In this document: piece after piece, positions 1 through 64,000 of the stretch | Position numbering within the stretch: position 1 is the first letter of the stretch | How the letters are laid out: each line of letters opens with the position of its first letter | From: Escherichia phage vB_EcoM-CHD16UKE1 | DNA: 64,000 nucleotides | Sequence record: MZ234030.1 | Strand: one strand, 5' to 3' | Position numbers and translations under genes: made by a program | Notes under the pieces: model-generated | The model's database searches: none | What the model saw: the letters and a program-made list of their open reading frames with translations, nothing else | What the model was told of the DNA's origin: nothing

Positions 1-969
1 ATGAAAACTGTAACTATCAATAAGGGTATCTACTTCGGTAAAGAAATCTCTGGAACTTTTGAGCTCTTAGGTGAATGGTTCCCAGATAATGCTCCGGTAG
101 ATGCACAAGGAGATGGTAAAGTTTTTGTTGAAATTGACGGTAAGCGTCGCGGTGTTTGGGTTTACAAATCAGACATTTCATATGATGGTGTAAAAGTTGA
201 AGAAGTTAAAGAATCATATGAAGATATGAAAACCCGCATTAATAAAAGATTTAATGTTATGGGAATGATGACGAATGGTATTATTAACGGAAACATTCGT
301 TCATTAATTATCTCTGGTGCGGCGGGTATTGGTAAAACGTATTCTTTAGATAAAGCTTTGAATAAAGCAAATGATAATGGATACATTGAATATAAAAGCA
401 TTAACGGTAAAATCTCCGGTATCGGTCTTTATGAACAACTTTGGAATAATCGTGAAGAGAATTCTGTCCTTTTGATTGATGATGTGGATGTTTTCTCTGA
501 TATGGACATTCTTAATCTTCTGAAAGCTGCTCTGGACACTGGAGAGACCCGTAAAGTCTGCTGGAGCACTGCATCTTCTTACTTAGAAGAAAAAGGCATT
601 GAGCGTGAGTTTGAATTTAAAGGAACGATTGTTTTTATCACAAACGTTGATATTGACCGCGAATTAGACCGTGGTACTAAACTTGCTCCACATTTACAAG
701 CATTAGTGTCCCGCTCAGTTTATTTAGATTTGGGTGTTCACACTAATGAAGAAATTATGGTCAGGGTTGAAGATGTTATTCTTTCAACCGACATGATGCA
801 AAAGCGCGGTCTTTCTGATGAAGAAACTTATAAAGCATTATCATGGATGAAAGTTAATGTTAATCGTTTACGCAATGTTTCACTGCGTACTGCTCTTTAT
901 CTTGCTGACTTTATTATGACCGACAAAAACGGTTGGGAAGAAATCGCTGAGGTTACTCTTCTGAAATAA
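1..969 (+). CDS. P-loop NTPase of unknown function (322 aa; starts at window edge, may be 5' partial)
   Basis: ORF track; Walker A GAAGIGKT and Walker B-like LLIDDVD in translation. Confidence 0.55.
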   Translation: MKTVTINKGIYFGKEISGTFELLGEWFPDNAPVDAQGDGKVFVEIDGKRRGVWVYKSDISYDGVKVEEVKESYEDMKTRINKRFNVMGMMTNGIINGNIRSLIISGAAGIGKTYSLDKALNKANDNGYIEYKSINGKISGIGLYEQLWNNREENSVLLIDDVDVFSDMDILNLLKAALDTGETRKVCWSTASSYLEEKGIEREFEFKGTIVFITNVDIDRELDRGTKLAPHLQALVSRSVYLDLGVHTNEEIMVRVEDVILSTDMMQKRGLSDEETYKALSWMKVNVNRLRNVSLRTALYLADFIMTDKNGWEEIAEVTLLK

Positions 970-1059
970 ATTCATAAGAGGACTTCTATGACAAAAAGGC
1001 AGTTCAGAAATAGATTATATGGACTGCCATTAAAAAGATGACTAGAATTAAACTGGTGA

Positions 1060-1374
1060 ATGGAGGTAATGATGTTATACTCAAAGGCTCGTGAAATTTA
1101 CGAAACTAAAATTAAAGAAGCAGTATTTAAGTTCGCAACGACAATGCGATGGACAAATGACTGGGAGTATTCAAAAAATCATAAGAAGCCCATGGTGACA
1201 AGAAAGGCTCATATGTTAGTGTTAATAGACCGTGAGCAGATTAAAGCCCGAGAAGCCCTCCAGAATCATAAAAAGGCTGCCTTTGAATGGTTTATGGATA
1301 ACACTGCTCCTGAGACTAAGAAAGCGGTAAGCGCATGGTTCAGTGGAAAAAATTGTGAAAGAAGTTTCTTTTAG
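1060..1374 (+). CDS. hypothetical protein (104 aa)
   Basis: ORF track; ATG start, same strand as neighbours. Confidence 0.35.
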   Translation: MEVMMLYSKAREIYETKIKEAVFKFATTMRWTNDWEYSKNHKKPMVTRKAHMLVLIDREQIKAREALQNHKKAAFEWFMDNTAPETKKAVSAWFSGKNCERSFF

Positions 1375-1376
1375 TG

Positions 1377-1406
1377 GTTTACAAGACTGTTCCTCTGTGG
1401 TACTAT
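1377..1406 (+). promoter_or_regulatory. T4-type early promoter (GTTTAC -35, 18-nt spacer, TACTAT -10) with conserved leader ending in GGAGG
   Basis: gtttacaagactgttcctctgtggtactat followed by caactatcaactacggagg and ATG at 1435. Confidence 0.55.
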
Positions 1407-1434
1407 ACAACTATCAACTACGGAGGAACACAAA

Positions 1435-1962
1435 ATGAACGCTAAAGATATTTTCAACCTGGTAAATTACAACGATGGTAAATTTAAATCTGAAGCACAA
1501 AGCAAGTTCTTTAATGACATCTCAATCGGAGGTGAAATCACGGTTGACGGAGGACAAATTTACAAATCTCGTTGGAATTGGATCGTTATTATCGATGAGA
1601 TTGGTATTGTAGAAATTTACAAGAATACGAATAAAAATCGTACATTACACTGGTCTCGTGATACTAACGAACAGTACAAAAAGGATAAAGCATCTAAATT
1701 ATCTCGTGTAACTCAAGAAGATATTGAGTTCATCAAGAAAGATATTTTGATGTATGATAACTTAATTGCTGAAGAGCAAGCAGTTATTGATAAATTTGAC
1801 GAGATTAAAGCTTCTCGTGAAATTCCTGATTTTATGAAAGAATCAGTAAATGAACGATACACTCTCATTTCAGAGCGTATTGAAACTTACAAAAAGCAAA
1901 GAGCTGAACGCCAAAATACTCTTCGGAAGTTTGAAGAACGGTTAAAGACGGTACTCGCATAA
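1435..1962 (+). CDS. hypothetical protein with C-terminal coiled coil (175 aa)
   Basis: ORF track; promoter and SD upstream; heptad-like charged C-terminus. Confidence 0.45.
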   Translation: MNAKDIFNLVNYNDGKFKSEAQSKFFNDISIGGEITVDGGQIYKSRWNWIVIIDEIGIVEIYKNTNKNRTLHWSRDTNEQYKKDKASKLSRVTQEDIEFIKKDILMYDNLIAEEQAVIDKFDEIKASREIPDFMKESVNERYTLISERIETYKKQRAERQNTLRKFEERLKTVLA

Positions 1963-2017
1963 CCGCTTTATACCAAGGATGGTATAATGGTTCTAAGCCC
2001 TTTTAATTGAGATTATT

Positions 2018-2425
2018 ATGAAACAGTTGATAATTAAAAGATTGAATTTATTGATATGTTGTTTATGTGTAGTAGTTGCATATGGTTATTATGCAATTAA
2101 TGATTATATGCATTATAAAGATTATGATGTTACTGTAGTTAATACCCTTACAGGAACTCAAGGAAAGGGGTCTAGTTTATCGTTTATTGCCGTATATGAA
2201 CTCAAAGACGGTTATAGATTTAGTGAATATATTTCACCAGAGATGTATTCATCAATAGAAAAAGGCGATAATATTACTGTAAGTTTACGTCCTTTCGACG
2301 TAAAACAGACATTGTTTGATAATATTGTTTGGTTCTTTGGAATGGTATTAGTTCAATCTGTGTGTGGTGCTTATATAGTCTGTTCCATCTTATTCTGTAT
2401 ATTTAGTAAAATTGAAATTGAGTGA
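2018..2425 (+). CDS. predicted membrane protein (135 aa)
   Basis: ORF track; hydrophobic N- and C-terminal segments. Confidence 0.4.
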   Translation: MKQLIIKRLNLLICCLCVVVAYGYYAINDYMHYKDYDVTVVNTLTGTQGKGSSLSFIAVYELKDGYRFSEYISPEMYSSIEKGDNITVSLRPFDVKQTLFDNIVWFFGMVLVQSVCGAYIVCSILFCIFSKIEIE

Positions 2426-2432
2426 GGAAAAT

Positions 2433-3320
2433 ATGTCAGTAGTAATTAATAATGTCAATGCAGTAATTAAATCTTTAGTTAATAAAAAATTAAATGAATG
2501 GACTGTACTTCGTCGTGGAGAGCCAGATAAATTTTTTCATAGATTTAACCCAACTTTGGATTTGAATGTTATTGACAGAGATGTTCATGCTGAAATTTTA
2601 GATAAATTTAAAGTTGATATTGGGTTTGGGTTAGATAAACATTTGCAACGAACAAACGGATCTGGAATGGGTTTATCTAATCGCATCATGAAAGCCCTTA
2701 ATAAAATTGGAGCGTTGTCTCGTATTAATGCGAGTGAAATCCTTCGCAATTATAATAAAGGATATGACCTTTATGGTCGACTAATGCCGAAATTATCATT
2801 TGACCAAATGATTGCGGATTTGTGGGAAAATCAACGACGATTATTAGCATTAGGCGCTCGATTAGCTAAAGGTCTAGATAAACAAATGATTTTTAAGACC
2901 AATAATACAGAAGACCTTAAATGCTTTAAATTTAGTACTCGTGGAGATGATTATTACATCAGAGCTCGCTCTACAGATTATGTTAATATGGGGCATCATC
3001 TCTGTTTAGCTTTTGAAGTTTTAAAAGAAGCCGGAACATTAGAATATGTGTCTGGTGCTAAATGTCCGATTGGTTCAAATTGCATTTTAATTTATCGCCC
3101 AGATGAATCCAGTTCAACTAAATTACCTACAAAACCTGTACCAGTTCGCAGTAATGAAAAACATTCTGAACAAATTGCTTATTTTAATAAGCAGATTGAA
3201 GAGCTAAATATTTCTATTCAGCAATATGATGATGAAATTTTCAGACTATCTGGATTGAGTAGTAAAGCTAAATCTGAGCGTGAAAAATTAATTAAAATCG
3301 TTGATTTACTTAAATCTTAA
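2433..3320 (+). CDS. coiled-coil paralogue family member 1 (295 aa from ATG 2433)
   Basis: ORF track 2412..3320; ATG at 2433 preceded by GAGG; shared W..F..LF.KQ motif and C-terminal coiled coil with next three ORFs. Confidence 0.5.
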   Translation: MSVVINNVNAVIKSLVNKKLNEWTVLRRGEPDKFFHRFNPTLDLNVIDRDVHAEILDKFKVDIGFGLDKHLQRTNGSGMGLSNRIMKALNKIGALSRINASEILRNYNKGYDLYGRLMPKLSFDQMIADLWENQRRLLALGARLAKGLDKQMIFKTNNTEDLKCFKFSTRGDDYYIRARSTDYVNMGHHLCLAFEVLKEAGTLEYVSGAKCPIGSNCILIYRPDESSSTKLPTKPVPVRSNEKHSEQIAYFNKQIEELNISIQQYDDEIFRLSGLSSKAKSEREKLIKIVDLLKS

Positions 3321-3328
3321 GGAACACC

Positions 3329-4351
3329 ATGAAAACTCGTTCTCAAATTGAAGATATGGTTCGTAATGCCAGCTATACTCGTGATGTTATGACATTTTTG
3401 TGTGAAAATAATTTAGACCCTGATAAAGTTAATCGTGTTATTCATCACTTTAAGTATATGAATAGCAGTGAATGGCTGCGACATTTTGATAAAGCTGGAT
3501 ATATTACGCAAATGACTGCTCGCGAACAGCTCACCGATTTCTGTAAAACTATTGATTATAAAAATCCTCTATTTGTTCAAGGCGTTGGTCAGAGTAAGGT
3601 TGATTTATCAACAGGATTTTTTAATCCAAATCATTACCGTCTTGAATGGAGATTTATTGCTCTATTCCGTAAACAATTAAAGCAAATTTTGTCGACGGCT
3701 AGTCGATTAAAAGGTTCTGACATTAACTTAAAGAACCTGAAATTTGATGGTTATACTCTTCAGATGGAAGTAAGACCATTAAAAGAAAATAATAGAACTG
3801 CACGAATTAGCTTTAAACCTAATACAAAAAATTCTCTTTCAATTTGTGAATGCCTTAAATCACAGTTGACAGAAGCATTTAAGTATATGGATGTTGTTGC
3901 CGCTGTTCAGTCTAAGATTTTACCTCATTTTGAGCGAAATTGGGAACATACAACAACGTATGAACTTGATATGATCGTTTCATTTAAATACGATTTTTTG
4001 AGAAAGGATGAAGTCCCGCAAGAGAAAAAGCAGGAAGTGCAAGATAACTTAAATTTATCTAATTGCTCATCAAACGATCCTAAATTTTGGATGTATAGCT
4101 CAGGTAATAAAGATGCATGGAAATTCAATAAAGTGAATTTTCTTCCTATTGAAAATCCGAGTCTTAAACCTGTTGAAAAATGGCACGCGGATGCGATTGA
4201 GAAGTCTATCAAGGCAGTAGATGATGAACTCGTTAAAGCAACTAATGAAGTGCTAGAAGCTGAAAAGATGCTAGAAAAAGCTCAAGAAAAAGTCAAAAAT
4301 CTTACGAAGCAACGTTCTAAACTGAACAATGCACTAAATGCACTAAACTAG
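3329..4351 (+). CDS. coiled-coil paralogue family member 2 (340 aa)
   Basis: ORF track; motif WRFIALFRKQLKQILSTASRLKG; C-terminal coiled coil. Confidence 0.5.
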   Translation: MKTRSQIEDMVRNASYTRDVMTFLCENNLDPDKVNRVIHHFKYMNSSEWLRHFDKAGYITQMTAREQLTDFCKTIDYKNPLFVQGVGQSKVDLSTGFFNPNHYRLEWRFIALFRKQLKQILSTASRLKGSDINLKNLKFDGYTLQMEVRPLKENNRTARISFKPNTKNSLSICECLKSQLTEAFKYMDVVAAVQSKILPHFERNWEHTTTYELDMIVSFKYDFLRKDEVPQEKKQEVQDNLNLSNCSSNDPKFWMYSSGNKDAWKFNKVNFLPIENPSLKPVEKWHADAIEKSIKAVDDELVKATNEVLEAEKMLEKAQEKVKNLTKQRSKLNNALNALN

Positions 4352-4380
4352 TTTACTTTGCCACAAGGATGTGGTATAAT
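4351..4380 (+). promoter_or_regulatory. T4-type early promoter (GTTTAC / TATAAT)
   Basis: gtttactttgccacaaggatgtggtataat; near-identical copy at 51396. Confidence 0.55.
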
Positions 4381-4408
4381 GTTCTTACTTTCTACTGAGG
4401 AGATTAAT

Positions 4409-5410
4409 ATGACTCGTAACGAATATATCAAATCATTCAATAGCGTTATTGATGATAAAGTTAAACCTGTGTTTAGTCAGAATAGTGTTATTTCCATTAT
4501 CAATCAATGGCTTAATAATATTGATGCAAGTATTGTTTCTTCAAGCAAATTTATTCATGAAGTTCATAAAATTTCTAGTCGCGAATATAAAGATGATATT
4601 AAGGAAACTTTTAAAGGTTCTCGTCTTCTTTCATATTTAGTTAATCAAGATATTCTTGGTAAATTTGGGAAAGAAATTAAACGAACTAAAGATGTAGTAG
4701 GATACAGTTGGTTCGGTGATGTTAATTCTTATCATCTTAATAATAAAGAAGACCCTGAGAATATTTTTACTCGTCGTTGGATTAGTAATTTTAGACTTTT
4801 CAAGAAGCAAATTCTAAAATCAACTTCTAAATTATGCTATGGTGATTATCGTCAAATCCATCCTTGGGCTTCTGATATGATTATCATAAAAGAATATGAG
4901 CTTGATAAAAATAAAGCAGCTATTTTTGTGAATTATGAATTTTTTACACCAGAAGCTAATCAAAAGAACATTAATAAATTTTTCTCAATTGCTAGCGATA
5001 TAACTCGTCAGTTAGAGACCGCATTACTTTGTATGGAAACAGTAGAAAATATTCATACTTATCCTTTTAAGAATATATGCGGTTGGGAAGGATATAAAAT
5101 TGTAGTTAGTCTCCGTGAAGTAAAGTGTGCGTACTCACCGACTGATAAAGAAATTTACCAACAAAAATGTGATGAAATTGTGAATACTCCTAAAGAAGAA
5201 ACTACCCTTGAGGAACTAATGGAATGTCTTGACGATTCGCCTGAACCAGTAGAAATTCGTCCAGAAGTTATTGCACTAGAAAAAGCTTATAAAGAAGTTC
5301 TAGAAATTTCTAATAAAGCGCAGAAAGAATATGAGCAGGCTAAAAAGATTTGGGAAGAATCCGTTAATCGTCTTGATCGTCTTGAACAAGCTTTACAGTT
5401 AATTAAGTAA
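4409..5410 (+). CDS. coiled-coil paralogue family member 3 (333 aa from ATG 4409)
   Basis: ORF track 4358..5410; ATG 4409 with GAGGAG SD; motif RRWISNFRLFKKQILKSTSKLCYG. Confidence 0.5.
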   Translation: MTRNEYIKSFNSVIDDKVKPVFSQNSVISIINQWLNNIDASIVSSSKFIHEVHKISSREYKDDIKETFKGSRLLSYLVNQDILGKFGKEIKRTKDVVGYSWFGDVNSYHLNNKEDPENIFTRRWISNFRLFKKQILKSTSKLCYGDYRQIHPWASDMIIIKEYELDKNKAAIFVNYEFFTPEANQKNINKFFSIASDITRQLETALLCMETVENIHTYPFKNICGWEGYKIVVSLREVKCAYSPTDKEIYQQKCDEIVNTPKEETTLEELMECLDDSPEPVEIRPEVIALEKAYKEVLEISNKAQKEYEQAKKIWEESVNRLDRLEQALQLIK

Positions 5411-5462
5411 TTTAAAGCCAAGGATGGCTCGGAGTATAAACCATTAACCAAGTGAGAAGAAT

Positions 5463-6392
5463 ATGAAAACTCGTAAACATTATATTGATTATTTTGACAG
5501 TCTTATTACTAAACATCGTGATTATCAGATAGGACACAGAGCAGTAATCAATAATATTCTTCGTGATTTCCTTCAGTATGTTGGCCAGGAAAATCATATC
5601 TGTAAAGATACTCAGAACGCTTATTCTCATTCGTTAGGCAATTTACTTGAATGGTTTAAACGTTCTCGTATGTTATCTTCTACTGTAGCTCGCGATAACA
5701 TTAAAAACTTTATGAAGCCGAGATTCATTAAAACTGCGACATCTATAACCGATTTGGTTGAATTTACTATTGTTAACGATGTTAAAAAGACCCATTTGGC
5801 TGATTGGTTATCTACCATTCCCGAAACTAAATTTGCTGATAAATTCGCTTGTCAATTCAATGACCAAGTGAATATGCTTTTTAAGCATGCTCGTAAACTA
5901 TTTACCGCGGGCGATGACCGTACAAATACAGTTCATGTTAAGGATTGGGTTATTGCTGATGAAGTAACACACAAGCCAGGTGGTTCATCAGTATTAATTA
6001 ATATCCAGGTTCCTTATTATTACTCACGTAATCTCGGCACCATGACAGCTAGAGAAATTAATAAGCACAACAAAATTATTCGTTCGTTGTCTTATAAACT
6101 CTGCACGATGGTGGAGATGATGGACGTAGTGGAAATGTATGACGAAACCGAAGATAATGATTCAATGCTGTACAGTTCACGCATTCTAATTAAACTGAAG
6201 AACCCTAATACATATAAGCAAGTTGTAAAAGAACCTAAAGCAGAAAAGGCTGATAATCTGAGTGAAGAACGCGAATATCTCAATGCTCGTTTGATTGAAG
6301 TTGAAGCCCAAATTGCAGAACACACCAAATTGTTAAAAGCTCTTAATGCAAAAGCAAATGGTTTACGTAATGCTATTGAGGTATTGAAATGA
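5463..6392 (+). CDS. coiled-coil paralogue family member 4 (309 aa)
   Basis: ORF track; C-terminal coiled coil; weaker shared motif. Confidence 0.45.
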   Translation: MKTRKHYIDYFDSLITKHRDYQIGHRAVINNILRDFLQYVGQENHICKDTQNAYSHSLGNLLEWFKRSRMLSSTVARDNIKNFMKPRFIKTATSITDLVEFTIVNDVKKTHLADWLSTIPETKFADKFACQFNDQVNMLFKHARKLFTAGDDRTNTVHVKDWVIADEVTHKPGGSSVLINIQVPYYYSRNLGTMTAREINKHNKIIRSLSYKLCTMVEMMDVVEMYDETEDNDSMLYSSRILIKLKNPNTYKQVVKEPKAEKADNLSEEREYLNARLIEVEAQIAEHTKLLKALNAKANGLRNAIEVLK

Positions 6393-6778
6393 AAAAGCGT
6401 CTATTAGAAGACATTGCAGCTTCAAGTAATTCCAGTTTAATTAAAATTATTATGGCTGGTGAGGAAGATGATATGGAAATGCGTGGAAAGATTCACGGCT
6501 GCGACGATTTAGATTTTAAACCTCCAGCATGGGATGCTATTATGGCTATGGTTGAACGACGTGAAAGGGCTTCTAAAAACGTTCCTAATTGCCCTGAATG
6601 TGGAACTGAACAAGTTCAATTGATTAACTGGCGTAAACCAGAGCTTGAATATAAATGCCGTCAATGTAAACATAAATTCAGTAAGCATGCTCCGGAAATG
6701 GTTAAATTGCCTGACTCTACTGAGTTCTTTAAAGAACTTGTGAGTGTTCAACCAATGCCTAATAATATTTTGGATTAA
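6389..6778 (+). CDS. zinc-ribbon protein (CPEC..CRQC), 129 aa
   Basis: ORF track; two CxxC pairs. Confidence 0.45.
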
Positions 6779-6780
6779 AA

Positions 6781-7023
6781 ATGACCAAGCGTAAAGAATA
6801 TATGGAGGCTGCTGAAAAGGCAGTCCGTGAATTAGCAATAGCTTATTATAATGAACATGGTAAATTTCCTGATAGATACAGCGTGCTTAAATCTGCTTTA
6901 ACTCGTTCATATAAAAATATGCTATCAGAAGTAAGTGATATTATATACAAACATAAAGAACAAACGGGCCAAAGTCTTGATTACGACGAGACTTTTAAAC
7001 AAGTACTAGGAATTAAGGAATAA
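6781..7023 (+). CDS. hypothetical protein (80 aa)
   Basis: ORF track. Confidence 0.4.
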
Positions 7024-7024
7024 T

Positions 7025-7288
7025 ATGTTTAAAGTATATGGTTATGATAGCAACATTCATAAATGTGTGTATTGCGATAATGCAAAACGTCTTTTGACCG
7101 TGAAGAAACAGCCGTTTGAATTTATCAACATTATGCCGGAAAAAGGTGTTTTTGATGATGAGAAAATTGCTGAGCTTCTGACTAAACTAGGTCGTGATAC
7201 TCAAATCGGCTTGACAATGCCTCAGGTATTTGCTCCTGATGGAAGTCATATTGGTGGATTTGACCAACTGCGAGAATATTTTAAATGA
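7025..7288 (+). CDS. nrdC: thioredoxin/glutaredoxin NrdC (87 aa)
   Basis: ORF track; CVYC redox motif; length and position as recalled for T4 NrdC. Confidence 0.8.
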   Translation: MFKVYGYDSNIHKCVYCDNAKRLLTVKKQPFEFINIMPEKGVFDDEKIAELLTKLGRDTQIGLTMPQVFAPDGSHIGGFDQLREYFK

Positions 7289-7500
7289 TGCTCGAAGGAA
7301 CTGACTATATTCATGATTACCGCGGAAGCGCGGTATATGTAGGTGATGAAGTTGCAGTTTATTATGGGTATGGAACTTTGATGACAGCCAAGGTTATTCA
7401 AATTAAAAATAATCGTGCTAAACTCGAAGTTTATTATTCTAATGGTGAAAAGTCTATTTCTAAGTGGAAATACGGCGATTGTATGGTTAAATTGGGGTAA
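7285..7500 (+). CDS. hypothetical protein (71 aa)
   Basis: ORF track; overlapping stop/start with nrdC. Confidence 0.4.
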   Translation: MMLEGTDYIHDYRGSAVYVGDEVAVYYGYGTLMTAKVIQIKNNRAKLEVYYSNGEKSISKWKYGDCMVKLG

Positions 7501-7502
7501 AT

Positions 7503-7673
7503 ATGATTTACGATATTAATGTATCACGAGCTCCGTCAATGGTTACTATTCCAGCCGAAGAACTAGATCGTCTTCAGAAAATTGAAGAGCTTCTTTGGGA
7601 AATTGAATCTGATTTGCCATCAGGATTAGAATCCTGGATTGATTATGAAGAACTTAATAAGCTTCGGGGTTAA
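7503..7673 (+). CDS. hypothetical small acidic protein (56 aa)
   Basis: ATG 7503 to TAA 7671-7673, read from sequence. Confidence 0.3.
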   Translation: MIYDINVSRAPSMVTIPAEELDRLQKIEELLWEIESDLPSGLESWIDYEELNKLRG

Positions 7674-7795
7674 ACCTTGGTGGGCGGCTAGATGGGAAAC
7701 TGTAGAGCCAGAGCCGGAAGAACCGGTTTACACTGATGAAGAAACAGTATATAATGAACCAACGATAAATGACTTAATTGATATGGAGATGGGAC

Positions 7796-8281
7796 ATGAT
7801 TACAGTAGATAAGTGGTTTAGAATTAATCGTGTTGATACAGGGCTATGTAATTACTGGCCGGAACTTAGTGCAGGTACTGTCTTTAAAGTTCGTGAACTT
7901 GTAAAAGAATGTGAAGATGATATAGAGCCTGACACTGGAATTATTGAAATTGAACTTTCCGACGGAAAGATTATTAACATCTACGATAAGCCAATTACGT
8001 ATTGGTGCTTGTGGAATACTGAATCAGTCGAAAATGGCGAAATTGAAGAAGTTGTAGAGCGAACTAATCAAGTTGTTCAGAAGCCTAAAGCCGATTTTCA
8101 AGGTGAACGTATTTCATACGCATTAGCTAAATTAGCTGCACAAGAAAATAACGATGGCTATGAAGGTAACCTGATGCAAGCTGCCGCAGAGTACATTGAA
8201 TGGCTTGAAACTCAAATTTCTTTTTCTGACCAAAAGATTCGGCAATATAAGCGATTGCATCAAATGTTTTACAATACTTGA
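7796..8281 (+). CDS. pin: Pin-like protein (161 aa from ATG 7796)
   Basis: ORF track 7778..8281 (TTG); first ATG 7796 gives 161 aa; position between nrdC and 49 as in T4. Confidence 0.5.
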   Translation: MITVDKWFRINRVDTGLCNYWPELSAGTVFKVRELVKECEDDIEPDTGIIEIELSDGKIINIYDKPITYWCLWNTESVENGEIEEVVERTNQVVQKPKADFQGERISYALAKLAAQENNDGYEGNLMQAAAEYIEWLETQISFSDQKIRQYKRLHQMFYNT

Positions 8282-8492
8282 AAAAACTCAAAATTCTTTT
8301 TCTGACAGGACATTTTAATGAAAACCGAATTGGTTTATACTGAAAAGTTAAATGGCGGTAAGGTTTGGAAACTTTTTATTAAAGGACATTCTACGGACCC
8401 TCATATGACCACTTGCGTAGGAACCTATTCTCGTCCTACTAAAAAGATGATTCGACAGTATAAACGATTGCATCGAATGTTTTACAATACTT
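8211..8492 (+). repeat. split direct repeat: pin 3' segment (8211-8279) recurs as 8287-8306 plus 8444-8492 around an inserted small ORF
   Basis: ctcaaatttctttttctgac vs ctcaaaattctttttctgac; aagattcggcaatataagcgattgcatcaaatgttttacaatactt vs aagatgattcgacagtataaacgattgcatcgaatgttttacaatactt. Confidence 0.7.
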
Positions 8493-8494
8493 AA
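8318..8494 (+). CDS. small ORF (58 aa) whose last 15 aa duplicate the Pin C-terminus (KMIRQYKRLHRMFYNT)
   Basis: ATG 8318 to TAA 8492-8494; C-terminus encoded by repeat copy. Confidence 0.35.
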   Translation: MKTELVYTEKLNGGKVWKLFIKGHSTDPHMTTCVGTYSRPTKKMIRQYKRLHRMFYNT

Positions 8495-8505
8495 AAATAA
8501 TAAAT

Positions 8506-8536
8506 ACCCTTATCTATTTAAGGTAAGGGTTTTATT
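8506..8536 (+). terminator. hairpin (ACCCTTA / TAAGGGT, 11-nt loop) followed by TTTTATT
   Basis: inverted repeat read from sequence directly upstream of gene 49 ATG. Confidence 0.4.
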
Positions 8537-9010
8537 ATGTTATTGACTGGCAAATTATACAAAGAAGAAAAACAAAAATTTTATAATGCACAAAACGGTA
8601 AATGCTTAATTTGCCAACGAGAACTAAATCCTGATGTTCAAGCTAATCACCTCGACCATGACCATGAATTAAATGGACCAAAAGCAGGAAAGATACGTGG
8701 ATTGCTTTGTAATCTCTGCAATGCCGCAGAAGGTCAAATGAAGCATAAATTTAATCGTTCTGGCTTAAAGGGACAAGGTGTTGATTATCTTGAATGGTTA
8801 GAAAATTTACTTACTTATTTAAAATCCGATTACACCCAAAATAATATTCACCCTAACTTTGTTGGAGATAAATCAAAGGAATTTTCTCGTTTAGGAAAAG
8901 AGGAAATGATGGCCGAGATGCTTCAAAGAGGATTTGAATATAATGAATCTGACACCAAAACACAGTTAATAGCTTCATTTAAGAAGCAGCTTAGAAAGAG
9001 TTTAAAATGA
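8537..9010 (+). CDS. 49: endonuclease VII (Holliday junction resolvase), 157 aa
   Basis: ORF track; sequence and length match recalled T4 gp49. Confidence 0.85.
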   Translation: MLLTGKLYKEEKQKFYNAQNGKCLICQRELNPDVQANHLDHDHELNGPKAGKIRGLLCNLCNAAEGQMKHKFNRSGLKGQGVDYLEWLENLLTYLKSDYTQNNIHPNFVGDKSKEFSRLGKEEMMAEMLQRGFEYNESDTKTQLIASFKKQLRKSLK

Positions 9011-10824
9011 CAATTGAAAAAGAAATTGAAGGATTGATTCATAAAACTAATAAAGACCTTTTAAACGAGAATGCTAATAAAGATTCTCGTGTTTTTCCAA
9101 CTCAACGGGACCTTATGGCTGGTATTGTGTCTAAACACATTGCCAAAAATATGGTCCCGTCTTTTATTATGAAAGCGCATGAAAGCGGAATTATCCATTT
9201 CCACGATATTGATTATTCCCCTGCTCTTCCATTTACTAATTGTTGTTTAGTAGATTTAAAAGGAATGCTTGAGAACGGATTTAAGCTTGGTAATGCACAG
9301 ATTGAAACTCCTAAATCAATCGGTGTTGCTACTGCAATTATGGCACAAATTACTGCACAGGTTGCTTCTCACCAATATGGCGGAACTACATTTGCTAATG
9401 TCGATAAAGTACTTTCTCCTTATGTTAAACGCACCTATGCAAAACATATTGAGGATGCAGAAAAATGGCAAATCGCTGATGCGTTAAATTATGCTCAATC
9501 TAAAACAGAAAAAGATGTATACGATGCATTCCAAGCTTATGAATATGAAGTAAATACTCTCTTTAGTTCAAACGGACAGACTCCTTTTGTAACAATTACA
9601 TTTGGTACGGGAACTGACTGGACTGAACGAATGATTCAGAAAGCAATTCTGAAAAATCGTATTAAAGGTCTCGGTCGTGATGGGATAACTCCTATTTTCC
9701 CTAAGCTTGTTATGTTCGTTGAAGAAGGTGTTAATCTTTATAAAGACGATCCGAACTATGATATTAAGCAGCTTGCTCTAGAGTGTGCAAGCAAAAGGAT
9801 GTATCCTGATATTATTTCAGCTAAGAACAATAAAGCTATCACTGGTTCATCTGTTCCTGTTTCTCCAATGGGTTGCCGCAGTTTCTTGGGCGTATGGAAA
9901 GATTCGACTGGTAATGAAATTCTTGATGGACGTAATAATCTTGGTGTTGTAACACTGAATCTTCCTCGCATCGCGTTAGATTCTTATATTGGAACACAGT
10001 TCAATGAACAGAAATTTGTTGAATTGTTCAATGAACGAATGGATTTATGTTTTGAAGCTTTGATGTGTAGAATTAGTTCCTTAAAAGGAGTTAAAGCTAC
10101 TGTTGCTCCTATTCTTTACCAAGAAGGTGCATTTGGGGTTCGTCTTAAACCTGATGACGATATAATTGAGTTATTTAAAAACGGTAGAAGTTCAGTGTCT
10201 TTAGGATACATTGGTATTCACGAATTGAATATTCTTGTCGGTCGTGATATTGGACGAGAAATTTTAACTAAAATGAATGCTCATCTTAAACAGTGGACTG
10301 AAAGAACCGGATTTGCTTTTAGTTTATATTCGACTCCTGCTGAAAACCTTTGTTATCGCTTCTGTAAACTCGATACAGAAAAATATGGAAGCGTAAAAGA
10401 TGTTACCGATAAAGGCTGGTACACTAACAGTTTCCATGTCTCAGTAGAAGAAAATATTACTCCGTTTGAAAAGATTTCTCGTGAAGCGCCATATCATTTC
10501 ATTGCGACAGGTGGTCACATTTCTTATGTTGAACTTCCTGATATGAAAAATAACTTGAAAGGTCTTGAGGCCGTATGGGATTATGCTGCACAACATTTAG
10601 ATTATTTTGGTGTTAATATGCCAGTGGATAAATGTTTTACATGCGGAAGTACCCATGAAATGACTCCTACTGAAAACGGATTTGTTTGTTCTATTTGTGG
10701 AGAAACTGATCCTAAAAAGATGAATACAATAAGAAGAACATGTGGTTATTTGGGAAATCCGAACGAACGCGGATTTAATCTCGGCAAAAATAAAGAAATC
10801 ATGCATAGGGTTAAGCATCAATGA
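9007..10824 (+). CDS. nrdD: anaerobic ribonucleoside-triphosphate reductase NrdD (605 aa), uninterrupted
   Basis: ORF track; C-terminal glycyl-radical motif RRTCGYLG and Cys cluster. Confidence 0.9.
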   Translation: MTIEKEIEGLIHKTNKDLLNENANKDSRVFPTQRDLMAGIVSKHIAKNMVPSFIMKAHESGIIHFHDIDYSPALPFTNCCLVDLKGMLENGFKLGNAQIETPKSIGVATAIMAQITAQVASHQYGGTTFANVDKVLSPYVKRTYAKHIEDAEKWQIADALNYAQSKTEKDVYDAFQAYEYEVNTLFSSNGQTPFVTITFGTGTDWTERMIQKAILKNRIKGLGRDGITPIFPKLVMFVEEGVNLYKDDPNYDIKQLALECASKRMYPDIISAKNNKAITGSSVPVSPMGCRSFLGVWKDSTGNEILDGRNNLGVVTLNLPRIALDSYIGTQFNEQKFVELFNERMDLCFEALMCRISSLKGVKATVAPILYQEGAFGVRLKPDDDIIELFKNGRSSVSLGYIGIHELNILVGRDIGREILTKMNAHLKQWTERTGFAFSLYSTPAENLCYRFCKLDTEKYGSVKDVTDKGWYTNSFHVSVEENITPFEKISREAPYHFIATGGHISYVELPDMKNNLKGLEAVWDYAAQHLDYFGVNMPVDKCFTCGSTHEMTPTENGFVCSICGETDPKKMNTIRRTCGYLGNPNERGFNLGKNKEIMHRVKHQ

Positions 10825-11291
10825 ATTATGATAGATTTTATCCTTGCGATTTTGTGAATGGCCCTGGTTGCAGGGTCGTTCTTTTCGTTACAGGTTGTTT
10901 GCATAAATGCGAAGGGTGTTATAATAAATCAACATGGAATGCTAGAAATGGTATTCCATTCACTGGTGAAACACTAGAACAATTAATTGAATGTTTGAAT
11001 AATGATTATATAGAAGGATTAACTATAACTGGAGGAGACCCTCTCTATCCTGATAATCGAGATGTTATTCATTGCATTGTTCAAACAGTAAAAAATCTTT
11101 ATCCAAATAAAAGCATTTGGTTGTGGACAGGATATAAGTTTGAAGATATTAAACAACTAGAAATGCTTAAATATGTTGATGTTATTATTGATGGGAAGTA
11201 TGAGAAAAATCTTCCGACCAAAAAGCTGTGGAGAGGATCAGATAATCAGCGGCTTTGGTCAAATACCGATGGGGTGTGGACACATGATTAA
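10821..11291 (+). CDS. nrdG: anaerobic RNR activating protein NrdG (156 aa)
   Basis: ORF track; N-terminal Cys cluster; overlaps nrdD stop. Confidence 0.85.
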   Translation: MNYDRFYPCDFVNGPGCRVVLFVTGCLHKCEGCYNKSTWNARNGIPFTGETLEQLIECLNNDYIEGLTITGGDPLYPDNRDVIHCIVQTVKNLYPNKSIWLWTGYKFEDIKQLEMLKYVDVIIDGKYEKNLPTKKLWRGSDNQRLWSNTDGVWTHD

Positions 11292-11406
11292 ATTGAATTA
11301 CATTATGGATACTATAAATGATATGATTTTTCATTTTGGTCCAGAATTTTATTCGCAGTATAGTTTAGTGCTTATCAATGCTTGGTTAATCAATTAAGGG
11401 TAAAAT

Positions 11407-11622
11407 ATGTATAAATTTCGTAAAGGTTTAGCTGATTTTCTTACAACTGTAACATTCTTTCTGTTTATGGCAGTTGGAGCTATTTTCCTTATTCCTTTTA
11501 TTGCTATATTTTTCGTGATTAGTTTGATTTCTCCAGAAAAGGGTTTATCTTCTAGCGAGTTCAATGAGCGTCTGGATAAAATTACTAACAAGCTGAATTC
11601 TGTTCTTGATAAAAAGGCTTAA
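11407..11622 (+). CDS. small membrane protein (71 aa)
   Basis: ORF track; long hydrophobic segment. Confidence 0.4.
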   Translation: MYKFRKGLADFLTTVTFFLFMAVGAIFLIPFIAIFFVISLISPEKGLSSSEFNERLDKITNKLNSVLDKKA

Positions 11623-11624
11623 TT

Positions 11625-11936
11625 ATGATTAGTTTTGAGCGGTATGTGGTAGAGAGTTGGAAGGGTTTTGATATGTTCGGTAATGACTATTATTTTTACG
11701 AATGTAGTCTAAATCCTAGTTTTTGGGCTGGACGTGAACGAGATCTCGAAGAAATTAATGCTCGTGCCGAATTGTTAGGTGAACTGCCTACGGTTTATTT
11801 TACCTTTGATGCATCTGGATTTGTTATCCAGGTTTATTTTCCTGAAGAAAACTCTGGTGAGGATTCTGTTAACCCGCCATACTGGGCTTATCAAGGAATT
11901 ATTTCTCGTGGAACAAAACTCGAACTTAAAGAATAA
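11625..11936 (+). CDS. hypothetical protein (103 aa)
   Basis: ORF track. Confidence 0.45.
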   Translation: MISFERYVVESWKGFDMFGNDYYFYECSLNPSFWAGRERDLEEINARAELLGELPTVYFTFDASGFVIQVYFPEENSGEDSVNPPYWAYQGIISRGTKLELKE

Positions 11937-11937
11937 G

Positions 11938-12231
11938 ATTGAAATCTATGGCATCCCCGAAGAAGTAGGTCGTTGTCCTGGATGCCAATCAGTTACAAAA
12001 CTTCTAAAGGAGCTCAATGCTCCTTTTACTTTCTATAAAGTTCTTACAAATAACGGTAAGATTGAGTATGATCGTCCACTGATTGTATCTCTTGCTAAAC
12101 GCGCTGGATTCACATCTCTTAACATTCGTTATCCAGTCATTTTCATTAATGATTCTAGACAAAAGAACATTAAACATTTCAAAGAAACTCTCATTTCACT
12201 TGGATATGATAGAGATATCATAGAAGACTAA
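11938..12231 (+). CDS. glutaredoxin-like protein (NrdH-like; CPGC active site), start codon unresolved (no in-frame ATG)
   Basis: frame of ORF track 11779..12231; translation KIEIYGIPEEVGRCPGCQ...YPVIFIND begins right after upstream stop. Confidence 0.45.
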   Translation: MEIYGIPEEVGRCPGCQSVTKLLKELNAPFTFYKVLTNNGKIEYDRPLIVSLAKRAGFTSLNIRYPVIFINDSRQKNIKHFKETLISLGYDRDIIED

Positions 12232-12234
12232 GAC

Positions 12235-12258
12235 GGGCCCTCTGGGTCCTTCTTTCTC
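12235..12258 (+). terminator. GC-rich hairpin (GGGCCC tct GGGTCC) with T-rich tail
   Basis: read from sequence after the glutaredoxin-like ORF. Confidence 0.4.
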
Positions 12259-12329
12259 ACATTCTGTATATTACCATTCTAAGCTATCGTTCCCTTCTTA
12301 TCATTCCCTAAAATAATTTTCACAAAGTT

Positions 12330-12359
12330 GTTTACAACGAGCTCAAACTGTGGTATTAT
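12330..12359 (+). promoter_or_regulatory. T4-type early promoter (GTTTAC / TATTAT)
   Basis: gtttacaacgagctcaaactgtggtattat. Confidence 0.55.
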
Positions 12360-12389
12360 TAACATATGAATTGCCTTTGAGGAATTGAT

Positions 12390-12572
12390 ATGGTTATGGT
12401 TGATAAAGAAATTAAAAAGGGACAGTATTATCTCATTAATGGTAATGCTGTTCGTGTTACTTACGTAAATGGTTATGATGTTTATTATCTTATACTTAAG
12501 TTACATAAACACATGATTTGCGATCGTGCTGCATTTAGTTCAGTTGCTAAGGAAATTAAACTCCATGGGTAA
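12390..12572 (+). CDS. hypothetical protein (60 aa)
   Basis: ORF track. Confidence 0.4.
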   Translation: MVMVDKEIKKGQYYLINGNAVRVTYVNGYDVYYLILKLHKHMICDRAAFSSVAKEIKLHG

Positions 12573-12858
12573 AACGTATCGTCGTAAAGACTTGAAAGTT
12601 CGTGATTATGACTATTTCGGAAAGCGTAAAGCTCCTGATGGTGTAAGTCATAAAGATATGGTTGAAAACATTTTTCGCTCTGATAAATGGCGTAGAATGA
12701 AAGGCATCGATTCAGAAGTTAAAGATGAGCTAAATCGCCAATTACGTGGTGAAGTAAGAAAGTTGAAAAAATCAGTTTACATTGACGATGATTTTGATTA
12801 CAATACTTCTCAACGAGTTGCTAAGCGTAAATCAAACGAGTGTTATCGTTATAGCTGA
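12565..12858 (+). CDS. hypothetical basic protein (97 aa from ATG 12565)
   Basis: ORF track 12526..12858; ATG 12565 overlapping upstream stop. Confidence 0.4.
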   Translation: MGKTYRRKDLKVRDYDYFGKRKAPDGVSHKDMVENIFRSDKWRRMKGIDSEVKDELNRQLRGEVRKLKKSVYIDDDFDYNTSQRVAKRKSNECYRYS

Positions 12859-12997
12859 GGAAAATATGAATATCAAACGAATGCTTTTTAAGCAGGGGTT
12901 ATATACTTTAAATGTTACTCCAAAAGGCGATACAACTAAGTGGTCAGTAAATGACTGGATTAAATTTATTGATGAAAATGGCAATTGGGAAATTTAA

Positions 12998-13198
12998 ATG
13001 AATCCTGAATCTAAATTATCGCAGCGAATTGCTGAAGAACGCGCCAAATTTTTCCAGAACATGAAACACAATGGTATTGAGGATGAAGTTTTTCTAAATT
13101 GGTTCTGGAATAATAAGTATGCAGCATGTGAAGGAGCTTTGTCATTGTCAGTCGCAATGATGTACGAAGGCTGGAAGGGTGCCAAAAAGTTTAGCTAA
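12998..13198 (+). CDS. hypothetical protein (66 aa)
   Basis: ORF track. Confidence 0.4.
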   Translation: MNPESKLSQRIAEERAKFFQNMKHNGIEDEVFLNWFWNNKYAACEGALSLSVAMMYEGWKGAKKFS

Positions 13199-13215
13199 GG
13201 GCTTCGGCCCTTTTT
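13199..13215 (+). terminator. GGGC-UUCG-GCCC tetraloop hairpin with T-run
   Basis: gggcttcggccctttttt read from sequence. Confidence 0.6.
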
Positions 13216-13250
13216 GGATAATAAAATTTTAACGTAATTGAGGATAATGT

Positions 13251-13577
13251 ATGACTATTCAAATTAAAAACGCCATCAATTCTTACGCATATGATAAAGT
13301 AGTTTCTTTGCTAGAAAAAGGCGATATTGTAACTCCTCAAATTTTGGATAAATGGGAAAAAGAGCTTCATCAGACGATGAAACAGAATGATCAGAAGATT
13401 GGACGCAATACTGTCCGTGAATTGTTGGTTCAATATATCTTGTCAGAATTTGATGTTAAAGCTTTTGGTGTAGAATCTAAAGCTTATCAAAAGCATGAAA
13501 TTTCCGATAAAACTATTCGTCGCATGAAAAATCAACGTAAGAAAAAATTTGCAGACCTGAAAATTACTAAGGTATAA
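13251..13577 (+). CDS. hypothetical protein (108 aa)
   Basis: ORF track. Confidence 0.45.
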   Translation: MTIQIKNAINSYAYDKVVSLLEKGDIVTPQILDKWEKELHQTMKQNDQKIGRNTVRELLVQYILSEFDVKAFGVESKAYQKHEISDKTIRRMKNQRKKKFADLKITKV

Positions 13578-13579
13578 TT

Positions 13580-13795
13580 ATGAACGAAGCTCTTATTAAC
13601 GATTTGCGTCTTGCTGGATATGAAGTAAATACAAATGGCATTGGTTTAACTCAAATTGAAGGAAACGGATTCATCCTTGAGTATGAATTTAGCCAATGGT
13701 GGTTATATGCTAATTACGGCGAATTGATTGAATATGTTGATCAATTTGATTCACTAGATGCAGCTCTTGAAGCGGCTAAGTTGATGAATGTATGA
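13580..13795 (+). CDS. hypothetical protein (71 aa)
   Basis: ORF track. Confidence 0.4.
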   Translation: MNEALINDLRLAGYEVNTNGIGLTQIEGNGFILEYEFSQWWLYANYGELIEYVDQFDSLDAALEAAKLMNV

Positions 13796-14061
13796 AATTT
13801 ATTAATATTTCTATTACTATTGAAAATTATGGCATTTTCTATGTTGACAAATACATGAAAATTTCATTTTTCCCAAATAAGACTGGTGTTGGATATTGGG
13901 AAAGCCATGTTTCTGAATTAAATGAAAGTGAATATGTTAGTACACATGAAAAGTTTTTAGACTTTTTATATCATGCTGATTTAACTAGTCATTACATAGA
14001 TATTCATGAATTTAAAAAGATGATGGAAAAAGTGTTCCAAGCATACTGTTTACTTAGATAA
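13792..14061 (+). CDS. hypothetical protein (89 aa)
   Basis: ORF track. Confidence 0.4.
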   Translation: MKFINISITIENYGIFYVDKYMKISFFPNKTGVGYWESHVSELNESEYVSTHEKFLDFLYHADLTSHYIDIHEFKKMMEKVFQAYCLLR

Positions 14062-14139
14062 CTGATATCCTCTATGCTTTAAGATAGATCTTCAAATATT
14101 ATGATATAATAGATCTATGAATTGAGCTAAGAGGTGAAA

Positions 14140-14697
14140 ATGTCAGAAACTAAGCCTAAATATAATTACGTAAACAATAAAGAGCTTTTACAAGCTATTA
14201 TTGATTGGAAAACAGAATTAGCAAATAATAAAGACCCAAATAAAGTAGTTCGTCAGAATGATACTATCGGATTAGCCATTATGCTTATTGCAGAAGGCTT
14301 ATCTAAACGTTTCAACTTTTCAGGATACACCCAGTCTTGGAAACAAGAAATGATTGCAGATGGTATAGAAGCTTCTATTAAGGGGCTTCACAATTTTGAT
14401 GAAACGAAATATAAAAACCCGCATGCATATATAACTCAAGCTTGTTTTAATGCATTCGTCCAACGTATTAAAAAAGAACGTAAGGAAGTTGCAAAGAAAT
14501 ACAGTTACTTCGTTCACAATGTCTATGACAGCCGTGACGACGATATGGTTGCGTTAGTAGATGAAACTTTTATTCAAGACATCTACGATAAAATGACGCA
14601 TTACGAAGAATCAACCTATAGAACACCGGGGGCTGAAAAGAAAAGTGTTGTAGACGATTCTCCTAGTTTGGATTTTTTATATGAGGCTAACGATTAA
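14140..14697 (+). CDS. 55: late-transcription sigma factor gp55 (185 aa from ATG 14140)
   Basis: ORF track 14134..14697; sequence [17 protein letters not shown] and length match recalled T4 gp55. Confidence 0.85.
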
Positions 14698-14899
14698 CCT
14701 CTCCGGATTCTTGGAAGAAATACCTGAAGTTGAAGCTATTCCCTATTTACTTAAAATGTATCTCAGGGAAGTTTTAGCTCTTGACATTGATATTGATCCA
14801 GAAAATCCGTATGATACCGCTTTTAAATCTAATGGTGTAGAATTAAATTACAGGTATCATTTAACAGATGATGATTTTTATTTTATATTAGAGAAATAA
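14681..14899 (+). CDS. hypothetical protein (72 aa)
   Basis: ORF track. Confidence 0.35.
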
Positions 14900-14900
14900 T

Positions 14901-15218
14901 ATGACTGATAAACCCGAAATTAATGATGAAGTGGAAAAGCTTATTTCTTCTATTGAAGAAAAGAACCGTCTTGAAGCAGAAAGAAAAGCAAATAAGTTAT
15001 TGTCTAAAAACAAACGCGAACTGAATCGTCTTTATAAGCACGCTCAGATCGCAGCTGAAAACAATAATTTTGCTCAATACGAATATGCTATCAAGAAAAG
15101 TCGGGATATTCTGAAACAGCCATATAACGATGAACTCATCAGTATTCTTTGGAAGACTACTAGATCGCAGATTGAGGATATGATTGATGCTTACACACGT
15201 AAAATTCAAGCGTCTTAA
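14901..15218 (+). CDS. hypothetical coiled-coil protein (105 aa)
   Basis: ORF track. Confidence 0.4.
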   Translation: MTDKPEINDEVEKLISSIEEKNRLEAERKANKLLSKNKRELNRLYKHAQIAAENNNFAQYEYAIKKSRDILKQPYNDELISILWKTTRSQIEDMIDAYTRKIQAS

Positions 15219-15390
15219 AATTAATGCAGGATTTACTGAATCTTTGAATGGTCATCTTTGTGTGAAAATTTCTGAAAAAGAATACCATGATAGTTCAATT
15301 AAAGAAGTTAATCCTCCTATTGTAAGAGCAGACCCCAATATGAAAGTGTGGGTTGATTCTTATCAAGTCAAAAAATGGTGGCAGTTATGA
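15184..15390 (+). CDS. hypothetical protein (68 aa)
   Basis: ORF track. Confidence 0.3.
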   Translation: MMLTHVKFKRLKINAGFTESLNGHLCVKISEKEYHDSSIKEVNPPIVRADPNMKVWVDSYQVKKWWQL

Positions 15391-15566
15391 AAGATGAACA
15401 CCAGACTTCTGAAATAGATTATAATAAAATTCGTTCCTCTCAAGAGGAAATGATGAGACGCTTTAAAGAGTCTCATGATAAAGCTAAAGCAGAAGGAACT
15501 ATAAAATATAAGCGCATAAAATTTAAAAGTTCTAACGAGCCTCTGTATGGCGTATTATGTGGATAG
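15375..15566 (+). CDS. hypothetical protein (63 aa)
   Basis: ORF track. Confidence 0.3.
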   Translation: MVAVMKDEHQTSEIDYNKIRSSQEEMMRRFKESHDKAKAEGTIKYKRIKFKSSNEPLYGVLCG

Positions 15567-15579
15567 GAGCTTCGGCTCC
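15566..15579 (+). other. GGAGC-UUCG-GCUCC tetraloop hairpin (no U-run; RNA-stability or processing element)
   Basis: ggagcttcggctcc read from sequence. Confidence 0.5.
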
Positions 15580-15584
15580 TATAT

Positions 15585-15608
15585 TGCTTTATAAATTTTT
15601 GGTAAAAT
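15585..15608 (+). promoter_or_regulatory. candidate middle promoter (MotA box TGCTTTA, 11 nt, TAAAAT -10)
   Basis: tgctttataaatttttggtaaaat upstream of a-gt. Confidence 0.4.
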
Positions 15609-15632
15609 AAACCAAAACAAAGAGGATATTAA

Positions 15633-16835
15633 ATGAAAGTATGTATTTTTATGGCTCGAGGTCTTGAAGGTTGTGGTGTAACAAAATTCTCACTCGAGCA
15701 ACGTGATTGGTTTATTAAAAATGGTCATGAAGTAACTTTGGTTTATGCTAAAGATAAATCATTTACTCGTAATTGCGCGCATGATTATAAATCATTTTCA
15801 ATTCCGGTTTTATTGGCAAAAGAATATGATAAAACACTTAAGCTGGTAAATGATTGTGATATTCTAATTATCAATTCAGTTCCTGCTACTTCGGTTGAAG
15901 AAGACACTATTAATAACTATAAAAAAATTATTGATAACATTAAACCTTCTGTTCGTGTTGTAGTTTATCAACATGACCATTCTTCTCTTTCTTTGCGTCG
16001 AAATTTGGGATTAGAAGAAACTGTTCGTCGAGCTGATGTTATTTTTAGTCATTCTGATAATGGTGATTTTAATAAAGTTCTGATGAAAGAATGGTATCCA
16101 GAAACTGTTTCTCTGTTTGATGATATTGAAGAAGCACCGACAGTATATAACTTTCAGCCTCCTATGGATATTGCGAAGGTTCGGTCAACCTACTGGAAAG
16201 ATGTTTCTGAAATTAACATGAATATCAACCGTTGGATTGGTCGTACGACTACATGGAAAGGTTTTTATCAGATGTTTGATTTTCATGAAAAACATCTTAA
16301 ACCTGCAGGACTAAGTACTATTATGGAAGGTCTGGAACGTTCTCCAGCGTTCATTCCTATTAAAGAAAAAGGAATTCCATACGAGTATTATCGTCTTCAT
16401 CAAGTAGACCAAATTAAAATTGCTCCTAATTTGCCAACGCAAATTCTTGACCGTTATGTAAATAGCGAAATGCTTGAACGCATGAGTAAATCCGGATTTG
16501 GTTATCAGCTGAGTAAGTTGGACAAAAAATATCTACAACGTTCTTTAGAATATACTCATCTCGAGCTTGGTGCATGTGGAACAATTCCGGTATTTTGGAA
16601 ATCTACTGGCGAAAATTTAAAATTCCGTGTTGATAATACTCCTTTGACCTCGCATGATAGCGGTATCATTTGGTTTGATGAAAATGATATGGAATCAACG
16701 TTTGAACGTATTAAAGAACTGTCATCTGACCGAGCTCTTTATGACCGTGAGCGAGAAAAAGCATATGAATTTTTGTATCAGCATCAAGATTCAAGCTTCT
16801 GCTTTAAAGAACAGTTTGACATTATTACAAAATAA
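15633..16835 (+). CDS. a-gt: DNA alpha-glucosyltransferase (400 aa)
   Basis: ORF track; length and position (between 55 and 47) as in T4. Confidence 0.75.
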   Translation: MKVCIFMARGLEGCGVTKFSLEQRDWFIKNGHEVTLVYAKDKSFTRNCAHDYKSFSIPVLLAKEYDKTLKLVNDCDILIINSVPATSVEEDTINNYKKIIDNIKPSVRVVVYQHDHSSLSLRRNLGLEETVRRADVIFSHSDNGDFNKVLMKEWYPETVSLFDDIEEAPTVYNFQPPMDIAKVRSTYWKDVSEINMNINRWIGRTTTWKGFYQMFDFHEKHLKPAGLSTIMEGLERSPAFIPIKEKGIPYEYYRLHQVDQIKIAPNLPTQILDRYVNSEMLERMSKSGFGYQLSKLDKKYLQRSLEYTHLELGACGTIPVFWKSTGENLKFRVDNTPLTSHDSGIIWFDENDMESTFERIKELSSDRALYDREREKAYEFLYQHQDSSFCFKEQFDIITK

Positions 16836-16836
16836 A

Positions 16837-16851
16837 GGGCTTCGGCCCTTT
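16837..16851 (+). terminator. GGGC-UUCG-GCCC hairpin with T-run
   Basis: gggcttcggcccttt immediately after a-gt stop. Confidence 0.6.
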
Positions 16852-16874
16852 AGCTTTATACGGAGTTTGATATA

Positions 16875-17015
16875 ATGATATTTCTTGGATATGTGATACT
16901 TTTTCTTGCATTTTATCTATTCACTAGAGCATGCTGGATTGGTTTCTTTAGCACTCCAGATGGATTTATTTCAATAATTTTATTTTGCATTTCAATGACG
17001 GTTCTTGATATATGA
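16875..17015 (+). CDS. small membrane protein (46 aa)
   Basis: ATG 16875 to TGA 17013-17015; hydrophobic translation. Confidence 0.3.
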   Translation: MIFLGYVILFLAFYLFTRACWIGFFSTPDGFISIILFCISMTVLDI

Positions 17016-18031
17016 AAATTTTAAATTTAGGTGATTGGCATTTAGGCGTTAAAGCCGATGATGAGTGGGTTCAATCCATTCAGTTGGATGGAATTAAACA
17101 AGCAATAGAATATTCTAAGAAAAATGGAATTACTACATGGATTCAATACGGCGATATTTTTGATGTGCGAAAAGCAATCACGCATAAAACTATGGAGTTC
17201 GCTCGTGAAATAGTTCAAATGCTTGATGATGCTGGTATTACCCTACATACTGTTGTAGGAAACCATGATATGCACTTTAAAAATACTTTAACTCCAAATG
17301 CCTCTACTGAGCTTTTGGCTAAATATCATAATGTTAAAGTATATGATAAGCCTACTACAGTAGATTTTGACGGATGTTTGATTGATTTAATTCCTTGGAT
17401 GTGTGAAGAAAATACTGGTGAAATTCTTGAACACATCAAAACTTCATCTGCTTCTTTTTGTGTTGGTCACTGGGAGCTGAATGGATTTTATTTTTATAAA
17501 GGAATGAAATCTCACGGTCTTGAACCTGATTTCCTTAAGACTTATAAAGAAGTGTGGTCTGGTCACTTCCATACTATTTCTGAGGCTGCTAACGTCAGAT
17601 ATATTGGGACACCATGGACACTAACAGCAGGTGACGAGAATGACCCTCGTGGGTTCTGGATGTTTGATACAGAAACAGAACGAATGGAATTTATTCCAAA
17701 TAATACTACCTGGCATCGTAGAATTCATTATCCATTTAAAGGAAAAATTGACTATAAAGATTTTACAAATCTATCAGTACGTGTTATAGTAACTGAAGTA
17801 GACAAAAATCTGACGAAGTTCGAATCTGAACTAGAGAAAGTTGTGCATTCATTACGAGTTGTGTCAAAGATTGATAACTCTGTCGAGTCAGATGACAGTG
17901 AAGAAGTTGAAGTTCAATCGCTTCAGACATTGATGGAAGAATACATTAATGCAATTCCAGACATCACCGATTCTGACCGTGAAGCACTTATTCAATATGC
18001 AAATCAGCTATATGTAGAGGCAACACAATGA
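17012..18031 (+). CDS. 47: recombination nuclease subunit gp47 (Mre11-like), 339 aa
   Basis: ORF track; phosphoesterase motifs (GDWH, GNHD); length matches T4 gp47. Confidence 0.85.
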   Translation: MKILNLGDWHLGVKADDEWVQSIQLDGIKQAIEYSKKNGITTWIQYGDIFDVRKAITHKTMEFAREIVQMLDDAGITLHTVVGNHDMHFKNTLTPNASTELLAKYHNVKVYDKPTTVDFDGCLIDLIPWMCEENTGEILEHIKTSSASFCVGHWELNGFYFYKGMKSHGLEPDFLKTYKEVWSGHFHTISEAANVRYIGTPWTLTAGDENDPRGFWMFDTETERMEFIPNNTTWHRRIHYPFKGKIDYKDFTNLSVRVIVTEVDKNLTKFESELEKVVHSLRVVSKIDNSVESDDSEEVEVQSLQTLMEEYINAIPDITDSDREALIQYANQLYVEATQ

Positions 18032-18291
18032 CTTTTGATGAATTTAAAAATGTTATGATGAGTCAGCATTTTGAATGCGAAGTAAAAGATGATATTGGGC
18101 ATAAAGAAATTATTGAATATTGGTTTGAACCGTTAGAGGTTGAAGATAATTGTATTAAAAAGGTTACAGTCTGCACTGACTGGGCTGTATCTTTTAACTT
18201 CAACATTTTAGATAATGACACACCTAAATCATTACGAGATATGGCCGTATCTTGTATTAAGGATGCATACTGTGAAGTTTTCGACATTTGA
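18028..18291 (+). CDS. hypothetical protein (87 aa)
   Basis: ORF track. Confidence 0.4.
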   Translation: MTFDEFKNVMMSQHFECEVKDDIGHKEIIEYWFEPLEVEDNCIKKVTVCTDWAVSFNFNILDNDTPKSLRDMAVSCIKDAYCEVFDI

Positions 18292-18478
18292 CATTAATGA
18301 TGAATTCATAGCAAACATTGATTATACCGAAGAAGATTCTAGATATGTTGGAATAATTTATATTACATCAAAAACAGCACAAGGCGTTGTTTGCATGGCT
18401 GAATTTGATGAATACTTTTTAGATTATGATGATATGATAGAATGGTCTAAAAGATACATTAAAAGGAATCTTTTGTGA
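18215..18478 (+). CDS. hypothetical protein (87 aa)
   Basis: ORF track. Confidence 0.35.
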   Translation: MTHLNHYEIWPYLVLRMHTVKFSTFDINDEFIANIDYTEEDSRYVGIIYITSKTAQGVVCMAEFDEYFLDYDDMIEWSKRYIKRNLL

Positions 18479-20157
18479 AGAATTTTAAACTAAACCGAGT
18501 TAGGTATCAAAATATAATGTCAGTAGGTGGAAATCCTATTGACATTCAATTAGATAAGGTTCAAAAAACTCTTATTACTGGACGAAATGGCGGTGGTAAG
18601 TCTACTATGTTAGAAGCCATCACATTTGGGCTTTTTGGCAAGCCATTTCGTGATGTAAAGAAAGGTCAATTAATAAACAGCACAAATAAGAAAGAACTTT
18701 TAGTTGAACTGTGGATGGAATATGATGAGAAAAAGTACTATATCAAAAGAGGACAAAAACCGAACGTTTTTGAAATCACCGTTAACGGTACACGTCTTAA
18801 TGAATCTGCCAGCAGTAAAGATTTCCAAGCAGAATTTGAACAGCTTATCGGAATGTCATATGCCAGTTTCAAGCAGATTGTTGTCCTTGGTACAGCAGGG
18901 TATACCCCTTTCATGGGTTTGTCGACCCCTGCGCGAAGAAAGCTTGTGGAAGACCTGCTTGAGGTAGGAACATTAGCTGAAATGGATAAGCTTAATAAAG
19001 CACTAATACGTGAATTAAATTCACAAAACCAAGTGCTTGACGTTAAAAAAGATAGTATTATCCAACAAATTAAAATATATAATGATAACGTTGAACGCCA
19101 GAAAAAATTAACGGGTGACAATCTTACTCGTCTGCAAAATATGTATGATGATTTGGCAAAAGAAGCTAGAACGCTAAAATCGGAAATAGAAGAAGCTAAT
19201 GAAAGATTAGTTAATATTGTTTTAGATGAAGACCCGACTGATGCATTTAATAAAATCGGTCAAGAAGCAGTTTTAATTAAATCAAAAATTGACTCGTATA
19301 ATAAAGTCATTAATATGTATCACGAAGGTGGATTATGTCCAACCTGTTTGTCACAATTGAGTTCCGGTGATAAAGTTGTTTCTAAAATTAAAGATAAAGT
19401 TTCTGAATGTACGCATTCGTTTGAACAGCTTTCAACACATCGTGATAATTTAAAAGTTCTTGTTGATGAATACCGAGATAATATTAAAACCCAACAGTCG
19501 TTAGCAAATGATATTCGCAATAAAAAGCAATCTCTGATCGCAGCAGTAGATAAAGCTAAAAAGGTTAAAGCGGCTATAGAAAAAGCATCTTCTGAGTTTA
19601 TTGACCATGCTGATGAAATAGCACTGCTTCAAGAAGAACTTGATAAAATTGTTAAGACAAAAACTAATTTAGTAATGGAAAAATACCACCGAGGAATTTT
19701 GACTGATATGCTCAAAGATTCTGGTATTAAAGGTGCTATTATTAAAAAGTACATTCCATTATTTAATAAGCAGATTAACCATTATCTTAAAATAATGGAA
19801 GCGGATTATGTGTTTACATTAGATGAAGAATTTAATGAGACAATTAAATCCCGTGGTCGCGAAGATTTTAGTTATGCTTCATTCAGTCAAGGTGAAAAAG
19901 CACGAATTGATATTGCTCTTTTATTTACTTGGCGTGATATTGCTGAAAAAGTTTCAGGTGTTAAAATAAACACGTTAATTCTTGACGAAGTTTTTGATTC
20001 AGCGACCGACGTTGAAGGTGTAAAAGCTATTTCAACTATTTTAGATAGTTTAAAAAATACTAACGTTTTTGTTATTTCACATAGAGACCATGACCCGCAA
20101 GCATACGGTCAGCATCTTCAAATGAAGAAAGTTGGTCGATTTACTGTAATGGTTTAA
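18475..20157 (+). CDS. 46: recombination ATPase gp46 (Rad50/SbcC-like), 560 aa, predicted GTG start
   Basis: ORF track; Walker A GRNGGGKST, coiled coil, CPTC zinc hook, Walker B LILDEV. Confidence 0.85.
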   Translation: MKNFKLNRVRYQNIMSVGGNPIDIQLDKVQKTLITGRNGGGKSTMLEAITFGLFGKPFRDVKKGQLINSTNKKELLVELWMEYDEKKYYIKRGQKPNVFEITVNGTRLNESASSKDFQAEFEQLIGMSYASFKQIVVLGTAGYTPFMGLSTPARRKLVEDLLEVGTLAEMDKLNKALIRELNSQNQVLDVKKDSIIQQIKIYNDNVERQKKLTGDNLTRLQNMYDDLAKEARTLKSEIEEANERLVNIVLDEDPTDAFNKIGQEAVLIKSKIDSYNKVINMYHEGGLCPTCLSQLSSGDKVVSKIKDKVSECTHSFEQLSTHRDNLKVLVDEYRDNIKTQQSLANDIRNKKQSLIAAVDKAKKVKAAIEKASSEFIDHADEIALLQEELDKIVKTKTNLVMEKYHRGILTDMLKDSGIKGAIIKKYIPLFNKQINHYLKIMEADYVFTLDEEFNETIKSRGREDFSYASFSQGEKARIDIALLFTWRDIAEKVSGVKINTLILDEVFDSATDVEGVKAISTILDSLKNTNVFVISHRDHDPQAYGQHLQMKKVGRFTVMV

Positions 20158-20168
20158 TTTATAAGAGA

Positions 20169-20195
20169 TTATGCTTTAATTTATTAGAGTATAAT
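20169..20195 (+). promoter_or_regulatory. candidate middle promoter (MotA box TGCTTTA, 11 nt, TATAAT)
   Basis: atgctttaatttattagagtataat. Confidence 0.4.
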
Positions 20196-20212
20196 CTCTA
20201 TGGAGGAAAAAC

Positions 20213-20401
20213 ATGGAATATTCAACCGGACAGCATCTATTAACTATTCCTGAAATAAAACGATATATTCTGAGAAATAATTTTTCTAATGAAGAGCATA
20301 TAGTTACTGAATCTATGCTTAGGAATGCATTTAAAGCAGAATATACAAAAATAATGTCCAATAGAAATGAAGCTTGGACTGTTACTGATTATTATGACTA
20401 A
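20213..20401 (+). CDS. hypothetical protein (62 aa)
   Basis: ORF track. Confidence 0.4.
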   Translation: MEYSTGQHLLTIPEIKRYILRNNFSNEEHIVTESMLRNAFKAEYTKIMSNRNEAWTVTDYYD

Positions 20402-20410
20402 AGGTGTATT

Positions 20411-20800
20411 ATGACTAAAATTACTGTGAATTATACTGTTGATGTAAAAGATATTCAGCCAAAACACGTGCGTTCTGAATCAAATCCACAAAACCAAAAT
20501 AAAATTCGTCGAGCATGGGTTTTGTCTCTTTCTGATAACGCAATGGAAGTTATTCAGAACAAAATTAAATCTGCACCTGCTCGTCATGCGTATTATGAAG
20601 CTATCGATCGTGAAGTAAGTAATAAATGGATTGAACTAATGCGCAAACATACTACAGAATCCCTAAACGCCGGTGCTAAATTTATTATGACTTCATGTGG
20701 TGAACGTCTTGAAGATGATTATTGCGGTAATGCAGATGAACGTCTAATTGTTGCTGCTCAAATTGTTGCGGAAACAATTGCGGCTGATTTTAATCGTTAA
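20411..20800 (+). CDS. rpbA: RNA polymerase binding protein RpbA-like (129 aa)
   Basis: ORF track; length and position between 46 and 45. Confidence 0.55.
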
Positions 20801-20826
20801 TTGCTTTATTAAATTAGTTATAAAAT
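20799..20826 (+). promoter_or_regulatory. candidate middle promoter for gene 45 (MotA box TGCTTTA, 12 nt, TAAAAT)
   Basis: ttgctttattaaattagttataaaat. Confidence 0.4.
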
Positions 20827-20855
20827 TAAATCTCATTTGAATTGAAGGAAATTAC

Positions 20856-21542
20856 ATGAAACTGTCTAAAGATACTACTGCTCTGCTTAAAAATTTCGCT
20901 ACTATTAACTCTGGCATTATGCTTAAATCCGGTCAATTTATTATGACTCGCGCAGTTAATGGTACAACTTACGCGGAAGCAAATATTTCTGACGTTATTG
21001 ATTTTGATGTAGCAATTTACGATTTGAACGGTTTTCTCGGTATTCTGTCGCTAGTTAATGATGATGCAGAAATTTCCCAGTCAGAAGATGGAAATATTAA
21101 AATTGCTGATGCCCGTTCAACAATTTTTTGGCCAGCAGCCGATCCGAGTACAGTAGTTGCTCCTAATAAACCAATTCCATTCCCGGTAGCATCTGTTGTT
21201 ACCGAAATTAAAGCTGAAGACCTTCAACAGTTGTTGCGTGTATCTCGCGGTCTGCAGATTGATACAATTGCTATCACAGTAAAAGAAGGTAAAATCGTAA
21301 TTAACGGTTTTAATAAAGTAGAAGATTCTGCTTTGACTCGTGTTAAATATTCTTTGACTCTTGGTGATTATGATGGTGAAAACACATTTAATTTCATTAT
21401 CAATATGGCAAATATGAAAATGCAACCAGGAAATTATAAACTTCTGCTTTGGGCAAAAGGTAAACAAGGCGCTGCTAAATTTGAAGGTGAACATGCGAAT
21501 TATGTAGTAGCTCTTGAAGCTGATTCTACCCATGATTTTTAA
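20856..21542 (+). CDS. 45: sliding clamp gp45 (228 aa)
   Basis: ORF track; length and position. Confidence 0.85.
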   Translation: MKLSKDTTALLKNFATINSGIMLKSGQFIMTRAVNGTTYAEANISDVIDFDVAIYDLNGFLGILSLVNDDAEISQSEDGNIKIADARSTIFWPAADPSTVVAPNKPIPFPVASVVTEIKAEDLQQLLRVSRGLQIDTIAITVKEGKIVINGFNKVEDSALTRVKYSLTLGDYDGENTFNFIINMANMKMQPGNYKLLLWAKGKQGAAKFEGEHANYVVALEADSTHDF

Positions 21543-21546
21543 TAGA

Positions 21547-21561
21547 GGGCTTCGGCCCTTT
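21547..21561 (+). terminator. GGGC-UUCG-GCCC hairpin with T-run
   Basis: gggcttcggcccttt after gene 45. Confidence 0.6.
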
Positions 21562-21593
21562 ATAATTTACACTAAAACTTGAATGAGGAAATT

Positions 21594-22553
21594 ATGATTA
21601 CCGTAAATGAAAAAGAACACATTCTTGAACAGAAATATCGTCCATCTACTATCGATGAATGTATTCTTCCCGCCTTTGATAAAGAAACCTTTAAATCTAT
21701 TACAAGTAAAGGTAAGATTCCACATATTATTCTTCATTCTCCTTCTCCAGGAACAGGTAAAACAACTGTAGCAAAAGCATTGTGTCATGATGTAAATGCT
21801 GATATGATGTTTGTGAATGGTTCAGATTGTAAAATTGATTTCGTTCGTGGTCCTTTGACTAATTTTGCCAGCGCCGCTTCATTTGATGGTCGTCAAAAAG
21901 TAATCGTTATTGATGAATTTGACCGTTCAGGTTTAGCAGAATCTCAGCGACATCTTCGTTCCTTTATGGAAGCTTATAGTTCAAACTGTAGTATTATTAT
22001 TACTGCTAACAATATTGATGGTATTATTAAACCACTTCAGTCACGCTGCCGAGTTATTACGTTCGGTCAACCGACCGATGAAGATAAAATTGAAATGATG
22101 AAGCAGATGATTCGTCGATTGACTGAAATCTGTAAGCATGAAGGAATTGCTATAGCTGATATGAAAGTTGTAGCAGCTTTGGTTAAAAAGAATTTTCCTG
22201 ATTTTCGTAAAACTATTGGCGAGCTCGATAGTTATTCATCTAAAGGTGTTTTGGATGCTGGTATTTTATCACTGGTTACTAACGATCGTGGTGCTATTGA
22301 TGATGTTCTTGAGTCTCTCAAAAATAAAGATGTTAAACAACTCAGAGCTTTAGCACCAAAATATGCAGCTGATTATTCGTGGTTCGTTGGTAAACTTGCC
22401 GAAGAAATCTATTCACGTGTAACTCCGCAGAGTATTATTCGTATGTACGAAATTGTAGGCGAAAATAATCAGTATCATGGTATTGCAGCTAATACTGAAT
22501 TGCATTTAGCTTATCTTTTCATTCAATTAGCATGCGAAATGCAGTGGAAGTGA
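21594..22553 (+). CDS. 44: clamp loader large subunit gp44 (319 aa from ATG 21594)
   Basis: ORF track 21579..22553; Walker [11 protein letters not shown]; DEFD Walker B. Confidence 0.85.
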
Positions 22554-22554
22554 T

Positions 22555-23118
22555 ATGAGCTTATTTGAAGATGATATTCAATTAAACGAGCATCAAGTTG
22601 CTTGGTATTCAAAAGATTGGACAGCTGTCCAATCCGCTGCTGATTCTTTTAAAGAAAAAGCTGAAAATGAATTTTTTGAAATAATTGGAGCTATTAATAA
22701 TAAAACTAAATGCTCTATTGCTCAAAAAGATTATTCAAAATTCATGGTTGAAAATGCATTATCACAATTTCCAGAGTGCATGCCAGCTGTATATGCTATG
22801 AATTTAATCGGTTCTGGATTAAGTGATGAAGCTCATTTTAATTATCTAATGGCTGCAGTTCCTCGTGGTAAAAGATATGGTAAATGGGCAAAACTGGTTG
22901 AAGATTCCACCGAAGTATTGATTATTAAGTTACTTGCTAAGCGGTATCAAGTTAATACAAATGATGCAATTAACTATAAATCAATTCTTACTAAAAATGG
23001 AAAACTTCCTTTAGTATTAAAAGAACTAAAAGGTTTAGTCACGGATGATTTTTTGAAAGAAGTGACTAAGAACGTAAAAGAACAGAAACAACTCAAAAAA
23101 CTAGCATTGGAATGGTAA
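22555..23118 (+). CDS. 62: clamp loader small subunit gp62 (187 aa)
   Basis: ORF track; length and position. Confidence 0.8.
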
Positions 23119-23119
23119 A

Positions 23120-23488
23120 ATGATTGAAATTACTCTTAAAAAACCTGAAGATTTTCTGAAAGTAAAAGAAACTTTGACTCGTATGGGAATTGCTAATAAT
23201 AAAGATAAAGTTCTGTATCAGTCCTGTCATATTCTTCAGAAAAAAGGACTATACTATATCGTTCATTTTAAAGAAATGCTTCGTATGGATGGTCGCCAGG
23301 TTGAAATGACAGAAGAAGATGAAGTTCGTCGTGATTCGATTGCATGGCTATTAGAAGATTGGGGACTGATTGAAATCGTTCCTGGTCAAAGAACTTTTAT
23401 GAAAGATTTAACTAATAACTTCCGAGTTATTTCTTTTAAACAAAAACATGAATGGAAACTCGTTCCTAAATATACGATTGGTAATTAA
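23120..23488 (+). CDS. regA: translational repressor RegA (122 aa)
   Basis: ORF track; length and position. Confidence 0.8.
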   Translation: MIEITLKKPEDFLKVKETLTRMGIANNKDKVLYQSCHILQKKGLYYIVHFKEMLRMDGRQVEMTEEDEVRRDSIAWLLEDWGLIEIVPGQRTFMKDLTNNFRVISFKQKHEWKLVPKYTIGN

Positions 23489-23489
23489 T

Positions 23490-23711
23490 ATGACTGCTAT
23501 AACTCCGCAAGAATACATGGCGTCTCTTAAAGAAAAATATAATCTTTCTGCAACAGAAACACTTTTCGATTTACCAGAAAACCTTCAACTAAAATTTCAG
23601 GTAGAATTTCAAAAATTAGTTCACCCAGAACAAAAACACTTTACTGCAGTCGTTAAGTCAATTAATGCAGATGGATTGACAATTTTCACCCGACAAATAG
23701 TACTAATTTAA
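23490..23711 (+). CDS. hypothetical protein (73 aa from ATG 23490)
   Basis: ORF track 23448..23711; ATG right after regA stop. Confidence 0.4.
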   Translation: MTAITPQEYMASLKEKYNLSATETLFDLPENLQLKFQVEFQKLVHPEQKHFTAVVKSINADGLTIFTRQIVLI

Positions 23712-23715
23712 GCAA

Positions 23716-23735
23716 GGGGCTTCGGCCCCTTATTT
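23716..23735 (+). terminator. GGGGC-UUCG-GCCCC hairpin with T-rich tail
   Basis: ggggcttcggccccttattt. Confidence 0.55.
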
Positions 23736-23789
23736 GGAGTATAATATATCAAGAGCCTAATAACTCGGGCTATAAACTAAGGAATATCT

Positions 23790-26486
23790 ATGAAAGAATT
23801 TTATATCTCTATCGAAACAGTCGGAAATAACATTGTTGAACGTTATATTGATGAAAATGGAAAGGAACGTACTCGCGAAGTAGAATATCTTCCAACTATG
23901 TTTAGACATTGTAAGGAAGAGTCAAAGTACAAAGACATCTATGGTAAAAATTGCGCTCCTCAAAAATTTCCATCAATGAAAGATGCTCGAGATTGGATGA
24001 AGCGAATGGAAGACATCGGTCTCGAAGCTCTTGGTATGAACGATTTTAAACTCGCTTATATCAGTGATACGTATGGTTCAGAAATTGTTTATGACCGAAA
24101 ATTTGTTCGTGTAGCTAACTGTGACATTGAGGTTACTGGTGATAAATTTCCTGATCCAATGAAAGCTGAATATGAAATTGATGCTATCACTCATTATGAT
24201 TCAATTGATGATCGTTTTTATGTTTTCGACCTTTTGAATTCAATGTACGGTTCAGTATCAAAATGGGATGCAAAGTTAGCTGCTAAGCTTGACTGTGAAG
24301 GTGGTGATGAAGTTCCTCAAGAAATTCTTGACCGAGTAATTTATATGCCATTCGATAATGAGCGTGATATGCTCATGGAATATATCAATCTCTGGGAACA
24401 GAAACGACCTGCTATTTTTACTGGTTGGAATATTGAGGGATTTGACGTTCCGTATATCATGAATCGTGTTAAAATGGTTCTCGGTGAACGTAGTATGAAA
24501 CGCTTCTCTCCAATCGGTCGAGTAAAATCTAAACTAATTCAAAATATGTACGGTAGCAAAGAAATTTATTCTATTGATGGCGTATCTATTCTTGATTATT
24601 TAGATTTGTACAAGAAATTCGCTTTTACTAATTTGCCGTCATTCTCTTTGGAATCAGTTGCTCAACATGAAACCAAAAAAGGTAAATTACCGTATGATGG
24701 TCCTATTAATAAACTTCGTGAGACTAATCATCAACGATACATTAGTTATAACATCATTGACGTAGAATCAGTTCAAGCAATTGATAAAATTCGCGGGTTT
24801 ATCGATCTAGTTTTAAGTATGTCTTATTATGCTAAAATGCCTTTTTCTGGTGTAATGAGTCCTATTAAAACTTGGGATGCTATTATTTTTAACTCATTGA
24901 AAGGTGAACATAAGGTTATTCCTCAACAGGGTTCGCACGTTAAACAGAGTTTTCCGGGTGCATTCGTATTTGAACCTAAACCAATTGCTCGTCGATATAT
25001 TATGAGTTTTGACTTGACGTCTCTGTATCCGAGCATTATTCGTCAGGTTAACATTAGTCCTGAGACTATTCGTGGTCAGTTTAAAGTTCATCCAATTCAT
25101 GAATATATTGCAGGAACAGCTCCTAAACCGAGTGATGAATATTCTTGTTCTCCGAATGGATGGATGTATGATAAGCATCAAGAAGGTATCATTCCAAAGG
25201 AAATCGCTAAAGTATTTTTCCAGCGTAAAGACTGGAAAAAGAAAATGTTCGCTGAAGAAATGAATGCCGAAGCTATTAAAAAGATTATTATGAAAGGCGC
25301 AGGGTCTTGTTCAACTAAACCAGAAGTTGAACGATATGTTAAGTTCAGTGATGATTTCTTAAATGAACTGTCGAATTATACTGAATCTGTTCTCAATAGT
25401 CTGATTGAGGAATGTGAAAAAGCTGCTACACTTGCTAATACAAATCAGCTGAACCGTAAAATTCTTATTAACAGTCTTTATGGTGCTCTTGGTAATATTC
25501 ATTTCCGTTACTATGATTTGCGAAATGCTACTGCTATCACAATTTTCGGCCAAGTTGGTATTCAGTGGATTGCTCGTAAAATTAATGAGTATCTGAATAA
25601 AGTATGTGGAACTAATGGCGAAGATTTCATCGCAGCAGGTGATACTGATTCGGTATATGTTTGTGTAGATAAAGTTATTGAAAAAGTTGGTCTTGACCGA
25701 TTCAAAGAGCAGAACGATTTGGTTGAATTTATGAATCAGTTCGGTAAGAAAAAGATGGAACCTATGATTGATGTTGCATATCGTGAGTTATGTGATTATA
25801 TGAATAACCGCGAGCATCTGATGCATATGGACCGTGAAGCTATTTCTTGCCCTCCACTTGGTTCAAAGGGTATTGGTGGATTTTGGAAAGCGAAAAAGCG
25901 TTATGCTCTGAACGTTTATGATATGGAAGATAAACGATTTGCTGAACCGCATCTAAAAATCATGGGTATGGAAACTCAGCAGAGTTCAACGCCTAAAGCG
26001 GTCCAAGAAGCTCTCGAAGAAAGTATTCGTCGTATTCTTCAAGAAGGTGAAGAGTCTGTCCAAGAATACTACAAGAACTTCGAGAAAGAATATCGTCAAC
26101 TTGACTATAAAGTTATTGCTGAAGTAAAAACTGCGAACGATATAGCGAAATATGATGATAAAGGTTGGCCAGGATTTAAATGCCCGTTCCATATTCGCGG
26201 TGTGCTAACTTATCGTCGAGCTGTTAGCGGTTTAGGTGTAGCTCCAATTTTGGATGGAAATAAAGTAATGGTTCTTCCATTGCGTGAAGGAAATCCATTT
26301 GGTGACAAATGCATTGCTTGGCCGTCGGGTACAGAACTTCCAAAAGAAATTCGTTCTGACGTACTGTCTTGGATTGACTACTCAACTTTGTTCCAAAAAT
26401 CGTTTGTTAAACCGCTTGCGGGCATGTGTGAATCGGCTGGTATGGACTATGAAGAAAAAGCTTCGTTAGACTTCCTGTTTGGCTGA
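23790..26486 (+). CDS. 43: DNA polymerase gp43 (898 aa)
   Basis: ORF track; exo motifs and polymerase motifs (DTDS); length matches T4 gp43. Confidence 0.9.
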   Translation: MKEFYISIETVGNNIVERYIDENGKERTREVEYLPTMFRHCKEESKYKDIYGKNCAPQKFPSMKDARDWMKRMEDIGLEALGMNDFKLAYISDTYGSEIVYDRKFVRVANCDIEVTGDKFPDPMKAEYEIDAITHYDSIDDRFYVFDLLNSMYGSVSKWDAKLAAKLDCEGGDEVPQEILDRVIYMPFDNERDMLMEYINLWEQKRPAIFTGWNIEGFDVPYIMNRVKMVLGERSMKRFSPIGRVKSKLIQNMYGSKEIYSIDGVSILDYLDLYKKFAFTNLPSFSLESVAQHETKKGKLPYDGPINKLRETNHQRYISYNIIDVESVQAIDKIRGFIDLVLSMSYYAKMPFSGVMSPIKTWDAIIFNSLKGEHKVIPQQGSHVKQSFPGAFVFEPKPIARRYIMSFDLTSLYPSIIRQVNISPETIRGQFKVHPIHEYIAGTAPKPSDEYSCSPNGWMYDKHQEGIIPKEIAKVFFQRKDWKKKMFAEEMNAEAIKKIIMKGAGSCSTKPEVERYVKFSDDFLNELSNYTESVLNSLIEECEKAATLANTNQLNRKILINSLYGALGNIHFRYYDLRNATAITIFGQVGIQWIARKINEYLNKVCGTNGEDFIAAGDTDSVYVCVDKVIEKVGLDRFKEQNDLVEFMNQFGKKKMEPMIDVAYRELCDYMNNREHLMHMDREAISCPPLGSKGIGGFWKAKKRYALNVYDMEDKRFAEPHLKIMGMETQQSSTPKAVQEALEESIRRILQEGEESVQEYYKNFEKEYRQLDYKVIAEVKTANDIAKYDDKGWPGFKCPFHIRGVLTYRRAVSGLGVAPILDGNKVMVLPLREGNPFGDKCIAWPSGTELPKEIRSDVLSWIDYSTLFQKSFVKPLAGMCESAGMDYEEKASLDFLFG

Positions 26487-26499
26487 TAGAATAAATCTA

Positions 26500-26520
26500 G
26501 GGACCTCCGGGTCCCTTTTT
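26500..26520 (+). terminator. intrinsic terminator (GGGACC-UCCG-GGUCCC + T5)
   Basis: gggacctccgggtcccttttt after gene 43. Confidence 0.65.
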
Positions 26521-26602
26521 CATACAAGTAATATAAATCTATACTTATGAAAAACAGATGATTCTGGACATTTAGAATTCCCTAAAAAATTTTCACAAAA
26601 CT

Positions 26603-26632
26603 GTTTACAAGACTGTTCTTCCATGGTACTAT
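26603..26632 (+). promoter_or_regulatory. T4-type early promoter with conserved leader (PeSL-like cassette)
   Basis: gtttacaagactgttcttccatggtactat + caactatcaactactga. Confidence 0.55.
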
Positions 26633-26669
26633 ACAACTATCAACTACTGATACGGATTTGGAGAATGAA

Positions 26670-26906
26670 ATGAAAATTGTTATGGGATGCTTAGCAGTTT
26701 GTTTAGTTGCATTAGCAGCAGTTCCATTTGTTAGTGTTGAAAATGATACTCAACCTGTGATTGAATCTAGCACCGTTATTCACACTAATGGTAAAATATC
26801 AGTTAAAATTGATGATAATCTTCATGTGAATACAAATGGATCTTTAGGTGTGCAAATGGGTAATACCTGCATAAGCACTACTGGAGTAATTACTACTTGC
26901 ATTTGA
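26670..26906 (+). CDS. small secreted protein with signal peptide (78 aa)
   Basis: ORF track 26658..26906; ATG 26670 with GGAG SD; hydrophobic N-terminus. Confidence 0.45.
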   Translation: MKIVMGCLAVCLVALAAVPFVSVENDTQPVIESSTVIHTNGKISVKIDDNLHVNTNGSLGVQMGNTCISTTGVITTCI

Positions 26907-26916
26907 GGAAATTATT

Positions 26917-27297
26917 ATGAAAATCGCTATTTTGGTTATTGCATTAGGTCTTACTGGTTGTGTAGCTCAAGGACCGGTAGTAAATCAGTCTGATGTAGGA
27001 AAAATTGTAAACTGTTCAAGCAAATTTTATAATCCTAATGTCAAGTGTTATAAAGAAGCTCCAAAGCAAACAGTCGAACAAATGCAGGCGAATTTTGACG
27101 AAGCTATTCGTCCAGATGAATCTGCTCAAGCATATCGTAATTCTGATGTAATTACACACGAAGAAAAAATTGAAAACTACTGCGCCGAAATTTGGGCTAA
27201 TTGGGCTAATAATTACCAATGGCGTACTGATAAAAATGCTCCGATGGAGTATGTAGTGAATTCTTATAATTCATGCGTAAAAAATTTGACTAAGTGA
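26917..27297 (+). CDS. lipoprotein (lipobox LTGC), 126 aa
   Basis: ORF track; MKIAILVIALGLTGC signal. Confidence 0.5.
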   Translation: MKIAILVIALGLTGCVAQGPVVNQSDVGKIVNCSSKFYNPNVKCYKEAPKQTVEQMQANFDEAIRPDESAQAYRNSDVITHEEKIENYCAEIWANWANNYQWRTDKNAPMEYVVNSYNSCVKNLTK

Positions 27298-27304
27298 GGA
27301 AAAC

Positions 27305-27556
27305 ATGGAAACTTTAGTAGCAGGTTCAATTTTTATGGTTTTAGTTTCAGGCGTGTTGGCTATTATTATATACATGCTTCCATGGTTTATTGCTTTGATG
27401 CGTGGGTCAAAATCGACAGTAGGAATCTTTTTCACATCTTTACTGTTTAACTGGTCAATTATTGGTTGGTTTATTACATTTATTTGGTCAATTGCGGGTG
27501 AAACTAAAAAGTCTGCACAACCAAATCAGGTAATTATCATCAGAGAGAAGGAATGA
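27305..27556 (+). CDS. imm: superinfection immunity protein Imm (83 aa)
   Basis: ORF track; membrane protein; length and position next to 42/43. Confidence 0.75.
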   Translation: METLVAGSIFMVLVSGVLAIIIYMLPWFIALMRGSKSTVGIFFTSLLFNWSIIGWFITFIWSIAGETKKSAQPNQVIIIREKE

Positions 27557-27702
27557 AAAGCAAAATTATAGCAGTGTTGCTTTTAATCTTGATGATTATA
27601 ATAAGTATATACTATAGTGTAACGGTTCCTCTTATGATTCCAACTATTATTTTAGGTTGGAGTTTATTACTGTTACAAGTTAAATATGAATGTATCAATT
27701 GA
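27553..27702 (+). CDS. small membrane protein (49 aa; imm.1-like position)
   Basis: ATG 27553 overlapping imm stop to TGA 27700-27702. Confidence 0.35.
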   Translation: MKSKIIAVLLLILMIIISIYYSVTVPLMIPTIILGWSLLLLQVKYECIN

Positions 27703-27709
27703 GGTTTAA

Positions 27710-28450
27710 ATGATTAGTGACTCTATGACAGTTGAAGAAATCCGTCTTCATTTGGGGCTTGCATTAAAAGAAAAAGATTTCGTAGTTGATAAAACTGGTG
27801 TTAAAACTATTGAAATTATTGGCGCATCATTTGTAGCAGATGAACCGTTTATTTTTGGCGCTCTTAATGATGAATACATTCAGCGTGAACTTGAATGGTA
27901 TAAATCTAAGAGTTTGTTTGTTAAAGATATTCCAGGTGAAACACCAAAGATTTGGCAGCAGGTAGCATCTTCTAAAGGCGAAATTAACTCGAATTATGGT
28001 TGGGCTATTTGGTCAGAAGATAACTATGCCCAGTATGATATGTGTTTAGCTGAACTTGGTCAAAATCCTGATTCTCGACGTGGTATCATGATTTATACTC
28101 GTCCATCTATGCAGTTTGACTACAATAAAGATGGTATGTCAGATTTCATGTGTACTAATACAGTACAGTACTTGATTCGTGATAAGAAAGTCAATGCGGT
28201 AGTAAGCATGCGCTCAAATGACGTGGTCTTCGGATTCCGTAATGATTATGCATGGCAAAAATACGTATTAGATAAATTAGTATCTGATTTGAATGCAGGC
28301 GATTCAACTCGTCAGTATAAAGCAGGTTCTATTATATGGAATGTTGGAAGTCTTCATGTATATTCTCGTCATTTTTATTTGGTTGATCATTGGTGGAATA
28401 CTGGCGAAACTCATATTGTGAAAAAAGACTATAAAGGTGAGTGGAAATGA
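27710..28450 (+). CDS. 42: dCMP hydroxymethylase gp42 (246 aa)
   Basis: ORF track; thymidylate-synthase-like fold motifs; length matches T4 gp42. Confidence 0.85.
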   Translation: MISDSMTVEEIRLHLGLALKEKDFVVDKTGVKTIEIIGASFVADEPFIFGALNDEYIQRELEWYKSKSLFVKDIPGETPKIWQQVASSKGEINSNYGWAIWSEDNYAQYDMCLAELGQNPDSRRGIMIYTRPSMQFDYNKDGMSDFMCTNTVQYLIRDKKVNAVVSMRSNDVVFGFRNDYAWQKYVLDKLVSDLNAGDSTRQYKAGSIIWNVGSLHVYSRHFYLVDHWWNTGETHIVKKDYKGEWK

Positions 28451-29298
28451 TTCAATTCGTAATTCCAAGTTATCAACGTGTCGGGGCAGTTTCTGCCCTT
28501 GATATGTTTCCGACTGATTATGAACCGCATATTATAGTGCGTGAACACGAAGAAAAAGCTTATTATGATGCCTATGGGTCTAGAGCTAAAATTGTAACTA
28601 TTCCTGATGATGTTAATGGAATTGCCGGTACTCGTAAAGCAATTACTGATATGTATGCAGGTCAACGAATCTGGATGATTGACGATGATACTACTATCCG
28701 TATGAGTTCAATACGAAAGAGAGACGATAAACGGCGCGTAGATAAAATTAATCAATTAACTCGTGAACAGTTCTATGAATTGATTCAATATGTTGAAGAT
28801 GCCATGGATTGCGGGTATTATCACGGTCATGCTCGTCTACCAATTTTTAAAATTACTTCATCTTGGGGTAATTATCGTGAAAATTCATATGGATTCACGA
28901 ATACATGGTATGATCTCGGAAAACTTACGACAGAACAAATTGGGTATGGAAAAATTGATTTATGCGAAGATATGTATGCATTTCTCAATTTAATTAATCA
29001 AGGTTATCCGCATTTGGCCTTGTTCAAATATCTAGTTGTATCTGGAAAAGCACAAGCTCCTGGCGGGTGTAGTTCAATTCGTAGTAATTCTAAACATAAT
29101 AGAGCGCTTGAGCAAATCAATAGAGAGTTTCCAGAGCAAGCTCGTTGGAAAACTTCTAATATTGAAAAACGAAAATCGTTGGGTGAAGAAGACGAGCCAT
29201 TAAAGGTTCTTCGCATGTGCGTTTCGCGTAAAGAAAAATCAGAAGCATTTCATAAGTTTAATGCTATTCACAAAGTTGAAGTTACGGAAATATCATGA
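28447..29298 (+). CDS. GT-A fold glycosyltransferase (283 aa from ATG 28447)
   Basis: ORF track 28441..29298; N-terminal FVIPSYQR and DxD-like WMIDDDTT; ATGA overlap with gene 42 stop. Confidence 0.55.
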   Translation: MIQFVIPSYQRVGAVSALDMFPTDYEPHIIVREHEEKAYYDAYGSRAKIVTIPDDVNGIAGTRKAITDMYAGQRIWMIDDDTTIRMSSIRKRDDKRRVDKINQLTREQFYELIQYVEDAMDCGYYHGHARLPIFKITSSWGNYRENSYGFTNTWYDLGKLTTEQIGYGKIDLCEDMYAFLNLINQGYPHLALFKYLVVSGKAQAPGGCSSIRSNSKHNRALEQINREFPEQARWKTSNIEKRKSLGEEDEPLKVLRMCVSRKEKSEAFHKFNAIHKVEVTEIS

Positions 29299-30371
29299 AA
29301 ATAGCTATTCTAAATTTAAGTAATACTGTGAGTGATTTTAAAATAGTATCATCAGCCGAAACTATTTTAATAGGCAGGTCTTTAACTGAATTAGGGCATT
29401 CCGTTGATATAATTTCAATGCGAAATACTGAATACACTATATCATTTGATGTAGTAACTGATATAAATTCATACGATAGACTAATAGTAATTAATGGCGC
29501 TATCAATTTCTTCGGTGGAAAGAAAAATCCAATCGTTTTAAATTCATATAAATTGATGGCTGAATATAGAAGTAAAATTTATTATATTTTTACTGATGGC
29601 CGTCTTGGATTTATGCAAGTTCTTCCGGTAGTTCGCAGAAAGAAATTTTCAAGTGAATACAAAGATGAAGACTTATTTGTGTCATCTGACTTTAAAGTAA
29701 TATCTCAGGGCAGAAATCTAGAAATTGCTAAAAAGGCTCATAAGAAAACAACCGAAAGATACGGTAAAGAATTTGAGTATGATTACTTTCCTGTAGATAG
29801 ATATTTTATTCATTCACAGAAACTTAAACCTGCGAATCAAACTATTAAAAAATATGACGTTGTGTACTGCGGCGCGTTTAGAGGTGGGCAACGAGAGTCT
29901 AAAATAGTTGAATTTCTTTTTGATACCAATTTAAATATTAAAATGTTTGGAACTATTAAAGAGAAACAGTTTAAAAATCCTAAATTTCCGTGGAATGTAG
30001 CTCCATCATTCAGTCAAAAAATAGCATCAAATTTGGTTATTGACACGAATAGCCAAGCGATAGCAACTATAGTCATTGGTGATAAAGATTACAATGATAA
30101 TTTTATCACAATTAGAGTCTGGGAGGCCATGGCATCAGATGCTGTGATGCTTATCGATGAAGAGTTTGATAGCGAGCATCTTATTATTGACGACCCTAGA
30201 TTCTACGTTAAGAATAAAAATGATTTTGAAACTTTAGTAAATGAGTTAAAAACCAATGAGTGCTTGAGGCGGGAATTGATTACAATACAACATCAAACCC
30301 TATTTAAGTATCAAAGTTTAAAATCAGAATGGCAAGAAGAGCTTCTTCGCGTTCTCGATATCACCGCTTAA
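29295..30371 (+). CDS. b-gt: beta-glucosyltransferase-family protein (358 aa; diverged from recalled T4 beta-gt)
   Basis: ORF track; blocks INFFGGK, FRGGQRESK, NFITIRVWEAMASDAVMLIDEEFD resemble T4 beta-gt. Confidence 0.65.
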   Translation: MKIAILNLSNTVSDFKIVSSAETILIGRSLTELGHSVDIISMRNTEYTISFDVVTDINSYDRLIVINGAINFFGGKKNPIVLNSYKLMAEYRSKIYYIFTDGRLGFMQVLPVVRRKKFSSEYKDEDLFVSSDFKVISQGRNLEIAKKAHKKTTERYGKEFEYDYFPVDRYFIHSQKLKPANQTIKKYDVVYCGAFRGGQRESKIVEFLFDTNLNIKMFGTIKEKQFKNPKFPWNVAPSFSQKIASNLVIDTNSQAIATIVIGDKDYNDNFITIRVWEAMASDAVMLIDEEFDSEHLIIDDPRFYVKNKNDFETLVNELKTNECLRRELITIQHQTLFKYQSLKSEWQEELLRVLDITA

Positions 30372-30383
30372 TTTGAGGTTAAT

Positions 30384-30497
30384 ATGTTAGGACCTTTATT
30401 ATTCATTACTGGCTTAGGAATATTTACCGCAGTTAGTCTTGCTGGATTGTATCTGTATGACCTTTATGAAAGTAAGAAATCAAAAAGTAAATGCTAA
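30384..30497 (+). CDS. small membrane protein (37 aa)
   Basis: ATG 30384 to TAA 30495-30497. Confidence 0.3.
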   Translation: MLGPLLFITGLGIFTAVSLAGLYLYDLYESKKSKSKC

Positions 30498-30613
30498 ATG
30501 ATAAGGTGATATAATTATCTCATTATTAAATATGATGTAGTTAAACTCTGGGTATAACAATACCCTTTATTATAAACATGAGTAAAATATAATGCTGCCT
30601 ATGGAAAAATATA

Positions 30614-31789
30614 ATGTCTGATTTAAAATCCCGTTTGATTAAAGCTTCCACTTCTAAAATGACTGCAGAGCTTACTAAAAGCAAGTTCTTTAATGAAAAG
30701 GATGTGGTTCGTACTAAAATTCCAATGCTGAATATTGCAATTAGCGGTGCGTTGGACGGTGGTATGCAGTCTGGTTTAACTATTTTCGCAGGGCCTTCTA
30801 AACATTTTAAATCTAATATGTCACTGACAATGGTAGCAGCTTATTTGAATAAGTATCCTGATGCTATCTGTTTGTTCTATGACTCAGAGTTTGGTATCAC
30901 TCCGGCTTATCTTAAGTCTATGGGAGTTGACCCAGAACGAGTAATTCATACGCCAATCCAGTCAGTTGAACAGCTGAAAATTGATATGGTGAATCAGCTT
31001 GAAACTATTGAGCGTGGTGAAAAAGTTATTGTATTCATCGATTCAATTGGTAATATGGCTTCTAAGAAAGAAACTGAAGATGCCTTGAATGAAAAATCTG
31101 TGGCAGATATGACTCGTGCTAAATCACTGAAGTCATTATTCCGTATTGTTACTCCTTATTTTAGCATTAAAAATATTCCATGTGTTGCAGTTAACCATAC
31201 AATTGAAACCATTGAAATGTTTAGTAAAACCGTGATGACAGGTGGTACAGGCGTAATGTATTCGGCTGATACCGTATTCATTATCGGTAAGCGTCAGATT
31301 AAAGATGGTTCTGATCTTCAGGGGTATCAATTTGTTCTAAATGTAGAAAAATCTCGTACCGTTAAAGAAAAAAGTAAATTCTTTATTGATGTTAAATTTG
31401 ACGGTGGTATCGATCCTTATTCTGGATTGTTAGATATGGCTCTAGAATTAGGATTTGTGGTAAAACCTAAAAATGGTTGGTATGCTCGTGAATTTCTTGA
31501 TGAAGAAACCGGCGAGATGATTCGCGAAGAAAAATCTTGGCGTGCAAAAGATACTAACTGCACTACATTCTGGGGTCCTTTATTTAAGCATCAACCATTC
31601 CGAGATGCTATTAAACGTGCTTATCAGTTAGGTGCTATTGATAGTAATGAAATTGTTGAAGCTGAAGTTGATGAATTGATTAACTCAAAGGTTGAAAAAT
31701 TTAAATCTCCAGAAAGTAAAAGTAAATCAGCTGCTGATTTAGAAACTGACCTCGAACAGTTAAGTGATATGGAAGAATTTAATGAATAA
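30614..31789 (+). CDS. uvsX: recombinase UvsX (RecA-like), 391 aa
   Basis: ORF track; Walker A GPSKHFKS; length matches T4 UvsX. Confidence 0.9.
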   Translation: MSDLKSRLIKASTSKMTAELTKSKFFNEKDVVRTKIPMLNIAISGALDGGMQSGLTIFAGPSKHFKSNMSLTMVAAYLNKYPDAICLFYDSEFGITPAYLKSMGVDPERVIHTPIQSVEQLKIDMVNQLETIERGEKVIVFIDSIGNMASKKETEDALNEKSVADMTRAKSLKSLFRIVTPYFSIKNIPCVAVNHTIETIEMFSKTVMTGGTGVMYSADTVFIIGKRQIKDGSDLQGYQFVLNVEKSRTVKEKSKFFIDVKFDGGIDPYSGLLDMALELGFVVKPKNGWYAREFLDEETGEMIREEKSWRAKDTNCTTFWGPLFKHQPFRDAIKRAYQLGAIDSNEIVEAEVDELINSKVEKFKSPESKSKSAADLETDLEQLSDMEEFNE

Positions 31790-32126
31790 AGATGATTTAG
31801 ATTTAGATCTAGAAATTATCGATGAATCCCCCTCTTCGGAGGGGGAAGAAGAAAGAAAAGAACGTCTTTTTAATGAGTCTCTTAAGATAATTAAATCCGC
31901 TATGGAAAATGTTATCCAGGAGATTGTCATTAAACTAGAAGATGGTTCTACACATATAGTGTATGTAACTAAACTGGATTGGGTTGATGGAAAGGTTGTA
32001 ATGGACTTTGCTGTTCTTGATCAAGAAAGAAAAGCTGAGTTAGCTCCTCATGTAGAAAAATGTATTACAATGCAACTGCAAGATGCATTCAATAAAAGGT
32101 CAAAGAAAAAGTTTAAATTCTTTTAA
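31782..32126 (+). CDS. 40: gp40-like protein (114 aa from ATG 31782)
   Basis: ORF track 31764..32126 (GTG); first ATG 31782; position between uvsX and 41. Confidence 0.5.
   Translation: MNKDDLDLDLEIIDESPSSEGEEERKERLFNESLKIIKSAMENVIQEIVIKLEDGSTHIVYVTKLDWVDGKVVMDFAVLDQERKAELAPHVEKCITMQLQDAFNKRSKKKFKFF
31828..31845 (+). other. CCCCCUC-UUCG-GAGGGGG hairpin inside gene 40 coding sequence
   Basis: ccccctcttcggaggggg read from sequence. Confidence 0.5.
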
Positions 32127-32135
32127 GGAGTAAGT

Positions 32136-33563
32136 GTGGTAGAAATTATTCTTTCCCATCTCATATTTGATCAAGCTTATTTTTCAAAAGTTTGGCCATA
32201 TATGGATTCAGAATATTTTGAAAGTGGTCCAGCTAAAAATACATTCAAATTAATTAAATCTCATGTTAATGAGTACCATAGCGTTCCATCTATTAATGCG
32301 TTAAATGTTGCATTAGAAAATAGTTCATTTACTGAAACAGAATATTCTGGTGTAAAAACACTTATTTCGAAACTAGCCGATTCTCCAGAAGACCATAGCT
32401 GGTTAGTAAAAGAAACAGAAAAATATGTTCAGCAAAGGGCGATGTTTAATGCTACGTCTAAAATAATTGAAATTCAAACTAATGCTGAGCTTCCTCCGGA
32501 AAAACGAAATAAGAAAATGCCAGATGTAGGTGCTATTCCTGACATCATGCGCCAAGCATTATCAATTTCATTTGATAGTTACGTTGGTCATGATTGGATG
32601 GATGACTACGAAGCACGTTGGCTATCTTATATGAATAAAGCTCGTAAGGTTCCATTTAGACTCAAAATTCTAAATAAAATTACTAAAGGTGGAGCTGAAA
32701 CTGGAACACTGAACGTTTTAATGGCTGGTGTTAACGTCGGTAAGTCATTAGGTCTGTGTTCATTGGCAGCAGATTATTTGCAGCTCGGACATAATGTTCT
32801 TTACATTTCCATGGAAATGGCAGAAGAAGTCTGTGCTAAGCGTATTGATGCTAATATGCTTGATGTTTCTCTTGATGACATTGATGACGGGCATATTTCT
32901 TACGCTGAGTATAAAGGAAAAATGGAAAAATGGCGCGAGAAATCTACTCTCGGTCGTTTAATAGTTAAACAGTATCCTACTGGTGGAGCAGATGCTAATA
33001 CATTTCGTTCGCTTTTAAACGAATTAAAGCTCAAGAAGAATTTTGTTCCAACAATCATTATTGTCGACTATCTGGGTATTTGTAAATCTTGCCGCATTAG
33101 AGTTTACTCAGAAAATAGTTACACAACTGTTAAAGCCATTGCAGAGGAATTACGTGCTCTTGCTGTTGAAACCGAAACTGTTCTTTGGACTGCAGCACAG
33201 GTTGGTAAACAAGCTTGGGATTCTTCTGATGTTAACATGAGCGATATTGCAGAATCTGCCGGTCTTCCAGCAACAGCTGATTTTATGCTTGCGGTCATTG
33301 AAACCGAGGAGCTAGCAGCTGCTGAACAACAACTCATTAAGCAAATCAAATCACGATACGGTGATAAGAATAAATGGAATAAGTTTTTGATGGGTGTTCA
33401 AAAAGGAAATCAGAAATGGGTAGAAATTGAACAAGATTCTACTCCAACTGAAGTGAACGAAGTAGCAGGTTCACAGCAAATTCAGGCTGAACAGAATCGC
33501 TATCAAAGAAACGAATCCGCTCGAGCTCAGTTAGATGCTTTGGCAAATGAATTAAAATTTTAG
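32136..33563 (+). CDS. 41: replicative helicase gp41 (475 aa), predicted GTG start
   Basis: ORF track; Walker A GVNVGKS; SD AAGGAG upstream; length matches T4 gp41. Confidence 0.9.
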   Translation: MVEIILSHLIFDQAYFSKVWPYMDSEYFESGPAKNTFKLIKSHVNEYHSVPSINALNVALENSSFTETEYSGVKTLISKLADSPEDHSWLVKETEKYVQQRAMFNATSKIIEIQTNAELPPEKRNKKMPDVGAIPDIMRQALSISFDSYVGHDWMDDYEARWLSYMNKARKVPFRLKILNKITKGGAETGTLNVLMAGVNVGKSLGLCSLAADYLQLGHNVLYISMEMAEEVCAKRIDANMLDVSLDDIDDGHISYAEYKGKMEKWREKSTLGRLIVKQYPTGGADANTFRSLLNELKLKKNFVPTIIIVDYLGICKSCRIRVYSENSYTTVKAIAEELRALAVETETVLWTAAQVGKQAWDSSDVNMSDIAESAGLPATADFMLAVIETEELAAAEQQLIKQIKSRYGDKNKWNKFLMGVQKGNQKWVEIEQDSTPTEVNEVAGSQQIQAEQNRYQRNESARAQLDALANELKF

Positions 33564-33592
33564 TTTACAAGCTGACAAGACTATGGTATAGT
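33563..33592 (+). promoter_or_regulatory. T4-type early promoter (GTTTAC / TATAGT)
   Basis: gtttacaagctgacaagactatggtatagt. Confidence 0.55.
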
Positions 33593-33621
33593 AGTCTTGT
33601 TGGTTAAATGAGGAGATTGTT

Positions 33622-33804
33622 ATGGAATTGGTAAAGGTAGTTTTTATGGGGTGGTTTAAGAACGAAAGCATGTTTACTAAAGAGATCACAATGATGAAAG
33701 ATGACGTTCAATGGGCTACTACTCAATATGCTGAAGTTAATAAAGCACTAGTTAAAGCTTTCATTGATGACAAGAAGGTATGTGAAGTGGATTGCCGAGG
33801 ATAA
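33622..33804 (+). CDS. dmd: Dmd-like protein (60 aa; antitoxin against host RnlA/LsoA in T4)
   Basis: ORF track; 60 aa; position between 41 and sp. Confidence 0.5.
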   Translation: MELVKVVFMGWFKNESMFTKEITMMKDDVQWATTQYAEVNKALVKAFIDDKKVCEVDCRG

Positions 33805-33805
33805 T

Positions 33806-34063
33806 ATGCATATCGTTTTATTTAAACCTACTCCGTATAATGTCAGGAAAAATACTCAATTCAAAGCACTTATTGCAGATACGTGGGAATTAGTATTAGA
33901 TATTCCGGCAGAAGAAAGCCCTCCATTTGGTCGAGTGGAATTTATTAAGTTTGCTGTGCGCCCTACAAAGCGACAGATTCGTCAATGCAAAAGATACTTT
34001 CGTAAAATCGCCAAGTTAGAGAAACAGTTTGTAACATGTGATTATGCAGAAGTTTTAAAATAA
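33806..34063 (+). CDS. hypothetical protein (85 aa from ATG 33806)
   Basis: ORF track 33764..34063; first ATG 33806. Confidence 0.4.
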   Translation: MHIVLFKPTPYNVRKNTQFKALIADTWELVLDIPAEESPPFGRVEFIKFAVRPTKRQIRQCKRYFRKIAKLEKQFVTCDYAEVLK

Positions 34064-34065
34064 CT

Positions 34066-34095
34066 GTTTACTTTTATTGGAAATTGAGATACTAT
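34066..34095 (+). promoter_or_regulatory. T4-type early promoter (GTTTAC / TACTAT)
   Basis: gtttacttttattggaaattgagatactat. Confidence 0.5.
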
Positions 34096-34123
34096 ATAAA
34101 CATAAACTACTGAGGAGATTATC

Positions 34124-34417
34124 ATGAAAAAATTTATCTTTGCTGCAATTTTTGCTTTATCTTCTTGCGCTGCTCAGCCTGCTATGGCGGGTTATGACAA
34201 AGATTTGTGCGAATGGTCTATGACTGCAGATCAGACTGAAGTTGAAATTCAAATTGAAGCGGATATTATGAATATCGTTGAACGTGATCGTCCTGAAATG
34301 AAAGCTGAAGTGCAAAAACAACTTAAATCTGGTGGTGTAATGCAGTATAATTATGTTCTGTATTGCGATAAAAACTTTAATAATAAAAATATCATCGCTG
34401 AAGTGGTAGGTGAGTAA
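34124..34417 (+). CDS. sp: Spackle (Sp) periplasmic superinfection-exclusion protein, 97 aa
   Basis: ORF track; signal peptide; length and position. Confidence 0.65.
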   Translation: MKKFIFAAIFALSSCAAQPAMAGYDKDLCEWSMTADQTEVEIQIEADIMNIVERDRPEMKAEVQKQLKSGGVMQYNYVLYCDKNFNNKNIIAEVVGE

Positions 34418-34429
34418 TTAGAGGTTAGT

Positions 34430-34786
34430 ATGTATAGTTCTGAATTTTCATATTTAAAAATGGAAAAAATTTCATACGATTTTATAGATGAAAAGGTTTA
34501 TTACAGTTTCCATGAACCACGTTTTAATAGTGAGGTTGGGTTTATTGTAGTAAAAGACAATTTTATTTTAAAAATATATTCAGCATTAAAGGATTTTCAT
34601 TACGAAAATATTAACCTAAAATTTAATAAAGAAAACGTTCGTAATTGTGCAGTAACAATTACAGGAAATAAAGGCACATGTGTTATGCTATCTGATGAAA
34701 TTAATGATTTGCTAAATGATGCCGAAAAGGTTGCTATTCCATCTATTGATGACCAAATTTTTAATGCTTTTATGAATAGAGGTTAA
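34430..34786 (+). CDS. hypothetical protein (118 aa; 61.2-like position)
   Basis: ORF track. Confidence 0.45.
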   Translation: MYSSEFSYLKMEKISYDFIDEKVYYSFHEPRFNSEVGFIVVKDNFILKIYSALKDFHYENINLKFNKENVRNCAVTITGNKGTCVMLSDEINDLLNDAEKVAIPSIDDQIFNAFMNRG

Positions 34787-34787
34787 T

Positions 34788-34952
34788 ATGAAAACATATA
34801 AAGAATTTATTAAAGAAGATATGGTAGCTGGAGATTCAGGTGGTAATCCTGAAAATATCTCCACTGGAACAACGTCAGGTGCTGTAGTAAATAAAGGTCC
34901 TGAACAGATTCCTAAAAAGAAAAAAGAGGAATCTAAAGAAAAAGAAGAGTAA
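34788..34952 (+). CDS. hypothetical small protein (54 aa)
   Basis: ATG 34788 to TAA 34950-34952. Confidence 0.35.
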   Translation: MKTYKEFIKEDMVAGDSGGNPENISTGTTSGAVVNKGPEQIPKKKKEESKEKEE

Positions 34953-34954
34953 AA

Positions 34955-35983
34955 ATGTCATCAATACCTTGGATTGATAATGAGTTTGCGTATCGTGCAT
35001 TAGCTCATTTACCTAAATTCACACAAGTAAATAATAGTTCAACTTTTAAATTGCGGTTTAGATGCCCTGTTTGTGGAGATTCAAAAACCGACCAGAATAA
35101 AGCTCGTGGATGGTATTATGGTGATAATAATGAAGGAAATATTCATTGTTATAACTGTAACTATCATGCACCAATCGGAATATATCTAAAGGAGTTTGAA
35201 CCTGATTTATATCGTGAGTATATCTTTGAAATAAGAAAAGAAAAAGGTAAAAGTCGTCCAGTAGAAAAACCTAAAGAACTTCCTAAACAACCTGAGAAGA
35301 AAATAATTAAATCTCTTCCGTCATGCGTTAGATTAGATAAACTGGTGGAAGACCATCCAATTATAAAATACGTAAAAGCTCGTTGTATTCCAAAGGATAA
35401 ATGGAAATATCTTTGGTTTACAACTGAATGGCCTAAATTAGTTAATAGCATAGCACCGGGAACATACAAAAAGGAAATTTCTGAGCCTCGTCTTGTTATT
35501 CCAATTTATAATGCTAATGGAAAAGCTGAGTCTTTTCAAGGACGTGCATTAAAGAAAGATGCTCCTCAAAAATATATCACCATTAAAGCTTATCCTGAGG
35601 CAACAAAAATATATGGAGTCGAACGAGTTAAAGATGGCGATGTATATGTTCTAGAAGGACCTATAGATTCACTTTTTATTGAAAATGGTATAGCTATTAC
35701 GGGTGGTCAATTAGACCTAGAAGTTGTTCCATTTAAAGATAGACGAGTGTGGGTTTTAGATAATGAACCTCGTCACCCTGACACTATCAAGCGAATGACT
35801 AAATTAGTTGATGCAGGAGAAAGGGTTATGTTTTGGGATAAATCTCCCTGGAAATCAAAAGATGTTAATGATATGATTAGAAAGGAAGGTGCAACCCCTG
35901 AACAAATTATGGAATATATGAAAAATAATATTGCCCAGGGGTTGATGGCTAAAATGCGGTTATCTAAATATGCCAAGATTTAA
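34955..35983 (+). CDS. 61: DNA primase gp61 (342 aa)
   Basis: ORF track; N-terminal zinc ribbon CPVCGDS..CYNC; length matches T4 gp61. Confidence 0.85.
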   Translation: MSSIPWIDNEFAYRALAHLPKFTQVNNSSTFKLRFRCPVCGDSKTDQNKARGWYYGDNNEGNIHCYNCNYHAPIGIYLKEFEPDLYREYIFEIRKEKGKSRPVEKPKELPKQPEKKIIKSLPSCVRLDKLVEDHPIIKYVKARCIPKDKWKYLWFTTEWPKLVNSIAPGTYKKEISEPRLVIPIYNANGKAESFQGRALKKDAPQKYITIKAYPEATKIYGVERVKDGDVYVLEGPIDSLFIENGIAITGGQLDLEVVPFKDRRVWVLDNEPRHPDTIKRMTKLVDAGERVMFWDKSPWKSKDVNDMIRKEGATPEQIMEYMKNNIAQGLMAKMRLSKYAKI

Positions 35984-36180
35984 ATTAACCCAACTAAAGC
36001 AAATGCTAGATCTACGAATGTATCAAGAGTAACTACTGGAATATTAATACCATGTGCAATTGCAATGGGTGATAAAATAAAGTTCCAGAGTAAAATTCCT
36101 ACCATAGCAGAAATAGTAAAAGCTATACGTTTTTTATTACCTTTTATGGCATCAACAAGTGCCATTAATTTTTGTGCCAT
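35980..36180 (-). CDS. small membrane protein (66 aa) on opposite strand
   Basis: ORF track; strong SD AAGGAGG before ATG; hydrophobic; fills otherwise non-coding 300-bp gap. Confidence 0.45.
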   Translation of the reverse strand: MAQKLMALVDAIKGNKKRIAFTISAMVGILLWNFILSPIAIAHGINIPVVTLDTFVDLAFALVGLI

Positions 36181-36199
36181 GTGTCCTCCTTTAAATTAA

Positions 36200-36207
36200 T
36201 ATTTATC
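36200..36207 (-). promoter_or_regulatory. late-promoter-like box (GATAAATA; consensus TATAAATA) upstream of minus-strand ORF
   Basis: reverse complement of aatatttatc. Confidence 0.3.
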
Positions 36208-36224
36208 ACAAATTTCATAAATTT

Positions 36225-36254
36225 GTTTACTTTCTCAGCTTGTTATGGTATTAT
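36225..36254 (+). promoter_or_regulatory. T4-type early promoter (GTTTAC / TATTAT)
   Basis: gtttactttctcagcttgttatggtattat. Confidence 0.55.
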
Positions 36255-36279
36255 AAAATAAATTGCTGAGGATGATATA

Positions 36280-37619
<1,340 letters not shown>

Positions 37620-37620
37620 T

Positions 37621-37645
37621 TGCTTACATACTCAAATGATATAAT
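37621..37645 (+). promoter_or_regulatory. candidate middle promoter (TGCTTAC box, 12 nt, TATAAT)
   Basis: tgcttacatactcaaatgatataat. Confidence 0.35.
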
Positions 37646-37679
37646 TATTTAACTTATTAATGAATTGAAAGGAAAAATA

Positions 37680-38198
37680 ATGGCTTACTTTAACGAATGT
37701 AGTCAACTGATCGAAGGCGCTGATAAAGCTCAAAATGAATATTGGGATATTCTCGGTGATGAAAAAGACCCGCTGCAGGTTATGCTTGATATGCAGAAAT
37801 CTCTACAGGTTCGTTTAGCTAAAGATAAACCTGAATATAACCGTCATCCTGATGATTTGGCTACTGCGGGTGAAGTTGTTGATTGGCTGCGTAATCAGAA
37901 AGATTATATTGATGATGAATTCCGCGAACTATTGACTTCTCTTGGTGGTATGAGCAATGGTGAAAAAGATGCATCTGCTGTATGGAAGCCTTGGAAAGCT
38001 CAACATGGTGAACGACGTGAAACTCTGATTACTGATTTGTCTCCACAAGACCAGTTGGAAATTAAATTCGAAATGATTGATATTCTTCATTTCGTTCTGA
38101 ACATGTTCCAAGGTCTCGGTCTTACGGCTGAAGAAATCTTTAAACTTTATTATCTGAAAAATGCTGAAAATTTCGCTCGTCAAGACCGAGGTTATTAA
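37680..38198 (+). CDS. 56: dCTPase-dUTPase gp56 (172 aa from ATG 37680)
   Basis: ORF track 37665..38198; first ATG 37680; MazG-like; position between dam and soc. Confidence 0.75.
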   Translation: MAYFNECSQLIEGADKAQNEYWDILGDEKDPLQVMLDMQKSLQVRLAKDKPEYNRHPDDLATAGEVVDWLRNQKDYIDDEFRELLTSLGGMSNGEKDASAVWKPWKAQHGERRETLITDLSPQDQLEIKFEMIDILHFVLNMFQGLGLTAEEIFKLYYLKNAENFARQDRGY

Positions 38199-38398
38199 TG
38201 GCTCGTTTAAATAAACGTCAACTTAAGAAAGCCCACAAGAAACGTATTGACCAGCTATTTAAAAATTATGACAAGGAGCTCACATACGAGCTCCTATCTA
38301 ATCAGCTCCACAAAGCTTACACAATTAAAACTGGACATATACAATTAGGTAAGGTGCATGAAGAAGCCTTAAAATTAATTATAGAGCATTCAAAATGA
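38198..38398 (+). CDS. hypothetical basic protein (66 aa)
   Basis: ORF track. Confidence 0.4.
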   Translation: MARLNKRQLKKAHKKRIDQLFKNYDKELTYELLSNQLHKAYTIKTGHIQLGKVHEEALKLIIEHSK

Positions 38399-38604
38399 AA
38401 TTTGATTTTTATGCATGGCAAAAAGCCGGGAGACCGGCTAGTTGAGCATTTGGTTCTGATGGATATAATATTAGAGCTCATTGGAAGTTTAATGCTCCAG
38501 CCGATTATTCTCCGGTAATTATTAACGGTGATGTTGTTATATTAACTAAAATTGGGTATTTTAACGTTCCGCAAGAATTTATTATAAATAGTCATGTAAT
38601 TTAA
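38395..38604 (+). pseudogene. 69-codon reading frame interrupted by in-frame TGA at codon 17 (38443-38445)
   Basis: ATG 38395, TGA 38443-38445, frame stays open and protein-like to TAA 38602-38604. Confidence 0.3.
38583..38590 (+). promoter_or_regulatory. late promoter TATAAATA for soc
   Basis: exact TATAAATA 30 nt upstream of soc ATG. Confidence 0.6.
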
Positions 38605-38619
38605 ATAAAGGAGAATTAC

Positions 38620-38865
38620 ATGGCTAGTACTCGCGGTTATGTTAATATTAAAACATTTGAGCAAAAATTAGATGGAAATAAGAAAATTGAAGGAAAGGAA
38701 ATTTCTGTAGCTTTCCCTCTTTATTCTGACGTTCACAAAATTTCTGGCGCTCATTATCAGATATTCCCTTCAGAAAAAGCAGCATATTCTACAGTATATG
38801 AAGAAAATCAACGTACTGAATGGATTACTGCAAACGAAGATTTGTGGAAAGTAACTGGTGAATAA
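38620..38865 (+). CDS. soc: small outer capsid protein Soc (81 aa)
   Basis: ORF track; sequence and length match recalled T4 Soc. Confidence 0.85.
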   Translation: MASTRGYVNIKTFEQKLDGNKKIEGKEISVAFPLYSDVHKISGAHYQIFPSEKAAYSTVYEENQRTEWITANEDLWKVTGE

Positions 38866-38871
38866 ATTCAA

Positions 38872-38895
38872 GGACTCCTTCGGGAGTCCTTTTTT
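38872..38895 (+). terminator. intrinsic terminator (GGACUCC-UUCG-GGAGUCC + T6)
   Basis: ggactccttcgggagtcctttttt. Confidence 0.7.
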
Positions 38896-38961
38896 CATTT
38901 TACCGGTTTACTTTCCAAAATGAGTATGGTATAATAAAATTATCTTATAGAGGAGAGCACT

Positions 38962-39174
38962 ATGTTAAATCGCTGGATTAAACCAAATGAAGACCTCCAG
39001 AAGGTTCTTGATAAAGCTATCTCTGATAAATGGGGTATGAAAAGCTGGGATTGTGATATCGTCACGCATTCATTCATGATGCATGCAGATGGTTCAGTCG
39101 AGTTCAATGCTGAAATGCGATACACTGATTGGGGTGGATTTCAAAGAGTCGAATTTCAAAGAGGCTTTTTGTAA
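38962..39174 (+). CDS. hypothetical protein (70 aa)
   Basis: ORF track. Confidence 0.4.
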   Translation: MLNRWIKPNEDLQKVLDKAISDKWGMKSWDCDIVTHSFMMHADGSVEFNAEMRYTDWGGFQRVEFQRGFL

Positions 39175-39512
39175 TGTTTATCTTTAATTGGTTTAAAAGT
39201 TTCTTTACGGATTTTTTCTCTACAACTCCCGGAGAAGGTGTAGTTCCTATTTCAAATGACTACCTTCCTTTAACTGTAGTTGAATATGTTTATATGGGAG
39301 ATGGAACAGTAGAAGCAGTTACTATGACTTATGAAGAAGCCCAGGAATATTATAAAAATCCTTGGCGTTGGTCAACACCTACATCATCTAATACGCAGAA
39401 TACACAGTCTAGTTCTGATTCATATGATACTAATGTTCCTGTTCATGTGTGGACGGGCGATTCATGTGGAAGTTCTTGTGATTCTAGTTGTTCATCTACA
39501 TCTTGTGATTGA
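39174..39512 (+). CDS. membrane-anchored protein with Cys/Ser-rich C-terminal tail (112 aa)
   Basis: ORF track 39129..39512; ATG 39174 (TAATG overlap); tail [18 protein letters not shown]. Confidence 0.4.
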
Positions 39513-39520
39513 GGAAAATT

Positions 39521-40006
39521 ATGGAAGCGATTTTGTTTGAAATGTATATTAGCAGTAATAGTTTGTCATTTGCTAAAGATGTTCCAATTACTGTAGCAGT
39601 AATGATTGATAAGGGTTATTGTGACCCAATGTATCTCGTAGAAAATTTCGTTTCAATGCCAGTTCCAGAAGATGCTGAAATAAAACTTAAAAAGATTGGT
39701 ATTATTGAAACTGTACCAAATATTCCGTTTAGAGCAATTGAAGCATTTACTAAATCAGAATACATTAATGTTAGCGCAGAACAATATAATGATAAACCTT
39801 TATCTTTTTATTCGTACGATTCAGTATATAGTTGGAAAATAGATAAAGGAAATAAATTTATAATTGCGAGTGAAGATGCTTTATCATACTTTATTTCTTC
39901 TGTATGGAATAGTTTACATCCAAATTTGCTCAAAATTCATGAATTTGATGATGCTCCTACTGTTGTTTTAGGTAAAACAAATGAAAGCTCTGAAGAAGAT
40001 GCTTGA
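39521..40006 (+). CDS. hypothetical protein (161 aa from ATG 39521)
   Basis: ORF track 39509..40006 (TTG); first ATG 39521. Confidence 0.45.
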
Positions 40007-40184
40007 ATGGTTCAATAGACCAAACTCGATGTATATTGATGATGGTTGGGTTGAACAAGCAAATAAAGAAATGCAGAACGAATCGGAAGAATGGATGAAA
40101 TCAATGATTAGTGCTGAGAAAGAAAAGAAATTAGAACGCTCAGCGCTTAAATTGATGAGAGACATCTATGGTGATAAATCATGA
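39981..40184 (+). CDS. hypothetical protein (67 aa)
   Basis: ORF track. Confidence 0.35.
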
Positions 40185-40345
40185 ACAAAGATATAACGTT
40201 AGAAGAGGCTAAAGCAAAAGCAAATGAAGCACTGGATTTGCTTCTTAAAATTGGCAGTAAAATGATGGAAGAAAATGAGAAATATATCCAGGAAAACAAA
40301 ATTCCCGATGGTCCATTAGTAGGCAAAAGGAAATCACATGATTGA
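40181..40345 (+). CDS. hypothetical small protein (54 aa)
   Basis: ATG 40181 to TGA 40343-40345. Confidence 0.3.
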
Positions 40346-40808
40346 AGTAGCAAAACATTATTCAGTAGAATTCATGTCTAAAGAAGGTAAATCAGTAAAT
40401 ACTCTTGGTAAAAAATGCTCATTAATTATTCCTTTAGCAGAAAATCCGGATTTTTTAATTAAAGATATAAAAGAAAGAAAATATCCAGAAAATGTTATTC
40501 TAATTATAAAGCATACTGAAGATATTTTGCAGAATACAGATTCACCGTTTTCTTCTTCTGAAGCTTTAACTATTAAAGGCTATAAAAGAGCTCATGAATA
40601 TGGTCTTTTTGACCTGTTTGAAGATGATAAAGTTAAATTAGTGAGTCAACCTTCTAAAAGTAAAACATTCATTATTGAAGATATTAAAGATATAAATGCA
40701 TTTGTTAAGATGGTCTGGGCTCATTTTGATGTTGGACTACGTTGGAGAATGTCCGAAGAAGAAAGAAAGATTATTGAAGCTAATCGTCAATTTGGTTTTT
40801 ATCGCTAG
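40338..40808 (+). CDS. hypothetical protein (156 aa)
   Basis: ORF track. Confidence 0.45.
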
Positions 40809-40816
40809 GAATTAAT

Positions 40817-40999
40817 ATGGATTTATTTGAGATGTTAGAAGATAATCATTCTACGAATAACCAGAATGATTCTAGTGATTATAAGAAAGAGTACCGTATA
40901 GTATTACAGAATTATGGAATTGAAGCCCCAGATGCTCTTCTAGAAGAACTAGCTTCATACCATCTTGACCCTCCGCCTTGGGCTCCCTGGGCAAAATAA
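40817..40999 (+). CDS. hypothetical acidic protein (60 aa)
   Basis: ORF track. Confidence 0.4.
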   Translation: MDLFEMLEDNHSTNNQNDSSDYKKEYRIVLQNYGIEAPDALLEELASYHLDPPPWAPWAK

Positions 41000-41010
41000 T
41001 TCAAAAAGTT

Positions 41011-41040
41011 GTTTACTTTCCTTTCTAACGATGATATGAT
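41011..41040 (+). promoter_or_regulatory. T4-type early promoter (GTTTAC / TATGAT)
   Basis: gtttactttcctttctaacgatgatatgat. Confidence 0.5.
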
Positions 41041-41066
41041 AGCTTCTGAAGTATACGGAGGCTATC

Positions 41067-41690
41067 ATGATTATTAATCTTGCAGATGTTGAACAGTTAT
41101 CTATAAAAGCTGAAAGCGTTGATTTTCAATATGATATGTATAAAAAGGTCTGTGAAAAATTTACTGACTTTGAACAGTCAGTTCTTTGGCAGTGTATGGA
41201 AGCCAAAAAGAATGAAGCTCTTCATCGGCAGTTGAATAAAATCGTTAAAAAGCATTTAACTAAATCGCCTTATCAGCTATATCGTGGTATATCAAAATCG
41301 ACAAAAGAACTCATTAAAGATTTACAAGTCGGAGAAGTGTTTTCAACGAACAGAGTAGATTCATTTACTACTAGTTTGCACACAGCATGTGGTTTTTCTT
41401 ATGTTGAGTATTTCACTGAAATAATATTTCGCTTAAAAACTGATAAAGCTTTTAATTATTCTGACCATATCAGCGATATTATACTTTCTTCTCCTAATAC
41501 TGAATTTAAGTATACATATGAAGATACTGATGGATTAGATTCAGAACGTACTGATAACTTAATGATGATTGTACGTGAACAAGAATGGATGATTCCAATT
41601 GGAAAGTATAAAATAACTTCTATTTCAAAAGAAAAATTACACGATTCATTTGGAACATTTAAAGTTTATGATATTGAGGTAGTTGAATGA
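41067..41690 (+). CDS. modB: ADP-ribosyltransferase ModB (207 aa)
   Basis: ORF track; paralogue of next ORF; lengths 207/200 as in T4 ModB/ModA. Confidence 0.7.
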   Translation: MIINLADVEQLSIKAESVDFQYDMYKKVCEKFTDFEQSVLWQCMEAKKNEALHRQLNKIVKKHLTKSPYQLYRGISKSTKELIKDLQVGEVFSTNRVDSFTTSLHTACGFSYVEYFTEIIFRLKTDKAFNYSDHISDIILSSPNTEFKYTYEDTDGLDSERTDNLMMIVREQEWMIPIGKYKITSISKEKLHDSFGTFKVYDIEVVE

Positions 41691-42289
41691 AATACTCAAT
41701 AATGCAACTAAAAGATTTTAAAATAAAATCAATGGATGCATCGGTGCGTGCTTCTATTCGTGAAGAATTACTTTCTGAAGGGTTTAATTTATCTGAAATT
41801 GAACTTTTAATTCATTGTATTACTAATAAACCAGATGACCATACTTGGTTAAATGAAATAATCAAATCTCGTTTGGAACCAAACGATAAACCTCTTTGGA
41901 GAGGTGTTCCAGCTGAGACTAAGCAAGTATTAAATCAAGGAATTGATATTATTACATTTGATAAAGTCGTATCAGCTTCATATGATAAAAATATAGCTCT
42001 ACATTTTGCTTCCGGTTTAGAGTATAACACACAAGTTATTTTTGAATTCAAAGCTCCTATGGTATTCAATTTCCAGGAGTATGCTATAAAAGCTCTACGC
42101 TGTAAAGAATACAATCCAAACTTTAAGTTTCCGGATAGTCATCGTTATCGTAATATGGAATTAGTTTCAGATGAACAAGAAGTAATGATACCAGCTGGAA
42201 GTGTATTTAGAATTGCAGATAGATATGAGTATAAAAAGTGTTCAACATACACTATCTATACTCTTGATTTTGAAGGATTTAATCTATAA
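41687..42289 (+). CDS. modA: ADP-ribosyltransferase ModA (200 aa)
   Basis: ORF track; paralogue pair. Confidence 0.7.
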   Translation: MKYSIMQLKDFKIKSMDASVRASIREELLSEGFNLSEIELLIHCITNKPDDHTWLNEIIKSRLEPNDKPLWRGVPAETKQVLNQGIDIITFDKVVSASYDKNIALHFASGLEYNTQVIFEFKAPMVFNFQEYAIKALRCKEYNPNFKFPDSHRYRNMELVSDEQEVMIPAGSVFRIADRYEYKKCSTYTIYTLDFEGFNL

Positions 42290-42346
42290 TGGAAGGACTT
42301 AGATTCATTATACCATGAAATTTTTAAAGCATTTTTACATAAAGTT

Positions 42347-42376
42347 GTTTACAATCTGAAGTAAAAATGTTATAGT
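42347..42376 (+). promoter_or_regulatory. T4-type early promoter (GTTTAC / TATAGT)
   Basis: gtttacaatctgaagtaaaaatgttatagt. Confidence 0.55.
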
Positions 42377-42414
42377 AATAAAGTATTAAATCGTCCGTAA
42401 GATGTGAGAAAAAT

Positions 42415-43161
42415 ATGAAGCTGTCTAATAATCAAATTCGTAAAATTAAACGTCGTCTAGAGCATACTCAGGCATCTGCAAAAAGACGTTCTAAAGATTT
42501 TAACTTAGACTTCAATTACATTAAGAACATTTTAGATCAAAAAGTTTGTGCCTATTCAGGAGAACCTTTTGATAATCGTATTGAAGGAGAGAAATTATCA
42601 TTAGAACGTTTTGATAATAACGTTGGATACATTAAAGGGAATGTTATTGCAGTAAAGAAAAAGTATAATACATTTCGTTCTGATTATACTTTAGAGGAGT
42701 TGATTGAAAAGCGTGATTTATTTGCTTTGCGAATTGGTCGTTCATCTGCGAAAAAAGTTCATAAACTAAATTTAGATGAAAAGAAATGGGCTAAAATCAA
42801 AAAGACTTATAATCAAATTAAAGCTATACAGAAAAAACGTGAAAACCGAATTGAACACATTTCTCAGCTTTCTAAATCAAAACAGACCTCTGACATTAAG
42901 CTAAGGATTATAGCACTTAAAGCTCGTATTGATGGTTCTCGCATAGCAGAAGGCGCTGAAGTTGTTAAATTGAACGTTCTTCTTAAAGGCTCGGATTGGA
43001 AAATTGTGAAAAAGTTGTCAGAAGCAGAAATGCAATATGATATGTGTGATAAAATTATTCAAGGTGTAGAGCGGTATCAAAACTTGTCTTTTATTGATAA
43101 ACTTAAACTGAAAAGAGGATATCCGCTAAATTGTTCAATTTTTAAACTTATCCGAGGATAA
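42415..43161 (+). CDS. basic protein with degenerate HNH-like segment (248 aa; occupies the T4 srd position)
   Basis: ORF track; CAYSGEPF...LSLERFDNNVGYIKGNVIAV resembles HNH core but lacks the catalytic His. Confidence 0.4.
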   Translation: MKLSNNQIRKIKRRLEHTQASAKRRSKDFNLDFNYIKNILDQKVCAYSGEPFDNRIEGEKLSLERFDNNVGYIKGNVIAVKKKYNTFRSDYTLEELIEKRDLFALRIGRSSAKKVHKLNLDEKKWAKIKKTYNQIKAIQKKRENRIEHISQLSKSKQTSDIKLRIIALKARIDGSRIAEGAEVVKLNVLLKGSDWKIVKKLSEAEMQYDMCDKIIQGVERYQNLSFIDKLKLKRGYPLNCSIFKLIRG

Positions 43162-43162
43162 T

Positions 43163-43474
43163 ATGGTTTATGTATATGCGATAGTTTACCGAGACAAAGA
43201 CGGATTTACGGCGCCAGTTCCGCTTGATGAACATCGTCCTGCTGTATTTTTTGAATGGAATATTGCTGATAAAGTATTTACTACTCTTAAAGAGCAGTAT
43301 CGATTAGCTTTAGGTAAGGGAATTCCAAGATTAGTTGAGACTCCACGCAAGTTTTGGTTTAATAAAATAGAAGTTAAACATGTTAAGCCTGACGTAGACA
43401 CGCAAAGATTATATCAGCGAATTTTAGATACTGGGCGTATTGTTAGTATACCAATTGCAGGGAATTTACGATGA
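43163..43474 (+). CDS. hypothetical protein (103 aa)
   Basis: ORF track. Confidence 0.4.
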   Translation: MVYVYAIVYRDKDGFTAPVPLDEHRPAVFFEWNIADKVFTTLKEQYRLALGKGIPRLVETPRKFWFNKIEVKHVKPDVDTQRLYQRILDTGRIVSIPIAGNLR

Positions 43475-44790
43475 CATTTGATGATTTGACCGAAGGCCAG
43501 AAAAATGCCTTTAACATCGTTATGAGGGCTATTAAAGAAAAGAAACATCATGTAACTATTAATGGACCTGCTGGTACTGGTAAGACTACTCTTACTAAGT
43601 TCATCATTGAAGCTTTAATATCAACAGGCGAAACTGGTATCATTTTGGCAGCTCCTACACATGCAGCTAAAAAGATTCTTTCAAAACTGTCGGGGAAAGA
43701 AGCGAGTACTATTCACAGTATTCTCAAAATTAACCCAGTTACGTATGAAGAAAACGTTCTTTTTGAACAGAAGGAAGTACCGGATTTAGCTAAATGCAGG
43801 GTATTAATCTGCGACGAAGTGTCAATGTATGATAGAAAGCTATTTAAAATTCTGCTTTCAACTATCCCGCCGTGGTGTACTATAATTGGAATAGGTGATA
43901 ATAAGCAAATTAGACCTGTTGATCCAGGAGAAAATACTGCTTATATCAGTCCATTCTTTACACACAAAGATTTTTATCAGTGTGAACTTACTGAAGTTAA
44001 ACGCAGTAATGCTCCTATTATTGATGTAGCTACTGATGTTCGCAACGGTAAGTGGATTTATGATAAAGTTGTTGACGGTCATGGAGTACGTGGATTTACT
44101 GGTGATACCGCTTTACGCGATTTTATGGTAAATTATTTTTCAATCGTCAAATCACTAGATGATTTGTTTGAAAATCGCGTAATGGCATTTACGAATAAAT
44201 CTGTTGACAAGTTAAATAGCATTATTCGTAAAAAGATTTTTGAAACTGATAAAGATTTTATTGTCGGTGAAATTATTGTAATGCAGGAACCATTAATTAA
44301 AACATATAAAATTGATGGAAAGCCTGTGTCAGAAATTATTTTTAATAACGGACAATTAGTTCGTATTATAGAAGCAGAGTATACATCGACGTTTGTTAAA
44401 GCTCGTGGTGTTCCTGGAGAATATCTAATTCGTCATTGGGATTTAACAGTAGAAACTTATGGCGATGATGAATATTATCGTGAAAAGATTAAAATAATTT
44501 CATCTGATGAAGAACTGTATAAGTTTAACCTATTTTTAGGTAAAACGGCAGAAACTTATAAAAATTGGAACAAAGGCGGAAAAGCTCCATGGAGTGATTT
44601 TTGGGATGCTAAATCACAGTTTAGTAAAGTGAAAGCACTTCCTGCATCAACATTCCATAAAGCACAGGGCATGTCTGTAGACCGTGCTTTCATTTATACG
44701 CCTTGTATTCATTATGCAGATGCTGAATTGGCTCAACAACTTCTTTATGTTGGTGTCACCCGTGGTCGTTATGATGTATTTTATGTGTGA
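43471..44790 (+). CDS. dda: DNA helicase Dda (439 aa)
   Basis: ORF track; Walker A GPAGTGKTT; length matches T4 Dda. Confidence 0.9.
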   Translation: MTFDDLTEGQKNAFNIVMRAIKEKKHHVTINGPAGTGKTTLTKFIIEALISTGETGIILAAPTHAAKKILSKLSGKEASTIHSILKINPVTYEENVLFEQKEVPDLAKCRVLICDEVSMYDRKLFKILLSTIPPWCTIIGIGDNKQIRPVDPGENTAYISPFFTHKDFYQCELTEVKRSNAPIIDVATDVRNGKWIYDKVVDGHGVRGFTGDTALRDFMVNYFSIVKSLDDLFENRVMAFTNKSVDKLNSIIRKKIFETDKDFIVGEIIVMQEPLIKTYKIDGKPVSEIIFNNGQLVRIIEAEYTSTFVKARGVPGEYLIRHWDLTVETYGDDEYYREKIKIISSDEELYKFNLFLGKTAETYKNWNKGGKAPWSDFWDAKSQFSKVKALPASTFHKAQGMSVDRAFIYTPCIHYADAELAQQLLYVGVTRGRYDVFYV

Positions 44791-44796
44791 GGATAT

Positions 44797-45057
44797 ATGA
44801 TTAACATCAATTCAAAATATTTAAATCGTCTAATAGATGGTATAAGGAAGCATACTAATAAGCAAGATAATCTTAATGTTATGGTAACAGGAGCTGAGCT
44901 CCTTCATAAGCTTTATCTTATAAGTGATACTATATTAGCAATTAAACGAATTGAAAAACAATCATATCACAGTAATACAGATACGGTAATTACACTAGAT
45001 GAAAGTGTTTGTAAATTACTGATTAAATTTGAGGAAGCTATTCGTGGAAATAACTAA
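44797..45057 (+). CDS. hypothetical protein (86 aa)
   Basis: ORF track. Confidence 0.4.
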   Translation: MININSKYLNRLIDGIRKHTNKQDNLNVMVTGAELLHKLYLISDTILAIKRIEKQSYHSNTDTVITLDESVCKLLIKFEEAIRGNN

Positions 45058-45289
45058 AGATCAGTTTTATCTTCTTCAAGATAAAGTAAGCGAAATTTAT
45101 GAAATTGCTTATAGCAAAAATCGTGAAACTGTAAAAATAGAATCTAGTAAGTTGATGCTTCAATTAGAAGAAATTGAACGAGATTTAATTGCGTTAGAAT
45201 TCTTTTGTGGTGAAGTTAAAACTGTTACAATCAATGATTACGTTTTAGGCGAAATTAGCTATCTTTATAAGGCGATTATTAATGATTGA
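45029..45289 (+). CDS. hypothetical protein (about 81-86 aa; non-ATG start TTG 45029 or GTG 45044)
   Basis: ORF track; paralogous to next ORF. Confidence 0.35.
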   Translation: MRKLFVEITKDQFYLLQDKVSEIYEIAYSKNRETVKIESSKLMLQLEEIERDLIALEFFCGEVKTVTINDYVLGEISYLYKAIIND

Positions 45290-45524
45290 ATTAAGTTGGT
45301 ACCAATTTAAATCTCTTATGACAAATGTTAAAGCTGTCATTGAAGAAAATCCGGGTCCTGAAAATATTACTATTCGCGAAAAAGCTTTAAAGATAGTATA
45401 CAGTCTTGAAGAAATACAAAAAGATATTGAATCTATGGCAAAATTTATTGATGAGCCTATCAATAAAGTTTATATTCAAGACTATACTGTAGGTCAAATT
45501 CGTGATTTAGCGAGGAAAATTTAA
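45282..45524 (+). CDS. hypothetical protein (80 aa)
   Basis: ORF track. Confidence 0.4.
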   Translation: MIELSWYQFKSLMTNVKAVIEENPGPENITIREKALKIVYSLEEIQKDIESMAKFIDEPINKVYIQDYTVGQIRDLARKI

Positions 45525-46207
45525 TGTTTGATTTTATTATAGATTTTGAAACAATGGGAAGCGGTGAAAAAGCAGCTGTTATTGATTTGGCTGTAATTGC
45601 TTTTGACCCTAACCCAGAAGTAGTTGAAACATTTGATGAATTAGTTTCACGCGGCATTAAAATCAAATTTGATTTAAAAAGCCAAAAAGGACATCGTCTT
45701 TTTACTAAAAGCACTATCGAATGGTGGAAGAATCAATCTCCTGAAGCTCGAAAAAATATTGCACCATCAGATGAAGATGTAAGCACTATCGATGGTATTG
45801 CAAAATTTAATGATTACATCAATGCACATAATATCGATCCTTGGAAATCTCAAGGCTGGTGCCGTGGAATGTCGTTTGATTTTCCAATTTTAGTCGATCT
45901 CATTCGTGATATTCAACGTCTTAATGGTGTTTCTGAGAATGAGCTTGACACATTTAAGTTAGAACCATGTAAATTCTGGAATCAGCGTGATATTCGTACC
46001 AGAATTGAAGCACTTCTCCTTGTTCGTGATATGACCACTTGTCCTCTTCCAAAGGGAACTTTAGATGGATTCGTTGCACATGATTCTATTCATGACTGTG
46101 CGAAAGACATCTTGATGATGAAGTATGCTTTGCGCTATGCTATGGGTCTTGAAGACGCTCCATCAGAGGAAGAATGCGATCCTCTATCTCTTCCAACAAA
46201 ACGATAA
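45524..46207 (+). CDS. dexA: exonuclease A DexA (227 aa)
   Basis: ORF track; DEDD-like exonuclease start FIIDFETMG; length matches T4 DexA. Confidence 0.8.
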   Translation: MFDFIIDFETMGSGEKAAVIDLAVIAFDPNPEVVETFDELVSRGIKIKFDLKSQKGHRLFTKSTIEWWKNQSPEARKNIAPSDEDVSTIDGIAKFNDYINAHNIDPWKSQGWCRGMSFDFPILVDLIRDIQRLNGVSENELDTFKLEPCKFWNQRDIRTRIEALLLVRDMTTCPLPKGTLDGFVAHDSIHDCAKDILMMKYALRYAMGLEDAPSEEECDPLSLPTKR

Positions 46208-46213
46208 AAAGTT

Positions 46214-46243
46214 ATTTACTTCCTCGGTTAGTTGTGGTATTAT
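46214..46243 (+). promoter_or_regulatory. T4-type early promoter (ATTTAC / TATTAT)
   Basis: atttacttcctcggttagttgtggtattat. Confidence 0.5.
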
Positions 46244-46270
46244 AACACCATAGCTACTGAGGATAATAAA

Positions 46271-46771
46271 ATGAAAATTTATCGTGTTGAATCATCGTTT
46301 AGTATTCTTGATTATGAAGATGCTATAATAATACGTCGAAATCTTTGTGTTCAAATAACGCCGTACAGGAGTATAATAGATTCATGGAGCGAAGAGTGGC
46401 TATTACACGTAGGTTATGACAGACCTAATTTTATGCATCATAGCGATAATAATAAAAGAATTCCTTTACCACACGAAGATAAACTATTAGTTAAAAACGC
46501 TAATATAGTAATTAATACTAAGTTCAAGAAAGATTATGTTGGAGTAGAATATCATATTCCAGGATGGTTTATAGGTCTTTATCATTTTGCTTTCGCTAGT
46601 GAATATGATATGATGAGATGGTTCACACGAGAAGAGCGGGAAGAATTATCTTCTAAAGGATTTTATCTCGCTGTATACGAAGTTCCTGAAGATGAAGTTA
46701 TCATTGGTGGGCACCAAGTAATGTTCCGCAAATCGCATGCTGAACTCGTAGATTTTATTGAAATGAGATAA
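46271..46771 (+). CDS. hypothetical protein (166 aa from ATG 46271; motB-region)
   Basis: ORF track 46232..46771 start lies inside promoter; ATG 46271 with GAGGA SD. Confidence 0.45.
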   Translation: MKIYRVESSFSILDYEDAIIIRRNLCVQITPYRSIIDSWSEEWLLHVGYDRPNFMHHSDNNKRIPLPHEDKLLVKNANIVINTKFKKDYVGVEYHIPGWFIGLYHFAFASEYDMMRWFTREEREELSSKGFYLAVYEVPEDEVIIGGHQVMFRKSHAELVDFIEMR

Positions 46772-46773
46772 TT

Positions 46774-47319
46774 ATGAAATTTAATTATAATCCTGAATAC
46801 ATACCAAATCCGGTAGCTAAACTGATTGATTTTGATGTTGTAAGCACTTATGTATGCCCTGTTAAACCACTGGAAATTAAGGAACCTACTATGACTACCG
46901 CTATTGAAATCGGCAAAACCTACAAACTGGTTGAACCTAAAATTAAAACTAATGCCTTGATTTCTGGTCATAAAACTCTGACTGATGTTTTTGGCGAAGG
47001 CGAATTTATTGTTGAAGAATTTGCCAAAAGTGAGTGGTTTGACAAATCTTACGTCATCCACGGTCGCCGGTTAGATAATAACAAAATAAAGAAAAACCTG
47101 GTTTATGAAGATGAGTTCATCCTGTTCCAAGAAGTTGAAGAACAAGACCCTACAGACCTGTTGTGTGCTGCTGTGTCTATCCGTCGTCCTTTTGATAATC
47201 CTATCTGTGGTTGGGTAACAGACCAGTGGATTGAAGATGGTGTTGAGCTTCTGAACGTTGTCCATGCAGGAGATTTTAGTGTAGTACCTCGTAGTGCGGT
47301 GGTAGCTATTTTGAATTAA
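46774..47319 (+). CDS. hypothetical protein (181 aa), paralogue of 47396..47887
   Basis: ORF track; shared C-terminal TDQW(I/V)EDGV block. Confidence 0.45.
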   Translation: MKFNYNPEYIPNPVAKLIDFDVVSTYVCPVKPLEIKEPTMTTAIEIGKTYKLVEPKIKTNALISGHKTLTDVFGEGEFIVEEFAKSEWFDKSYVIHGRRLDNNKIKKNLVYEDEFILFQEVEEQDPTDLLCAAVSIRRPFDNPICGWVTDQWIEDGVELLNVVHAGDFSVVPRSAVVAILN

Positions 47320-47321
47320 TA

Positions 47322-47351
47322 GTTTACAAACTCTTGGGACCAGAGTATAAT
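47322..47351 (+). promoter_or_regulatory. T4-type early promoter (GTTTAC / TATAAT)
   Basis: gtttacaaactcttgggaccagagtataat. Confidence 0.55.
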
Positions 47352-47395
47352 GGTCCTGTGGAGTATAAAATCTTTTTAACAAGTGAGAGATAATT

Positions 47396-47887
47396 ATGAA
47401 TATTAATATCGGTGAAATTGCTCGTGTATCTGATAAATCCCGTTCTAAAGCAGCAGGAAAATTGGTCGAAGTTGTAAGCATTCAGCTTAAACACGGTGTT
47501 AAAGATGAAGATTCTGAAGTAAAAGTACGTATCATTGCTAAAGATGGAATGTCTAAGCCCCAGTTTGGTTATGTTCGATGGAAATTTCTTGAGCCTGCGT
47601 TTTTGAAAGCTGTTCCTGCTAAAGGAATTGAAACGATTGATACTTCGCATGTAGGTGTAGACTTTAAGTGGAAACTTGGTCAAGCTATCAAGTTCATTGC
47701 TCCTTATGAGTTTGAATTTACCGAAGGTGGACAACCACTTCCTCAGCGTACTCGCGCTATGTGTGCATACATTACTGATCAATGGGTAGAAGATGGCGTT
47801 AAGTTATACAACGCGGTATTTTTAGGAACATACAAAGTCATTCCTGAAAGTTGGATTAAACACTACAGCAAAGCTCGCTATGCATAA
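47396..47887 (+). CDS. hypothetical protein (163 aa), paralogue of 46774..47319
   Basis: ORF track. Confidence 0.45.
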   Translation: MNINIGEIARVSDKSRSKAAGKLVEVVSIQLKHGVKDEDSEVKVRIIAKDGMSKPQFGYVRWKFLEPAFLKAVPAKGIETIDTSHVGVDFKWKLGQAIKFIAPYEFEFTEGGQPLPQRTRAMCAYITDQWVEDGVKLYNAVFLGTYKVIPESWIKHYSKARYA

Positions 47888-47917
47888 AGTTTAAAATTTT
47901 TTCATAAAACTATATAC

Positions 47918-47960
47918 ATCAGTAGTTGATTATGGTACTATATCAATATCAACTACTGAT
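47918..47960 (+). repeat. inverted repeat, 13-bp arms (ATCAGTAGTTGAT / ATCAACTACTGAT) around a -10-like TGGTACTATAT
   Basis: read from sequence in 170-bp non-coding gap. Confidence 0.6.
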
Positions 47961-48058
47961 ACAGAAAACAACTTGAAGAATAAAATGGATAATTCGTTAA
48001 AGGTGCGCTGATACTCTTCTGAAACGCATCGCTCCAATGTTCAATTAATGAGGAAATT

Positions 48059-48277
48059 ATGATGAAACGTAAAATTGTTCAGAATTGCACTAATGATGAA
48101 TTTGAAGATGTATTATTCGATCCAGATTTGGTAGTAGTTCAAAAGGAACACACTGCTAAGTTTACTCACTTGACTTCGGTTTATGTGTATGAAAAGGTTG
48201 GGGATAAACAACCAATTTACGGTGTATTTCGTGAAATCACTGAAGATGGCACAACTTACTGGAAGGAAATTTATTAA
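48059..48277 (+). CDS. hypothetical protein (72 aa)
   Basis: ORF track. Confidence 0.35.
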
Positions 48278-48690
48278 TGGCTATTAGATTTGAAGTTAAT
48301 AAATGGTATCAATTTAAAAATAAACAAGCTCAAGAAAATTTTATTAAAGACCATACTGATAACGGAATCTATGCACGCCGTTTAGGTATGCATCCTTTTA
48401 AAATTTTAGATGTGGATGCTCTTGGGCGTCCTATTAAAATTATGTCATTTGCTGGAAATTTAGTACTATCTTCTGGTAAAGATATTTTGGATGAAGATTT
48501 TATTTGGCTTTCATCGAATGAAGCTGAATTTTTTGATGAAGTTGAAAATCCATACCAGGCGGCTGAAGAGCAGGAAGAATCTGCACCGATAACTGATCAA
48601 TCTAAATTCCCTGTAATGAAAGTTACTATTGAAAATGATGAACAGGCATGGTCCTTGTATCAGATGTTGAAAGCTCACTTTAAGGAATAA
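48277..48690 (+). CDS. hypothetical acidic protein (137 aa)
   Basis: ORF track. Confidence 0.4.
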
Positions 48691-48692
48691 TT

Positions 48693-48869
48693 ATGCCGCT
48701 TTATGATTATAAATGTCAATCAAAAGACTGCGCAAAAGAATACGAAAAAATCAAGAAAATTTCTGAAAGAGATACTGATGTATGTCCTGATTGTCATCGG
48801 ATTGCTATTCGGTTAGTCTCTGCCCCTAAGCATGTGAATGGCGGATTTTACGACTTACTTAAAGGGTAA
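48693..48869 (+). CDS. small zinc-ribbon protein (58 aa; CxxC...CxxC)
   Basis: ATG 48693 to TAA 48867-48869; YDYKCQSKDC ... CPDCH. Confidence 0.4.
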   Translation: MPLYDYKCQSKDCAKEYEKIKKISERDTDVCPDCHRIAIRLVSAPKHVNGGFYDLLKG

Positions 48870-48871
48870 TT

Positions 48872-49243
48872 ATGTTTAAAATCGGTAAGAAATATCGCAT
48901 TCGCGAAGGTGAAGAAAAGAAATATCTATTTTCTGCTATTTATAGGAATGGTTCTATTAATGCTGTAATATCTACAAGCGAATTTATCGTTGAAGATATG
49001 AAAGGTAATAATGTTACAATGATTAGTACAGCATCTGGAAATGACGGAAAAATTCTTCACAGTTTTCAGAGTAATGTTCTAATTTATGATGAAGAATTTG
49101 ACTTCTTCGAAGAAGTTCCCGAAGGTTTTGCTTTTGAATGCACTATCACTATGAAATCTGGTGACCCTCTTTCTTTTACAGTTAAAGATGAAGGAAGTCG
49201 CTTGAGAATTATTAGTCTTCTTCAAGCCATTAAATTTAAGTGA
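48872..49243 (+). CDS. hypothetical protein (123 aa)
   Basis: ORF track. Confidence 0.4.
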   Translation: MFKIGKKYRIREGEEKKYLFSAIYRNGSINAVISTSEFIVEDMKGNNVTMISTASGNDGKILHSFQSNVLIYDEEFDFFEEVPEGFAFECTITMKSGDPLSFTVKDEGSRLRIISLLQAIKFK

Positions 49244-49509
49244 AAATTATGAAATATATTAATCGTTCTATCGCGGCATTAGTATTAGCAGTGTCTTTAA
49301 TAGGATGTACTGATGCTGATAATGCAACCAAAGTTTTGTCTTCAAGTGGTTTTACTAATATTGAAATCACTGGATATAATTGGTTCGGTTGCTCTGAAAA
49401 TGATTTCCAGCATACTGGATTTCGTGCTATTGGACCTACCGGGCAGAAAGTAGAAGGAACAGTATGTTCTGGACTATTCTTCAAGGATTCGACTATTCGT
49501 TTTAAATAA
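49240..49509 (+). CDS. small lipoprotein (lipobox LIGC), 89 aa
   Basis: ORF track; signal peptide with Cys. Confidence 0.45.
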   Translation: MKIMKYINRSIAALVLAVSLIGCTDADNATKVLSSSGFTNIEITGYNWFGCSENDFQHTGFRAIGPTGQKVEGTVCSGLFFKDSTIRFK

Positions 49510-49510
49510 A

Positions 49511-49526
49511 AGGCCTTCGGGCCTTT
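49511..49526 (+). terminator. AGGCC-UUCG-GGCCU hairpin with short T-run
   Basis: aggccttcgggccttt. Confidence 0.5.
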
Positions 49527-49578
49527 AGCTTTATGATTACCGGAGTATAATATTCCCGAAACCAAACGAGGATAAGTG

Positions 49579-51396
49579 ATGATTAAGAATGAAATTAAAA
49601 TTCTGAGCGATATTGAACATATCAAAAAGCGTAGCGGCATGTATATTGGCTCTTCTGCTAATGAAATGCATGAGCGCTTTCTGTTTGGTAAATGGGAAAG
49701 TGTTCAGTATGTACCTGGTCTTGTTAAGCTTATTGATGAAATTATCGATAACTCAGTAGATGAAGGTATTCGTACTAAGTTTAAATTCGCAAATAAAATT
49801 AATGTTACTATTAAAAACAATCAAGTAACAGTTGAAGATAACGGTCGCGGTATTCCACAAGCGATGGTCAAAACACCTACCGGTGAAGAAATTCCTGGTC
49901 CTGTTGCTGCATGGACTATTCCAAAAGCAGGTGGTAACTTCGGTGATGATAAAGAACGCGTCACCGGTGGTATGAATGGTGTTGGTTCTAGTTTGACAAA
50001 CATTTTTTCTGTGATGTTTGTCGGTGAAACTGGTGATGGTCAAAATAATATTGTAGTTCGTTGTTCAAATGGCATGGAAAATAAATCATGGGAAACTATT
50101 CCAGGAAAATGGAAAGGAACTCGCGTTACTTTCATTCCTGATTTTATGTCATTTGAAACTAATGAGCTGTCCCAAGTTTATCTTGACATTACACTAGATC
50201 GTCTCCAGACACTTGCAGTAGTTTATCCTGATATTCAATTTACCTTTAATGGTAAAAAGGTTCAGGGCAATTTTAAGAAATATGCACGCCAATATGATGA
50301 GCATGCTATCGTTCAAGAACAAGAAAATTGCTCTATTGCGGTTGGTCGTTCACCGGATGGTTTTCGTCAATTAACTTATGTGAATAACATTCACACTAAG
50401 AATGGTGGCCATCACATTGACTGTGTTATGGATGATATTTGTGAAGACCTTATTCCACAAATCAAACGTAAGTTCAAAATTGATGTGACTAAAGCACGCG
50501 TTAAAGAATGTTTGACTATCGTTATGTTTGTCCGTGATATGAAAAACATGCGATTTGATTCTCAAACTAAAGAGCGTTTGACTTCTCCATTTGGTGAAAT
50601 CCGTAGTCATATTCAACTTGATGCTAAAAAGATTTCACGTGCTATTCTAAATAATGAAGCAATTCTAATGCCGATTATTGAAGCTGCTTTGGCTCGTAAA
50701 TTAGCGGCAGAAAAAGCAGCAGAAACTAAAGCAGCTAAAAAGGCTTCTAAAGCTAAGGTTCATAAACATATTAAAGCGAATCTTTGTGGTAAAGATGCTG
50801 ATACTACTCTTTTCTTGACTGAGGGTGATTCGGCTATCGGATATCTTATTGATGTTCGTGATAAAGAACTTCACGGTGGTTATCCATTACGTGGTAAAGT
50901 TCTCAACAGTTGGGGTATGTCATATGCTGACATGCTTAAAAACAAAGAACTGTTTGATATTTGCGCAATCACTGGATTAGTTCTTGGTGAAAAAGCTGAA
51001 AACTTGAATTATCATAATATTGCTATTATGACCGATGCTGACCATGATGGTCTAGGAAGCATTTATCCTTCTCTGCTCGGGTTTTTTAGTAATTGGCCAG
51101 AATTGTTTGAGCAAGGACGAATTCGCTTTGTCAAAACTCCTGTAATCATCGCTCAGGTCGGTAAAAAACAAGAATGGTTTTATACAGTCGCTGAATATGA
51201 GAGTGCCAAAGATGCTCTACCTAAACATAGCATCCGTTATATTAAAGGACTTGGCTCTTTGGAAAAATCTGAATATCGTGAGATGATTCAAAACCCAGTA
51301 TATGATGTTGTTAAACTTCCTGAGAACTGGAAAGAGCTTTTTGAAATGCTCATGGGAGATAATGCTGACCTTCGTAAAGAATGGATGAGCCAGTAG
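49579..51396 (+). CDS. 39: DNA topoisomerase II large subunit gp39, single 605-aa ORF (GyrB-like ATPase + Toprim)
   Basis: ORF track 49576..51396; first ATG 49579; continuous ORF with no gene 60 split. Confidence 0.85.
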   Translation: MIKNEIKILSDIEHIKKRSGMYIGSSANEMHERFLFGKWESVQYVPGLVKLIDEIIDNSVDEGIRTKFKFANKINVTIKNNQVTVEDNGRGIPQAMVKTPTGEEIPGPVAAWTIPKAGGNFGDDKERVTGGMNGVGSSLTNIFSVMFVGETGDGQNNIVVRCSNGMENKSWETIPGKWKGTRVTFIPDFMSFETNELSQVYLDITLDRLQTLAVVYPDIQFTFNGKKVQGNFKKYARQYDEHAIVQEQENCSIAVGRSPDGFRQLTYVNNIHTKNGGHHIDCVMDDICEDLIPQIKRKFKIDVTKARVKECLTIVMFVRDMKNMRFDSQTKERLTSPFGEIRSHIQLDAKKISRAILNNEAILMPIIEAALARKLAAEKAAETKAAKKASKAKVHKHIKANLCGKDADTTLFLTEGDSAIGYLIDVRDKELHGGYPLRGKVLNSWGMSYADMLKNKELFDICAITGLVLGEKAENLNYHNIAIMTDADHDGLGSIYPSLLGFFSNWPELFEQGRIRFVKTPVIIAQVGKKQEWFYTVAEYESAKDALPKHSIRYIKGLGSLEKSEYREMIQNPVYDVVKLPENWKELFEMLMGDNADLRKEWMSQ

Positions 51397-51425
51397 TTTA
51401 CTTTACCACAAGGATGTGGTATAAT
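51396..51425 (+). promoter_or_regulatory. T4-type early promoter (GTTTAC / TATAAT), near-identical to 4351..4380
   Basis: gtttactttaccacaaggatgtggtataat. Confidence 0.55.
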
Positions 51426-51450
51426 TAATTGGGCAAATGAGGATATTGAA

Positions 51451-51654
51451 ATGAAATCATATAAAGTAAATTTAGAACTTTTTGATAAAGCAGTTCATCG
51501 AGAATATAGAATCATTCAACGCTTTTTCGATATGGGAGAAGCCGAAGAATTTAAAAACCGCTTTAAGGATATTAGAGATAAAATTCAATCCGATACCGCA
51601 ACTAAAGATGAACTACTAGAAGTTGCCGAAGTTATTAAACGTAATATGAATTAA
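51451..51654 (+). CDS. hypothetical protein (67 aa)
   Basis: ORF track. Confidence 0.4.
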
Positions 51655-51664
51655 TGAGGAAATT

Positions 51665-53842
51665 ATGATTATCACCACTGAAAAAGAAACAATTCTTGGC
51701 AATGGTTCTAAATCAAAAGCATTTAGCATCACAGCATCTCCTAAAGTATTTAAAATTCTGTCATCTGATTTGTATACAAACAAGATTCGTGCAGTAGTCC
51801 GTGAATTAATTACTAATATGATTGATGCCCATGCACTTAATGGAAATCCTGAAAAATTTATCATACAAGTTCCAGGACGATTAGATCCGCGATTTGTTTG
51901 TCGAGATTTTGGTCCGGGTATGAGTGATTTTGATATTCAGGGTGATGATAATTCTCCTGGGTTATATAATTCATACTTCAGTTCATCTAAGGCTGAATCT
52001 AATGACTTTATTGGCGGGTTTGGTTTAGGTTCTAAATCTCCGTTTAGTTATACTGATACGTTTAGTATTACTTCGTATCATAAAGGTGAAATTCGTGGTT
52101 ATGTAGCTTACATGGATGGTGATGGCCCACAGATTAAACCTACATTCGTAAAAGAAATGGGTCCAGATGATAAAACTGGTATTGAAATCGTAGTTCCAGT
52201 TGAAGAAAAAGACTTTAGAAACTTTGCTTATGAAGTTTCTTATATCATGCGACCATTCAAAGATTTGGCTATCATTAATGGTCTTGACCGCGAAATTGAT
52301 TATTTTCCGGATTTTGATGATTATTATGGCGTAAATCCAGAAAGATACTGGCCAGATCGTGGTGGATTATATGCTATCTATGGCGGTATTGTTTATCCTA
52401 TCGATGGTGTTATTAGAGACCGTAACTGGCTAAGCATTCGCAATGAAGTGAATTACATTAAGTTTCCAATGGGTTCACTTGATATTGCTCCATCTCGCGA
52501 GGCTCTTTCACTGGATGATCGCACTCGTAAAAATATTATTGAACGAGTTAAAGAACTCAGTGAGAAAGCATTTAATGAAGATGTAAAACGATTTAAAGAA
52601 TCTACATCTCCTCGTCACACATATCGTGAATTGATGAAGATGGGGTATTCTGCTCGAGATTATATGATTAGTAATTCAGTCAAATTCACGACTAAAAATC
52701 TGTCATATAAGAAGATGCAGAGTATGTTTGAACCTGATAGTAAGTTATGCAACGCGGGAGTTGTGTATGAAGTAAATCTTGACCCTCGACTGAAACGCAT
52801 TAAGCAAAGCCATGAAACTTCAGCCGTTGCATCAAGTTATCGTCTGTTTGGTATTAATACAACAAAAATTAATATCGTTATTGATAATATTAAAAATCGT
52901 GTTAATATTGTCCGTGGATTAGCACGTGCGTTAGATGATAGTGAATTTAATAACACTTTGAATATTCATCATAACGAACGCCTTCTGTTTATTAACCCAG
53001 AAGTAGAATCACAGATTGATTTACTTCCTGATATTATGGCGATGTTTGAAAGTGATGAAGTTAACATTCATTATTTGTCAGAAATCGAAGCTTTAGTTAA
53101 AAGCTATATTCCAAAGGTAGTTAAAAGTAAAGCTCCTCGTCCTAAAGCTGCTACAGCATTTAAGTTTGAAATTAAAGACGGGCGCTGGGAAAAAGAGGAA
53201 TTATTTACGCTCACATCAGAAGCAGATGAAATTACTGGGTATGTAGCGTATATGCATCGTTCTGATATTTTCTCTATGGATGGTACTACATCTCTTTGTC
53301 ATCCATCTATGAATATTTTGATTCGTATGGCTAATCTTATTGGCATTAATGAGTTTTATGTTATTCGTCCGCTTTTGCAGAAAAAGGTAAAAGAACTCGG
53401 TCAGTGCCAATGTATTTTTGAAACTTTGCGTGATTTATATGTAGATGCTTTTGATGATGTAGATTATGATAAGTACGTAGGTTATTCAAGTTCAGCTCAA
53501 CGATATATTGATAAAATTATCAAGTATCCTGAGTTAGATTTTATGATGAAGTACTTCAGTACAGATGAAGTTTCTGAAGAATATACACGACTCGCTAATA
53601 TAGTTAGTTCATTGCGCGGTGTATATTTTAATGGTGGAAAAGATACCATCGGTCATGACATCTGGACAGTAACTAATCTCTTTGATGAATTATCACGTAA
53701 TGCTTCAAAAAATAGTGATAAAATGGTTGCTGAGTTTACCAAGAAATTCCGTATTGTTTCCGACTTCATCGGTTATCGTAACTCTTTGAGTGATGATGAA
53801 GTTTCCCAAATCGCTAAAACTATGAAGGCCCTTGCGGCCTAA
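51665..53842 (+). CDS. rIIA: rIIA protein (725 aa)
   Basis: ORF track; N-terminal GHKL-type ATPase-like region; length matches T4 rIIA. Confidence 0.9.
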
Positions 53843-53853
53843 TAAGGAAAATT

Positions 53854-54792
53854 ATGTACAATATTAAATGCCTGACCAAAAACGAACAAGCTGAAATTGT
53901 TAAACTGTATTCAAGTGGTAATTACACCCAACAGGAATTGGCTGATTGGCAAGGTGTATCGGTTGACACAATCCGTCGTGTTTTGAAAAATGCCGAAGAA
54001 GCTAAACGCCCTAAAGTTACTATTAGTGGTGATATTACAGTTAAAGTTAATAGCGATGCAGTTATTGCTCCAGTTGCTAAATCTGACATTATTTGGAATG
54101 CATCTAAAAAATTCATTTCAATTACTGTTGACGGTGTAACTTATAACGCAACTCCTAATACTCATTCAAACTTCCAGGAAATTCTTAATCTGCTTGTAGC
54201 GGATAAGTTGGAAGAAGCGGCACAAAAAATTAATGTTCGTCGCGCTGTTGAAAAATATATTTCCGGCGATGTTCGAATTGAAGGTGGAAGCTTGTTCTAT
54301 CAAAATATTGAATTGCGGTCTGGTTTGGTTGATCGTATTCTTGACTCGATGGAAAAAGGCGAAAACTTTGAATTTTATTTTCCGTTCTTGGAAAATCTGT
54401 TGGAAAACCCAAGCCAAAAAGCGGTATCTCGACTCTTTGATTTCTTGGTAGCAAACGATATTGAAATTACAGAAGATGGCTACTTCTATGCTTGGAAAGT
54501 AGTTCGCAGCAATTACTTTGACTGTCACTCAAATACCTTTGATAACAGTCCGGGTAAAGTAGTTAAAATGCCACGTACTCGTGTGAATGACGATGATACA
54601 CAAACTTGTTCTCGTGGTCTGCATGTGTGTTCTAAATCTTATATTCGTCACTTTGGCAATTCAACCAGCCGAGTCGTAAAAGTTAAAGTGCATCCTCGCG
54701 ATGTGGTATCAATTCCGATTGATTACAACGACGCTAAAATGCGTACCTGCCAATACGAAGTAGTTGAAGACGTTACTGAACAATTTAAATAA
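53854..54792 (+). CDS. rIIB: rIIB protein (312 aa)
   Basis: ORF track; length and adjacency to rIIA. Confidence 0.9.
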   Translation: MYNIKCLTKNEQAEIVKLYSSGNYTQQELADWQGVSVDTIRRVLKNAEEAKRPKVTISGDITVKVNSDAVIAPVAKSDIIWNASKKFISITVDGVTYNATPNTHSNFQEILNLLVADKLEEAAQKINVRRAVEKYISGDVRIEGGSLFYQNIELRSGLVDRILDSMEKGENFEFYFPFLENLLENPSQKAVSRLFDFLVANDIEITEDGYFYAWKVVRSNYFDCHSNTFDNSPGKVVKMPRTRVNDDDTQTCSRGLHVCSKSYIRHFGNSTSRVVKVKVHPRDVVSIPIDYNDAKMRTCQYEVVEDVTEQFK

Positions 54793-54806
54793 GGGCTTCG
54801 GCCCTT
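54793..54806 (+). terminator. GGGC-UUCG-GCCC hairpin
   Basis: gggcttcggccctt right after rIIB stop. Confidence 0.5.
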
Positions 54807-54820
54807 AACTAAGGAAAATT

Positions 54821-55015
54821 ATGTTAGGTTATCAAGCACGAGTAAAAGAAGAATACGATCAATTAATGCTCAAAATTAATGCACTGAGTAAATTTTTAGA
54901 AAGCGCAAAGTTTCTAACAGTTAGTGTAGTTGAGCAAGAACTGCTACTTTCACAGTTCATCTCAATGAAATCTTATGCTGAATGTCTAGAGAAAAGAATT
55001 GCACAATTCAAGTAA
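54821..55015 (+). CDS. hypothetical protein (64 aa)
   Basis: ORF track. Confidence 0.4.
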   Translation: MLGYQARVKEEYDQLMLKINALSKFLESAKFLTVSVVEQELLLSQFISMKSYAECLEKRIAQFK

Positions 55016-55021
55016 AATAAA

Positions 55022-55037
55022 GGGCTTCGGCCCTTTT
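55022..55037 (+). terminator. GGGC-UUCG-GCCC hairpin with T4
   Basis: gggcttcggccctttt. Confidence 0.6.
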
Positions 55038-55053
55038 GTTTTAAGGAAAAATT

Positions 55054-55383
55054 ATGATTTATTGTATGAATATCGGTGATTCCGACATAAAAGAGATTAA
55101 ACTGCACGGAAATCATCACGCTAATATTGTGTACTGTAATAAATTTGAGTTTGGTCACGAAAAACTTGGGTTTCTTTACTGTAATGATGTTATAGTCATG
55201 GATAAAAAGGAGCTCGATGAACTTGACCGCGAGTCTTTAGATGAAAATGACCGAATTTATTACGGCACTCTTAAAGTATATAACGCTTATCTCAGTGGTA
55301 AAAAGGAAAGTCTAAATGCAGAAAACGAATCCGGGTTTACAGAGACTATTTCAGATTCCGACATTTACCCTATCGAACAGTGA
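55054..55383 (+). CDS. hypothetical protein (109 aa)
   Basis: ORF track. Confidence 0.4.
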   Translation: MIYCMNIGDSDIKEIKLHGNHHANIVYCNKFEFGHEKLGFLYCNDVIVMDKKELDELDRESLDENDRIYYGTLKVYNAYLSGKKESLNAENESGFTETISDSDIYPIEQ

Positions 55384-55873
55384 CTTGACTAGTGAAATGA
55401 AGGTCAAAATTGCTGATACTGCAAGATACTCTTTAAAACAAAACCCGAACCAGGATAAAGCAGAAGTTATTGAAAGATGTCGTATTGCTGTATACGCAGA
55501 GTTTTTTGTAGCAGATTGGCTAAGCGGGTATGTTAATAAAGGTCAAGAAGATGTCGATGATCCATATACATACGCGTGGGATGTTTTAGCACATCCAAAA
55601 TACTGTGGGCTTCGTGTAGAAGTTAAGACACATCAAACTGGCTCACGTTGGATTTCTGTAACAACAGGATGCAGCGGAGAGTATCCATACGGTTCTGGAA
55701 TAAATCTAGGGCCCATTTTAAATCATCAAGTCGCTGACTGTATAATTATATTCAACACTAAAGAAATTCATCCAGGTGTTATCCAGTACACTCCGAAGTT
55801 CATCGGTGACAGAGAAGACCTTCGTAAGGTTGTAAGAAAAAGCAACTACAATGGATGGTATCTTTCCATTTAA
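55316..55873 (+). CDS. denB: endonuclease IV DenB-like (185 aa; alternative ATG at 55397)
   Basis: ORF track; length and position after rIIB as in T4. Confidence 0.55.
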   Translation: MQKTNPGLQRLFQIPTFTLSNSDLTSEMKVKIADTARYSLKQNPNQDKAEVIERCRIAVYAEFFVADWLSGYVNKGQEDVDDPYTYAWDVLAHPKYCGLRVEVKTHQTGSRWISVTTGCSGEYPYGSGINLGPILNHQVADCIIIFNTKEIHPGVIQYTPKFIGDREDLRKVVRKSNYNGWYLSI

Positions 55874-55890
55874 AAAATTTTCACAAAACA

Positions 55891-55920
55891 GTTTACATAC
55901 CACAAGGACCGTGGTACTAT
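55891..55920 (+). promoter_or_regulatory. T4-type early promoter with conserved leader (PeSL-like)
   Basis: gtttacataccacaaggaccgtggtactat + caactatcagctacggagg. Confidence 0.55.
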
Positions 55921-55947
55921 ACAACTATCAGCTACGGAGGAGTAAAA

Positions 55948-56211
55948 ATGAAATTTAAATTTTATTACGCTAAACATAAAATTACCGGTGAATTTATTGC
56001 ATTTACGACTTCAACTACAGATGAAGGAGATATTTTTACTGCAGTATTTTTATCAAAATGGGAATCAGATCAACCTTACTTATCATCACGTGAAGATCTC
56101 CAACGATTAGTTAATGGAGAATATAATGATTCATGGTCATATTTAGTCCATGATTGTGTTAAAAAGGCAATAAAACAAAAACACTTGGAAATCGTTGAGA
56201 TTGAACTATGA
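55948..56211 (+). CDS. hypothetical protein (87 aa from ATG 55948)
   Basis: ORF track 55855..56211; ATG 55948 after GGAGG. Confidence 0.4.
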   Translation: MKFKFYYAKHKITGEFIAFTTSTTDEGDIFTAVFLSKWESDQPYLSSREDLQRLVNGEYNDSWSYLVHDCVKKAIKQKHLEIVEIEL

Positions 56212-56290
56212 GTTCATTATGTTGGTGTTTTGTTTGGTTAATTAGTATTCCAGTAATTTGTTTAACATTTACTTTTGTGATGAGGTTATT

Positions 56291-56881
56291 ATGAAAATTT
56301 TGAATTCTGTACTTATTGCTTGTGCGTGGTGGGTTGCACAGGTTTCAGCGGTAGTAGTTGGTATTCACATTTATTACGAATATTTTTAAAAAAAGTTGTT
56401 TACAAGACTGTTCTTCCGTGGTACTATTACCCTATCAACTACGGAGGAACAGAAAATGAAAAAGATTGTTAAAGCTATATGGAATGTAGTTATAATACTA
56501 GTAGTTTTGAGTATATTCCCAATCGTTTTAATGATTGATGTATTAAACGCTTACTTTGGATTTATGTGAGGAAAATATGAAGCGTAAACGCAGTGCTTTT
56601 ACATTTATTGAATGGTTTTTCGATAATATTTTTCCGGCTTTATTCATTTTCATGCTGATTTTTGCCTTAGGTTCAGTTGTAGTTGGAATCTATTTGATGA
56701 CAGTAGTCGGAATTGATATTCATCAAAATGGTTTAAAATCAGTGGTTGAAACAATTTGGAATGGTGTAAAATGATGAATTTGCTGAGCGGTTGGTTTTAT
56801 ATTCTTATGTTTTACATTGGTGCAAATTTTCCATATTGGATGGGATGGTCAACAACTGCGTTTGGATTTTATACTCCTTGA
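56291..56881 (+). other. cluster of very small hydrophobic ORFs (32-65 aa; 56291-56389, 56456-56569, 56577-56774, 56771-56881)
   Basis: ATG/stop pairs read from sequence; all translations strongly hydrophobic. Confidence 0.3.
56398..56427 (+). promoter_or_regulatory. T4-type early promoter with conserved leader (PeSL-like)
   Basis: gtttacaagactgttcttccgtggtactat + ccctatcaactacggagg. Confidence 0.55.
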
Positions 56882-56889
56882 GGTGAATT

Positions 56890-57105
56890 ATGAAAAGTTT
56901 TAAAGATGTAAAAGTTGGTGAAATTTTTTGTTTAGATAACGGTGATCAGTTAATTCGTATTTCACCTCTTAAGAGCACTAGCGAAAAAATGACAGTTAAT
57001 GCTACTTTAGCAAATAACAGTAATGAACGTTTCTGTATTGAAAATGATACTGAAACTTATACCGTAGAAGAGTTTTGGGAATTGAGCGTCGACTGCGACG
57101 ATTAA
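56890..57105 (+). CDS. hypothetical protein (71 aa)
   Basis: ORF track. Confidence 0.4.
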   Translation: MKSFKDVKVGEIFCLDNGDQLIRISPLKSTSEKMTVNATLANNSNERFCIENDTETYTVEEFWELSVDCDD

Positions 57106-57111
57106 TTTAAT

Positions 57112-57133
57112 GGCCGCGTGTATTCATGCGGCC
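57112..57133 (+). other. 9-bp-stem hairpin GGCCGCGUG-UAUU-CAUGCGGCC
   Basis: read from sequence between ORF 56890..57105 and ndd. Confidence 0.5.
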
Positions 57134-57165
57134 TTGGAGTAGAAAATAATTTAGAGGAAATTAAT

Positions 57166-57624
57166 ATGAAATACATGACTGTTACTGATCTGAATAATGC
57201 AGGCGCTACTGTTATTGGTACAATCAAGGGTGGTGAGTGGTTTTTGGGAACTCCGCATAAAGATATTTTATCTAAACCTGGATTTTATTTTTTAGTAAGT
57301 AAATTAGATGGTCGTCCATTTAGTAATCCATGTGTGTCTGCACGATTTTATGTAGGTAATCAGCGTTCTAAGCAAGGATTCAGTGCAGTTCTAAGTCATA
57401 TTCGTCAACGTCGGTCTCAGCTTGCACGTACTATTGCAAATAACAATATGGTATACACAGTATTTTATCTGCCTGCTTCTAAGATGAAACCTCTGACGAC
57501 GGGATTTGGAAAAGGACAGTTAGCTTTAGCGTTTACTCGTAATCATCATTCTGAGTATCAAACACTTGAAGAAATGAACCGTATGTTGGCTGATAATTTT
57601 AAATTCGTTTTGCAGGCATATTAA
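57166..57624 (+). CDS. ndd: nucleoid disruption protein Ndd-like (152 aa from ATG 57166)
   Basis: ORF track 57118..57624; ATG 57166; length and position between denB and 52. Confidence 0.5.
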
Positions 57625-57683
57625 TGAGTAATTTCCACAACGAACACGTGATGCAGTTCTATCGTAATAATCTTAAAACTAAA

Positions 57684-57699
57684 GGCGTCTTCGGACGCC
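57684..57699 (+). other. GGCGUC-UUCG-GACGCC hairpin directly upstream of an SD (no U-run)
   Basis: ggcgtcttcggacgcc. Confidence 0.5.
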
Positions 57700-57711
57700 A
57701 GTGAGGAAAAT

Positions 57712-57870
57712 ATGAATATCGCAAAATTATTAGGAGTTATTTCATTTATTTGTTGGATAGTAGCATGTGTTTTAACTATCTGTATTGATGCCAGCAGTGT
57801 GTTTTCGCAAGCTTTAGCTCAGGGTATGTGTGCATATTTAACATTTGTGTTGTTATCTACTAATGATTAA
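57712..57870 (+). CDS. small membrane protein (52 aa)
   Basis: ATG 57712 to TAA 57868-57870; hydrophobic. Confidence 0.3.
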   Translation: MNIAKLLGVISFICWIVACVLTICIDASSVFSQALAQGMCAYLTFVLLSTND

Positions 57871-58007
57871 GAAAATCTTGGGCTATTCATTAGCCCTTGC
57901 TATTTTATTGATAGCATTATATTACGGAATAATGTTCGGATTAATTCAAGTCGTGCTTTTCATTTCTGATGTTATTATGGCACTACATTCACTAGTATGG
58001 TAAATTT

Positions 58008-59336
58008 ATGCAACTGAATAATCGTGATTTAAAAAGTATCATTGATAATGAAGCATTGGCTTATGCTATGTACACGGTTGAAAATCGTGCCATTCCAAAT
58101 ATGATTGACGGATTTAAGCCAGTTCAACGATTTGTTATTGCTCGAGCTCTTGATTTGGCACGAGGAAATAAAGATAAGTTTCACAAACTCGCTTCTATCG
58201 CAGGCGGTGTAGCGGACCTTGGATATCATCATGGTGAAAACTCTGCGCAAGACGCAGGTGCTTTGATGGCTAACACTTGGAATAATAACTTTCCTCTGTT
58301 AGACGGTCAAGGAAACTTTGGTTCTCGTACTGTCCAAAAGGCAGCAGCAAGTCGTTATATTTTTGCTCGTGTAAGTAAAAATTTCTATAACGTATATAAA
58401 GATACTGAATATGCTCCAGTACATCAAGATAAAGAACACATTCCGCCTGCTTTCTATTTGCCTATTATTCCTACTGTTCTTCTTAATGGCGTTTCCGGTA
58501 TTGCAACTGGTTATGCAACTTACATTCTTCCTCATAGTGTTTCTTCTGTCAAGAAAGCTGTACTGCAAGCTCTTCAAGGAAAGAAAGTAACTAAACCGAA
58601 GGTAGAATTCCCAGAATTTCGTGGTGAAGTCGTTGAAATTGATGGGCAATATGAAATTCGTGGAACATATAAGTTTACTTCACGAACTCAAATGCATATC
58701 ACTGAGATTCCATATAAGTATGATCGTGAAACTTATGTGAGTAAAATCTTAGACCCGCTTGAAGATAAAGGCTTCATTACATGGGATGATGCTTGTGGTG
58801 AGCATGGCTTTGGCTTCAAAGTTAAATTCCGAAAAGAATACTCTTTGAGCGATAATGAAGAAGAACGCCATGCAAAAATTATGAAAGACTTCGGACTGAT
58901 TGAGCGTCGTTCTCAGAATATTACAGTCATTAATGAGAAAGGAAAGCTGCAAGTTTACGATAACGTAGTTGATTTAATCAAAGACTTCGTTGAAGTTCGT
59001 AAAACTTATGTCCAAAAACGAATTGATAACAAAATCAAAGAAACTGAATCAGCATTTCGTTTAGCTTTTGCCAAGGCACATTTCATTAAGAAAGTAATTT
59101 CAGGTGAAATTGTTGTACAAGGTAAAACTCGCAAAGAACTGACCGAAGAACTTTCTAAAATTGATATGTATTCTTCTTATGTTGATAAACTAGTTGGAAT
59201 GAACATTTTTCATATGACTTCCGACGAAGCAAAGAAACTTGCTGAAGAAGCTAAAGCCAAAAAAGAAGAAAACGAATATTGGAAAACTACTGATGTAGTT
59301 ACAGAATACACCAAAGATTTAGAGGAAATCAAATGA
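58008..59336 (+). CDS. 52: DNA topoisomerase II medium subunit gp52 (GyrA-like), 442 aa
   Basis: ORF track; length matches T4 gp52. Confidence 0.85.
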   Translation: MQLNNRDLKSIIDNEALAYAMYTVENRAIPNMIDGFKPVQRFVIARALDLARGNKDKFHKLASIAGGVADLGYHHGENSAQDAGALMANTWNNNFPLLDGQGNFGSRTVQKAAASRYIFARVSKNFYNVYKDTEYAPVHQDKEHIPPAFYLPIIPTVLLNGVSGIATGYATYILPHSVSSVKKAVLQALQGKKVTKPKVEFPEFRGEVVEIDGQYEIRGTYKFTSRTQMHITEIPYKYDRETYVSKILDPLEDKGFITWDDACGEHGFGFKVKFRKEYSLSDNEEERHAKIMKDFGLIERRSQNITVINEKGKLQVYDNVVDLIKDFVEVRKTYVQKRIDNKIKETESAFRLAFAKAHFIKKVISGEIVVQGKTRKELTEELSKIDMYSSYVDKLVGMNIFHMTSDEAKKLAEEAKAKKEENEYWKTTDVVTEYTKDLEEIK

Positions 59337-59482
59337 GTCCATTCATTGGTATCACAAGCGCTGCATTAGTATCTGGTGGCATTTTACTGGCGGGTTTAGG
59401 TGTTGTTCCTGCCGTAGCAGGAGGTCTTCTTGCGTTCGGAATTCAACGTGTTATCATGACAGTTATCACAGTCATGCAGTAA
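59333..59482 (+). CDS. small membrane protein (49 aa; ac-like position)
   Basis: ATG 59333 overlapping gene 52 stop to TAA 59480-59482. Confidence 0.35.
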   Translation: MSPFIGITSAALVSGGILLAGLGVVPAVAGGLLAFGIQRVIMTVITVMQ

Positions 59483-59487
59483 TTTTA

Positions 59488-59513
59488 GGGAGAGCCGAGG
59501 CTCTCCCTTTTTT
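59488..59513 (+). terminator. intrinsic terminator (GGGAGAGC-CGAG-GCUCUCCC + T6)
   Basis: gggagagccgaggctctcccttttttatt. Confidence 0.65.
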
Positions 59514-59538
59514 ATTTCAAAAATTTTTTCACAAAATG

Positions 59539-59568
59539 GTTTACAACCAAAGCATACTGTGGTACTAT
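59539..59568 (+). promoter_or_regulatory. T4-type early promoter with conserved leader
   Basis: gtttacaaccaaagcatactgtggtactat. Confidence 0.55.
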
Positions 59569-59617
59569 ACAACTATCAAATAAATGAACTGAAACAAACA
59601 ACCCGGAGATACAAAAA

Positions 59618-59845
59618 ATGAAATTTAAAATCGAAAACGAAATCGTTAAAGCTAAAAATGCTCTGACTGCTAACAAACTGGTTGTAGATGGTATTGAATA
59701 TGATATCTGTGGAGTTCGTGAAGAAAAACCTGGTGTTCTGACTTTCTTCACAATGATTTTTAAATTTAAAGGTGACACAGAATTCAAACAGTTTGATTTT
59801 GCCCATGAAGACGAAATCGAAGTTCGTAATCTGAACATTAAGTAA
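59618..59845 (+). CDS. hypothetical protein (75 aa)
   Basis: ORF track. Confidence 0.4.
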   Translation: MKFKIENEIVKAKNALTANKLVVDGIEYDICGVREEKPGVLTFFTMIFKFKGDTEFKQFDFAHEDEIEVRNLNIK

Positions 59846-59884
59846 GTACTTTATTAGAGCTCTTGAAAAAGAGTGCAAAAAAGT

Positions 59885-59914
59885 GTTTACTTCTGCTTTA
59901 AACATGATACTATA
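59885..59914 (+). promoter_or_regulatory. T4-type early promoter upstream of motA
   Basis: gtttacttctgctttaaacatgatactata. Confidence 0.5.
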
Positions 59915-59950
59915 GACCTATCAAATAAATGAACTGAAACGGAGATTAAA

Positions 59951-60586
59951 ATGTCTAAAGTAACTTACATCATCAAAGCTTCTAACGATGTTCTGAATGA
60001 AAAAACTGCTGCGATTTTAATTACCATTGCTAAGAAAGATTTCATTACAGCTGCAGAAGTTCGTGAGGTGCATCCAGATTTAGGTAACGCAGTAGTTAAT
60101 AGTAATATTGGGGTATTGATTAAAAAAGGCCTGGTGGAGAAATCTGGTGATGGATTAATCATTACAGGTGAAGCTCAAGATATTATTTCAAACGCAGCAA
60201 CTTTATACGCGCAGGAAAATGCTCCGGAACTACTGAAAAAACGAGCAACTCGTAAAGCTCGTGAGATTACTTCTGATATGGAAGAAGATAAAGACCTCAT
60301 GTTAAAACTTTTAGATGAAAATGGATTTGTTCTTAAAAAGGTTGAAACTTATCGTAGTAATTATCTTGCCATTTTAGAAAAACGCACTCACGGAATTCGT
60401 AATTTTGAAATTAACAATAATGGAAATATGCGAATTTTTGGATACAAAATGATGGAACATCATATTCAGAAATTTACTGATATCGGAATGTCATGTAAAA
60501 TCGCTAAAAACGGTAATGTGTATCTTGACATTAAACGCTCGGCAGAAAACATTGAAGCTGTAATCACTGTAGCATCTGAACTGTGA
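59951..60586 (+). CDS. motA: middle-transcription activator MotA (211 aa)
   Basis: ORF track; length and sequence match recalled T4 MotA. Confidence 0.85.
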   Translation: MSKVTYIIKASNDVLNEKTAAILITIAKKDFITAAEVREVHPDLGNAVVNSNIGVLIKKGLVEKSGDGLIITGEAQDIISNAATLYAQENAPELLKKRATRKAREITSDMEEDKDLMLKLLDENGFVLKKVETYRSNYLAILEKRTHGIRNFEINNNGNMRIFGYKMMEHHIQKFTDIGMSCKIAKNGNVYLDIKRSAENIEAVITVASEL

Positions 60587-60596
60587 GGAATAAATA

Positions 60597-60926
60597 ATGA
60601 ACAAGTTAGAAATTGTCAATGAACTTCGTCGTTGTGTAGAACCTACTCAAGAGGGTTGGGACATCTGGTACCATGGAGCTTATCTTGGAACTATCGTAAA
60701 GATTAAGACTGGTAAATACATGATTATTCGTGAAAGTAAAGATGCTCCAGTAGGTATTCGCAATAATTTTATGGCAGCGATAAGTTCATTTACGGATGCA
60801 GCTTACGAAATTTACCTTGCTGATTATAAAGAATTTCAGGAATCTCAACCAGTTATTCGTTCAATTGGTGTTAACAAAGCTCAACAGAAAACTTTATGGC
60901 AACGTATTAAAGGATGGTTTAAATGA
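60597..60926 (+). CDS. hypothetical protein (109 aa)
   Basis: ORF track. Confidence 0.4.
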
Positions 60927-61384
60927 ACCCATTTATTAATCGTTTAAAAATGCTGAATGTTCCTTTATGTCGTGAAACTCCAGAAAGTCTTGTTGAAAAA
61001 TTTAAAGCGCATGGTTATAAATGCACAGAAGAAGATATTCTAAAAGAAGTTCCTGAAATCTGTTGGCAGACCGCATACTGGGATGAAAACCAAAAGTATC
61101 AACGACGAATTGTTTGTGCCGCCAACCGTTTTAAATTAAAAGATGGACGAACTCTTGTTATTCCAGGTGCTCGTCATTATTCTAAAGATATGGCAGAAGT
61201 TTTAGATGTAGTTAAACCCCAATTAGTTACTCAGCAAGTTTGTGATGATGACCAAGGGTTTATTGATCAGTATAGCAATTACTGGACACGTGAAGAAGCA
61301 ATGATTATTGCAACTTACGCTGGACAAGTGCGTATTGAACGTGGTGGTAGTGAAAAAGAACTTTACTCTGAGGACCTTTACTAA
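60923..61384 (+). CDS. hypothetical protein (153 aa)
   Basis: ORF track. Confidence 0.4.
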
Positions 61385-61680
61385 TGAATATTAAAAAGTT
61401 TCAAATTGATGGAATTAAGAATCAAATCCAGGCGTTGGAATATGCCAATAAAATGATGTCAACTAATTGGGGAATTTATGCCAATGAACCGGCATTTCAG
61501 TTCTGTGATATGGAATTCACTAAAAAGCTCGTAGGAAAAGATTATGTATGTCCATTTAGTTATCCAGTAAATGGAATGCTAAAACTTGCTTTACGCGATC
61601 TTTATATTGCGATGAACGAAGAGATGATAAAAGAGCTAAAACGCCAACTGAAGGTGATTCAAATTGGCCAGGGAAATTAA
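61384..61680 (+). CDS. hypothetical protein (98 aa)
   Basis: ORF track. Confidence 0.4.
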   Translation: MNIKKFQIDGIKNQIQALEYANKMMSTNWGIYANEPAFQFCDMEFTKKLVGKDYVCPFSYPVNGMLKLALRDLYIAMNEEMIKELKRQLKVIQIGQGN

Positions 61681-61882
61681 TTCAAAATCCGATTATTTTA
61701 ATTCTCTCAACGATAAAGATAAAAATCTAATACGGCATTTTATTGTTGAGATGGGATATACCGATACACGCGATTTAAGAGAACATATATTTGAATGTGG
61801 TGTAGCTAAAAAGTTTTCATTCACATGCAAATGTTTAAGAGAGGTAATTCAGCACTATGAACAATTTAGTCGCAAAGCATAA
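61664..61882 (+). CDS. hypothetical protein (72 aa)
   Basis: ORF track. Confidence 0.35.
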   Translation: MAREINSKSDYFNSLNDKDKNLIRHFIVEMGYTDTRDLREHIFECGVAKKFSFTCKCLREVIQHYEQFSRKA

Positions 61883-61965
61883 TTTTAATAAAGCTTCTGT
61901 TCATAAGGATAAGAAGAAAGCGTTTAAAGAATCTAATCGCAAACAGAAACATAAGGGGAAGGTCT

Positions 61966-62244
61966 ATGATTATTGATTCTCAGTCTGTGGTTCAATACAC
62001 AATCAAAATTGATATTCTAGAAAAGCTATATAAGTTTCTACCAAATTTATACCACTCAATTGTTAATGAATTAGTTGAAGAACTACATCTTGAGAATAAT
62101 GATTTCTTGATTGGAACTTATAAAGACCTCTCAAAAGCAGGATATTTTTACGTAATTCCAGCTCCAGGAAAAAGTATTGATGATGTATTAGAAACTATAA
62201 TGATTTATGTCCATGATTACGAAATTGAAGATTATTTCGAATGA
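61966..62244 (+). CDS. arn: Arn-like protein (92 aa; anti-restriction against McrBC in T4)
   Basis: ORF track; 92 aa; position between motA and asiA. Confidence 0.5.
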   Translation: MIIDSQSVVQYTIKIDILEKLYKFLPNLYHSIVNELVEELHLENNDFLIGTYKDLSKAGYFYVIPAPGKSIDDVLETIMIYVHDYEIEDYFE

Positions 62245-62344
62245 GTCATAATCTTGAAATGGTAATCGAGCATAATGTAGCTCAGGAACGCGAGTCGTTC
62301 AAGGAATTCGTAGAAAAAATTTTTGAAGAAAATAACACAGACCA

Positions 62345-62374
62345 GTTTACAAATCAAGCGTCTGATGATATTAT
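62345..62374 (+). promoter_or_regulatory. T4-type early promoter upstream of asiA
   Basis: gtttacaaatcaagcgtctgatgatattat. Confidence 0.55.
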
Positions 62375-62405
62375 AATAAAGTCAACTAATTGAGTGGTAT
62401 AGTTA

Positions 62406-62678
62406 ATGAATAAAAACATTGATACAGTTCGTGAAATTATTACTGTTGCATCTATTTTGATTAAATTTTCCAGAGAAGATATTGTTGAGAATCGTGCTAA
62501 TTTTATTGCATTTCTTAATGAGATTGGAGTAACGCATGAAGGTAGAAAGTTAAATCAGAATTCATTTCGTAAAATTGTTTCTGAATTAACTCAAGAAGAT
62601 AAGAAAACCCTCATCGACGAATTCAACGAGGGTTTTGAGGGTGTATATCGATATCTAGAAATGTATACGAACAAATAA
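62406..62678 (+). CDS. asiA: anti-sigma70 factor AsiA (90 aa)
   Basis: ORF track; sequence and length match recalled T4 AsiA. Confidence 0.85.
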   Translation: MNKNIDTVREIITVASILIKFSREDIVENRANFIAFLNEIGVTHEGRKLNQNSFRKIVSELTQEDKKTLIDEFNEGFEGVYRYLEMYTNK

Positions 62679-63335
62679 TTATTTAGCCCTTCCTAATATT
62701 CTGGCCGCCTGAGCACATATTGATTCAAGGCGGTCATTACTTATATGATCATTTCTATACCAGTACATGGTTATCGTTCCAGCATAGATATTATCCAAAT
62801 TAAAATATGGACAACTGTACATGTAGTTTATTTCGGGAGTAGGCTTTTTAGTTGGTAAAAAAGCAAATTTTGAGTCGGAATAATAATGACGTCCATTTAA
62901 ATGAACTGTATATTCATCCATAGTTTTATCAACAGGATATCCTCCAAGTGATTTTTCACTTATTGTTGAAGGTAATTTTCCTTCATATGCTATAATATCA
63001 ACAAAATAGTTTAAGTTTTTAGGGCGGAAAGAATACACCGCACTAAAGTCTGCCTCAGATGATATATGAACTATCTGGAGTTGTTCCAGGGCGACAGATT
63101 CAAAGCGTGCATTTCTTTCCTTTTCAATAATTTCACTGTATGTTTCATACTTTGATTGCTTATAGTACTCAAAGAAACTATCTCCCCTATACCAAACAAT
63201 CGCCATCATAAATAAAAGAATTACGACAGCTACCCGGGAAGCAAGAACTTTCCCGGTAGCGTTATCTTTGAACAAGCGATCTAGAACACCAAATAGAATA
63301 TCAGAGGGCGAAAATGATATTCTAGGTGCTGCCAT
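62679..63335 (-). CDS. t: holin T (218 aa)
   Basis: ORF track; single TM near N-terminus, large periplasmic domain; length matches T4 T. Confidence 0.85.
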   Translation of the reverse strand: MAAPRISFSPSDILFGVLDRLFKDNATGKVLASRVAVVILLFMMAIVWYRGDSFFEYYKQSKYETYSEIIEKERNARFESVALEQLQIVHISSEADFSAVYSFRPKNLNYFVDIIAYEGKLPSTISEKSLGGYPVDKTMDEYTVHLNGRHYYSDSKFAFLPTKKPTPEINYMYSCPYFNLDNIYAGTITMYWYRNDHISNDRLESICAQAARILGRAK

Positions 63336-63353
63336 AGACCCTCCTTTTAGGGG

Positions 63354-63361
63354 TATTTATT
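63354..63361 (-). promoter_or_regulatory. late-promoter-like box (AATAAATA) between gene 38 stop and t start
   Basis: reverse complement of tatttatt. Confidence 0.35.
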
Positions 63362-63366
63362 CAAAA

Positions 63367-63954
63367 TTATACTCTTGGACCATATATTACTCCAACATTT
63401 TGCCAAGTTGGAGCAGATCCTATGACAGCATAACCTGCTGCTCCTCCTGCACCAACCTTTAGAACTTTACCACCATCAGACCAGGCATTTTGTCCATTTC
63501 CTCCGGCATCGCCGCCCTGGCCAGAGTGAGCATTTCCGTATTGGTAACCACCTCCTGGGGCGACGTATGAAGCTGCGCCACCTGAGTAACCACCGCCACC
63601 ACCTGGGCCAAATGGTCTTCCGCCGCCACCACCAATATCTTGCCAGTCTGCCCCTGAGTGAACACGGTAAGCAATGCCGCCACCACCGCCTCCGCCACCA
63701 CAGATTACTCCACCATTGTTAATTCTTAATCGTCCACCAATGTCGTTTTGAATACAATGCCCGCCTTGTTGTCCATTACCATCTCCACCGGAATGAGTCC
63801 ATCCACCTTGTCCACCTCTACCCCACATATGAGCGCCAATAATATTTAACTGAACATATTCATTTGGTGTATCTCCGTACATGAAGAATAAAGGAACATC
63901 TTTAGAGAACATATTCATTTGGTGTATCTCCGTACATGAAGAATAAAGGAACAT
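63367..63954 (-). CDS. 38: gp38 receptor-recognising adhesin, glycine-rich C-terminal domain ORF (195 aa), T2-type
   Basis: ORF track; polyglycine motifs; [20 protein letters not shown] and [19 protein letters not shown] blocks as recalled from T2 gp38. Confidence 0.7.
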
Positions 63955-63961
63955 CTTTAGA
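63852..63961 (-). repeat. perfect 55-bp direct tandem duplication (2 copies) at the 5' end of the gene 38 ORF
   Basis: identical units at 63852-63906 and 63907-63961; flanks do not extend the match. Confidence 0.9.
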
Positions 63962-64000
63962 AATCACCTGTAATATTAAACACTATAGGTGCATTACCTG
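63957..64000 (-). CDS. 3' end of upstream ORF (...[13 protein letters not shown]), gp38 N-terminal domain fragment or gp37 C-terminus; truncated by window
   Basis: only open minus-strand frame at window edge; stop TAA at plus 63957-63959 inside distal repeat copy. Confidence 0.4.

Follow-up and report, generated by a model that had tools for sequence, protein, structure and literature searches.

Even in T4, the reference phage, the majority of the early "nrdC.x" genes lack an assigned function. T4 nrdC.5 counters Dsr1, a sirtuin that defends the host by depleting NAD. Viable evolved T4 clones that had lost the nrdC.5 region have been described, and a T4 deletion clone plates again on Dsr1-carrying cells when nrdC.5 is supplied from a plasmid (Srikant, Guegler and Laub 2022, eLife, PMC9391042). 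The nearby segment encodes other anti-defense factors, Pin and the T6 protein Gp49.2, an inhibitor of OLD (PMC13096335). DSAD1, a phage inhibitor of the DSR2 sirtuin defense, disables a SIR2-type sensor-effector that depletes NAD and is reported to do so by binding it (PMC10973363, PMC11087589); it may offer a functional analogy for a possible action of NrdC.5 on Dsr1.

The DNA analyzed here (the window) comprises 64,000 nucleotides of Escherichia phage vB_EcoM-CHD16UKE1 (MZ234030.1), a Tequatrovirus (T4-like phage). Four neighboring early genes in it are T4 nrdC.6, nrdC.5, nrdC.4, and nrdC.3, abbreviated below as C6, C5, C4, and C3; the ORF list confirmed the lengths and common orientation given for them in an earlier sequence-only reading (Table 1). 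The window C5 is the ortholog of T4 NrdC.5 (DUF7235, PF23882), with 92-93% identity. C4, C3, and C6 have a conserved helical core and probably also domain order in common with T4 NrdC.5 but did not match the PF23882 profile at E <= 1, and by that criterion they lie outside the NrdC.5 family. Databases already unite nrdC.3 and nrdC.4 in one family (Pfam PF26897/PHROG 1435) and place nrdC.6, whose homologs carry precomputed Pfam family PF26899, and nrdC.5 in separate ones, giving three unlinked families of unknown function. On the basis of profile comparisons, we propose that PF26897, PF23882, and PF26899 be joined as one superfamily. Its distant putative members occur in Tegunavirus, Jiaodavirus, and T4-like phages of Acinetobacter, Erwinia, and Serratia.

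Table 1. Positions of features in and around the nrdC.6-nrdC.3 array (window coordinates)
Feature	Position	Strand	Basis or remark
PmSL-like middle-promoter cassette upstream of nrdC.7-nrdC.6-nrdC.5	1965..1988	+	Sequence
nrdC.6-type paralog, 295 aa	2433..3320	+	T4 nrdC.6 ortholog; phrog_2257 match
C6 helical core LSRINASEILRNYNKG ... LWENQRRLLALGARLAKG	2715..2873	+	In register with C4 and C5 cores
C6 C-terminal helix, aa 242-294	3156..3314	+	AlphaFold2 helices 242-271, 277-294
nrdC.5, 340 aa	3329..4351	+	Pfam DUF7235 (PF23882), E 1.1e-128, full length
C5 helical core GYITQMTAREQLTDFCK ... WRFIALFRKQLKQILSTASRLKG	3497..3715	+	hhalign register vs C4
C5 C-terminal heptad helix, aa 285-340	4181..4348	+	Heptad p<0.003
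PeSL upstream of nrdC.4	4352..4380	+	TTTACT-N17-TATAAT; promoter scan 10/12 matches with TG
nrdC.4, 333 aa	4409..5410	+	phrog_1435; homologs carry precomputed Pfam PF26897 "Phage_T4_Y04OP"
C4 helical core SRLLSYLVNQDILGKFGK ... RRWISNFRLFKKQILKSTSKLCYG	4619..4843	+	hhalign registers
C4 C-terminal helix, aa 285-332	5261..5404	+	One 48-residue AlphaFold2 helix
PeSL-like cassette upstream of nrdC.3	5411..5440	+	TTTAAA-N18-TATAAA; conserved in T4
nrdC.3, 309 aa	5463..6392	+	phrog_1435; nearest paralog is nrdC.4
C3 helical core SRMLSSTVARDNIKNFMK ... KFACQFNDQVNMLFKHARKLFTAG	5664..5912	+	hhalign vs C4
C3 C-terminal heptad helix, aa 262-309	6246..6389	+	Heptad p=0.003

The four genes go back to a single gene; the copies are very old and have diverged strongly. 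By pairwise BLASTP, only C3 and C4 were significantly similar (24% over 226 aa, E 1e-5), and the other five of the six pairs were not. Profile-profile comparison with hhalign bore out the description of the four as true but very diverged paralogs in an early, plastic region: C3 matched C4 (98%, E 8.6e-14), C5 matched the C4/C3 profile (96.2%, E 2.6e-9, over 146 columns outside the coiled coil), and C6 matched the merged C4/C3/C5 profile (93.2%, E 3.1e-7). The sequence-only reading had set its own refutation test, a search for similarity beyond the coiled coil; when this test was run, significant similarity was found, with the matches falling outside the C-terminal helix. The metagenomic protein P0233 is an intermediate: almost all of it can be matched to the C5 profile (95%) and likewise to the C4/C3 profile (98%). 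Reversed-profile controls gave E values of 0.1-0.47, and a comparison of the 36 window ORFs with 180 aa or more yielded matches for these four only. C6 is the most divergent of the four. A direct C6-C5 profile comparison was not significant, and C6 is tied to the family through the merged profile and the similarity of predicted folds, not through direct similarity to C5. A HMMER profile of C4 and C3 retrieved neither C5 nor C6 from 1.84 billion representative proteins. That coiled-coil or low-complexity bias plus a chance motif explains the resemblance is very improbable: the BLASTP, direct C6-C5, and HMMER results would fit such an explanation, but the position of the profile matches outside the C-terminal helix, the controls (reversed profiles at E of at least 0.1, other window ORFs without a match), the bridging of C5 and C4/C3 by P0233, and the agreement of the predicted C4 and C6 topologies and their shared structural matches (below) all speak against it.

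The internal motif noted earlier in these proteins is genuine and stands in the same register in every hhalign profile alignment. WRFIALFRKQLKQILSTASRLKG of C5 lies opposite RRWISNFRLFKKQILKSTSKLCYG of C4, and LWENQRRLLALGARLAKG of C6 lies opposite the same C4 segment. The core helices, placed in the N-terminal helical domain, carry "SR-L-S...L..F-G" and "F....IL..A.[KR]L..G". AlphaFold2 predicts the core helices at residues 94-106, 123-132, and 134-144 of C6 and at residues 72-84, 119-130, and 132-142 of C4.

AlphaFold2 models of C4 (mean pLDDT 81.5) and C6 (mean pLDDT 76.5) have the same order of elements, in which a helical N-domain is followed by an alpha/beta sandwich, then by a disordered linker, and finally by a long C-terminal helix; this order coincides with the sequence register. 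Both models matched A0A345AUV5, E5E4A2, A0A1V0DXL6, and A0A1Z1LY96, uncharacterized Straboviridae proteins, in BFVD. The models of these two members, compared by element order rather than by superposition, suggest an architecture common to the family. The C-termini had been described as strongly heptad-like. With a crude heptad score compared with 300 shuffles, the best window lay within the last ~55 residues of each protein; the description held for C5 (p<0.003) and C3 (p=0.003), while the signal was weaker for C4 (p=0.07, borderline) and C6 (p=0.26, weak). In every lineage, conservation is highest in the C-terminal helix and lowest in the alpha/beta domain. The helix is the best-conserved segment of C6 (55-69% identity across genera) and of the C5 lineage, and in C4 it is 55-75% identical across genera, compared with 22-52% for the remainder of the protein. 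The variable alpha/beta domain resembles tail terminator and tail completion proteins (lambda gpU, SPP1 gp17-like, T5 p142, GTA, DUF3168).

The sequence-only reading had spoken of an expansion under diversifying selection. "Expansion" is misleading, as the C6, C5, and C4/C3 lineages are ancient rather than recent. Four genera, Tequatro-, Mosig-, Dhaka-, and Gaprivervirus, carry a trio of C6-type, C5-type, and C4/C3-type genes in an unchanged order; the presence of C3 and C4 together is specific to Tequatrovirus, where all four genes are retained in nearly all records. Diversifying selection was not borne out either. Pairwise dN/dS values against T4 were 0.17 for C6, 0.19 for C5, 0.18 for C4, and 0.31 for C3, well below 1, and the four paralogs evolve under purifying selection. 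Neighboring genes had lower values (about 0-0.10), except nrdC.7 at 0.33. No 40-codon window had dN above dS in the single genome pair compared (the window and T4). The window and T4 versions of nrdC.3 share just 61% identity, at a dS of about 1, and the gene is highly polymorphic among T-even phages, with allele classes at ~60%, ~75%, and >90% identity. Since a dS of about 1 accompanies it, the divergence of nrdC.3 speaks for replacement of the allele and not for positive selection. In the T4 reference genome, a 1-nt deletion (frameshift) has removed the C-terminal helix of nrdC.6, and one natural phage contig has C5 fused to C3 (C5::C3) and no C4.

The four genes are bounded by known promoter-stem-loop (PeSL/PmSL) cassettes of T4-type phages (Arbiol et al. 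2010, PMC2839356; Comeau et al. 2014, PMC4122927), located before nrdC.4, before nrdC.3, and before nrdC.7-nrdC.6-nrdC.5. They are ordinary members of this class, being intergenic, with a hairpin in the spacer, and lying in a hyperplastic region. The cassette before nrdC.7 contains a Mot-box-like GCTTTA, the hairpin ACCA-AGGA-TGGT (1972-1983), and TATAAT; P479, QL01, and PhAPEC2 have the same module ahead of their C6-type gene. The nrdC.4 cassette fits the published PST/T4 consensus TTTACW-N17-TAYWAT exactly and holds the hairpin CCACA-AGGA-TGTGG (4361-4374) within its spacer, with compensatory stems in other genera. The nrdC.3 cassette (hairpin GCCA-AGGA-TGGC, 5417-5428) also fits, though with an 18-nt spacer and TATAAA. 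CAAGGATG occurs in the window more often than expected (6 observed, 1.46 expected). Judging from their sequence context, the four genes are probably expressed early, from the PeSL-type promoters ahead of them. By eye, the AGGA loop looks constant, with compensatory stems, in four genera.

Overall, C6, C4, and C3 are uncharacterized paralogs of a known anti-defense gene. An anti-defense role had been guessed for the whole array; it holds for nrdC.5 through its T4 ortholog (PMC9391042), and for the other three it is extrapolated. We infer that C6, C4, and C3 are good candidates for counter-defense factors with the same kind of job, because their paralog nrdC.5 counters Dsr1. Comparison with Pfam, NCBIfam, and PDB sequences linked the four proteins to no catalytic family, and inspection of the hhalign alignments revealed no polar constellation conserved superfamily-wide. 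The family probably consists of binders rather than enzymes.

The reading we favor, at a probability of roughly 55%, is that these genes encode an ancient family of non-essential, soluble, early T-even proteins that act as stoichiometric inhibitors of host immune proteins. The lineage-specific, amphipathic C-terminal helix would serve oligomerization or docking, and the fast-evolving alpha/beta domain would set target specificity. Each lineage (C6, C5, and C4/C3) would be specialized for a different host defense or for a variant of one, and PeSL-mediated cassette exchange would explain how the array gains, loses, and fuses genes and replaces alleles. Three observations were counted against this reading: an experimental phenotype exists for only one of the four genes, and the effect of NrdC.5 on Dsr1 could be indirect; the dN/dS values carry no arms-race positive-selection signal; and the fixed order of the trio in four genera also fits a three-subunit complex.

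A less probable alternative, though one to be taken seriously, is common ancestry with unrelated jobs. NrdC.5 would then be the sole immune antagonist, the others would be accessory, host-takeover, or decaying genes, and family resemblance would say nothing about the function of C6, C4, and C3. Identity between lineages below 25%, the frameshift in T4 nrdC.6, and a searchable literature that records no phenotype for C6, C4, or C3 agree with this. Retention of all four genes in nearly all Tequatrovirus records at dN/dS of 0.17-0.31, the conserved architecture of the C4 and C6 models, and the richness of the region in anti-defense genes argue against it.

It is rather unlikely that proteins of the C6, C5, and C4/C3 types assemble into one hetero-oligomer, as subunits joined by their C-terminal helices, with the anti-Dsr1 activity or another host-takeover function belonging to the complex. 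Co-occurrence of the three lineages in one order across four genera would be expected of such a machine, as would a highly conserved helix peculiar to each lineage, suited to specific pairing. Plasmid-borne nrdC.5 alone, however, rescued the deletion clone, whose remaining paralogs are unspecified (PMC9391042); T4 nrdC.6 lacks the C-terminal helix, yet T4 overcomes Dsr1; and the natural C5::C3 fusion occurs without C4.

An improbable variant makes the early proteins structural-protein decoys. The tail-terminator-like alpha/beta domain would render them non-activating mimics of virion parts, which would fill the sensor domains of shape-recognizing defenses before the late structural proteins appear. 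Candidate targets would be sensors of the Dsr1/Avs7 type and those Avs families that respond to tail terminator, tail tube, or connector proteins, with one sensor class per paralog and the C-terminal coiled coil giving avidity.

By way of the anti-Dsr1 gene nrdC.5, three orphan genes (nrdC.6, nrdC.4, and nrdC.3) become concrete counter-defense candidates, as do the related genes of Mosig-, Dhaka-, Gapriver-, Teguna-, and Jiaodaviruses. The conserved helical core, variable alpha/beta domain, and lineage-specific C-terminal helix provide a domain map for truncations and chimeras, and the PeSL cassettes offer a proposed account of how the array is remodeled. The existence of nrdC.3 in several deeply diverged alleles is relevant to host-range prediction for therapeutic T4-like phages.

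Two upstream neighbors had also been singled out. A coiled-coil end had been ascribed to nrdC.8 (1435-1962); the protein does have a charged C-terminal tail, without a significant heptad signal in the shuffle score. It was rejected as a family member, its near-identical Mosigvirus ortholog being without homology to the four families. The P-loop protein seen at 1-969 is nrdC.10, in which a Walker A motif is present alongside weak AAA/STAND matches.

Over its first 9.1 kb, the window shares 100% identity with Escherichia phage vB_EcoM-CHD2BS1 and 98 to 99% with many other Tequatroviruses. ORFs were identified by comparison with the RefSeq annotations of fFiEco06 and T4. The four consecutive genes that a sequence-only reading had taken for diverged paralogues match T4 nrdC.6, nrdC.5, nrdC.4, and nrdC.3 (products C6, C5, C4, and C3). 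None of the four products matched a thioredoxin family; where GenBank records call these genes "thioredoxin", as many do, the name has been carried over from nrdC. The upstream P-loop NTPase is real: NrdC.10 has a Walker A motif, with weak AAA/STAND matches. NrdC.10 is conserved far beyond the array: tblastn matched it at 30 to 100% identity in 1311 phage records. T4-like phages of Vibrio, Aeromonas, and Acinetobacter are among them, as are several jumbo phages, and some of the records label it clamp-loader-like. NrdC.8 was rejected as a fifth family member on two grounds, no family homology (Mosigvirus orthologue) and no significant heptad signal.

Features of the array region, in window coordinates
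Feature	Position	Product or hairpin	Remark
nrdC.10	1-969		upstream neighbour
nrdC.9			upstream neighbour
nrdC.8	1435-1962		upstream neighbour
Cassette before nrdC.7-C.6-C.5	1965-1988	ACCA-AGGA-TGGT	
nrdC.7		membrane protein	upstream neighbour
nrdC.6	2433-3320	295 aa	T4 gene match
nrdC.5	3329-4351	340 aa	T4 gene match
Cassette before nrdC.4	4352-4380	CCACA-AGGA-TGTGG	
nrdC.4	4409-5410	333 aa	T4 gene match
Cassette before nrdC.3	5411-5440	GCCA-AGGA-TGGC	
nrdC.3	5463-6392	309 aa	T4 gene match
nrdC.2, nrdC.1, nrdC, pin, gene 49			downstream neighbours
Copy of nrdC.4 cassette	51395-51425		near-identical

Pairwise BLASTP of the four proteins and their neighbours was significant for C3 and C4 alone (24% identity over 226 residues; E = 1e-5), and the remaining five of six pairs were within noise. 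Databases place C3 and C4 in one family (PHROG 1435/Pfam PF26897, "Phage_T4_Y04OP"), C5 in DUF7235 (PF23882), and C6 in PF26899, with no links between the three. Comparison of profiles with hhalign matched C3 to the C4 family with 98% probability (E = 9e-14). C5 matched C4 at 84% (E = 7e-6) in the first alignments; when these were enlarged with Mosig-, Dhaka-, and Gaprivervirus orthologues, C5 matched the C4/C3 profile at 96.2% (E = 2.6e-9) over 146 columns (C5 51-201/C4 66-223), a region far from the coiled coil. C6 is the outlier of the four. Set directly against C5 and C4 with the shallow initial alignments, it scored weakly (0.1% and 10%, respectively), and a signal was seen only once orthologues of three genera were added and C4, C3, and C5 were merged: the non-redundant C6 profile then matched the merged profile at 93% (E = 3.1e-7; C6 67-168/C4 48-166). 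The claim of four diverged paralogues, with similarity reaching beyond the coiled coil, is thus upheld by profiles, BLASTP detecting C3-C4 only.

A HMMER search of 1.84 billion representative proteins with a C4+C3 profile returned 10 matches, none of them a C5- or C6-family protein. One, a 315-aa metagenomic protein (P0233), matched the C5 profile at 95% (E = 2e-8; residues 44-315) and the C4/C3 profile at 98% (E = 2e-12), and is an intermediate sequence between C5 and C4/C3. The internal motif, which the sequence-only reading had noted, fell in the identical register in all alignments (WRFIALFRKQLKQILSTASRLKG in C5, RRWISNFRLFKKQILKSTSKLCYG in C4, and LWENQRRLLALGARLAKG in C6). A second common helix lay upstream of it (SRLLSYLVNQDILGKFG in C4, LSRINASEILRNYNKG in C6, and GYITQMTAREQLTDFCK in C5). 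Reversed profiles scored E = 0.1 to 0.47, and when the 36 ORFs in the window that reach 180 aa were compared, matches were confined to the four array members; both controls support the specificity of the paralogy signal. These profile data suggest that the four genes join into one superfamily that merges the three database families.

AlphaFold2 models of C4 (mean pLDDT, 81.5) and C6 (76.5) had the same order of elements: N-terminal helices, a helix pair, a short beta element, the motif-bearing helix pair, a beta hairpin, a long helix, a second hairpin, a low-confidence linker, and a long C-terminal helix. Element boundaries coincided with the hhalign register. Both models retrieved from BFVD the same uncharacterised Straboviridae proteins of 300 to 350 aa (A0A345AUV5 of Acinetobacter fHyAci03, E5E4A2 of Acj61, A0A1V0DXL6 of Yersinia fHe-Yen9-01, and A0A1Z1LY96 of Serratia CBH8). 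The array proteins had no meaningful PDB or NCBIfam sequence matches, and a PDB sequence search indicated that no solved structure of NrdC.5 exists. The genes, their three separate families, the promoter-stem-loop cassettes, and the link between nrdC.5 and the sirtuin defence Dsr1 were already known; the unification of four genes into a superfamily, the predicted common architecture, and the taxonomic spread are added here.

All four proteins had been said to end in coiled coils. By a simple heptad score, the best window was the C-terminal tail in each, and C5 and C3 reached significance, C4 was borderline, and C6 gave a weak score, so the claim stands in part. Within each lineage, the last ~50 residues were best conserved and the alpha/beta domain was fastest to evolve. 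Identities across genera for the C-terminal helix and the central alpha/beta domain, respectively, were 55 to 75% and 22 to 45% for C4, 55 to 69% and 22 to 33% for C6, and 32 to 43% and 17 to 24% for C5. Since the C-terminal helices are conserved within lineages and unlike one another between them, they are probably lineage-specific functional modules and not generic coiled coils. T4 NrdC.6 is annotated as 275 aa without this helix, which is still encoded downstream in the old frame; the T4 reference sequence (NC_000866 10067-10150, minus strand) has a 1-nt deletion (GAGCT-GATATT) relative to GAGCTAAATATT in the window (3205-3215) and fFiEco06, which reflects a mutation of the lab strain or else an error in sequencing. 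In Salmonella phage Manna (PP987310 50891-51139), nrdC.4 is represented by its last 83 residues alone (linker and C-terminal helix; 95% identity), which suggests a chimeric or truncated gene keeping the helix module.

By tblastn, C5 and C4 were present in Tequatro-, Gapriver-, and Dhakaviruses. In Gapriver- and Dhakaviruses, three genes stand in the array order (C6-type, C5-type, C4-type), and Mosigvirus PhAPEC2 carries C6-type, RB69p097-type (C5-type, 98%), and C3-type genes. C4 and C3 occurred together in Tequatroviruses only. Because the order of the trio is kept in other genera and the C4-C3 pair is limited to one, the array is an ancient trio with one later addition and did not arise in a recent burst; the expansion first proposed does not fit lineages this old. 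Tegunavirus gp94 matched the C6 and C4/C3 profiles, and Tegunavirus gp111 matched C5 weakly. A 324-aa ORF of Klebsiella phage PKO111 (KR269720 13145-14119) matched the nrdC.4/nrdC.3 profile (94%; E = 2e-7); the 1-kb stretch around it carries no GenBank annotation, and the ORF is a missed family member. Acinetobacter phage Apostate possibly has one distant member. The small yield of the exhaustive HMMER search indicates that the family does not extend beyond T4-like phages.

Diversifying selection, also proposed for the array, was not borne out: dN/dS relative to T4 was 0.17 to 0.31 across the four genes (~0 to 0.10 for flanking genes and 0.33 for nrdC.7), and no 40-codon window had dN>dS. nrdC.3 was 61% identical to its T4 counterpart with a dS of ~1, which points to allele replacement and not to demonstrated positive selection. 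Its alleles have conserved N and C termini and a replaced middle. Database alleles fell into classes of >90% (this phage), ~75% (Mosigvirus-like), and ~60% (T4 and T2), deeply diverged in T-even genomes that are otherwise near-identical.

Three intergenic spacers contain a T4-type promoter whose own spacer holds a small hairpin with a constant AGGA loop. These are the published early and middle promoter-stem-loop elements (PeSL/PmSL), for which the PeSL consensus of the PST/T4 pair is TTTACW-N17-TAYWAT and which have been proposed to mediate the shuffling of modules within hyperplastic regions (PMC2839356, PMC4122927). The same module precedes orthologues in T4, P479, QL01, and PhAPEC2, with compensatory stem changes across four genera. 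CAAGGATG occurred 6 times in the window (1.46 expected), and the second copy of the nrdC.4 cassette lies ~47 kb away. Two rearranged products were found: a protein from a 167-kb metagenomic contig (P0056) fuses nrdC.5 146-272 to nrdC.3 129-309, with nrdC.4 deleted, and residues 176-258 are duplicated in tandem within the 378-aa nrdC.6 of Shigella phage Sf25 (P0121). PeSL cassettes would readily account for the way the C3/C4 cassette differs from genus to genus, and we assume that PeSL exchange may also lie behind the fusion and the duplication.

One evolved clone of T4, which carries compensatory deletions, no longer plates on ECOR17 (Srikant, Guegler and Laub 2022, PMC9391042). Deletion of dsr1 from ECOR17 gives plating back, cloned Dsr1 protects MG1655 against the clone, and expression of T4 nrdC.5 alone restored its infectivity (PMC9391042). 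Dsr1 is a SIR2 effector; it has its sensor in common with Avs7, and phage major capsid proteins activate that sensor (PMC13581612). Literature searches on a renamed nrdC.5, on DUF7235, and on a mechanism against Dsr1 yielded the 2022 paper and nothing more. The proposed anti-defence role therefore holds for nrdC.5 (PMC9391042), and we infer it for C6, C4, and C3, which are uncharacterised paralogues of this known kind. That these three have unrelated functions is unlikely. The best-supported reading is that the family acts early, by stoichiometric inhibition of host immune proteins: the C-terminal helix would serve for oligomerisation or docking, target specificity would lie in the variable alpha/beta domain, and no two lineages would share a target. 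Assembly of the array products into a single heteromeric complex is quite improbable. A decoy action, in which a tail-terminator-like domain might block shape-recognising sensors early, is an extension of low probability: Avs families sensing tail terminators exist, and DSAD1, which blocks DSR2, is a precedent.

The array neighbourhood also encodes Pin, and the counterpart segment of T6 encodes Gp49.2, an inhibitor of OLD defence (PMC13096335). Because of nrdC.5, Pin, and T6 Gp49.2, the segment behaves as an anti-defence island. Between nrdC and pin (7285-7812), in the stretch whose T6 equivalent holds Gp49.2, the window has three small ORFs, unlike T4 (genes 49.1-49.3), and one of them is labelled "antitoxin" in the near-identical fFiEco06 RefSeq record.

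Follow-up and report, generated by a model that had tools for sequence, protein, structure and literature searches.

Illegitimate recombination in T4-type phages is known from the duplications and deletions in the rII region of T4, and modular shuffling in these phages reportedly takes place at promoter/stem-loop cassettes, as Arbiol, Comeau and Krisch are said to have described in 2010. The locus described here lies between pin and gene 49 (encoding endonuclease VII), which in T4 follow each other directly. Its closest described relatives are T4 pin, encoding PinA, which inhibits the Lon protease of E. coli (MEROPS I24, PF10465), and the DUF7279 family (phrog_3272, RB69ORF087c). Lon inhibition has been shown biochemically only for T4 PinA (cited in PMC8835725). 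In the searchable literature on PinA we found nothing on its C-terminus or on the origin of that C-terminus, and no paper in the searchable literature was found to mention DUF7279.

The window, by which we mean the whole stretch of 64,000 nucleotides of Escherichia phage vB_EcoM-CHD16UKE1 (MZ234030.1) that was analysed, comes from a T4-like phage of the genus Tequatrovirus and is identical, at equal coordinates, to the first 64 kb of vB_EcoM-CHD2BS1 (MZ234027). Its pin is 98% identical to that of T4, has 161 aa and carries the same kind of tail, but where T4 continues directly with gene 49 the window has a relic of another pin allele and a whole extra gene in between. We consider it probable that this arrangement arose by recombination in two steps, leaving a scar where pin, DUF7279 and gene 49 meet in T4-like phages. 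The features of the locus are:

7025-7288: nrdC, upstream of pin (ORF list and record annotation).
7645-7812: a 49.1-like gene, one of three small ORFs listed between nrdC and pin.
7796..8281, plus strand: pin (PinA, Lon-protease inhibitor), 161 aa, the 'fused' allele as in T4 and T2 (ORF list, record annotation).
8209..8231, plus strand: copy 1 of a 23-nt block, the pin codons for ETQISFSD directly before the fusion point (22/23 against 8284-8306).
8231..8281, plus strand: pin codons 146-161 and the TGA stop; a tail that would derive from the 3' end of a DUF7279 gene (90% nucleotide identity to 8449-8496).
8281..8286, plus strand: A-run, the putative recombination junction, of T4 type to the left and of unfused type to the right (alignments to both types).
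8284..8318, plus strand: non-coding remnant (the relic) of an unfused 148-aa pin, covering its last ~10 codons, ..TQNSFSDRTF and stop (aligns with the KIT03 and JEP6 pin 3' ends).
8307..8310, plus strand: AGGA Shine-Dalgarno-like motif within the relic, 7 nt ahead of the ATG of the 58-aa gene.
8318..8494, plus strand: intact DUF7279 gene, 58 aa, ATG start, homologue of RB69ORF087c (PF23945, phrog_3272).
8441..8494, plus strand: native C-terminal tail of the DUF7279 gene (KKMIRQYKRLHRMFYNT and stop), the presumed source type of the pin tail.
8506..8530, plus strand: conserved hairpin just 5' of gene 49, a terminator-like stem-loop and the right-hand homology anchor common to all arrangements.
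8537-9010: gene 49 (endonuclease VII), followed by nrdD.

The phage record labels the 58-aa ORF a hypothetical protein. Four consecutive CDS upstream of nrdC (4379-7023) are all labelled 'thioredoxin' in the record, which looks like annotation spill-over from nrdC and not like real thioredoxins.

The original prediction, made from the window alone, was that the 3' end of pin recurs downstream as two blocks around a small ORF. Both blocks are present and lie far beyond chance. Block 1 (8209-8231 against 8284-8306) matches at 22 of 23 positions (blastn E = 4e-6 locally, 4.8e-5 against the 64-kb window) and block 2 (8236-8283 against 8449-8496) at 43 of 48, ungapped (E = 2e-13 locally, 2.8e-12 against the window), showing that the similarity is significant at the nucleotide level. 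A direct-repeat search gave 83% identity over 63 nt for the larger match, and the earlier description of this second block, as 8444-8492 with a 3-nt indel and about 85% identity, is a fair one. Apart from the self-match the two blocks are the sole significant matches of the pin tail in the window; they are collinear and flank the start of the 58-aa ORF, and the tails of pin and of the DUF7279 gene share an identical run of 20 nt. The spacer had rightly been called unique (no second copy of about 8307-8440 occurs in the window, and the first ~42 codons of the ORF lie there), the ORF at 8318-8494 exists, and the C-termini of the ORF (KMIRQYKRLHRMFYNT) and of pin (QKIRQYKRLHQMFYNT) are as had been reported. 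Convergence behind the similarity of the tails was ruled out by the 90% identity at the nucleotide level, and an assembly artefact as origin of the junction by a 96-nt junction probe, which was found at at least 99% identity in about 100 independently deposited phage genomes. A further resemblance, between pin EYIEWLETQISF and endonuclease VII DYLEWLENLLTY (8189-8225 against 8783-8819, 70% nucleotide identity over 37 nt), concerns the peptides EYIEWLE and DYLEWLE and is probably due to chance (BLASTP E 0.012 in a single comparison).

The family profiles divide the window pin into two parts. The Pfam profile PF10465 (Inhibitor_I24) matches it with 160.6 bits (cut-off 27) over residues 4-141 only and phrog_2167 covers residues 1-146; the C-terminal 16 residues fall outside both and do not belong to the Inhibitor_I24 family. 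Residues 147-161, on the other hand, match phrog_3272 (DUF7279 family) at profile positions 44-58 of 59. The tail is missing from the 148-aa pins, which end in ...SFSDRAF, from the RB69 pin (137 aa, ending in ...ERRLS) and from distant pins, those at 44-45% identity ending in EFSSKSF, EFNAKSF or AFSDRGF and resembling the 148-aa form. Because both the outgroups (indicating the ancestral state) and the family profiles point the same way, we assign the tail to DUF7279 and its acquisition to the 161-aa pin. To judge from these comparisons, pin of 161 aa, T4's included, is a chimera of which the last 15-16 residues come from a DUF7279 gene. All sampled 161-aa pins carry a Q in place of R53, which is invariant in DUF7279, as would be expected from one fusion event after which constraint was relaxed or altered. 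The junction residues are QKIR in the window, RMIQ in T4 and QMIR in the commonest allele. In a low-confidence AlphaFold model of the 161-aa pin (mean pLDDT 63) the tail, with a pLDDT of about 50, is drawn as continuing the last helix. The PinA used in Lon biochemistry would thus carry a relic of a deleted neighbour gene as its C-terminal 15-16 residues, and the natural 148-aa and 137-aa pins, which lack the tail, offer a ready-made test of its role in Lon inhibition. The borrowed tail of T4 PinA may be a new point.

The 58-aa ORF proved to be a complete member of DUF7279. It matches PF23945 with 62.7 bits (cut-off 24.5, E 3e-17) over the full length of the profile (positions 1-53 of 53, against ORF residues 7-56) and phrog_3272 at positions 1-58 of 59 (E 3.4e-34). 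The best-conserved segment of the family is the tail itself, RPTKKMIRQ(Y/F)KR(L/F)HRxFY, in which six of the nine invariant residues are located (homologues down to 37% identity, from Mosigvirus (RB69, Shf125875), Gelderlandvirus (S16), Dhakavirus and Gaprivervirus); T41, R46, K49, R50, R53 and F55 are all present in the tail of the 58-aa ORF. Nei-Gojobori dN/dS values were between 0.02 and 0.39 in 35 of the 36 pairwise comparisons among nine homologues (dS up to about 1.9) and undefined in the remaining one, in which synonymous sites were saturated. We conclude from this pattern of conservation that the ORF is a real, intact gene under purifying selection. A search with tblastn found it at 359 places in 357 phage records, and a profile search over 1.84 billion representatives gave only about 5 true DUF7279 clusters at 50% identity; weak matches in long proteins, spread over multiple stretches, were judged spurious. 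AlphaFold tentatively predicts a fold of three strands and a C-terminal helix, residues 42-56, which corresponds to the tail (pLDDT 81.6 for the best model, near 53 for the other four), and a Foldseek search of the PDB with this model gave no match below E 0.27.

The gene is located just upstream of gene 49 in four genera of the Tevenvirinae, namely Tequatrovirus, Dhakavirus (JS10, WG01, dhabil, C6), Gaprivervirus (VR7) and Mosigvirus (RB69ORF087c, Shf125875), and the window copy is in this usual position; in S16 (Gelderlandvirus) it comes after a 49.1-like gene, gene 49 being unannotated in the stretch compared. In WG01, Shf125875 and S16 the gene is present, tail included, with no pin annotated alongside. 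Judged by this distribution, the small gene has occupied the slot upstream of gene 49 from the ancestral state onwards. Elsewhere (genomes of KIT03 type and the Dhakavirus and Gaprivervirus genomes examined) its start overlaps the stop of pin, of a pin fragment or of another ORF, and in RB69 a gap of 9 nt separates it from the upstream gene, whereas in the window it stands alone after a non-coding relic. In the record of APTC-EC-2A (801-977 of the stretch compared) the DUF7279 gene is annotated as 'host protease inhibitor', a label that is unsupported and probably reflects only the tail shared with pin.

These observations bear on the original reading of the locus, according to which the 161-aa pin came first and a foreign segment of ~136 bp entered its duplicated 3' end, creating a chimeric 58-aa ORF that copies the Pin C-terminus. 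The window alone, with unique DNA between two pieces of the pin end, fits such an insertion. However, the ORF is conserved with its tail in five genera and also in genomes without an adjacent pin, it is under purifying selection, and it is the tail of pin that is missing from RB69, the 148-aa and the distant pins; we therefore regard this reading as extremely improbable. The comparison of the pin-49 interval with that of other T4-like phages, suggested at the time as a check, reversed the polarity: pin is the chimera, and the 58-aa ORF, being a complete DUF7279 member with a family-conserved tail, is not. For annotation this means that the 58-aa gene should be treated as a bona fide conserved gene.

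Four layouts of the pin-49 interval were found. In T4 and T2 a 161-aa pin is directly followed by gene 49 and the small ORF is absent. In KIT03 and JEP6 a 148-aa pin has its stop overlapping the start of the 58-aa ORF (TAATG), and there is no duplication. In ESh17 a 148-aa pin directly precedes gene 49. The fourth layout, with a 161-aa pin, the relic and the DUF7279 ORF, is that of the window and was also found in RB33, APTC-EC-2A, AV119 and several Yersinia phages. When fixed anchors are used, the T4 interval is that of KIT03 shortened by exactly 137 nt (at TCTGACCGA / ...AAAAAG / ATGATT, with slashes at the breakpoints), with 3 mismatches in the rest; APTC-EC-2A (window type) has 213 nt more than T4 and 4 mismatches elsewhere; and the Shigella phage ESh17 lacks 169 nt of JEP6, lost at a 3-nt microhomology (AAT), and has 1 mismatch in the remainder, the ESh17 allele (930-1010 of the stretch compared) being a clean deletion of the DUF7279 gene. 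Among about 506 Tequatrovirus-type pin 3' ends we estimated, from BLAST summary classes and not as a census, ~250 of T4 type, ~110 of window type, ~75 unfused and ~68 of ESh17 type. Exact-pattern scans of IMG/VR, a collection poor in Tequatrovirus contigs, for the four junction types gave one window-type contig and none for the others. The locus thus forms a natural allele series (ancestral, fused, deleted and re-joined) with clean breakpoints, useful for the study of illegitimate recombination in T4-like phages.

The history that we propose starts from a pin ending in ...SFSDRAF, the stop of which would have overlapped (TAATG) the start of a separate DUF7279 gene followed by gene 49, a state kept in KIT03, JEP6, RB69 and the Dhakavirus and Gaprivervirus phages. 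In the first step, which the alignment shows, a deletion of 137 bp took away 3 codons at the end of pin and ~44 at the start of the DUF7279 gene, leaving pin fused in frame to the last ~15 DUF7279 codons, i.e. the 161-aa pin of T4 and T2, with loss of the small gene. An insertion of 137 bp alone would give the same two-state alignment, the direction resting on outgroups and profiles. The fusion breakpoint comes after TCTGACC(GA), and because the breakpoints are without microhomology the mechanism of this step can be named only as illegitimate deletion.

The second step would have been recombination between a fused-pin genome and one of the unfused type. To the left, the join appears to be illegitimate, at the A-run after the pin stop (8281-8286), and reaches the other parent at a point ~35 bp short of its pin end; the right side would have been resolved by ordinary homology in or beyond the tail and the gene 49 leader. 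T4-type genomes match the window through 8284 (pin TGA and four A's) and diverge thereafter, and homology to the unfused type begins at AAACTC, at 8284, ~35 bp before its pin end (AAACTCAAAATTCTTTTTCTGAC...TTTTAATG). The product would be the series observed in the window, with the fused pin followed by the relic of 35 bp and then by an intact DUF7279 gene, and this series is what had been seen as a split duplication of the pin 3' end. The notion of a small gene acquired through short homologies is in part retained: there is a recombination scar, formed through very short homologies, and in its proximate history the gene was probably put beside a T4-type pin by recombination, but it is not a newcomer, being the ancestral resident upstream of gene 49.

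All window-type records listed share the unique part of the 58-aa ORF at 97.9% identity or more, the unfused-type copies being 89-93% identical, and about 115 records are at least 95% identical over this part, suggesting a single recent origin of the window type. Variation is greater among the T4-type pins, some of which have CGA (R) at the junction, presumably the ancestral codon; in the three window-type genomes that were examined the derived CAA (Q) is found. The near identity of the window-type ORFs, together with the retention of CGA among the varied T4-type pins, suggests that the window type is younger than the T4 type.

For the second step, the sequence of events given above is only the probable one, and a path that begins with a duplication gives the same junction sequence. 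Unequal crossover at the A-run/CTTGAAA site in a genome of the unfused type would have duplicated the pin 3' end-DUF7279 segment in tandem, a 137-bp deletion in copy 1 would have produced the fused pin, the window type would be the intermediate, and the T4 type would have followed by homologous deletion between the tails. Such a path explains the fusion without the small gene ever being lost, and the 20-nt identical run between the tails could support the final deletion. It needs three events instead of two, however, and two full tandem copies of DUF7279 were found at none of 359 places in 357 records and 266 places in 265 records. Moreover, the window-type ORFs are nearly identical and look young, while the T4-type pins are the more diverse ones and keep the presumed ancestral CGA codon. 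We consider this order of events unlikely, though deserving of some weight.

The relic at 8284-8318 still reads ..TQNSFSDRTF and stop, its TAA overlapping the ATG in just the way seen in the unfused type. The three codons before the stop have changed more than the surrounding DNA and now contain AGGA, where KIT03 and JEP6 have CCGAGCG and CCGAGCA, respectively, and APTC-EC-2A has CAAGGCA (AAGG). This AGGA would suit a gene without translational coupling to pin, by a putative role in initiation. Since the relic keeps the native translation-start region, now with AGGA, the 58-aa gene is probably expressed on the pin transcript. No promoter-like site was found between pin and the 58-aa ORF, the best Rfam matches on the junction (E 0.11 and 0.47) were well below the gathering scores, and the predicted RNA fold of the junction was not unusually stable (z = 0.39). 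No function of the scar itself is evident, the functional units being pin and the DUF7279 gene. On its right-hand side the alignment columns from the hairpin to the start of gene 49 are invariant across Tequatrovirus and Dhakavirus. Both the hairpin (8506-8530) and the AATAAATA box (within 8495-8536) are unchanged between Tequatrovirus and Dhakavirus, with a divergence of about 25% in the flanking DNA; they presumably correspond to the leader hairpin and the late promoter known for gene 49 of T4.

We also considered the footprint of a mobile element or homing endonuclease, with the repeats as target-site duplications or as flanks of a small cassette, as many homing endonucleases are encoded in T4-like genomes and, in VR7, an HNH gene is found two genes ahead of the locus. 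The supposedly inserted DNA has no inverted repeats, endonuclease or transposase gene or structured RNA, and the repeats (23 and 48 nt) are imperfect and split, in line with partial gene duplication and not with target-site duplication; we give this explanation practically no credence.

Fusions between pin and DUF7279 arose at least three times, as the T4-type tail, as a tail in an RB69-like metagenome contig and as an N-terminal read-through. The second case was observed in Logan contig SRR20302901 (1501-1926), in which an RB69-like pin, ending in ...ERRFHRDFYNVY, is independently fused in frame to the tail of the downstream DUF7279 gene (...EYLERRFHRDFYNVY and stop) at an ACGTTT microhomology, parallel to the T4-type fusion. 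The third was found in two separate ENA metagenome assemblies (1501-2076) as a fusion of 191 aa, in which the loss of 1 nt has abolished the stop codon of the upstream DUF7279 paralogue and its frame reads through into the N-terminus of pin. In RB69 (AY303349) this divergent paralogue, the second one of that genome (MQVKLLYRLLK...RPTKRQLRKAKRSHRNFYREY and stop), is located upstream of pin at 700-880 of the stretch compared. A +1 frameshift in an A7 run interrupts it there, and its only annotation is the 38-aa RB69ORF089c; metagenome contig SRR20302901 has an intact version (1329-1499). On the basis of these two observations, pin in Mosigvirus is flanked by two DUF7279 paralogues. In Dhakavirus and Gaprivervirus what is called 'pin' is an ORF of just 57 aa that corresponds to the C-terminal third of pin elsewhere (in dhabil at 1046-1219 of the stretch compared), followed in JS10 (729-1204) and VR7 (856-1301, both in the stretches compared) by a separate ORF of 90-100 aa, which in JS10 aligns with the N-terminal part of pin. 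The modules of pin seem to be rearranged or split in these genera.

A functional link between pin and the DUF7279 protein, with the basic/aromatic C-terminal helix as a transferable module (e.g. Lon-binding or degron-like), is a speculative idea that we regard as rather improbable. If it were true, the borrowed tail with which T4 PinA works would modify Lon inhibition, and the DUF7279 protein would be a second anti-protease or a partner.

Overall, the scar is of an ordinary kind for illegitimate recombination in T4-like phages. It resembles the gene shuffling described for T4-type phages in the short or absent homology at the breakpoints, in the in-frame fusion and in the presence or absence of a small early gene between otherwise collinear genomes. 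It differs from cassette shuffling in that no promoter-plus-stem-loop cassette is found at the junctions, the breakpoints here being an A-run, a 3-nt AAT and a blunt join.

Follow-up and report, generated by a model that had tools for sequence, protein, structure and literature searches.

Organization of the region downstream of gene 43

The window, which is the whole 64,000-nucleotide stretch of Escherichia phage vB_EcoM-CHD16UKE1 DNA (MZ234030.1) that was analyzed here, carries the DNA polymerase gene 43 at positions 23790-26486. Gene 43 is followed by a terminator, a PeSL-type early promoter, a variable slot, imm.1, imm, and 42.1, in this order. The slot is occupied by ORF78 (26670..26906, plus strand), an accessory gene encoding 78 amino acids that has no counterpart at this site in T4, and the adjoining imm.1 (26917..27297, plus strand) encodes a predicted lipoprotein of 126 amino acids. 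The imm gene (27305..27556, plus strand), which encodes the superinfection immunity protein of the inner membrane, starts 7 nt past the end of imm.1. Its stop codon overlaps the start codon (ATGA) of ORF49 (27553..27702, plus strand), a gene for a small membrane protein that is designated gp42.1 in the RB51 record. Taken as a whole, the region is probably best explained as a T4-type early transcription unit located directly after gene 43.

The first-pass annotation had described the two ORFs upstream of imm as a pair of exported proteins inserted between gene 43 and imm, which it took to be adjacent in T4. Both ORFs are present at this position, are kept in hundreds of phage genomes, and are already annotated in the public records. 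However, gene 43 and imm are not adjacent in T4, as NC_000866 has imm.1 (T4p046) in between. The description as an extra gene relative to T4 therefore stands for the 78-aa ORF, which is missing at this site in T4, but falls for the 126-aa ORF, which is T4 imm.1. The sp gene, named as a neighbor in the same annotation, lies 6.6 kb downstream of imm in the window (34124-34414). One of the ORFs is a T4 gene that already has a name, and cassettes of this promoter type have been published, so the locus holds no novelty at the sequence level. A scan with the PADLOC defence models returned nothing meaningful.

The imm product matches PF14373 (E = 7.7e-16) and phrog_1039, annotated as 'immunity to superinfection', and is 98.8% identical to the T4 record KJ477684.1. 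Imm and Sp are the two known T4 exclusion proteins (PMC7677548; PMC9311878; annotation note of NC_000866). ORF49 belongs to phrog_3610 (E = 9.5e-26) and contains two hydrophobic segments. Its sequence is conserved in T4, where it carries no annotation in NC_000866, and its homologs are located directly after imm in SP18 and L012; the name 42.1 comes from RB51.

Terminator and early-promoter cassette

The intrinsic terminator after gene 43 (26499..26521, plus strand) consists of the hairpin AGGGACC-TCCG-GGTCCCT, with a 7-bp stem containing 5 G-C pairs and a 4-nt loop, followed by a T-run, and also constitutes the stem-loop part of a PeSL-type element. It is kept in T4, CT01, and RB51, as well as in the divergent metagenomic relatives L007, L009, and L011. 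A promoter scan located the early-promoter cassette at 26583..26669 on the plus strand. The cassette comprises an AT-rich upstream part (26583-26602), a −35 element of the sigma-70/T4-early type (TTTACA, 26604-26609), a TG element (26624-26625), and a −10 element (TACTAT, 26627-26632) separated from the −35 element by 17 nt; the Shine-Dalgarno sequence of ORF78 (GGAG, 26660-26663) lies behind a conserved leader. The terminator and the early promoter with its conserved leader had both been recognized in the first-pass annotation, and both were recovered here.

When up to 3 mismatches are allowed, the window contains 5 matches to the promoter core and leader sequence TGGTACTATACAACTATCAACTAC, versus 0 expected from shuffled sequences. 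The whole cassette corresponds to the repeat families D1 and D4, further copies of which are found at approximately 1373, 12310, 47892, 55871, 56394, and 59519. In T4, imm.1 is preceded by the same terminator, promoter, and leader: in a pairwise alignment, the core and leader (26594-26669) are identical, and the AT-rich upstream part shows a few substitutions. The leader RNA is predicted to fold with a stability no greater than that of shuffled sequence (z = −0.3).

Promoter-early stem-loop (PeSL) cassettes are described from T4-like phages (Arbiol et al., 2010; Comeau et al., 2014; PMC2839356, PMC4122927), and the cassette fits their consensus in PST/T4, TTTACW N17 TAYWAT (PMC4122927). It has the stem-loop, AT-rich tract, early promoter, Shine-Dalgarno sequence, and start codon of a PeSL, is present in 5–7 copies in the window, and borders a slot with four states among the Tequatrovirus phages. 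It thus resembles a PeSL in its parts, in its genome-wide repetition, and in adjoining a site of indel or replacement between close relatives. In contrast to the PeSLs described, the cassette is located between the core genes 43 and 42 instead of in a large hyperplastic region. In addition, a single cassette flanks the variable ORF here, whereas CT01 has a second partial copy, and the right-hand junction is formed by the 8-bp microhomology ATGAAAAT instead of a second PeSL. PeSL recombination reportedly proceeds through excised mini-circles, an experimental property ascribed to the 2010 work of Arbiol et al.

The variable slot and ORF78

In the alignment with T4, the only extra DNA between the promoter cassette and imm.1 is a 247-bp segment (26670..26916, plus strand), which contains ORF78 and the GAGGA ribosome-binding site of imm.1. 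The indel is flanked by the 8-bp direct repeat ATGAAAAT (26670-26677 and 26917-26924). Four states of the slot were found. It holds ORF78 in 325 phage records and RB51ncORF048c, an ORF of 83 aa that is unrelated to ORF78, in 31 Tequatrovirus records, among them T2, RB27, RB51, and RB68; it is empty in T4 and has a mosaic content in CT01. A 57%-identical copy of RB51ncORF048c is present at another site in Dhakavirus genomes. These comparisons among genome records indicate that the slot between the promoter and imm.1 is hyperplastic. On a small scale, the locus neatly illustrates how genes turn over at a promoter cassette that is flanked by core genes, with T4 representing the empty state.

As to the direction of the indel, the evidence points both to an insertion of ORF78 and to a deletion in T4. 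The T4 leader is identical to the ORF78 leader, and the window and RB51 types have a common imm.1 ribosome-binding site, GAGGAAATTATT, which favors a deletion in T4. Conversely, in every outgroup the promoter immediately precedes imm.1, and the site there is GGAGAAT, which favors an insertion of ORF78.

Of the 325 records with ORF78, 296 have at least 80% coverage, and the matches listed are all in Tequatrovirus-type genomes of ~165-170 kb. ORF78 is carried by approximately two-thirds of the close relatives of T4, and was not found in the 10-kb T4 region around the slot; T4 and many of its relatives thrive without it. The protein belongs to phrog_4189 (E = 4e-30). It has no Pfam match and no detectable homology to anything characterized, with only insignificant sequence matches in the PDB.

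The dN/dS ratio of ORF78 is 0.23-0.37 at dS values of 0.4-0.6, indicative of purifying selection, and on this measure ORF78 is a real gene. That it is instead non-functional, being either an ORF that exists by chance or a remnant undergoing decay in the recombination-prone leader, is highly improbable: T4 lacks ORF78 at this site, T2 and RB51 have an unrelated ORF in its place, CT01 and some database entries (P0016, P0017) have truncated or chimeric versions, and it has neither a Pfam family nor a good structure model (AlphaFold2 pLDDT 52.6), but it is kept full-length in most of the 325 records under the selection described above, is preceded by a good, correctly spaced Shine-Dalgarno sequence, and has a conserved C-terminal CxxxxxxxxxC motif and TTGVITTCI tail.

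The N-terminus of ORF78 contains K2 and a hydrophobic stretch at residues 3-23, within which A14-L15-A16 is a possible AXA site. The stretch is long, and some alleles lengthen it by at least 7 residues, which makes a signal anchor as possible as a cleavable signal peptide. The signal peptide proposed in the first-pass annotation corresponds to a predicted N-terminal export signal, which may have either of these forms. The C-terminal part is beta-rich and contains Cys67 and Cys77. Whereas ORF78 in the window does not fit the lipobox rule given below for Imm.1, its allele P0014, labeled 'Lipoprotein' in UniRef, has gained the lipobox LAAC via a 7-aa duplication and fits the rule. ORF78 would be a small protein that either is released into the periplasm or stays attached to the membrane, encoded by a dispensable accessory gene that would be co-transcribed with imm.1 and imm.

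Identity and predicted localization of Imm.1

The 126-aa protein shows 96.8% amino-acid identity to the T4 imm.1 region, and its gene occupies the T4 position, flanked by 43 and imm and preceded by the same promoter. It matches PF17578 (DUF5481) with 231.6 bits (cutoff 27; E = 1.2e-69) over positions 1-103 of the 103 in the profile, and matches phrog_1754 over its full length (E = 2.5e-43; residues 1-126 on profile positions 2-148). By sequence and gene position, the protein is the ortholog of T4 Imm.1 (T4p046, NP_049661). It differs from T4 Imm.1 in the lipobox, which reads LTGC here and LAGC in T4 at the same position, and in one extra C-terminal Lys, which results from an indel of 1 nt at the stop codon. 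The transcript begins with imm.1 in T4, whereas imm.1 comes second here. A word-indexed search returned 3-6 clusters of Imm.1, and a full HMMER scan of 1.84 billion representatives returned 6, to which a scan of IMG/VR added nothing new.

The lipobox, ILVIALGLTGC, together with Cys15 and K2, fits a PROSITE-style lipoprotein rule of the PS51257 type ([LVI][ASTVI][GAS]C, with the Cys at 15-35, a basic residue among the first 7, and an uncharged h-region), in agreement with the lipoprotein and its LTGC lipobox in the first-pass annotation. At position +2, Imm.1 has Val; six homologs that were compared have G, S, Q, or A there, and none has Asp. In E. coli, a lipoprotein is sorted to the outer membrane when the residue following its lipid-modified Cys (+2) is not Asp, and outer-membrane sorting is therefore predicted for Imm.1. 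We infer that Imm.1 would be exported, receive its lipid at Cys15, and reach the inner leaflet of the outer membrane, with the disulfide-stapled helical domain directed toward the periplasm.

Imm.1 contains four cysteines besides Cys15, and the members of the family have the lipid Cys plus 2 or 4. The family members P0019 and P0020 have lost the lipobox Cys and retain a plain signal peptide, indicating that the lipid anchor is dispensable. The AlphaFold2 model of Imm.1 has a pLDDT of 65.4, with values of ~90 for a C-terminal helical hairpin (81-125) and low values for the rest. Foldseek found nothing in the PDB at E below 4 for this model, and the sequence has no PDB match. A DNA-binding role was considered for the family and was dropped, as the mature members show no consistent net charge or pI.

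Linkage of imm.1 to imm in T4-like phages

Lipoproteins of the Imm.1 family adjoin imm in all 7 of the T4-like genera sampled, and the phrog_1754 family is confined to T4-like phages. The gene order is 43 / imm.1 / imm / 42 in the window, T4, L007, L009, and L011, dmd / imm.1 / imm / sp in Mosigvirus SF, and frd.3 / imm.1 / imm / 49-aa ORF in L012. The lipoprotein gene precedes imm in S16, a Klebsiella T4-like phage, and Serratia PS2, and follows imm in SP18 and IME08. The order within the pair is changed in Dhakavirus and Gaprivervirus, and the pair as a whole has moved beside sp in Mosigvirus. Part of the adjacency may be plain synteny, since the replication modules of T4-like phages generally keep their gene order.

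For the longer imm-adjacent lipoproteins, an hhalign comparison with mature DUF5481 aligned only 27 columns (probability 72%), and the local HMM scores were borderline. Their kinship with the DUF5481 proteins was settled by the PHROG profile: the lipoproteins of S16, the Klebsiella phage, PS2, SP18, and IME08 all match phrog_1754 over their full length (E = 1e-15 to 1e-52).

The numbers of imm genes and Imm.1-type lipoproteins are 501/501 in Tequatrovirus, 156/155 in Mosigvirus, and 135/135 in the Klebsiella phages. Tequatrovirus records with imm thus all carry imm.1, which places the 126-aa gene among the conserved core genes of T4 instead of among the extra genes. Imm-family proteins without the lipoprotein occur in phages that are not T4-like, namely Klebsiella 37P2 and Acinetobacter LZ35.

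Possible functions of Imm.1 and ORF78

To our knowledge, the way in which Imm prevents DNA entry has lacked a clear explanation since the 1970s, and discussion has been confined to imm and sp. The finding that the Imm.1 family accompanies imm through relocation and inversion provides a concrete, cheaply testable hypothesis on Imm. Since it adjoins imm despite these moves and order changes, Imm.1 is a candidate outer-membrane or periplasmic partner of Imm. As its likeliest function, we tentatively propose that Imm.1 would be the periplasmic or outer-membrane arm of an Imm-dependent block on the entry of superinfecting T-even DNA. The envelope or exclusion role suggested in the first-pass annotation has, for Imm.1, circumstantial support from the export signal, the paired cysteines, and the linkage to imm; ORF78 likewise has a predicted export signal and paired cysteines.

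Like T4 Imm and Sp, Imm.1 and ORF78 would be small envelope proteins expressed early, with Imm.1 co-transcribed with imm, and in Mosigvirus imm.1 is contiguous with both imm and sp. In contrast, neither Imm.1 nor ORF78 has sequence similarity to Imm or Sp. Furthermore, Imm.1 is a predicted lipoprotein, whereas Imm is a polytopic membrane protein and Sp (Spackle) is a soluble periplasmic inhibitor of the gp5 lysozyme. Imm stands alone in 37P2 and LZ35, and Lu and Henning reportedly found in 1989 that plasmid-borne T4 imm alone gives exclusion, so Imm.1 cannot be strictly necessary.

Alternatively, Imm.1 may be an envelope protein whose job is unrelated to Imm exclusion and which neighbors imm only through joint inheritance of the cassette, an explanation that we consider credible but short of probable. 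It would accommodate the observations that other phage groups have Imm homologs that work with no partner of this kind, that Imm.1 diverges far more rapidly than Imm (identities of 32% and 64%, respectively, between Tequatrovirus and Mosigvirus), and that Mosigvirus imm has a promoter-like sequence of its own between imm.1 and imm. It would also accord with the literature: a search returned no experiment or paper linking Imm.1 or ORF78 to any phenotype, and searches for imm.1, DUF5481/PF17578, and Imm with a lipoprotein returned no functional study, the sole mention found being that of imm.1 as a T4-group marker gene (PMC5885020). However, the pair survives relocation, order inversion, and a hypervariable neighborhood in seven genera with a co-occurrence near 1:1, and in Mosigvirus it lies directly against sp, forming three contiguous envelope genes of which two are known exclusion genes. 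Examples of such an unrelated job would be lysis timing or inhibition, stabilization of the envelope during infection, and the countering of a host envelope defence.

If Imm.1 does act as the partner of Imm, the outer-membrane lipoprotein Imm.1, the inner-membrane protein Imm, and possibly gp42.1 would form a conserved module that keeps superinfecting phages from passing their tail tube and DNA across the periplasm. The ORF78-type slot genes would then be exchangeable add-ons that tune the Imm.1/Imm barrier against competitors. This fuller scheme, with Imm.1 as the missing envelope partner of Imm and the slot genes as its add-ons, is speculative, and we regard it as doubtful. For ORF78 itself, the likeliest role would be in the envelope or in phage-phage competition, which we suggest with low confidence from its predicted export and its presumed co-transcription with imm.1 and imm.

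Receptor masking of the T5 Llp or Cor type, in which Imm.1 or ORF78 would block the phage's own outer-membrane receptor and thereby prevent superinfection and guard the released progeny, is very improbable. Such masking would suit two small, exported proteins, of which Imm.1 is a predicted outer-membrane lipoprotein and ORF78 has acquired the lipobox LAAC in the P0014 allele, and Llp is an established phage lipoprotein that acts by receptor masking (PMC9586334). The Llp protein of T5 and the Cor proteins of phi80/N15-type phages are likewise small exported proteins for the envelope of the infected cell, and Imm.1 is predicted to be lipid-anchored. However, T2, T4, and T6 use different receptors (FadL/OmpF, OmpC, and Tsx, respectively), whereas Imm.1 is at least 96% identical in T2 and T4 and is present in T6 too; its near invariance among phages with different receptors argues against receptor-specific masking. 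In addition, ORF78, P0014, and Imm.1 did not match the Cor/Llp families (e.g., phrog_1119, Cor) even at E up to 10, and the only Cor match was that of the PS2 homolog, at the level of the signal peptide.

Gene order and promoter cassette between genes 43 and 42

In the sequence search, the segment 26480-27720 was 100% identical in several Tequatrovirus genomes, such as vB_EcoM-CHD2BS1 and G3F6, and more than 500 T4-like records matched it at 90% identity or above. The gene order on the plus strand, obtained from the ORF list plus Pfam and PHROG family scans, is the core gene 43 (DNA polymerase, 23790-26486), a 78-aa ORF (ORF78, 26670-26906; phrog_4189, without a Pfam match), a 126-aa ORF (26917-27297; Pfam DUF5481, 231.6 bits; phrog_1754), imm (27305-27556; PF14373), a 49-aa ORF (ORF49, 27553-27702; phrog_3610) and the core gene 42 (27710-28450). 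The terminator reported after gene 43 by the first-pass annotation was found as a hairpin with a T-run at 26499-26521, and the early promoter with its conserved leader was recovered by the promoter scan at 26604-26632 (TTTACA, a 17-nt spacer, TACTAT, and an extended -10 TG). Between 26521 and 27800, the terminator scan found no clear terminator, and its sole other hit was a weak 5-bp stem within ORF78 (26706-26719). Together with this result, the early promoter, the good ribosome-binding sites, the gap of 7 nt between the 126-aa ORF and imm, and the ATGA overlap that places the ORF49 start codon over the imm stop codon point to a single early transcript that covers four genes for small envelope proteins.

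ORF49, named gp42.1 in RB51, has two hydrophobic segments. Its sequence is almost identical in T4, where the NC_000866 annotation is blank for that 153-bp gap, and Shigella phage SP18 and the metagenomic locus L012 carry homologs (47 and 49 aa, respectively) directly 3' of imm.

The promoter belongs to a repeated cassette, with five matches to its 24-nt core/leader motif at up to three mismatches in the window and none in 100 shuffles. Longer alignable copies lie at about 1373, 55887, 56394, and 59535, and partial copies at about 12310 and 47892. The published PeSL consensus for the PST/T4 pair is TTTACW N17 TAYWAT, with a stem-loop on one side and a Shine-Dalgarno sequence plus start codon on the other (PMC4122927), and such elements of T4-like phages adjoin indels between close relatives (PMC4122927; PMC2839356); the cassette fits these elements. 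A 38-aa minus-strand ORF across the cassette (26520-26636), annotated as a CDS in MZ234027 (CHD2BS1_051), is almost certainly spurious.

Comparison with T4

T4 and the window are near-identical over the stretch that begins at the gene 43 end, spans the terminator and promoter, and stops at the Shine-Dalgarno sequence. The promoter core and leader are the same, and the differences, a few substitutions and two indels of 1 nt each, fall in the neighborhood of the terminator and the upstream AT-rich tract. After the Shine-Dalgarno sequence, T4 continues straight into imm.1, whereas the window carries 247 extra bases (26670-26916), comprising ORF78 and a GAGGA ribosome-binding site for imm.1. The direct repeat ATGAAAAT flanks this indel, a consequence of the shared MKI start of ORF78 and imm.1.

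The first-pass annotation had regarded 43 and imm as adjacent in T4 and both exported proteins as additions. T4 (NC_000866) in fact has imm.1 (T4p046) between the two genes, and the 126-aa ORF is this gene, at 96.8% identity. Since the alignment leaves just 26670-26916 unmatched, ORF78 is the only addition, and the other protein is the product of a standard T4 gene. The original observation is thus partly confirmed, and the interpretation drawn from it partly supported. The genes, their Pfam and PHROG families, and the type of promoter cassette are all public, and the reported finding is already known or partly mistaken.

ORF78 and the variable slot before imm.1

Compared with the JoYop and PhiZZ23 alleles, ORF78 has a dN/dS of 0.23-0.37 at a dS of 0.4-0.6, whereas the flanking imm.1 and imm have a dS of 0.06-0.21 and a dN/dS of at most 0.15. 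This indicates that the ORF78 alleles are under constraint and are either older or exchanged. Conserved features of the C-terminal part are a TTGVITTCI tail and two cysteines at a spacing of ten residues. We conclude that ORF78 is a real gene.

As for its proposed signal peptide, K2, a hydrophobic stretch at residues 3-23, and a possible ALA|A cleavage site are present, and the N-terminus would be equally compatible with a signal anchor. In-frame tandem duplications of 7 aa (21-nt unit) occur in this hydrophobic N-terminus in the database alleles P0008, P0014, and P0015 and in a further allele at locus L005 (826-1083); the one in P0014 creates a canonical LAAC lipobox, and UniRef labels that protein 'Lipoprotein'. 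ORF78 gave no PADLOC or significant PDB match, and comparison with Cor and Llp revealed no similarity. Its AlphaFold2 model, an N-terminal helix followed by short strands, is unreliable (pLDDT 52.6). ORF78 would be an optional add-on of the imm.1-imm transcript with a predicted exported product.

The slot between the promoter and imm.1 is hyperplastic. In a survey that left about 145 further Tequatrovirus records outside individual inspection, the slot held ORF78 in 325 phage records, one copy each (Tequatrovirus-type genomes in all matches listed), and RB51ncORF048c, an unrelated 83-aa ORF without an export signal, in 31 Tequatrovirus records including T2, RB27, RB51, and RB68; it is empty in T4. 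The RB51-type phages share the common promoter followed by the canonical cassette 3' end. RB51ncORF048c (349-600 in the RB51 locus L026) belongs to no Pfam family. Dhakavirus genomes such as IME08 carry a 57% identical homolog about 25 kb from imm, indicating that this ORF moves between loci and genera. In Shigella phage CT01 (locus L004, 1209-2046) the slot is chimeric: behind the promoter, an in-frame fusion joins the first ~30 imm.1 codons to mid-ORF78 and is followed by a second partial promoter cassette and then an intact imm.1. This mosaic looks like a footprint of cassette-mediated recombination.

The T4 leader is that of ORF78, and the imm.1 site GAGGAAATTATT is common to the window and the RB51 types, so the indel would fit a microhomology deletion in T4. 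It would also fit an insertion, since all of the more distant relatives (the metagenomic loci L007, L009, L011, and L012, and Mosigvirus) have the promoter immediately 5' of imm.1 with a GGAGAAT-type site.

Imm.1 and its linkage to imm

The 126-aa protein is a predicted lipoprotein, as Imm.1 passes a PROSITE-style rule (K2, an uncharged h-region, and the lipobox LTGC with Cys15). The family is very small: at 50% identity, a search of 1.84 billion proteins yielded six clusters, and Pfam-detectable members in the phage collection are confined to two genera, Tequatrovirus with 501 records and Mosigvirus with 155. Asp is absent from position +2 in all seven lipobox-bearing members checked, and each has two or four cysteines besides the lipid Cys, features that would fit residence in an oxidising periplasm, on the outer membrane's inner face. 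In two members a plain signal peptide replaces the lipobox. The predicted structure is confident for a C-terminal helical hairpin (81-125), in which Cys89 and Cys120 would lie close together, and its N-terminal half is disordered or uncertain; no PDB fold match to the model was found.

RefSeq names the imm.1 product 'iduronate sulfatase' in T4 and T2 (NC_054931), and other records use 'immunity' or 'immunity protein'. No Pfam or PHROG result supports a sulfatase function, and 'immunity', as a label, apparently comes just from the gene name.

Every divergent Imm.1 member lies directly 5' of a PF14373 imm gene, in three contexts: between 43 and 42 (43-imm.1-imm-42) in the window, T4, L007, L009, and L011; dmd-imm.1-imm-sp in Mosigvirus phage SF (L003, 3995-5030), with imm contiguous with both the lipoprotein gene and an sp homolog; and frd.3-imm.1-imm-49-aa ORF in L012. 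The SF cluster lies between dmd and the 61.x genes rather than 43 and 42, and its imm has its own promoter-like GTTTAC...TATTAT sequence. In each of five further T4-like groups, imm adjoins the gene for a lipoprotein of ~147-167 aa (start-corrected), which precedes it in Salmonella S16, a Klebsiella phage, and Serratia PS2 and follows it in Shigella SP18 and Escherichia IME08. These proteins are full-length matches to phrog_1754 (E 1e-15 to 1e-52), the PHROG of the window Imm.1; the Pfam model and hhalign pick up just the N-terminal motif QG(D/E)VV.A.E(V/I)GK in them.

The co-occurrence of imm and an Imm.1-type lipoprotein is near one to one: 501 and 501 records in Tequatrovirus, 156 and 155 in Mosigvirus, and 135 and 135 in Klebsiella phages, with 132 lipoprotein records (lipoprotein count only) in Dhakavirus, Gaprivervirus, and others. 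No paper on Imm.1 function or on its systematic pairing with imm was found in the literature, and the pairing is a modest new lead rather than a discovery.

Possible role of Imm.1

Imm blocks superinfecting DNA from crossing the inner membrane, and Sp acts in the periplasm as an inhibitor of the gp5 tail lysozyme (PMC9311878; PMC7677548; NC_000866 note). Imm.1 would be lipid-anchored in the outer membrane, with its helical domain extending into the periplasm. We tentatively favor an accessory arm of the Imm block as its most likely role. An envelope role unrelated to Imm, with linkage of the cassette type, is roughly as likely. ORF49/gp42.1 may belong to the imm module as a third component; that Imm.1-Imm(-gp42.1) forms a trans-envelope exclusion module is a doubtful proposition. 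Imm.1 cannot be obligatory for Imm-family function, because no Imm.1-type neighbor accompanies the Imm homologs of a Guernseyvirinae phage and an Obolenskvirus phage. Receptor masking is unlikely, as T2, T4, and T6 use different receptors and all three have Imm.1, with at least 96% identity in T2 and T4.

Other features of the window

Contrary to the first-pass annotation, sp is not a neighbor of imm; it sits at 34124-34414. Between regA and 43, an 87-aa ORF (23448-23711, plus strand) overlaps the regA end and matches PF25760 (Phage_RB18_ORF43; E 1.6e-29); T4 has just a 78-bp gap at this junction, making the ORF another small gene absent from T4. On the 3' side of gene 42 (28441-30371, plus strand), two glycosyltransferase genes, a TAGT-family gene (285 aa) and a T4 beta-glucosyltransferase-like gene (358 aa), form a T2/T6/RB51-like arrangement, whereas T4 has a single beta-gt followed by segA. 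Near the window end, 63852-63961 is a perfect 55-bp tandem duplication (two copies, 100% identity; repeat family D10).

Follow-up and report, generated by a model that had tools for sequence, protein, structure and literature searches.

The window, the whole 64,000-nt stretch of DNA analyzed here, matches the start of vB_EcoM-G3F6, a T2/T6-type Tequatrovirus, and carries three overlapping genes on the + strand between 27710 and 30371. The first, gene 42 (27710..28450, 246 aa), encodes the dCMP hydroxymethylase that makes hm-dCMP (PF00303, E 1e-15; PHROG 160, E 5e-67); its product has 96.7% amino acid identity to T4 gp42 and 100% to gp42 of phage e11/2, and its length and position equal those of its T4 ortholog. 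The second (28447..29298, 283 aa from its ATG) is the T2/T6 beta-glucosyl-HMC-alpha-glucosyltransferase gene (TAGT, also ba-gt), and the third (29295..30371, 358 aa) encodes a divergent GT-B member of the T4 beta-glucosyltransferase family, called b-gt' here. An earlier note on this DNA had placed all three ORFs correctly, together with the overlaps of the TAGT ATG at 28447 with the gene 42 TGA ('AAATGATT') and of the b-gt' ATG at 29295 with the TGA of the 283-aa ORF ('TCATGAAA'). Such ATGA overlaps are ordinary, 4-nt overlaps being found in 6 of 36 neighboring gene pairs in the annotated 21 kb around the locus, and T2, T6, and e11/2 have exactly the same overlap between 42 and TAGT. A sigma-70 promoter scan returned 24 sites against 21.2 ± 4.3 in shuffled sequence, with no excess, and so gives no information on operon structure.

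Downstream of b-gt' lies a 37-aa ORF (MLGPLLFITGLG..., 30384..30497, +) with zero Pfam matches. In its 5' part it shares homology with an ORF that follows b-gt in T4-type phages, where that ORF is intact in PTE-Eco15 and broken in T4, and also with one that follows TAGT in the metagenomic locus L020. The variant L007 no longer has the start codon of the 37-aa ORF, which is probably dispensable. Between this ORF and uvsX, a consensus scan alone picked up a terminator-like hairpin (30550..30565, +), comprising a 6-bp stem followed by TTTATTATAA. As the note had stated, the window also contains an intact a-gt, 11 kb upstream (15633..16835, +; PF11440, E 1.8e-237), and thus three candidate DNA sugar transferases. 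The a-gt product belongs to the alpha-glucosyltransferase family, its residues 1-400 aligning at near-identity over the full length of T4 AGT (1xv5, E 6e-258). As a piece of sequence the locus is unexceptional, all of its genes falling into families already described.

The 283-aa protein carries FVIPSYQR at aa 4-11 and WMIDDDTT at aa 76-83, from which the note had proposed a GT-A fold with a DxD-like motif. This proposal is borne out by an AF2 model (pLDDT 92.2, pTM 0.90) whose best Foldseek matches are the GT2/GT-A enzymes TarP, WrtF, TarS, K4CP, and SpsA (probability 1.00, E 2e-6, TM ~0.5), and by residues D79, D80, and D81, which are invariant among 49 family members; R11 and R63 are family-invariant too, and all five are present in the window copy. 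Single-sequence AlphaFold of the same protein reached a pLDDT of 35 only, and sequence and profile searches against the PDB returned nothing, or chance matches only. TAGT scores 39.2 bits against PF20691, above the cut-off of 27.5 and over model positions 2-205 of 205, and matches PHROG 842 with an E value of 2.3e-88. Its amino acid identity is 95.7% to T2, 95.3% to T6, and 98.6% to e11/2, and this near-identity, together with the slot right after gene 42, identifies it as the ortholog of the characterized T2/T6 enzyme. The junction of the T2/T6 backbone (42-TAGT-uvsX) is common to 454 records, including T2 and T6 themselves, and TAGT sits in the same place in all of these T2/T6-type records as it does here. 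The homology search therefore overturned the note's view of the protein as an extra, novel GT-A transferase, as it is the known T2/T6 beta-alpha-glucosyltransferase in its usual place; the note's other suggestion, that the GT-A protein forms the gentiobiosyl group, is consistent with this identity. The note was misled by the use of T4 as the comparison. In T4, gene 42 does directly precede b-gt, as the note had stated, with a gap of 23 nt, but the backbone here is of T2/T6 type and the nearest relatives have the order 42-TAGT-uvsX, so that the inserted, odd gene is the b-gt homolog.

The b-gt' product scores 207 bits against PF09198, an N-terminal domain model with a cut-off of 27, and matches PHROG 7922 with an E value of 7.5e-138. 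It aligns through residues 1-355 with residues 1-350 of 1bgt (E 7.5e-124), at 55-56% identity to T4 BGT, in agreement with the only moderate similarity that the note had described. All 27 columns that are invariant among 28 family sequences are retained, including (in T4 numbering) E22, D100, R191, R195, Y261, R269, and E272; D100 of T4 corresponds to D101 of b-gt', and R191 and R195 to R196 and R200. From the structural literature on T4 BGT, we take E22, D100, R191, R195, R269, and E272 to have catalytic or UDP-binding roles. The gene is rare, with 11 occurrences among 50,697 phage records, and a search of 5.8 billion proteins found no relatives between 96% and 55% identity and no donor lineage.

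The sequence matches e11/2 at 99.88% as far as 29270, where the identity ends. The first 28 nt beyond this point (29271..29298, +) are a replaced TAGT 3' tail, encoding KVEVTEIS* instead of the native PIAVD*, which forms the left edge of a putative foreign tract and supplies b-gt' with its start codon and ribosome-binding region. The divergent right arm is the 5' part of uvsX (30614..31150, +, right edge approximate), the first 500 nt of uvsX being 87.8% identical to e11/2 and the last ~576 nt 99.1%. Mismatches to e11/2 per 250 nt fall from 24-35 at 30500-31000 to 9 at 31000-31250 and 4 at 31250-31500. The sharpness of the breakpoints at 29270 and about 31100 suggests import by homologous recombination, which we regard from these comparisons as the most likely origin of the b-gt' tract. 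In phage G2540, flanks that differ by ~2.5% enclose a block (28915 to about 32000) that is nearly identical, and dS in b-gt' (0.028) is below the 0.09-0.12 of its neighbors. GC content does not set the tract apart (0.27-0.36 vs. ~0.36 in the flanks).

A match of 24 of 25 positions between the T2/T6 TAGT tail and T4 sequence following b-gt had raised the idea of a deletion scar, in which T2 and T6 arose from a three-transferase ancestor by in-frame deletion and the window preserves the ancestral state. This idea was rejected on the evidence of locus L020, in which TAGT ends in ...HPITVE* and abuts the small ORF without a b-gt. The L020 tail aligns with that of T6 through the stop codon and with those of S16 and CC31 through the Pro codon. 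The T2/T6 tail, being an ortholog of the L020, S16, and CC31 tails, is thus native, and the nonhomologous window tail foreign. We infer the direction of recombination accordingly, as import here versus replacement elsewhere.

Taken together, the locus is probably the hmC-glycosylation module of a T2/T6-type Tequatrovirus of the vB_EcoM-G3F6 group, to which a divergent T4-family beta-GT has been added by recombination. The tract from 29271 to ~31150, comprising the new TAGT tail, b-gt', the small ORF, and the 5' half of uvsX, would have entered a phage already possessing alpha-GT and TAGT, with homology arms provided by TAGT and uvsX. As donor we envisage a T-even relative, so far unsampled, in which TAGT and b-gt form a module comparable to that of S16 and CC31. 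By homology, gp42 would make the hm-dCMP that gives hmC in DNA, and alpha-GT would place alpha-glucose on the hmC that it can reach, roughly 70-75%. TAGT, presumably an inverting GT-A enzyme, is predicted from its sequence to add beta-1,6 glucose to alpha-glucosyl-hmC, yielding gentiobiosyl-hmC as in T6, where deletion of the enzyme abolishes this modification (PMC11078745). Because the window TAGT keeps R11 and P251, both changed in T2 (to H11 and S251), a T6-like high conversion is expected. Residue 11 may account for the difference between 5% gentiobiosylation in T2 and 72% in T6. The b-gt' product is likewise predicted to place beta-glucose on the hmC left bare by alpha-GT, in the manner of T4 beta-GT, and the resulting DNA should contain gentiobiosyl-hmC, a little alpha-glucosyl-hmC, beta-glucosyl-hmC, and little or no naked hmC. 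The biochemical roles of the homologs are described in PMC11078745, PMC13216743, PMC13390438, and bioRxiv 10.64898/2026.02.25.707755.

It is unlikely that b-gt' is instead a redundant passenger heading for loss, which came with the recombination tract, drifts neutrally, and contributes little or no DNA modification beside alpha-GT and TAGT. Between the window and the 96% variant, b-gt' shows 6 synonymous and 16 nonsynonymous differences, a dN/dS of 0.67 that is not distinguishable from neutral (binomial p = 0.6) and that contrasts with 0.02-0.15 in gp42, TAGT, and uvsX (Fisher p = 5e-5). An additional A (+1) within an A6 stretch splits the G2540 copy, a T4-type b-gt is likewise split in 236Ecol005PP, and deletion of either single GT from T4 left virulence at the wild-type level (PMC13216743). 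Neutral decay is at odds, however, with an ORF that is intact in 10 of the 11 records and in the 96% variant, and with retention of every family-invariant residue; moreover, the G2540 frameshift, at window-equivalent position 30015, lies within a homopolymer, where a sequencing error may account for it, and a homopolymer frameshift at 28848 in SRR32122129 may likewise be spurious. Seven of the 16 substitutions lie no more than two positions away from an invariant site (permutation p = 0.034), a pattern more in keeping with tuning of the active-site surface than with random decay. Given the raised dN/dS, the G2540 frameshift, and the replacement of T4 S189 and M240 by A and S, b-gt' may be under relaxed constraint or have a shifted specificity.

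We consider it improbable that b-gt', TAGT, or both use another acceptor or donor here and give a glycan unseen in T2, T4, and T6, for example through extension of beta-glucosyl-hmC by TAGT, as presumably occurs in the S16/CC31 type, or through action of b-gt' on glucosylated bases or with another sugar. TAGT homologs do pair with beta-GT in phages without alpha-GT (PMC13216743 Discussion; PMC8056088), which requires that some TAGTs use a non-alpha substrate. The window TAGT body, however, is 99.9% identical in nucleotides to the alpha-associated T2/T6 type and only 65% in amino acids to the beta-associated S16/CC31 type. Similarly, b-gt' sits on a long isolated branch and carries the changes I101G and P104G beside the catalytic Asp and G187C, S189A, and S192G in the UDP-binding loop, but the residues that differ vary in other family members too. 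The reading of the earlier note, in which gene 42 and b-gt are separated by an additional, hitherto undescribed transferase, can be set aside as hardly credible, since the gene is extra relative to T4 alone and its product, as described above, is a T2/T6 enzyme in the position usual for T2/T6-type records.

Glycosylation of T-even DNA is the model system for an arms race in which hypermodified phage DNA faces the modification-dependent defenses McrBC, GmrSD, Brig1, and Brig3/BapA. A weak point is known for each arrangement, that is, for T4 with its alpha- and beta-glucose and for T2/T6 with alpha-glucose and gentiobiose and ~25% bare hmC. A phage with all three enzymes is an obvious natural test of combining the two strategies, and isolates already exist (G3F6, KMB26, and UPWr_E2). 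We tentatively propose that this phage group is a natural recombinant of an alpha-GT+TAGT phage and a beta-GT+TAGT phage, with a never-measured pattern of gentiobiosyl-, alpha-glucosyl-, and beta-glucosyl-hmC (the last possibly extended by TAGT) and no bare hmC. If so, it would close the gap left in T2 and T6, whose naked hmC renders them sensitive to the hmC-specific defenses Brig3 and McrBC, while retaining the protection of gentiobiose against Brig1 and BapA and allowing alpha-gt to be lost without the DNA becoming unglucosylated. The locus would also illustrate how GT repertoires are reshuffled by homologous recombination through the arms TAGT and uvsX. The literature already mentions the three-GT gene content, in passing, for vB_EcoM_G2540 (2021, PMC8056088) and vB-Eco-KMB26 (2026, PMC13216743), and TAGT is well known; the unusual part is the divergent b-gt' beside it. 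We found no experimental work in the literature on DNA modification in the 11 phages with b-gt'.

Among known systems, the locus is closest to that of KMB26, which is about 100% identical in nucleotides over 27710..30371 with no differences, and to that of G2540 (98.5% over the same interval), in whose record b-gt' is split by the 1-nt insertion. With the T2/T6 TAGT (ba-gt, g-gt; T6 YP_010067197.1), the window enzyme shares 95-96% amino acid identity, the slot and ATGA overlap with gene 42, PF20691, the GT-A fold, and the DDD motif; it differs in its C-terminal end and in that its stop codon overlaps the start of b-gt', whereas the T2/T6 stop precedes uvsX. Gelderlandvirus S16 and Karamvirus CC31, which lack alpha-GT (PMC13216743; PMC8056088), share the order 42-TAGT-b-gt, the 4-nt TAGT/b-gt overlap, and the downstream uvsX, but identity to the window proteins is 65% for TAGT and 44-45% for b-gt. 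The same order with a short spacer also occurs in two metagenomic T4-like lineages. T4 beta-GT (PDB 1BGT, 1JG7; PF09198) aligns collinearly over its full length with b-gt' and shares the family-invariant residues, yet b-gt' is only 56% identical to it, in contrast to the flanking genes at 90-100%, follows TAGT instead of gene 42, and departs from it by two short insertions, of 1 and 4 aa, and by the substitutions I101G, P104G, G187C, S189A, and M240S. The T4 pair of alpha-GT and beta-GT (PMC13216743) offers the same rationale as proposed here, namely that all hmC is covered and that alpha-gt can be lost in the face of Brig1, but T4 lacks TAGT and has another b-gt allele, and the window would add to this pair a gentiobiose-forming step.

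Gene 42 (27710..28450, 246 aa), a 283-aa ORF (28447..29298) and b-gt', a divergent T4-family beta-glucosyltransferase gene (29295..30371, 358 aa), follow one another on the plus strand of the window with ATGA at both junctions, the downstream ATG overlapping the preceding TGA each time. An intact alpha-glucosyltransferase gene (α-gt) is located at 15633..16835 (PF11440, E 1.8e-237), its product matching T4 AGT (1xv5) over the full length. These coordinates and overlaps were correctly described in an earlier note, as was the presence of three glycosyltransferases (GTs), which belong to PF11440, PF20691 and PF09198. The same note proposed that gene 42, the 283-aa ORF and b-gt' form a coupled unit. 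The coupling is real but unremarkable, because 4-nt overlaps occur in 6 of 36 neighbouring gene pairs across 21 kb of the G3F6-type genome, and that between 42 and the 283-aa ORF is identical in T2, T6 and the T2/T6-type phage e11/2. Coordinate for coordinate, the window is identical to the initial 64 kb of Escherichia phage vB_EcoM-G3F6 (MZ234034.1), a member of the species Tequatrovirus ecombl75.

The gene 42 product shares 96.7% identity with T4 gp42. The 283-aa protein had been taken for an additional GT-A transferase; it is instead the known T2/T6 beta-glucosyl-HMC-alpha-glucosyltransferase (TAGT), with 95.7%, 95.3% and 98.6% identity to the T2, T6 and e11/2 enzymes, and with matches to Pfam TAGT (PF20691, 39.2 bits, cut-off 27.5) and PHROG 842, "beta-glucosyl-HMC-alpha-glucosyltransferase" (E 2e-88). 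The T2/T6 enzyme occupies a slot syntenic with T4 b-gt and makes gentiobiosyl-hmC (PMC13390438, PMC13216743). The GT-A assignment itself was borne out: the FVIPSYQR and WMIDDDTT motifs are both present, and R11, R63, D79, D80 and D81 are invariant in a 49-sequence family alignment. No sequence relatives were found in the PDB, even with a small profile search, and a single-sequence structure model reached a pLDDT of 35. An AlphaFold2 model built from the 49-sequence alignment (pLDDT 92.2, pTM 0.90) matched GT-A/GT2 glycosyltransferases in a Foldseek search of the PDB (probability 1.00, E about 2e-6, TM about 0.5), namely TarP, WrtF, AvpGT, K4CP, TarS and SpsA. Overall, the interpretation in the earlier note is partly supported; identity of the 283-aa protein with the T2/T6 enzyme is the outcome that the note itself had named as refuting it.

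T2 TAGT (L018 1049..1891) and T6 TAGT (L019 1050..1889) differ at just five residues. Position 11 is His in T2 and Arg in all 49 family sequences, including T6 and the window, and T2 also has Ser at the nearly invariant P251; these two substitutions may account for the ~5% gentiobiosyl-hmC of T2 versus ~72% in T6. A terminator-like GC-rich hairpin (GGGGCAG-TTT-CTGCCCT, followed by a T-rich run) is present at 28483..28499, 36 nt into the TAGT coding sequence and within the stretch that is 99.88% identical to e11/2.

The T2/T6 junction (42–TAGT–uvsX, also found in e11/2) is common to 454 phage records at ≥96.6% identity, and the full 2.66-kb window region occurs in only 11 of 50,697, which argues that the odd gene relative to the window's nearest relatives is b-gt', not the GT-A ORF. 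Ten of these 11 records have b-gt' at ≥99% identity, the eleventh being vB_EcoM_G2540. Phage vB_EcoM_JB75 (MH355584.1), the presumed namesake of T. ecombl75, has the plain T2/T6 order, its match ending at query position 1561; if it is the namesake, presence or absence of b-gt' would be a within-species polymorphism.

The b-gt' product belongs to the T4 β-glucosyltransferase family (PF09198, 207 bits; PHROG 7922, E 7.5e-138) and aligns over its whole length with T4 BGT (1bgt, E 7.5e-124) at 55–56% identity, in keeping with the moderate similarity noted earlier. All 27 residues invariant among 28 family members are kept, including T4 positions E22, D100, R191, R195, Y261, R269 and E272; changes relative to T4 include I101G, P104G, G187C, S189A and M240S. 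Among 5.8 billion proteins its nearest relatives are one 96% variant (L007, from Logan SRR32122129) and then T4-type proteins at 55%. In a neighbour-joining tree b-gt' and this variant form a long branch, sister to the T4 b-gt clade (82% bootstrap), with S16 and CC31 b-gt falling outside. Identity between window and T4 is 56% for b-gt', as against 96.7% for gp42, 90.3% for uvsX and 100% for gp40.

The window and e11/2 are 99.88% identical over 26800..29270 and unalignable to about 30560; the first ~500 nt of uvsX are then about 12% divergent (87.8% identity), and the rest is 99% identical. Up to 28914, G2540 and the window are about 2.5% apart; from there to about 32000 they are identical bar a frameshift and one base. 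Relative to L007, dS is 0.028 in b-gt' and 0.09–0.12 in its flanks. The e11/2 breakpoints, the G2540 block and the low dS of b-gt' suggest a recombination tract that has moved recently. The simplest reading would be an imported tract with one arm in the 3' end of TAGT and the other in uvsX. As to direction, we infer that the recipient was a Tequatrovirus with α-GT and TAGT and the donor an unsampled T-even relative with TAGT followed by b-gt', the tract later passing between Tequatrovirus backgrounds.

At least three alleles of the first 500 nt of uvsX (5' half, window 30614..31150) occur in the Tequatroviruses compared (L002, L003, L015): e11/2 and PTE-Eco15 are 98% identical, the window is 87–88% identical to both, and T4 is 76–78% identical to all, the 3' half being 97–99% identical throughout. 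The GT slot and adjoining part of uvsX are a recombination hot spot.

That T2 and T6 are deletion derivatives of a three-GT ancestor was suggested by a 24/25 match between their TAGT tail and T4 sequence after b-gt, and was refuted by L020, a metagenomic TAGT locus. Its TAGT is 77% identical to that of the window and ends ...AIHPITVE*, with a small ORF directly after and no b-gt. Because the L020 tail aligns with that of T6 through the stop codon (74% over 108 nt, E 2e-19) and with S16 and CC31 through the Pro codon, the T2/T6 tail is native and the window tail (29271..29298) foreign. The T4 match, 'TTCATCGAATAGCAGTTGATTAATG', is the 3' end of a broken small ORF just upstream of segA (L002 4694..4718), stop codon included; PTE-Eco15 has only its first 13 nt, and the match may be a recombination joint tied to the adjacent homing endonuclease segA. 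T4-type phages (T4, L002 4577..4606; PTE-Eco15, L015) also carry a non-coding stretch, 'AAAGTTATTTATCTTTAACCGGTGGAATAA', after the stop codon of b-gt and ahead of the small ORF's ATG; it matches the 3'-terminal 30 nt of L020 TAGT at 23/30 (within a 65-nt HSP, 85%, E 2e-16). This looks like a fossil TAGT 3' end downstream of b-gt, in which case b-gt would have taken the place of the TAGT body in the lineage of T4.

We propose that gp42 would supply hmC, α-GT would place α-linked glucose on most of it, TAGT would extend this glucose to gentiobiose, and b-gt' would β-glucosylate the hmC left bare by α-GT. T2 and T6, in which about 25% of hmC is bare, are susceptible to Brig3, an hmC glycosylase, whereas T4 β-GT can modify adjacent hmC, completing glucosylation (bioRxiv 10.64898/2026.02.25.707755). 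Both BapA and, in vitro, Brig1 are blocked by gentiobiose (PMC11078745; bioRxiv 10.64898/2026.02.25.707755), and α-gt-null phages that escape Brig1 can survive type IV restriction when they have a second GT of the opposite anomer (PMC13216743). A three-GT phage could in principle unite these gentiobiose, full-coverage and second-anomer protections.

In the main rival explanation, b-gt' would be a passenger that drifts and can be dispensed with, a reading favored by its dN/dS and by a frameshifted allele. The window and L007 differ in b-gt' by 6 synonymous and 16 nonsynonymous changes (dN/dS 0.67), compared with 0.06 for gp42, 0.15 for TAGT and 0.02 for uvsX; against the flanks taken together, b-gt' differs significantly (Fisher p = 5e-5), and its ratio cannot be told apart from neutrality. 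Of the 16 nonsynonymous changes, seven fall no further than two residues from an invariant site (permutation p = 0.034), and evolution of the gene may be relaxed or diversifying. The G2540 allele is that of the window apart from an additional A in an A6 run (equivalent to window 30015), giving ORFs of 249 and 80 aa; the gene may truly be a pseudogene there, or the homopolymer may have been misread in sequencing. L007 has the opposite defect, an intact b-gt' and a TAGT split by an additional homopolymer A (equivalent to window 28848), which could be a sequencing error. Its small ORF (equivalent to window 30384..30398) has the start ATG changed to ATA, with a 3-nt deletion close by. In 236Ecol005PP (L016 1501..2555) a T4-type b-gt, misnamed "beta-glucosyl-HMC-alpha-glucosyltransferase", is annotated as two overlapping, frameshifted ORFs, possibly a further case of GT decay in an α+β phage. 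A smaller possibility is that b-gt' or TAGT has changed its specificity for acceptor or donor.

Every component is a member of a described family, and three-GT content has twice been reported in passing, for G2540 (PMC8056088) and KMB26 (PMC13216743); these papers go no further, and we found no experimental work on the DNA of these phages in the literature. The 2026 survey stated that "only 1" of 753 GT-bearing phages "encoded all three GT types" (PMC13216743), its supplementary table giving vB-Eco-KMB26 with a β-GT homologue of 358 aa, α-GT of 400 aa and TAGT of 283 aa; identity between KMB26 and the window across the 42–b-gt' region is about 100%. The novelty is modest: by sequence comparison, b-gt' is an isolated, divergent allele, sits in a recombination tract whose breakpoints are defined, and appears to be under relaxed or diversifying evolution.

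Among known systems, the slot between 42 and uvsX is variously filled. Two metagenomic T4-like lineages have 42–TAGT–b-gt with a short spacer, and others 42–b-gt–uvsX. Yersinia phage MHG19 has a 214-aa ORF between gene 42 and b-gt (L017 1811..2455) with NUMOD3 and weak GIY-YIG (SegE-like) matches, a putative homing-endonuclease-like gene in the slot used elsewhere by TAGT. In T4 the order is 42–b-gt–segA–uvsX, with 42 directly adjacent to b-gt as the earlier note stated, whereas the window (42–TAGT–b-gt'–37-aa ORF–uvsX) has TAGT after 42 and the 37-aa ORF before uvsX. S16 and CC31 (42–TAGT–b-gt–uvsX) share with the window both the 42–TAGT–b-gt order and the 4-nt TAGT/b-gt overlap.
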